Below, piece by piece: positions 1-19,283 of a stretch of DNA of 19,283 bases (positions within the stretch are counted from its first letter, which is position 1; each line of letters begins with the position of its first letter). A program made the position numbers and the translations under genes. The stretch is from an uncultured Clostridia bacterium. GTDB taxonomy: Bacteria > Bacillota > Clostridia > TANB77 > SIG350. The DNA is taken from positions 1-19,283 of the forward strand of contig CALYAQ010000081.1 in assembly GCA_944393615.1 (NCBI GenBank), written 5' to 3'. The notes under the pieces are model-generated. The model was not told where the DNA came from. It saw only the letters and a program-made list of their open reading frames with translations, and did no database searches.

Positions 1-1336
1 CTGCACTTGAAAAATAGCTTACATCTTCTAACATCAATCTATTCATTGTATCATTCAACAACTTATCATTTTGATTTATTATTCCACTACATATATCATT
101 TATAATATCGTATTGATAATCATTGCCTAACCAATTCTCTTGCATTTTTCCTAATACTATCTTTATTTCATTATTGGGTACTCTTAATGTTGCTATATTT
201 TTTAACCCTCGTAGCTCTACATTTTCTACTGTTAAATATCCTGAAAATATCAATGTATTCATAAACGCTGTATAATTACTTTGTAATTGTTCATATACCG
301 TTTTATCTTCTTTTTCTATTTCTATTGTTTCGTCTTTCAACAATTTACTTATTGCCTCTGCTGTTTGTCCTGTTATTCCTTTGGTTGCATATTGAAGCAA
401 ATTAGTATTTCCTGTATTTACCCAATATATTCCAACTTGACCTTGGTTATCTAAATATTGTAATATGCTCCATGGGTTAAATATTTCTACATTTCCTATG
501 TTATATCCGTCATACCATTTTTCTACTTCTTCGTACTTATCTGATAAGTTATATTCTTCTAGCATTTCTTTTACTTCTGCTTTAGTAAAACCAAAATATT
601 CACTTCCATTACTTTTAAATACATTATATACATTAAAATTATTTAATTCACTGAATATACTTTGTTGACCTATTTGTAGTACCCCTGTTAACACTGCCAC
701 TTGCAAATACTCATTATCTTTTAATGCTGAACTTAAAAATGTACTTATGAAGGTTCTTGACTTTTCTAAAAAACCTTTTGTATATGAAGAGTTTAAAGGT
801 ACATCATATTCGTCTATTAATATTATTGCTTTTTTACCATAATAGTTATATAAATATTCTGTTAAATCTTTTAACGAAGTTGAATAATCACTAACTTTCC
901 CAACTCCATTTTGTATATTATTATATACTTTTATTTGATTATCTAATAATATTTCTTTTACATTTTCCTATCTATTATATTCTCTAATTACTATTTTTTT
1001 TAATGCATCATACATATCATTCCAATTATCTGCCTTTACCTCTTTTAAAGATAAATATATTACTGGATATGCATTTTGATGCTCTTTGTATTTTTGTACA
1101 CTATCTATGTATAGTCCTTTAAACAAATCTTTATTTTCTTCTTTTTTCGTTATATCAAAATATTCTTTTAGCATTTGCATATTTGTTGTTTTTCCAAACC
1201 TTCGTGGACGTAAATATAACTTCGTTCCCATAAAATTATTTAATATTTCTTCTACAAATTTTGTTTTATCTACATACAAATAGCCAGCTTCTACTATTGC
1301 CTTAAAATCACTTGTTCCTATTGGTATACTTCTCAC
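1..1336 (-). pseudogene. AAA-ATPase-like family protein (type usually fused to a C-terminal PD-(D/E)XK nuclease domain). It is interrupted by an in-frame TAG at 968-970, and the 3' part runs off the window.
   Basis: The N-terminus reads (GTG)RSIPIGTSDFKAIVEAGYLYVDKTKFVEEIL...LYLRPRRFGKTTNMQML, which is the typical start of the predicted AAA-ATPase family. After the TAG the same frame stays open to position 1 (ENVKEILLDNQ...AIILIDEYDVPLNSSY...VAVLTGVLQIGQQSIFSELNNF...). An SD-like AAGGGAAG lies upstream of the GTG at 1334-1336. Confidence 0.7.
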
Positions 1337-1435
1337 ATTTCTACACTTCCCTTCTTTATTTATTTGTCTTAACTAATCTATTGTTATTATATATTATATA
1401 AAAACATTTATCAAGCACATTTACACTTTTTACAC

Positions 1436-1469
1436 GGAAAATTACAGATAATGTATTATATCCGTAATT
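1436..1469 (-). terminator. Candidate intrinsic terminator after addB
   Basis: An 11-bp hairpin AATTACAGATA/TATCCGTAATT (one G-U pair, 8-nt loop) lies just 3' of the addB stop. The T tract following it on the minus strand is short. Confidence 0.4.
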
Positions 1470-1476
1470 TGTAATA

Positions 1477-4400
1477 TTATACCTTTCTCATAATATTATA
1501 TTTGCAATTACTATCTTTTGAATTAAATTTACAAACACTACTATATGAACAATATTTGCACCCATACATATTTTTGTTTTTCCAATAAGGTAGAACAGAT
1601 ATCTTACCGTTCAATATTTGAGTTGATATTCTTTTTAGTAAATTTTTCGCCTCTTTTTGTAATTTTATAAATTCATCTAACGATATAGCATTATTACCTT
1701 TTGCATTTCCTTCTTTATCTAATTTAACATTAACCATATTAGAACTTTCTTGTATATAATTATCCATATGGCTTATTAAAGTTTTATCATTTAATATTAA
1801 ACCATCTAATCTCATTTGTTCAACTATTTTATTTTCAATTTCCTCTTTTGAAACATCTCCAGAAGTTTTAATAATAGGATTATCAATTTTAAAATAGAAA
1901 ACCCCTCCTGGTACTATTCCATCTTCTTTTTGCGTAACAGCATCCAAATATGTTATTAACTGAATATTTAGCCCATTATATATATCTGAAACGTCTATGC
2001 TCTTATTTGAAGATTTATAGTCAATTATTCTTACATATCTTCCGTCATTTGTATCTGCAATATCTATTCTGTCAATTTTACCTCTTAGTTCAACCCTTTT
2101 TCCATTTTCTAATTCCACTTCTATTGCGTGATATTGCCCTTTTTCTCCAAATTCAACTTCTGTTCCTATTGGTTTAAAACTGCTATTTTTTATTTGAAGT
2201 ACTAAAATCCAAATGGCTTTTTGCAAGGTTTTTTTAAGCCTAATTTTAAGAATGTTATACTCTTTAGATTGTTTTATCATTTCAATATCAATTTTTTCAA
2301 ACATAAAATTAATTATTTTTTCTGATACTTGATTACAAGTATCAATATCCAAATTCTTTATATCAATACTATTATCAATCATATATTTAAAAAACTCATC
2401 TAACACTTGATGATTGAAATTTCCAATGTCCAATGTCCTTATTGTATACATTTCTTTTTCCTTTATTTTTAGCACATATTTAAGATAAAAACTATATGGG
2501 CATCTAACATATTCTTCAATTCTAGATATAGAAGTTTTGAGTTCATTTGTATAAAGTTTAGAAATATTTTCTTCACTCAAATTAATTTCCATACTATTTT
2601 TAAAATCACATATTGCTATATATTTATTATACAGTTCTATATCATTATTTTTATACCATTGTAGTAACTCAAGATTATTATCAAAAAGATTCTCAAAGCT
2701 CACATTTGGCAAATACTCTTTTTGATTTAAAACATATTGTTCATCAACAGGTATTTCAATAATATCAAACATCTTTTTTATTTTATTAATTAAAAATGAC
2801 GGTCTATAACTTGTACCATTTAGGTCATTAAAAATATATGAAAAAACCACTTTTTCTGTACACATAGTTATAGATTTATATATGCTAAATTCATCTAGCA
2901 ATATCTTTTCATTTGTATTTTTCGCAAGTTGAACCTCATTTTGTTTTAAGTATTTTCTATCATTATCAGTAAGTAACCCTTCTGTTGGATAAGTAATAGG
3001 AAATTTATCATTTTGTGTTCCTATAAAATATAGCGATTTTATACTATTGGTTCTTGTCCTTTCAATATCTCCTATTATTACACAATCTTTATATAATGGT
3101 ATATATGCCTTTTGAGTATTTGTAATACCAACTTCTAACAACTTCTTAAACTCCTGAATGTCAACTTCTTTTTGACCAACACTTAATATTAATTGTTCAA
3201 ATACATCTGTATAATAATTCCATATATCTATATATTCATTTTCTAATTCTATCATTTGTTGTTTTCTAAAATTTTCAATTTTATCTTTTATCTTTCTTTC
3301 TATTCCATTATTAGATAAAAATGTATACATAGTAGATACTATATCTTTTACACATTTGCATTTTAGAATTGTATTTCTAAACTCTATTAAAGGTACTATA
3401 ACTGTTTTTCTAATATTATTAAGCAATTCTAACCTTTGTTTTTCTTCTTCTGTTTTATTATCATAATTGAAATCATTATGCCATTTATATCCATGTATTC
3501 CCCACTTAACACAGTAATTTTCTAAATTATATATATCATCAATATCAATGTCTAAAAAACCTGTTTTTAAATAAGAAAAAACACTTTGATAACTAAAGTT
3601 ATCAATAACAATATCAATTAGTGAGAATATCAACACAGATATTTGATTGTTGCTAATGTCGGTTTTGCAATCTAAAAAATATGGTATATTATATTTTTTA
3701 AAAATAGCCCATATAGCATCTGAATATCTTTCTAAATCTCTAGTTATAACCACAATATCATTATATTTATATCCTTTTTTTATATCTTTTATAACTTGGT
3801 TAGCTAAATTCTCAATTTCTGTATAAGTGTTAGTACATGAATATATATTAACACTATCACATTGACCCTTATACTTAATATATGGGTATTTGAATAAGTT
3901 TTCTTGCAAGTGTATAATCTCGCTTTTTTGTGTTGCTTGTTCATATTTATTTAATAATTGTATTTGTTCAAAATCTATATTATTTTCTTTACAAAGAGTA
4001 ATAAACTTTTCATATTCTACTTTGTTTTGATTATATATATCAAGTGAATTGCTAGAAGGCTTTATATCATCTATACAAAACGTAATATTTACATTATTTT
4101 TTTTAACCAACTTTATAATTATTTCATACTCCTGTTTAGTAAAACCATAAAACTCGTCTATATATATATCACAATTTGATAATATATCACTATTATCTAA
4201 ATATTGTAAAAGTATTTCTAATTCATTTGTATAATTTTTCCCATTTGCTTGTACCATATTTATGTATTGTTCATATATATTATTAAGGTCAGTTATTTTA
4301 TCTTTCAACCTAACATCTTCAATTTGTAATGATGACAAAGCATTATTTGTAACTCCATATCTATTAAATTCAGAAAAAACATCTAATATATTATCAATGT

Positions 4401-4749
4401 TTCCTTTATTAGCACTATTAAACATTTTGAACTTACCATTATTCAAAATGTTATATATTATTATTTTTTTACCTACATCACTAATATTTTGTATATCTAA
4501 CCCTAATTCATTAAATACATAATATGCCATTCTTTTTAAGGTAAGAACTTCAATATTAAAAAGTCCGCACTTTTTTAAATATTTCGTTAACTTTTCTTCT
4601 GTACTTAGACTAAATTGTTCAGGCACAATTAAATATGATTTAATATTATTCATAATATTAAAATCATATTTCTCTTTTATCATGTTATATATATATGTAG
4701 TCTTTCCACATCTACTTTTTCCATAAATAATTTTTAACATTATTTTCAC
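1477..4749 (-). CDS. addB: ATP-dependent helicase/deoxyribonuclease subunit B (AddB/RexB)
   Basis: 1090-aa ORF. It has an N-terminal Walker A motif (GKSRCGKT) and a C-terminal nuclease and Fe-S module with CPYSFYLKY ... CKYCSYSSVC (the Cys pattern typical of AddB). SD AGGTGA lies upstream of the ATG, and the stop is TAA. Confidence 0.9.
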   Translation of the reverse strand: MKIMLKIIYGKSRCGKTTYIYNMIKEKYDFNIMNNIKSYLIVPEQFSLSTEEKLTKYLKKCGLFNIEVLTLKRMAYYVFNELGLDIQNISDVGKKIIIYNILNNGKFKMFNSANKGNIDNILDVFSEFNRYGVTNNALSSLQIEDVRLKDKITDLNNIYEQYINMVQANGKNYTNELEILLQYLDNSDILSNCDIYIDEFYGFTKQEYEIIIKLVKKNNVNITFCIDDIKPSSNSLDIYNQNKVEYEKFITLCKENNIDFEQIQLLNKYEQATQKSEIIHLQENLFKYPYIKYKGQCDSVNIYSCTNTYTEIENLANQVIKDIKKGYKYNDIVVITRDLERYSDAIWAIFKKYNIPYFLDCKTDISNNQISVLIFSLIDIVIDNFSYQSVFSYLKTGFLDIDIDDIYNLENYCVKWGIHGYKWHNDFNYDNKTEEEKQRLELLNNIRKTVIVPLIEFRNTILKCKCVKDIVSTMYTFLSNNGIERKIKDKIENFRKQQMIELENEYIDIWNYYTDVFEQLILSVGQKEVDIQEFKKLLEVGITNTQKAYIPLYKDCVIIGDIERTRTNSIKSLYFIGTQNDKFPITYPTEGLLTDNDRKYLKQNEVQLAKNTNEKILLDEFSIYKSITMCTEKVVFSYIFNDLNGTSYRPSFLINKIKKMFDIIEIPVDEQYVLNQKEYLPNVSFENLFDNNLELLQWYKNNDIELYNKYIAICDFKNSMEINLSEENISKLYTNELKTSISRIEEYVRCPYSFYLKYVLKIKEKEMYTIRTLDIGNFNHQVLDEFFKYMIDNSIDIKNLDIDTCNQVSEKIINFMFEKIDIEMIKQSKEYNILKIRLKKTLQKAIWILVLQIKNSSFKPIGTEVEFGEKGQYHAIEVELENGKRVELRGKIDRIDIADTNDGRYVRIIDYKSSNKSIDVSDIYNGLNIQLITYLDAVTQKEDGIVPGGVFYFKIDNPIIKTSGDVSKEEIENKIVEQMRLDGLILNDKTLISHMDNYIQESSNMVNVKLDKEGNAKGNNAISLDEFIKLQKEAKNLLKRISTQILNGKISVLPYWKNKNMYGCKYCSYSSVCKFNSKDSNCKYNIMRKV

Positions 4750-4786
4750 CTAATATATATATACCATACTTTAAACAAAAAAACAA

Positions 4787-4816
4787 TTGACACAAGTAAA
4801 ATTTATATGGTATACT
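4787..4816 (+). promoter_or_regulatory. Sigma-A-type promoter of cassette 1 (TTGACA-18-TGgTATACT)
   Basis: TTGACA is at 4787-4792, TG at 4808-4809 and TATACT at 4811-4816. The ATG at 4824 lies 7 nt after the -10, and there is no SD. Confidence 0.65.
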
Positions 4817-4830
4817 AATTTGTATGACAA
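4802..4830 (-). promoter_or_regulatory. Candidate addB promoter (TTGTCA-17-TATAAA) overlapping the divergent cassette-1 promoter
   Basis: Reading the minus strand, TTGTCA is at 4830-4825, followed by a 17-nt spacer and TATAAA at 4807-4802. The -35 is the reverse complement of the cassette-1 start codon region ATGACAA. Confidence 0.35.
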
Positions 4831-5213
4831 GCATTGACTTACAAGTCGAAGAACACGAATTGTTATTTGACAACTCCGAAAAAACAAAGTTTTTCTTGAA
4901 AAAACTTTCAAAACTAATAAATTGTTTTTCAGAAACTGATTTTTCTAAATCAATTATCACTGCAATTAAAAACTACATAAAAGCTAGAGGTATAACCGAA
5001 AATTTAGCTTTAGAAATTTTAATTACTAGTTCATCAATTTATAATGCAATAATGATTGCACAAGATTGTAAAGAAGATAATGTTATAGGTAATGCAAAAA
5101 TGTGTGTACTTTCAAAAGGAAGTTTCTCAGTTATACTCAATTTTATTGAATTTGAAACCAATTGTGTATGTTGCAACAAAAGGATTAAAGTATATATTCT
5201 TTTTGCTGAATAG
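4824..5213 (+). CDS. Hypothetical small cytoplasmic protein, cassette 1 (129 aa)
   Basis: A 129-codon open frame in very AT-rich DNA, bracketed by its own promoter and a weak hairpin. I see no TM segment or signal peptide. The stop is TAG. Confidence 0.7.
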   Translation: MTSIDLQVEEHELLFDNSEKTKFFLKKLSKLINCFSETDFSKSIITAIKNYIKARGITENLALEILITSSSIYNAIMIAQDCKEDNVIGNAKMCVLSKGSFSVILNFIEFETNCVCCNKRIKVYILFAE

Positions 5214-5218
5214 TCTTT

Positions 5219-5245
5219 AAAAAGGCTATATGCTCTTTTTTCTTT
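5219..5245 (+). terminator. Weak candidate terminator after cassette 1
   Basis: The stem AAAAAGGC/GC(t)CTTTTT has one bulge and a 5-nt loop and is followed by a T-rich run. The stem is AT-rich and therefore weak. Confidence 0.35.
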
Positions 5246-5254
5246 CTAACACAT

Positions 5255-5284
5255 TTGACTTTTGTATACATAATATGGTATAAT
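5255..5284 (+). promoter_or_regulatory. Sigma-A-type promoter of cassette 2 (TTGACT-18-TGgTATAAT)
   Basis: TTGACT is at 5255-5260, TG at 5276-5277 and TATAAT at 5279-5284. Unlike the other cassettes, the first long-ORF ATG (5317) is about 26 nt past the predicted +1. Confidence 0.6.
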
Positions 5285-5316
5285 GAACTGATAAAAAAAT
5301 TATGTAATGTATTACT

Positions 5317-5700
5317 ATGTATAATACATGGGAATTTAACATGGATAAAGTTACAACTACAAAAACAATTTTTCTTCTTAATAAAGAAGCTACAATTAGT
5401 ATAGAAAGTACAAAAGGTTATATCCTTAAAATTACAGTTAAATTTAATGATAATCCTTTAGTAGAATTTGCAAAGTACAGTGATGACAGTTGTTCTATAA
5501 CTTCAAAAGATAATACATCTTCTAAGTTATACAACAGATTATGGCTTGATTGTTCTGACGGGAAAGATGTTTTTGCTTTAGAAAATTGCGAAGAAGAAGT
5601 TTTAACCTTCCACCACATTTCTAAAGCACCTATAGATGTATTAGAAAAATTAAAATACATGAAAGAACTAAAAAGAGCTATTGCAAGAACAATTTTTTAA
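5317..5700 (+). CDS. Hypothetical small protein, cassette 2 (127 aa, or 119 aa if translation starts at the ATG at 5341)
   Basis: The frame is open from 5317 to 5700 and the stop is TAA. There is no clear SD, only a weak GGGA 7 nt before the alternative ATG at 5341. A strong terminator follows. Confidence 0.65.
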   Translation: MYNTWEFNMDKVTTTKTIFLLNKEATISIESTKGYILKITVKFNDNPLVEFAKYSDDSCSITSKDNTSSKLYNRLWLDCSDGKDVFALENCEEEVLTFHHISKAPIDVLEKLKYMKELKRAIARTIF

Positions 5701-5723
5701 AAACACAGACCTCTGTGTTTTTC
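5699..5723 (+). terminator. Intrinsic terminator after cassette 2
   Basis: The stem AAACACAG/CTGTGTTT has loop ACCT and is followed by TTC. It abuts the next -35 element. Confidence 0.7.
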
Positions 5724-5752
5724 TTGCTTTTTCTTCTAAATTATGATAAAAT
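5724..5752 (+). promoter_or_regulatory. Sigma-A-type promoter of cassette 3 (TTGCTT-17-TGaTAAAAT)
   Basis: TTGCTT is at 5724-5729, TG at 5744-5745 and TAAAAT at 5747-5752. The ATG at 5759 lies 6 nt after the -10, and there is no SD. Confidence 0.65.
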
Positions 5753-5758
5753 ATATGT

Positions 5759-6199
5759 ATGTTTAACCATTTAGTTAGTCAAAACATCTCTAATTTAGAT
5801 GATGCTACAACCGAAACGCAAGTAATTCTTGAAAAAGTTTTTAAGAATATTTCTTCGTATATTGATGAATCGAACCTTGTTGTAAATTCAATCAAAAAAA
5901 TTTACTTTTCTAGAAAAGCAACAGCGTTAGACATCTTATCTAGTCAGTACAATATTACACTTAGTAATACTTATGATTTAACATATATTGTTACGAATTC
6001 GTCAACTGCACTTGAGCAATACGAAAAACTTATTATGCAAAGTACAAACTCTGAGATATATTCAACTAATCTAGATTATCTTAAATTTGAAACAGAAAAT
6101 AATAGCATTCCTTTTATTTTCTACATTATTCCTAACAACGTGAAAGGTTATTCGAATAACAATTGGAGACTTGTACTAATTATAGAAATACCAAAATAA
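5759..6199 (+). CDS. Hypothetical small cytoplasmic protein, cassette 3 (146 aa)
   Basis: The frame is open from 5759 to 6199 and the stop is TAA. The stop codon sits inside the 5' arm of the terminator stem. Confidence 0.7.
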   Translation: MFNHLVSQNISNLDDATTETQVILEKVFKNISSYIDESNLVVNSIKKIYFSRKATALDILSSQYNITLSNTYDLTYIVTNSSTALEQYEKLIMQSTNSEIYSTNLDYLKFETENNSIPFIFYIIPNNVKGYSNNNWRLVLIIEIPK

Positions 6200-6222
6200 T
6201 TATCTATTTTGGTATTTTTATT
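6191..6222 (+). terminator. Intrinsic terminator after cassette 3
   Basis: The stem CCAAAATA/TATTTTGG has a 6-nt loop and is followed by TATTTTTATT. Confidence 0.6.
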
Positions 6223-6223
6223 C

Positions 6224-6252
6224 TTGACCAACGATTAAAAATATGATAAATT
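6224..6252 (+). promoter_or_regulatory. Sigma-A-type promoter of cassette 4 (TTGACC-17-TGaTAAATT)
   Basis: TTGACC is at 6224-6229, TG at 6244-6245 and TAAATT at 6247-6252. The ATG at 6259 lies 6 nt after the -10, and there is no SD. Confidence 0.65.
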
Positions 6253-6258
6253 ATATAC

Positions 6259-6702
6259 ATGTCAGAAGTCTATCTACAATTTGACCATCCTAAATTGGTT
6301 AATGGTTCAGCAAATGAAAAAGAAATTATTAACAACTTTTTCAACTGTGCTTACTCTGTAGCAATGCTACAAGATTGTAGGCAAAAAGCTTTTGAAGCAT
6401 ATATGGAGGCAACTTCCGTTTGTATTGAGTACTTAGAATTAGAAGAGGATTATTCACTATCATTGCGTTTGTATGATAACTGTGATGAAGCTGTTGCATG
6501 GTTTTCAAGTTTAGATTACCCAGAAGATGACAATATCTATTCTGCAACAACAGCAATCTATACACATAATCATGACTTAAGATGCGACTCTTTACTTATG
6601 TTTTTAGGTATTGCTTGCAACAAGGAAAAAATAGATTATATGAAAGAAGAGCAACTTAGAATTGACTGGAATGCATATTGTTGCGTTATTACAGAGTTCT
6701 AA
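6259..6702 (+). CDS. Hypothetical small, strongly acidic, Cys-rich protein, cassette 4 (147 aa)
   Basis: The frame is open from 6259 to 6702. My manual count gives about 27 D/E against 10 K/R, plus 8 Cys. I see no TM segment or signal peptide. Confidence 0.7.
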   Translation: MSEVYLQFDHPKLVNGSANEKEIINNFFNCAYSVAMLQDCRQKAFEAYMEATSVCIEYLELEEDYSLSLRLYDNCDEAVAWFSSLDYPEDDNIYSATTAIYTHNHDLRCDSLLMFLGIACNKEKIDYMKEEQLRIDWNAYCCVITEF

Positions 6703-6711
6703 CAAATACAT

Positions 6712-6746
6712 ATAAACATGATAGTTTATCTTGTTTATATTTTTTC
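6712..6746 (+). terminator. Intrinsic terminator after cassette 4
   Basis: An extended AT-rich hairpin ATAAACA-t-GATA gtt TATC-t-TGTTTAT is followed by ATTTTTT. It abuts the next -35 element. Confidence 0.55.
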
Positions 6747-6776
6747 TTGACATTGCTATACATAATGTTGTATAAT
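6747..6776 (+). promoter_or_regulatory. Sigma-A-type promoter of cassette 5 (TTGACA-18-TATAAT)
   Basis: TTGACA is at 6747-6752 and TATAAT at 6771-6776, with TG immediately upstream of the -10. The ATG at 6783 lies 6 nt after the -10, and there is no SD. Confidence 0.7.
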
Positions 6777-6782
6777 ATAATT

Positions 6783-7457
6783 ATGTCAAATGAAACTATT
6801 AATGTAAATTCAACAAATGCTGATTTATTAAATTCTGAAGATTTTGAAAACAATATTAAAGTATATTCCAAAAATGGAAAAACAAATCCTATTGTTCCAA
6901 CTTATTCAGCAACTTTATCTAATGCTATTGTACTTCGAGCAATAGATATGTTTAGTTATAAAATTTGTCTAAAATTCTATAATGGTATTTATGAATTTTC
7001 TTATGAAAACAACAAACTTTCAAATGATGTTATAGATAGTGTTATAGAGCATTTCAACAAACTAGGAATTAGTGTTAAAAAAGAAAGAAAAACTTTAAAA
7101 AAAGGTATCATTTTCAAAAAAGAATACGTTAAGAATTTTTTAACTTTTTCATATACTTTAGAAAATGAAGCTATTATAGACAATATCTTCTTTACAATGT
7201 GTTCTGAAAAATCGTTTGCCACAACTAGAGAATCACTTGAAAAAATAATTTCAAGTGAGGTATTAAAAGGTAATAAAGCTTTTTGGATTGACAGCTATGA
7301 ACTTTGTATTAGCAGTGTTAATTCTGAATATTTAGGCTATACTGCGGTCAAAGAAATGATATTCTCTAAGCTCTTTTATGATTTTAGAAAAGCAGGTTTT
7401 GTAATTTCTAGCAAACGTAGCAGATACTGTATGTATTATCACATCACACTACCATAA
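6783..7457 (+). CDS. Hypothetical cytoplasmic protein, cassette 5 (224 aa)
   Basis: The ORF track starts this frame at 6678, but that extension covers the preceding terminator and this cassette's promoter. The internal ATG at 6783 (MSNETINV...) sits at the predicted +1. The stop is TAA. Confidence 0.7.
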   Translation: MSNETINVNSTNADLLNSEDFENNIKVYSKNGKTNPIVPTYSATLSNAIVLRAIDMFSYKICLKFYNGIYEFSYENNKLSNDVIDSVIEHFNKLGISVKKERKTLKKGIIFKKEYVKNFLTFSYTLENEAIIDNIFFTMCSEKSFATTRESLEKIISSEVLKGNKAFWIDSYELCISSVNSEYLGYTAVKEMIFSKLFYDFRKAGFVISSKRSRYCMYYHITLP

Positions 7458-7490
7458 CCCCCCTATTTTGGGGTTTTATTTTTTTTGTTT
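7456..7490 (+). terminator. Intrinsic terminator after cassette 5
   Basis: The GC stem AACCCC/GGGGTT is followed by a long T run (TTTTATTTTTTTTGTTTTTT). Confidence 0.75.
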
Positions 7491-7499
7491 TTTCTGCAT

Positions 7500-7528
7500 T
7501 TGACATAACATATTATTTATGATATACT
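7500..7528 (+). promoter_or_regulatory. Sigma-A-type promoter of cassette 6 (TTGACA-17-TGaTATACT)
   Basis: TTGACA is at 7500-7505, TG at 7520-7521 and TATACT at 7523-7528. The ATG at 7536 lies 7 nt after the -10, and there is no SD. Confidence 0.7.
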
Positions 7529-7535
7529 TTTATTC

Positions 7536-7979
7536 ATGCTAATCTTTAATTTAGAATTAGAAGCTCTTGATTTAGAGCACGACAGCGTAGAAACCACAAA
7601 TTATCTTACCACATTATTTAGCACAGTTTTCGAAAGCAAGTATGATAAACTTGATAAAAAAGTGCTTGGTTGGTTTGATAATTATGCTGATGCCTTTTTT
7701 AACGAGTCTGGTTTACCAGGTTACTATAACCTACACATTAAACGTACAACAGGTTCGTACAAAGATGTAGAACAATACATTAACGAATTACCACTTGAAT
7801 TTAATCATATTTTTATTGGAAAAATTTATGAAACTCCAATTGAATTTTATGATAATGGTAAGCCAACAGAACTTGGCAAAGTTACATTTGTTGGAATTGC
7901 CGAAAAAGCTATAGAAAGCGAAAAATCTACAGACATCGTACAATGTATTTTATATATGATTGTACAAATGAAAGAGTGA
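7536..7979 (+). CDS. Hypothetical small acidic cytoplasmic protein, cassette 6 (147 aa)
   Basis: The frame is open from 7536 to 7979. My manual count gives about 25 D/E against 13 K/R. The stop is TGA. Confidence 0.7.
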   Translation: MLIFNLELEALDLEHDSVETTNYLTTLFSTVFESKYDKLDKKVLGWFDNYADAFFNESGLPGYYNLHIKRTTGSYKDVEQYINELPLEFNHIFIGKIYETPIEFYDNGKPTELGKVTFVGIAEKAIESEKSTDIVQCILYMIVQMKE

Positions 7980-8008
7980 TACTAATTTTAAATTAGCTCA
8001 CTCTTTTA
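7971..8008. terminator. Bidirectional hairpin terminator between convergent genes
   Basis: The outer stem AAAGAGTGA/TCACTCTTT encloses the inner palindrome CTAATTT/AAATTAG. It is flanked by A and T runs and sits between the cassette-6 stop and the stop of the minus-strand gene at 8009. Confidence 0.65.
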
Positions 8009-8800
8009 TTATATTGTATATTCATAAAAAACAAATCTATTATCTATTTTCTTCATTTTAACCTTTAACATCTTTCCAGTCAAATAATTATTATCAATTT
8101 CTACACTTTCTAAATATTGTAATACTTCTGTATATTCTTTTTGCTCATATAGCTTCAATACATTAATTTCCAACAATGTAGCTATATATATATCATTTTG
8201 TTTATCATAACTTATATTTTGCACCTTATATTTGCTATTATCATATATATAATTGTTTTTTGGTACCACAAAACCATTTAAGTTAGAAATATAGTAGTTA
8301 GAATATGAATTTTGATTTAACTTATTTGTATTAAATAATTGTTTATATGTAGATATAAACCTTTCCTTATCTATATACATATATGTATCTTTGTAGTCTT
8401 CAAAATATACATAACCCAAATCTCTATATACATCTGGCAATATATTATCTATATATTCGTTATCAACTATTTGAAATTCATTGTTCATTGCATAATACTT
8501 ACATGTAATTAAATATCTCACATTTTCATTAGATAGTTCTTGTCCAATATCAACATTTGACATTAGAAACGAAAACATTTCATTTATTTGTTTTTTCTCA
8601 TTATCATTTATCTGTACTTCTACAACTTGTACCCCTTCATTATATCCACTTTGTATTGGTATTTTCTTTTGAAGATTTAATATTATACATGTAGATACTA
8701 TTATAGTTGTACAGGTAATTAATATACAAAAAAACGGTATGATATAGTTTTTATTAAATTTAAAAACACGTCTATTTCCTCTTCTTCTATTTATTCCCAT
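8009..8800 (-). CDS. Hypothetical membrane-anchored protein (263 aa)
   Basis: The N-terminus is basic (RRRGNRR) and is followed by one hydrophobic helix (IIPFFCILITCTTIIVSTCIILNL). The rest is hydrophilic and Tyr/Asn-rich. The gene starts 5 nt after the folD stop. I recognise no family. Confidence 0.6.
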   Translation of the reverse strand: MGINRRRGNRRVFKFNKNYIIPFFCILITCTTIIVSTCIILNLQKKIPIQSGYNEGVQVVEVQINDNEKKQINEMFSFLMSNVDIGQELSNENVRYLITCKYYAMNNEFQIVDNEYIDNILPDVYRDLGYVYFEDYKDTYMYIDKERFISTYKQLFNTNKLNQNSYSNYYISNLNGFVVPKNNYIYDNSKYKVQNISYDKQNDIYIATLLEINVLKLYEQKEYTEVLQYLESVEIDNNYLTGKMLKVKMKKIDNRFVFYEYTI

Positions 8801-8805
8801 AAATT

Positions 8806-9651
8806 CTATCTCCTATTTTTACATGCCAATATTATATTATTCATAAGCATAGCAATCGTCATAGGACCTACACCACCTGGTACAGGTGTAATATATGAAG
8901 CAACTTGTTGGACATTATCAAAATCAACATCTCCACATATACTTCCATTTTCTAGTCTTGTTATCCCAATATCAATTACAACCGCTCCTTGTTTTATCAT
9001 ATCACGTTGTACAAGGTTAGGCTTACCAACAGCAGATATCACAATATCAGCATTTAATAAATGTGTTTTTAAATCTTTGGTTTTAGAATTACATACAGTA
9101 ACTGTAGCACCTTTATTTATTAATATTTGAGCCATTGGCTTGCCCACTATATTACTTCTACCAATAACCACACAATTTTTCCCCTCAACTTGTATGTTAT
9201 TCTCTTGAAACATTCTAATAACTCCTAAAGGGGTACATGGTATAAATATAGGATAGCTCATTGCAAGCATACCAGCATTTATAGGGTTAAACCCATCTAC
9301 ATCTTTTGCAGGATTAATTTTACTAAAAGCTTTAGCTATGTTTAGATGTGGTGGTATTGGGCTTTGAAGTAAAATACCATCTACATTTTCGTTATTATTT
9401 AAGCTCTCTATTAAATCAAGTAACTCACATTCACAAGCATCTTCTGGCAAGAAATACTCTTGCATATCTATGCCAATTTCTTGACATGCAATTGTCTTGT
9501 TTTTAACATATATCTTTGATGCCGGATCATTGCCTACTAATATTACAGCTAAACAAGGGGTTATTCCTCTTTGTTTTAGTTTATCTGTTTCTTCCTTCAA
9601 TTCAGCTAATACCTTTTTAGATAATTTCTTTCCGTCAATTATTGTTGCCAT
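8806..9651 (-). CDS. folD: Bifunctional methylenetetrahydrofolate dehydrogenase/cyclohydrolase FolD
   Basis: MATIIDGKKLSKKVLAELKEE...LAVILVGNDPASKIYV...PVPGGVGPMTIAMLM is classic FolD. I chose the ATG at 9649-9651 (GGAG 8 nt upstream) over the GTG used by the ORF track. The stop is TAG. Confidence 0.92.
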   Translation of the reverse strand: MATIIDGKKLSKKVLAELKEETDKLKQRGITPCLAVILVGNDPASKIYVKNKTIACQEIGIDMQEYFLPEDACECELLDLIESLNNNENVDGILLQSPIPPHLNIAKAFSKINPAKDVDGFNPINAGMLAMSYPIFIPCTPLGVIRMFQENNIQVEGKNCVVIGRSNIVGKPMAQILINKGATVTVCNSKTKDLKTHLLNADIVISAVGKPNLVQRDMIKQGAVVIDIGITRLENGSICGDVDFDNVQQVASYITPVPGGVGPMTIAMLMNNIILACKNRR

Positions 9652-9680
9652 GATTATCACTCCATTTCATATTATATATT

Positions 9681-10469
9681 CTACATCATACAAGTTGCTG
9701 CAATTAATACAATAATACCTAATACTACTCTATATACTGCAAACACTTTAAAACTTCCCTTTTGTAGATACTGCAATAGGAATTTTATTACTAATAGTCC
9801 TGTTACAAAACTAACTAACACACCAATTACAAAAGGCATATCAAATACAAAATCTTTAAATTTATATAATGTTGCACCTAACACAATAGGTGCTGACAGC
9901 ATAAATGAAAATTTAGCTGCTGATTCTCTATCAACTCCTAATAATCTACCTGTTGTCATCGTTATTCCTGAACGTGAAACACCAGGTATAAAAGCTAAAG
10001 CTTGTGATAAACCTATTAAAAATGTTTGTTTCAATGTTAGGTCTTCATATTTAGTTGTTGCCTTCATATATTTATCAGCTAGGTACAAAATTATACCCAT
10101 TATTATTAATGCAGTTCCTATAACAAATACATTAGTTAATAAATTTTCTGCGTATTTATCTAATATAAACCCTATTATTCCCCCAGGTATTGTGGCTAAA
10201 ACAATATACCAAAATAGTTTACCCTCTGTACTTTTTTGTTTTTTAATAGCTGTATTAAATCCACCAATAATTAATTTTATCCAATCTTTGAAAAAGAAAA
10301 TACCAATTGCTAGTAATGTACCAAAATGAAGTGCCACATCAAATGATTCAGGTATGTTTTCCCAATTAAAAAACCATGGTATTAAAAATAAATGAGCCGA
10401 ACTAGAAATTGGTAGTAACTCTGTTAAACCTTGTACAAATGCTAATATTATTGCTTGTATTATATCCAT
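9681..10469 (-). CDS. uppP: Undecaprenyl-diphosphate phosphatase (UppP/BacA)
   Basis: MDIIQAIILAFVQGLTELLPISSSAHL... is a multi-pass membrane protein with PGVSRSGITM, the typical UppP motifs. The ATG at 10469 is preceded by AGGGGG. The stop is TAG. Confidence 0.9.
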   Translation of the reverse strand: MDIIQAIILAFVQGLTELLPISSSAHLFLIPWFFNWENIPESFDVALHFGTLLAIGIFFFKDWIKLIIGGFNTAIKKQKSTEGKLFWYIVLATIPGGIIGFILDKYAENLLTNVFVIGTALIIMGIILYLADKYMKATTKYEDLTLKQTFLIGLSQALAFIPGVSRSGITMTTGRLLGVDRESAAKFSFMLSAPIVLGATLYKFKDFVFDMPFVIGVLVSFVTGLLVIKFLLQYLQKGSFKVFAVYRVVLGIIVLIAATCMM

Positions 10470-10525
10470 TATATTTCCCCCTATAATATAAATCATATAT
10501 ATAATATATGATTTAAAAAATATTA

Positions 10526-11395
10526 TTAAATTTCTTCAAATATATTACCTATGGTTTCTTTCAAATGAGTAGCTGCTGTAATTTGAGCCACTTTACCTGG
10601 TAATGATAATGCAAGAATTATGTTTATGTTTTTTTCTTTACCATACTCAATATCAATTCCACCTGGTTTAGATGCTAAATCAATAAATATGCTATCTTTA
10701 TGCATTTTATCAATTCTTTCCTTGTCAAATACAACAAAAGGTATTGTATTTATAAACAGGTTAAATTTATCTAGGTGTTGGTCTAATTCCTTTAAATGAA
10801 TAGGTTTGTATCCATACGCCTTAATCCATGCTATATCCGAGAATTTTCTTGCTTCACAATATACATCTGCACCTAGGCCATCCAACATTTTGCAAAGTAT
10901 TTTGCCAATTCTACCAAATCCTAATACTAGAATAGGAGTATTATGTAATGTACTTTGAGAATTTTCCATTGCAATTTGTATAGCTCCTTCAGCAGTGGAA
11001 ATAGCATTTAAAACAGCAAACTCTTCCCTTGCCAAGATATCTATTGCCTTAATATTATTTTCAGCAAATAAGGTACTTAATTTCGTATCAAATCTGCCAC
11101 CAATTAAGACCTGTGTAGAATTTAGCAATTCAATCAAATCGGATATAAGTATTGGTGATGAATTAAATGGAGCATTTAATGTATCTCCATTACTTGAAAA
11201 TGGTAATGGGCCAATAACAATTTGAGCACCATTTATTGCTTCAACTAAAGTTTCACATTTGACAACATTATTACAATTAATGTCAAACTTATCAAACCCA
11301 TAAACACGAATTTGATAATCTTCTTTTGAGAAAAATTCAATTAAATGAACAATTCTCATATCTCCACCTACAAAACTAATTTGTTTTATATTCAT
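10526..11395 (-). CDS. dpaA: Dipicolinate synthase subunit A (SpoVFA/DpaA)
   Basis: The sequence aligns by eye along the full length with B. subtilis SpoVFA: ISFVGGDMR, VYGFD, FAVLNAISTAEGAIQIAMENS, VLGFGRIGK, INTIP, IDLASKPGGIDI and LSLPGKVAQITAA. SD GGAGA is present. Confidence 0.85.
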   Translation of the reverse strand: MNIKQISFVGGDMRIVHLIEFFSKEDYQIRVYGFDKFDINCNNVVKCETLVEAINGAQIVIGPLPFSSNGDTLNAPFNSSPILISDLIELLNSTQVLIGGRFDTKLSTLFAENNIKAIDILAREEFAVLNAISTAEGAIQIAMENSQSTLHNTPILVLGFGRIGKILCKMLDGLGADVYCEARKFSDIAWIKAYGYKPIHLKELDQHLDKFNLFINTIPFVVFDKERIDKMHKDSIFIDLASKPGGIDIEYGKEKNINIILALSLPGKVAQITAATHLKETIGNIFEEI

Positions 11396-11444
11396 AAAGT
11401 ATCATCTCCTATACTATAATATTTTTTTAAGCTAAAAATATAAC

Positions 11445-12668
11445 CTAAATTCTCCTTTTTGATTTTTTACTTTTAACATTTTTTGAACCCACTGTATTTG
11501 CTAATACTTCTTGTTTCTTTATATCTTCTTGTTCAAACAATACATATTGGTCAACATTGAATTCGTCAAACATTGTAATATCAATTATATTGTTTTTATC
11601 CATTTTTTGATTTTCATTTGCTAGCTTTTCAATTTTGTCAACACCATTTGCTAAATCTTTAATACTACTAAATAACTCTTCATTATGCATATTGTCTAAT
11701 AAACTATCATCTCTAGCAATGGCTAAATTTAAGCAATTAGTAGCTTTTCCTTTTTCATTTTGTAACATATATAACCTAGCAAGCATGTAATATGCTCTAG
11801 CATACGTATGTGAACCCTTTATTGCAATCAATAAATGTTGTTGTGCTACATCATACTCTTTACTAGATAAATGTATGTATCCTAATAAATAATGTGCATT
11901 GTATAATCTATTATCATATTTAATTGCTTGTTCCAAAAATTTCTTGGCATTTTTATTTTGTTTTTCTTTTATGTATATTGCACCTATATTGTAATATATT
12001 TTTGAATTAGTTTTATCTTTTTGTGACAAATCAAAATACATCTTCAAAGCCTCATTATATTGATTTTTCTTAAATGTTAATATATTAGCTAATAGGTTAC
12101 AAGCTGGCATATAGTTACTTTTAATATTCAAAACATTCTTTAATATAGTTATTGCCTCATCATATTTTTTTAAACTATATTCTATATATGCTATTTTACA
12201 ATATAATTTATAACTATTAGGTTTAATCGTTATAGCTTTTTGTAAATATTCTAATGAATTATCTAAATCATTTTGTTTTAGACATATTTCTCCCAACTTT
12301 TTATATACCCTATATTTTGGATATTCCTTTACCATATTATCATACAATTTTTTTGCCTTATCGTTATGGTTACAAAACGATAATATATTACCTATTACTA
12401 TTTTTGTTTCTTTTATAATGTTAATATTAAATTTCATTGCAAAAAATGTTGTTATTGGTATTATATAACCAAGTACAAATACAGTTGCCTGCATAATTTT
12501 ATTAATATCTTCTTGATTTTTATATATTAAAACAAGCATAGTAATTGCAACAACTTGCATTGCAATATTTAAAAGTGCTATCTTGCTTGAGTTTTTAACA
12601 TATCTGTAAACATAGTATGATAAAAACAATAATATAATTGATACATATACAAACTTTTCAAATATCAT
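11445..12668 (-). CDS. Membrane-anchored tetratricopeptide (TPR) repeat protein
   Basis: Three N-terminal hydrophobic helices are followed by repeated 34-aa-like units (A..Y..A/L...P.. patterns, for example YDEAITILKNVLNIKSNY, AKKFLEQAIKYDNRLYNAHYLLGYI and ARAYYMLARLYM). The C-terminal tail is basic. SD GAGG is present. The gene starts 13 nt after the ppa stop. Confidence 0.75.
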   Translation of the reverse strand: MIFEKFVYVSIILLFLSYYVYRYVKNSSKIALLNIAMQVVAITMLVLIYKNQEDINKIMQATVFVLGYIIPITTFFAMKFNINIIKETKIVIGNILSFCNHNDKAKKLYDNMVKEYPKYRVYKKLGEICLKQNDLDNSLEYLQKAITIKPNSYKLYCKIAYIEYSLKKYDEAITILKNVLNIKSNYMPACNLLANILTFKKNQYNEALKMYFDLSQKDKTNSKIYYNIGAIYIKEKQNKNAKKFLEQAIKYDNRLYNAHYLLGYIHLSSKEYDVAQQHLLIAIKGSHTYARAYYMLARLYMLQNEKGKATNCLNLAIARDDSLLDNMHNEELFSSIKDLANGVDKIEKLANENQKMDKNNIIDITMFDEFNVDQYVLFEQEDIKKQEVLANTVGSKNVKSKKSKRRI

Positions 12669-12681
12669 ATTTACCTCTTAA

Positions 12682-13218
12682 TTATTCTTTATGCCCAAAC
12701 TTTTCATCATATACCTTCATACATTTTTGTATAATTTGAATAGCTTCTTCTCTATTTCCCATTTCTTTTACTACTGTATGCTTACCTTCTAAAGTTTTAT
12801 ACACTTCGAAGAAATGTGCTATTTCGCTAAACAAATGTGAAGGTAATTCAGATATATCATTATAGCAACTTAATGAAGGATCTTGAACTGGTATTGCTAT
12901 TATCTTTTCGTCAACCTCATCATTATCAATCATTTTTAACACACCTATTGGAAAACATTTTACTAATGTCAATGGATGTATATATTCTTGGCAAAGAACT
13001 AAAACATCTAATGGGTCATTATCTTCTGCATAAGTTCTTGGTATAAATCCATAGTTTGCTGGATAATGTGTTGATGTGTACAAAACTCTATCTAATACCA
13101 ATAAACCGGTTTCCTTGTCTAGTTCGTATTTGTTTTTACTACCTTTCGTTATTTCAATTACTGCTACAAATGTTTCAGGTTTTACCCTTTCCTTGTCAAT
13201 GTCATGCCAAATATTCAT
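12682..13218 (-). CDS. ppa: Inorganic pyrophosphatase (family I)
   Basis: MNIWHDIDKERVKPETFVAVIEITKGSKNKYELDKETGLLVLDRVLYTSTHYPANYGFIPRTYAEDNDPLDVLVL is the canonical family I PPase core. Confidence 0.92.
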   Translation of the reverse strand: MNIWHDIDKERVKPETFVAVIEITKGSKNKYELDKETGLLVLDRVLYTSTHYPANYGFIPRTYAEDNDPLDVLVLCQEYIHPLTLVKCFPIGVLKMIDNDEVDEKIIAIPVQDPSLSCYNDISELPSHLFSEIAHFFEVYKTLEGKHTVVKEMGNREEAIQIIQKCMKVYDEKFGHKE

Positions 13219-13245
13219 TATATATTATCCCCTTTCAATTATTTA

Positions 13246-13274
13246 ATTTTACTTTAAAAAAAACAAAAAGTCAA
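13246..13274 (-). promoter_or_regulatory. Candidate proximal ppa promoter (TTGACT-17-TAAAAT)
   Basis: Reading the minus strand, TTGACT is at 13274-13269 and TAAAAT at 13251-13246. This leaves a leader of about 20 nt containing the SD AAAGGGG. Confidence 0.55.
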
Positions 13275-13276
13275 TG

Positions 13277-13306
13277 AAAAAACAAATATATGAATATTTG
13301 TTTTTC
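13277..13306 (-). terminator. Perfect 12-bp AT-rich hairpin with flanking A and T runs (terminator or attenuator upstream of ppa)
   Basis: AAAAACAAATAT-atga-ATATTTGTTTTT. On the minus strand it is followed by a T run and then immediately by the proximal ppa -35. Confidence 0.5.
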
Positions 13307-13369
13307 CAAAAAAATCTTCGAACAAAAGTATTGTAAAATTATATATGTTATACTTTTTTTACCTTAAAT

Positions 13370-13398
13370 ATTTTACATCAATAAAATGCACATGTCAA
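13370..13398 (-). promoter_or_regulatory. Candidate promoter TTGACA-17-TAAAAT driving a short (~90 nt) ATG-free transcript that ends at the 13277-13306 hairpin
   Basis: Reading the minus strand, TTGACA is at 13398-13393 and TAAAAT at 13375-13370. There is no ATG between the predicted +1 and the hairpin. Confidence 0.35.
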
Positions 13399-13404
13399 GA
13401 AAAA

Positions 13405-13615
13405 AATAATAAAAAACCCATTGGTCGTTAATAGTAATTTAAGAACCTGCCTCACAACAGGTGGGTAATACTCTATTAAATACTCCTGGGTTTCTTACTG
13501 TATTTGATGTAAGCCTACACGCCGTATTTAAACACGAGTTCCCTATAAATAGATGTTGGTTCTAAATATATCTATTTAATATCGTACCAAATGGGTATTG
13601 ATATTTTCATATCGT
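13405..13615 (-). ncRNA. ssrS: Structured rod-like ncRNA, candidate 6S RNA
   Basis: The region has no ORF and a long imperfect closing duplex: 13416-13446 ACCCATTGGTCGTTAATAGTAATTTAAGAACC pairs with 13557-13596 GGTTC...ACCAAATGGGT. Internal pairings are TTAAATAC/GTATTTAA and the apical hairpin CTTAC/GTAAG. The 3' side of the central region has a small hairpin (CCUG uuguGAGG CAGG) next to ACCCAC. On the minus strand the structure is followed by a U run (GGGUUUUUUAUUAUUUUUUU) and preceded by a good promoter. Confidence 0.5.
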
Positions 13616-13621
13616 AATTTA

Positions 13622-13650
13622 ATTTTAACATTTATACTCTTTATTTTCAA
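13622..13650 (-). promoter_or_regulatory. Promoter of the 6S-like RNA (TTGAAA-17-TAAAAT)
   Basis: Reading the minus strand, TTGAAA is at 13650-13645 and TAAAAT at 13627-13622. The predicted +1 is near 13615. Confidence 0.5.
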
Positions 13651-13796
13651 CACTCAAAATTGTTTTATTTTATTATATTACTTGCTTTCTCTTATCTAAT
13701 CTTATTACTTCTTAATTTTATATATTTTTTCGAAAAGTATAGATTTTTTGAGTTATTTCATATATTATATTTATAACTTGAAAGGAGATGTTAATT

Positions 13797-14498
13797 ATGA
13801 AAAAAATTTTAAGTTTATTTATTGTATGTATGCTTTTAGTAGGCACTATGATTATTCTAACAGGTTGTGGAAATAATAACCAGTCTAGTATTAATCCTTC
13901 TAATAATCTTGGAGTTAACTCTAACCCTTCTGATAATAATAACAATGGTTCTTTAGTAGTAAATAAGTTAAAAGCTGAAAAAGCATTAGCATCTTTATCA
14001 ACTGATAACTACTACGTAAAACTTATAACTGATGCTGAAGATGATGCCGGAAATATTATTAGAAATGCTACAATGGAAATAACTGTTGAAGGTAAAAACT
14101 TCGCAACAGATATTAAAGCCGCAGGATATGGAATGATTGTTAAAGACGATGCAATGTATTATATTATGCATGATGCTAAGCAATATACAAAAATGGATTT
14201 GCAACCTAACACAAAACAAGAAATGCTAAAAGAATTTAGTGATAAAAATTTTACTGACAATTTTGTTACTTCAGGTCAAGAAGAATTAAATGGTACAAAA
14301 TACTACTATGAAGAATTTAACTTTGAAAGTGAAACAGCTAGACTATATTTTGATAATGACACTTTAAAATATATAGAATCAAAATATTCAGACGGCACTC
14401 CTACTACTATAATTGAAATTGTAGAAATATCAGATAAATCAAAAAAATCATTATTTGAAATACCAGAAGGTTATACAAGTTTGGAAATGAATTTCTAG
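13797..14498 (+). CDS. Putative lipoprotein (233 aa)
   Basis: MKKILSLFIVCMLLVGTMIILTGCGNNNQ is a signal peptide with the lipobox LTGC, followed by an Asn/Ser-rich linker. GGAG lies 9 nt upstream of the ATG at 13797, which I preferred over the track start at 13788. The stop is TAG. Confidence 0.8.
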   Translation: MKKILSLFIVCMLLVGTMIILTGCGNNNQSSINPSNNLGVNSNPSDNNNNGSLVVNKLKAEKALASLSTDNYYVKLITDAEDDAGNIIRNATMEITVEGKNFATDIKAAGYGMIVKDDAMYYIMHDAKQYTKMDLQPNTKQEMLKEFSDKNFTDNFVTSGQEELNGTKYYYEEFNFESETARLYFDNDTLKYIESKYSDGTPTTIIEIVEISDKSKKSLFEIPEGYTSLEMNF

Positions 14499-14500
14499 AG

Positions 14501-14535
14501 AAAAAAAAAGAGTAACATACTACTCTTTTTTATTT
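14501..14535. terminator. Bidirectional terminator between the lipoprotein gene and spoIIIAH
   Basis: A run-GAGTA acatac TACTC-T run, that is AAAAAAAAAGAGTA/TACTCTTTTTTATTTTT. Confidence 0.7.
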
Positions 14536-15144
14536 TTATTCCTTTTTTAATACAATTTGTATATTATTTATCTCTACACCCAACTCCCTATTTATTATTG
14601 AATAAATCTGAGCAACCTTATCCTTATCAAGCTCTGTGTCGTTCTTTACAATTACATTAACAGTTTTGCCACTAGTCATAATAACTACATCCTCTATTTG
14701 TTTTAACAAAATTAAGTTTTCCGCTATCATAATACTATTTTTTAAATTGGTTATTTCTTCTATTTTGGTTTGAGCACTATTTTTTTGTGTTGTATCCATA
14801 TTAGCACTTTCTAGAATTTCTTTATATGTATCAATTTGTTCATCAAACATTTTATTTCTCTCAATTTTTGTTTGGGCAAAATATGTATCTTTTTTAGGTT
14901 GTTCGTCCTCCATATTACTATTTTCATCTTCAATCTCTCCTTGTACCTGTTTAGGTGGCACCACCGTATCTTCATTAAATGCATTAACATATATTGTATC
15001 TCCCAATGTATCATCAATATTACCAGTAAGCTCCGTTCTATATTTCAATTCAGGTGTATAAGTATAATTTAAGTATCCTGCTGTTACTAAAATTAAACCT
15101 AAAGTTAAAAATAGTATTTGATTTTTTTTAAATATTTTAATCAT
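14536..15144 (-). CDS. spoIIIAH: Stage III sporulation protein AH
   Basis: This is the last gene of the spoIIIA cluster. It has one N-terminal TM helix (ILFLTLGLILVTAGYLNY), an acidic linker and a C-terminal domain with the typical spacing and size. SD AGGAGA is present. Confidence 0.8.
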   Translation of the reverse strand: MIKIFKKNQILFLTLGLILVTAGYLNYTYTPELKYRTELTGNIDDTLGDTIYVNAFNEDTVVPPKQVQGEIEDENSNMEDEQPKKDTYFAQTKIERNKMFDEQIDTYKEILESANMDTTQKNSAQTKIEEITNLKNSIMIAENLILLKQIEDVVIMTSGKTVNVIVKNDTELDKDKVAQIYSIINRELGVEINNIQIVLKKE

Positions 15145-15188
15145 AATCGTTCTCCTTTATACTATTAATATATGTACACAAATTACTT

Positions 15189-19283: not shown

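Follow-up and report, generated by a model that had tools for sequence, protein, structure and literature searches.

A variable islet of six insulated orphan genes, five of them predicted to be leaderless, in an uncultured low-GC gut Clostridium

Why should six small genes that lie head-to-tail on one strand each have a promoter of their own, and why should five of these promoters end almost at the start codon? The question is raised by the segment 4750..8008 (+ strand) of the window, a stretch of 19,283 nt from an uncultured Clostridia bacterium. The segment is a variable insertion that extends from the start of addB (- strand, probable true ATG at 4741) to the stop codon at 8009 of a gene for a 263-aa protein, here called g263 (8009-8800, - strand), and its six plus-strand ORFs span positions 4824-7979. 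A first-pass annotation placed them between addB and the folD block, but g263 comes before folD; the genes annotated over the next ~8 kb to the right have housekeeping and sporulation functions. We interpret the segment, with a probability of roughly 0.7 for the explanation as a whole, as a lineage-specific variable islet of six insulated monocistronic genes for real, cytoplasmic, clade-restricted orphan proteins, five of the genes being leaderless, which has spread by tandem duplication.

A near-consensus sigma-A promoter could be re-derived from the sequence for every cassette, with the spacers of 17-18 nt that had been described. P1 (4787..4816, +) combines TTGACA (4787-4792), an 18 nt spacer, TGg and TATACT (4811-4816), which corresponds to 11/12 consensus positions plus the TGn extension, and P2 (5255..5284, +) has TTGACT (5255-5260), an 18 nt spacer, TGg and TATAAT (5279-5284). 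P3 (5724..5752, +) is of the extended -10 type, with TTGCTT (5724-5729), 17 nt, TGa and TAAAAT (5747-5752), while P4 (6224..6252, +) has TTGACC (6224-6229), 17 nt, TGa and TAAATT (6247-6252). The weak points are the -35 hexamer of cassette 3, which matches the consensus at 3/6 positions, and the -10 hexamer of cassette 4, which does so at 4/6. P5 (6747..6776, +), with TTGACA (6747-6752), 18 nt and TATAAT (6771-6776), is a 12/12 match and the best one in the window, and P6 (7500..7528, +) consists of TTGACA (7500-7505), 17 nt, TGa and TATACT (7523-7528). Five of the six promoters (P1, P2, P3, P4 and P6) have a canonical TGn; these had been listed correctly at first, albeit counted as four. P5 is not canonical because its TG directly abuts the hexamer.

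In five cassettes the ORF begins immediately downstream. With the final base of the -10 hexamer as reference, the ATG has its A at +8 in cassette 1 (4824..5213, +, 129 aa; preceded by AATTTGT) and cassette 6 (7536..7979, +, 147 aa; TTTATTC), and at +7 in cassette 3 (5759..6199, +, 146 aa; ATATGT), cassette 4 (6259..6702, +, 147 aa; ATATAC) and cassette 5 (6783..7457, +, 224 aa; ATAATT). The 7, 6, 6, 6 and 7 nt reported earlier equal the numbers of intervening bases; the ATG of cassette 5 at 6783 is a corrected position. If the A of the ATG is taken as +1, the -1 base is a pyrimidine in all five cases. No Shine-Dalgarno (SD) sequence was found upstream of these ATGs, nor any alternative SD-led start, the next Met codons being located 36 to ~140 codons downstream; the flanking genes carry AGGAG, GAGG or GGAGG, in line with the first description. 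The predicted mRNA 5' ends were not less structured than internal controls. Sporadically, the same geometry is seen in RluD-like and DinB-like conserved genes of the clade. For cassettes 1, 3, 4, 5 and 6 we strongly predict leaderless transcripts that start at the A of the AUG, with predicted start sites that could shift by 1-3 nt.

Cassette 2, in the middle of the array, is the only one with a leader. From the -10 hexamer of P2 the distance is 33 nt to the ATG at 5317, which had been taken as the start, and 57 nt to the ATG at 5341, giving proteins of 127 and 119 aa, respectively. The leader (5291..5340, +) contains an 8-bp hairpin (5307-5314/5322-5329) followed by an SD-like GGGAA (5330-5334). 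Alignments with the orthologues, at 29-46% identity, begin at the Met of ATG 5341, and the orthologous genes also have a leader of ~50 nt with a hairpin and an SD (AGGAA in L087, AAGGAG in L089). The true start is most likely ATG 5341 (5341..5700, +), preceded by a weak SD, and to judge from these alignments cassette 2 is a true exception to the leaderless layout. The lack of an SD applies to the other five only, and the broader suggestion of a module decoupled from SD-dependent initiation found no direct support, as cassette 2 uses a leader and an SD within the array.

A hairpin with a dG between -7.8 and -14.3 kcal/mol, together with a T-run, lies downstream of every ORF. For cassette 1 this terminator-like element lies at 5190..5242 (+, -10.2 kcal/mol), for cassette 2 at 5699..5736 (+), where the next -35 sits inside the U-tract, for cassette 3 at 6186..6223 (+, -11.5 kcal/mol), for cassette 4 at 6710..6746 (+, -8.5 kcal/mol) and for cassette 5 at 7456..7486 (+). 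The hairpin after cassette 6 (7969..8008, assigned to neither strand; -14.3 kcal/mol) is probably bidirectional and common to cassette 6 and the convergent g263. The T-runs abut or overlap the next -35, within intergenic spacers of 103, 58, 59, 80 and 78 bp. The initial picture of six separate promoter-ORF-terminator units, with T-runs packed against the next promoter, is borne out.

The strongest evidence for the layout is comparative. When the promoter-start regions of four cassette 4 genes and two cassette 6 genes were aligned, TTGAC, TG, the T-A--A-T of the -10 hexamer and the ATG were invariant columns, whereas the bases of the discriminator and the spacer varied. The spacing of -35, TGn, -10 and ATG (about +7) is retained in 6/6 regions, P4 being conserved in 4/4 orthologues and P6 in the L087 orthologue, although the proteins have only 39-56% amino acid identity (39-56% for the cassette 4 orthologues P0005, P0006 and P0007; 51% for the cassette 6 orthologue P0003). 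In both families protein conservation begins at Met1. If transcription begins at the A of the AUG and leaves no leader, the geometry should be retained in the orthologues of other species, as is observed. Gene callers miss the proper starts: P0005 has been cut short, P0003 made 2 aa too long, and cassette 5 extended to an ATG inside its own promoter, so that it appears in databases as a protein of 230 aa.

The number of cassettes at the junction of addB and g263 varies between species, as emerged from the comparison with relatives that the first-pass annotation had proposed. In L007, the closest GTDB genome, the g263 homologue and addB are separated by 9 bp and there are zero cassettes, while L087 has three, L089 and L090 two each and L088 at least one; across the related species the junction holds 0, at least 2 or 3 cassettes. 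Since the relatives retain the same layout, we consider it to be real. Cassettes 2, 4 and 6 are shared with L087, and the additional cassettes 1, 3 and 5 are interspersed among them. The identity to L087 is 29-51% for the cassettes versus 85-93% for folD, uppP, dpaA and ppa, a divergence from which it can be concluded that the cassette proteins evolve fast.

Are the five leaderless units related to each other? No pair of cassettes reached conventional significance in BLASTP or hhalign, with hhalign E-values of 0.09-0.27 throughout, and the signals of paralogy are individually weak. They recur, however, in register. Cassettes 1 and 3 show colinear similarity (z = 4.5), and in a diagonal test of residues 2-45 the best in-register offset (-1 to +1) ranked first of 109. 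HMM-versus-shuffle tests gave 0-4/500 for several cross-family pairs, as against 400-480/500 for controls with cassette 2, and the cassette 4 family HMM scored cassette 3 above all 500 shuffles. Cassettes 3, 4 and 6 are nearly equal in length (146-147 aa), and in cassettes 4 and 6 the predicted secondary-structure elements come in the same order. Cassettes 1, 3, 4 and 6 look like very old tandem paralogues; cassette 5 may also be a remote one, which the profile test (72/500) does not support.

We hypothesize that g263 and addB were formerly co-transcribed and that the islet entered between them, on the opposite strand. Sigma-A RNA polymerase would bind the near-consensus, mostly TGn-extended promoters of cassettes 1, 3, 4, 5 and 6, and start transcription 7-8 nt past the -10 hexamer, between a pyrimidine and a purine. 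The mRNA would therefore begin with 5'-AUG, to which the ribosome with fMet-tRNA could bind in the SD-independent, leaderless route; cassette 2 would instead be translated from a leader of ~50 nt with a 5' hairpin and an SD. An intrinsic terminator would close each transcript, and its T-run may also serve the following promoter, as A/T-rich sequence ahead of the -35. Most likely, one leaderless promoter-ORF-terminator unit was duplicated in tandem anciently and diverged extremely, after which cassettes would have been gained and lost differently between species.

A first objection to this hypothesis is that promoter-like hexamers arise by chance in AT-rich DNA and that the RNA of the block originates elsewhere, perhaps by polycistronic read-through, and is translated by some other SD-independent or internal initiation. 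AT-rich DNA does produce many weak promoter look-alikes, since the window holds 167 sigma-70-like matches of at least 9/12 versus 166 in shuffles; moreover, cassettes 3 and 4 score 9 and 10 of 13, because of their weak -35 and weak -10, respectively, in the range of a few weak non-cassette matches. The top matches nevertheless cluster in the islet: four of the best five in the whole 19 kb window, on both strands, are islet promoters, and all cases scoring at least 11 in the window and its closest relatives are cassette genes. In related Clostridia, 1.27 Mb of sequence contain 6329 ATGs that begin an ORF of 100 codons or more; 23 of them (0.36%) have a promoter score of at least 10/13 at +7 or +8, which provides the background rate called for at the outset. 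With the spacing conserved around variable bases, a hairpin and T-run after every ORF, and N-termini conserved from Met1 without internal SD-led starts, we regard chance matches as highly unlikely; the -10-to-ATG geometry of the five cassettes is non-random, at least as judged from these comparisons. It is scarcely credible, furthermore, that the ORFs are decaying pseudogenes or non-coding transcripts. This idea would fit with the absence of known domains and the restriction of cassettes 1, 3 and 5 to one species, and selection is not measurable because all available copies are 99.7-100% identical. Yet ORFs of 119-224 codons in DNA of 27% GC have a probability of ~1e-5 each (~1e-5 for 127 stop-free codons at this composition), and host-like codon log-odds are positive in the ORF frame only, also for cassette 1. 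Cassettes 2, 4 and 6 represent families of full-length proteins with invariant residues at 29-56% identity, and the AF2 model of cassette 6 is a confident fold (pLDDT 85, pTM 0.81), whereas that of cassette 4 has low confidence (pLDDT 45).

A more serious alternative, which we take to be possible though the odds are against it, is that the five leaderless units have separate origins, as unrelated genes that converged on the same minimal design. On this view, a newly acquired or newly born ORF in an AT-rich genome is most easily expressed from a promoter set directly against its ATG. Short consensus promoters could converge, no homologue of cassettes 1, 3 or 5 was found anywhere (database searches with 1 and 5 returned only the self-match), and no pair is conventionally significant. 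Against this speak the recurrent in-register similarity of cassettes 1, 3, 4 and 6, absent with the cassette 2 control, the shared lengths and structural order, and the 83-84% identity over 25-30 nt within the promoter pairs P3/P4 and P2/P5. The early argument that five units in a row are unlikely to be chance is upheld by the background rate and by the orthologues, but because of the weak, consistent similarity they are probably not five independent events. It could also be imagined that a mobile cassette system, integron-like or derived from the "morons" of a decayed prophage, generated the array or survives in it as a remnant, and that the architecture of the array reflects portability and not host regulation. 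Presence and absence at one fixed junction, the interspersion of cassettes 1, 3 and 5 between those shared with L087, and autonomous promoter-terminator units, the defining layout of morons (PMC3594210), would suit this scenario. We consider it improbable, as there is no integrase or recombinase among the neighbours, no attC-like or flanking direct repeats were seen and similarities exist between promoters only, integron cassettes lack the promoters that these units have, and GC content and codon usage are host-like. Nor was any homologue of cassettes 2, 4 and 6 found among 50,697 phage records, of the cassette 2 and 4 families in IMG/VR, or a significant PHROG for any of the six.

Ancient tandem duplication of a leaderless unit is thus the explanation that we prefer. 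As to function, no known domain, defence-system, phage or fold match was found among the six proteins. A tentative and rather doubtful guess is that they act in an accessory or conflict-type capacity (for instance in immunity, or with anti-phage or anti-toxin activity), since they diverge rapidly, are confined to the clade and are encoded at a fixed hotspot where cassettes are present in some species and missing in others.

Known systems resemble the islet in part. Like phage morons, the cassettes have their own promoter and factor-independent terminator, are flanked by conserved genes and occur in some relatives but not in others (PMC3594210); they are located outside a prophage, with no nearby phage genes and no viral homologues, and form six tandem units of host-like composition. 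Integron arrays are likewise tandem, same-orientation series of single-ORF units that vary in number at a fixed site; their cassettes are normally promoterless, however, and the window contains no attC repeats, intI or attI. The acquired interbacterial defence clusters of the Bacteroidales are reportedly arrays of fast-evolving orphan immunity genes whose content varies between lineages. They share with the islet tandem small and diverse genes in a gut bacterium (PMC12247911), whereas the islet belongs to a Gram-positive host, its proteins are without similarity to any known immunity family, and no toxin, secretion system or recombinase is found nearby.

The expression mechanism itself is already known. 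Leaderless genes include lambda cI transcribed from PRM, pbp2A and ~70 operons in Streptococcus pneumoniae D39, and the genome-wide predictions of Zheng et al. (2011), which comprise no Clostridia, the Firmicutes cases being concentrated in Lactobacillales and Mycoplasma. That such mRNAs are uncommon in Firmicutes, as initially stated, is not borne out by the 9% of D39 operons that are leaderless and efficiently translated (PMC6212727), yet they look rare in a mapped Clostridium (PMC5171806), and the host of the islet, with its predicted start sites, is a member of the Clostridia. The cassettes share with these genes a TANNNT -10 element whose first T lies ~12-13 nt before the ATG, with the TG extension documented ~12 nt before the start in low-GC Firmicutes (PMC3160421), as well as an obligatory AUG start, the lack of an SD and the position as first or only gene of the transcript (PMC6212727). 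What sets the islet apart is that five such predicted genes follow each other head-to-tail in 3.2 kb, all of them orphans in a variable islet and each with its own terminator.

The islet between addB and the unnamed 263-aa gene that precedes folD (g263; 8009-8800, minus strand) spans 4787-8008 and contains six plus-strand ORFs. The first-pass annotation described these as six promoter-ORF-terminator cassettes, and this description held when every element, including the promoters, hairpins and T-runs, was re-derived from the sequence. The first ORF, c1 (4824-5213), follows a -35 TTGACA and a -10 TATACT, and the A of its ATG lies at +8, counted from the last base of the -10 hexamer. The corresponding features are TTGACT, TATAAT and +33 or +57 for c2 (5317 or 5341 to 5700), TTGCTT, TAAAAT and +7 for c3 (5759-6199), TTGACC, TAAATT and +7 for c4 (6259-6702), TTGACA, TATAAT and +7 for c5 (6783-7457), and TTGACA, TATACT and +8 for c6 (7536-7979). 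The spacer between the -35 and -10 elements is 17-18 nt in all six cassettes, and a canonical TGn extends the -10 hexamer in five of the six promoters (c1, c2, c3, c4 and c6), with a TG directly abutting the hexamer in the promoter of c5. Downstream of every ORF we identified a hairpin (dG -7.8 to -14.3 kcal/mol) followed by a T-run that abuts the next -35 and, at the boundary of c2 and c3, contains it. The gap between addB and c1 (4742-4823; 74-82 bp) holds two back-to-back promoters; read from the sequence, addB on the minus strand has its own extended -10, TGgTATATA, and a Shine-Dalgarno (SD) motif, AGGTGA, before a probable true ATG at 4741.

The distance from the -10 hexamer to the start codon in c1, c3, c4, c5 and c6, but not in c2, fits the criterion for leaderless genes, namely a TANNNT hexamer that ends 6-8 nt before the start codon, with the predicted +1 at the first base of that codon. 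In all five of these ORFs the start codon is ATG, with a pyrimidine at -1 and the A at +1. The distances of 7, 6, 6, 6 and 7 nt reported earlier count the intervening bases and are equal to our +8, +7, +7, +7 and +8. No SD motif (GGAG, GAGG or AGGA) was found in the 25 nt upstream of the five ATGs, a stretch that is the promoter itself, and no other in-frame start codon of these ORFs is preceded by an SD, whereas AGGAG, GAGG or GGAGG precedes the flanking genes, just as the earlier reading of the sequence had contrasted them. The predicted mRNA 5' ends did not differ in structuredness from internal controls.

The six cassette genes are real. Stop-free runs of 127 codons are expected by chance with a probability of about 1e-5, and the cassette ORFs are 119-224 codons long at 27% GC. 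When scored with a codon model built from the housekeeping genes of the flanks, all six were positive in the ORF frame alone; their GC and GC3 match those of the host, and the opposite (minus) strand of the islet contains short ORFs only. An Rfam search of the islet gave no match. Elsewhere in the window, the gap between ppa and a plus-strand 236-aa gene holds a full-length 6S/SsrS RNA gene (13411-13600, minus strand; Rfam RF00013, 65.6 bits, E = 3e-11), with a strong promoter match just downstream of it (TTGACA, 17 nt spacer, TAAAAT; 13398-13370, minus strand).

The five-cassette geometry exceeds chance. A generic scan for weak sigma-70 look-alikes recovered 167 in the window versus 166 in shuffles, and the promoters of c5, c1, c2 and c6 are four of the top five matches on both strands of the whole 19 kb. 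The background set comprised 80 loci of related Clostridia (1.27 Mb) and the ATGs in them that begin ORFs of 100 codons or more; of 6329 such ATGs, 23 (0.36%) had a promoter with a score of 10/13 or higher at +7/+8, a bin that at this score is barely enriched relative to other distances. Raising the promoter threshold gave a modest enrichment of the +7/+8 bin, with ten cases, three of them from the window. When the window was scored together with its nearest relatives, a value of 11 or more was reached by cassette genes only; the scores of c3 and c4 (9 and 10) overlap with those of a few weak matches outside the cassettes.

Comparison with the orthologues makes the predicted leaderless and autonomous architecture of the cassettes well supported. 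An alignment of four c4 and two c6 promoter-start regions left TTGAC, the TG, the -10 pattern T-A--A-T and the ATG as the invariant columns; the spacers vary. The discriminators of 6-7 nt differ among these regions (ATATAC, ATATAT, ATACCT, ATTGTC, TTTATTC, ATGTTC). The ATG lies at +7 in all four c4 regions, and for c6 it lies at +8 in the window and at +7 in the sister species. Furthermore, the proteins are conserved from Met1 onward, with MSE-VYLQF-HPKLV-GS in the c4 family and ML-FNLELEA-DL-H-S-E in the c6 family. Taken together, this is the pattern expected from selection on a transcript that begins at the A of the AUG. The public gene calls depart from these starts: a c4 orthologue (P0005) has lost 7 aa at the N-terminus, a c6 orthologue (P0003) is 2 aa too long and starts at an ATG that abuts the -10 (+1), upstream of the predicted transcription start, and the database version of c5 (P0001), at 230 aa, begins at an ATG within its own promoter. 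Wrong N-termini of this sort are an error that annotation makes systematically where a gene lacks a ribosome binding site, and with three starts misplaced by gene callers, orphan leaderless genes in metagenomes are probably mis-annotated systematically.

The second cassette is a genuine exception to the leaderless design. Its start had been placed at ATG 5317 in the first-pass annotation, which needs correction: the c2 orthologues align from the second ATG, at 5341, and ATG 5317 falls in the loop of a leader hairpin. The leader is 50-60 nt long in all three species (5291-5340 in the window, 8935-8996 in the L087 locus, 4570-4631 in the L089 locus), with the hairpin directly 5' of an SD that reads GGGAA, AGGAA and AAGGAG, respectively. 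The hairpin has 8 bp in the window and in L089 and 7 bp in L087, and no two of the species share its sequence, which suggests a conserved structural element, acting perhaps as a 5' stabiliser or in translational control.

Proteins identical or nearly so to those of the window (99.7-100% identity) are found on metagenome contigs of several samples and represent the same strain. The folD relatives are from metagenome-assembled genomes of uncultured gut Clostridia, such as Clostridium sp. CAG:245, CAG:273 and CAG:389, the nearest being SIG350. A folD scan of GTDB genomes yielded 80 loci, of which only L007, from the closest genome (SIG350), shares the synteny, and a scan with c6 in these genomes gave no match. 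The question of whether relatives carry a segment between addB and the folD block, raised by the earlier annotation, is answered by L007, which has no cassettes, and by L087-L090, which do. In L007, a gap of 9 bp is all that separates addB (39-56% identity over the aligned segments) from the g263 homologue (42%), and both genes lie on one strand. Thus, the islet is an insertion that split an operon, and the addB promoter was presumably gained in that event, since addB in L007 begins 9 bp after the upstream gene. The 36.7 kb contig of the sister species (L087) has the same synteny with three cassettes, resembling c2, c4 and c6; in L089 and L090, addB is followed by c2-like and c4-like cassettes, and in L088 a c4-like cassette adjoins the g263 homologue and folD. 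The junction is therefore best described as a hotspot with zero, at least two, three or six units. Two further observations concern its edges: upstream of the c4-like cassette, L088 carries a partial ORF (1-118) ending ...KGIIKVVGRGKDRKYYIA, a winged-helix-like tail, and the right flank in L090 is a 465-aa protein (2023-3420, minus strand) in place of g263.

Sequence identities between the window and L087 are 85-93% for folD, uppP, dpaA and ppa in the flanks and 80% for SpoIIIAH and SpoIIIAG; for the cassette proteins they are 29% (c2), 39% (c4) and 51% (c6), and no counterparts of c1, c3 and c5 were found in L087. AddB, which adjoins the islet (1477-4741, minus strand), is 48% identical to its homologue at 5584-8853 in L087, and judging from this alignment its divergence is unusually fast for a repair nuclease.

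Are the leaderless units related to each other? Pairwise BLASTP and hhalign comparisons between the cassette families gave no significant pair. However, several comparisons point to a faint kinship in register. c1 and c3 are colinear over about 100 residues (z = 4.5; 1 of 400 shuffles), and among c1/c3, c4 and c6, four of the five best hhalign matches are exactly in register, the c6-c3 match lying within 3 residues. In an ungapped diagonal test of residues 2-45, the best in-register offset (-1 to +1) ranked 1 of 109 for c1-c4, c1-c6, c3-c6 and c4-c5 (93-224), whereas the c2 controls mostly gave no high rank. Likewise, cross-scores of the family HMMs beat 496-500 of 500 shuffles in several pairings, among them c4 against c3, c4 against c6 of L087, c6 against c4 of L089, and c4 plus c6 against both c1 and c3, while c2 scored like its own shuffles and c5 was unsupported. 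The c3, c4 and c6 proteins are 146-147 aa long, the low-confidence c4 model agrees with the c6 model in the order and positions of helices and strands, and the promoters of c3 and c4, and those of c2 and c5, are 83-84% identical. At roughly even odds, a leaderless unit may have been duplicated in tandem long ago and have diverged almost beyond recognition, which would explain both the recurrent geometry and the presence of a leader on the unrelated c2 alone. The argument that five such starts in a row are unlikely to be chance stands, but given the weak in-register kinship they are probably not independent events.

The cassettes include several new clade-restricted families at a hotspot adjoining addB. 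Searches with all six proteins against Pfam, NCBIfam, PADLOC and PHROGs gave nothing at E < 0.005 or above a curated cut-off, and no use was made of the c1 matches to phrog_4268 "repressor" (E = 0.006) and dnstrm_HI1420 (E = 0.11), which are too weak. Homologue searches returned self-matches only for c1 and c5, one orthologue cluster for c6 and, among 1.84 billion representatives, three orthologue clusters only for c4. A 3291-aa repeat protein (P0008) that matched c4 at E = 1e-17 was judged spurious, the score being summed over 10 repeats of a short motif (e.g., "SYTLDVEMFDNLDDAIAWIDYNNDGQFD"). No relatives were recovered from phage records by tblastn with c2, c4 and c6, from IMG/VR with the c2 and c4 families, or from two JGI metagenome scans with the g263 and c4 families, and PDB sequence searches returned noise only. 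The AF2 model of c6 is a confident alpha/beta fold (pLDDT 85, pTM 0.81), for which Foldseek found nothing at E < 0.01 in PDB and BFVD; the c4 model was left out of the fold search because of its pLDDT of 45. We also considered c6 as a nucleotidyltransferase or small alarmone synthetase, and rejected this, the recurrent Foldseek matches to such folds being weak (best matches SAS1/RelQ, TdT and CapRel; E of at least 0.05, TM of at most 0.37); c6 has no Pfam RelA_SpoT match, and no DxxGxR or ExQxRT-type motif was seen on reading its sequence. On reading, the cassette proteins showed neither an obvious signal peptide nor an obvious membrane segment, and most are acidic (pI 4.3-6.7; c5, 8.7). The c4 family is marked by an invariant D-W-N-x-Y-C-C motif at the C-terminus and by 8 cysteines, in a cytoplasmic, acidic protein of 147 aa, and c1 ends in a C-x-C-C motif. 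A conflict or accessory role for these proteins is conceivable, but we regard it as doubtful.

Mechanistically, the sigma-A polymerase would bind each cassette promoter and, in c1, c3, c4, c5 and c6, initiate at the A of the ATG; the 5'-terminal AUG would then be decoded via the leaderless route, and the terminator would close the transcript and provide a T-rich stretch ahead of the next -35. For low-GC Firmicutes, computational work has documented leaderless genes whose TG-extended -10 lies roughly 12 nt ahead of the start (PMC3160421). Leaderless operons make up 9% of the total in Streptococcus pneumoniae D39, where efficient translation was demonstrated for one of them (PMC6212727). Leaderless transcripts are rare in Clostridium phytofermentans (PMC5171806), and many have been claimed from RNA-seq in C. 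acetobutylicum (PMC4533764). Among the related loci, two kinds of conserved housekeeping gene, RluD-like pseudouridine synthase genes in three species (L055 2438, L057 7288 and L062 11432, all minus strand) and a DinB-like DNA polymerase IV gene in one (L066 4203, plus strand), have near-perfect (12/12) promoters with the ATG at +7/+8, and the clade thus seems to use the leaderless route sporadically. Together with the pneumococcal data, this indicates that the rarity of leaderless genes in Firmicutes had been overstated.

A bolder hypothesis is that the islet is a dedicated SD-independent expression platform, a chromosomal hotspot where the members of a single fast-diversifying family of small conflict proteins, of immunity, anti-phage or inhibitor type, can be duplicated and exchanged, with expression from leaderless monocistrons, beside a fast-evolving AddB. 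If so, production of the proteins would continue under conditions that impair SD-dependent initiation, such as attack by ribosome-targeting toxins, phage takeover, sporulation or stationary phase. We give this hypothesis about one chance in ten. The predicted leaderless architecture would in itself, if true, offer a compact natural example in the Clostridia, a class in which such transcripts are thought to be rare. It also contains internal controls: one SD-led unit lies beside five that are predicted to be leaderless, all under equally strong promoters, and sister species have orthologues. The islet could thereby serve as a test bed for the choice of transcription start site and for translation from a 5'-terminal AUG in low-GC Gram-positive bacteria.

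Leaderless expression, as predicted here, is of a known kind and reveals no new mechanism. Phage morons are, like the cassettes, autonomous units with their own promoter and factor-independent terminator (PMC3594210), but they sit between conserved phage genes, whereas the islet is flanked by addB and g263/folD and gave no significant PHROG match. Integrons carry an attC site for each ORF and an intI/attI platform, and their cassettes are generally promoterless and served by a common Pc. By contrast, the search for a repeated attC-like family in the islet turned up nothing beyond short terminator hairpins and similarity between promoters, neither side carries an ORF of integrase size, and each of the six cassettes has its own near-consensus promoter. 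Our search for att-like and attC-like sites and flanking direct repeats at the islet likewise found none. The resemblance to orphan immunity arrays is by analogy only (PMC12247911), and attempts to place c1-c6 in a known immunity or defence family failed in Pfam, NCBIfam, PADLOC and PHROGs. What is new compared with these systems is the arrangement: a conserved hotspot with tandem, predicted leaderless monocistrons that encode clade-restricted orphans, and an SD-led control unit embedded among them.
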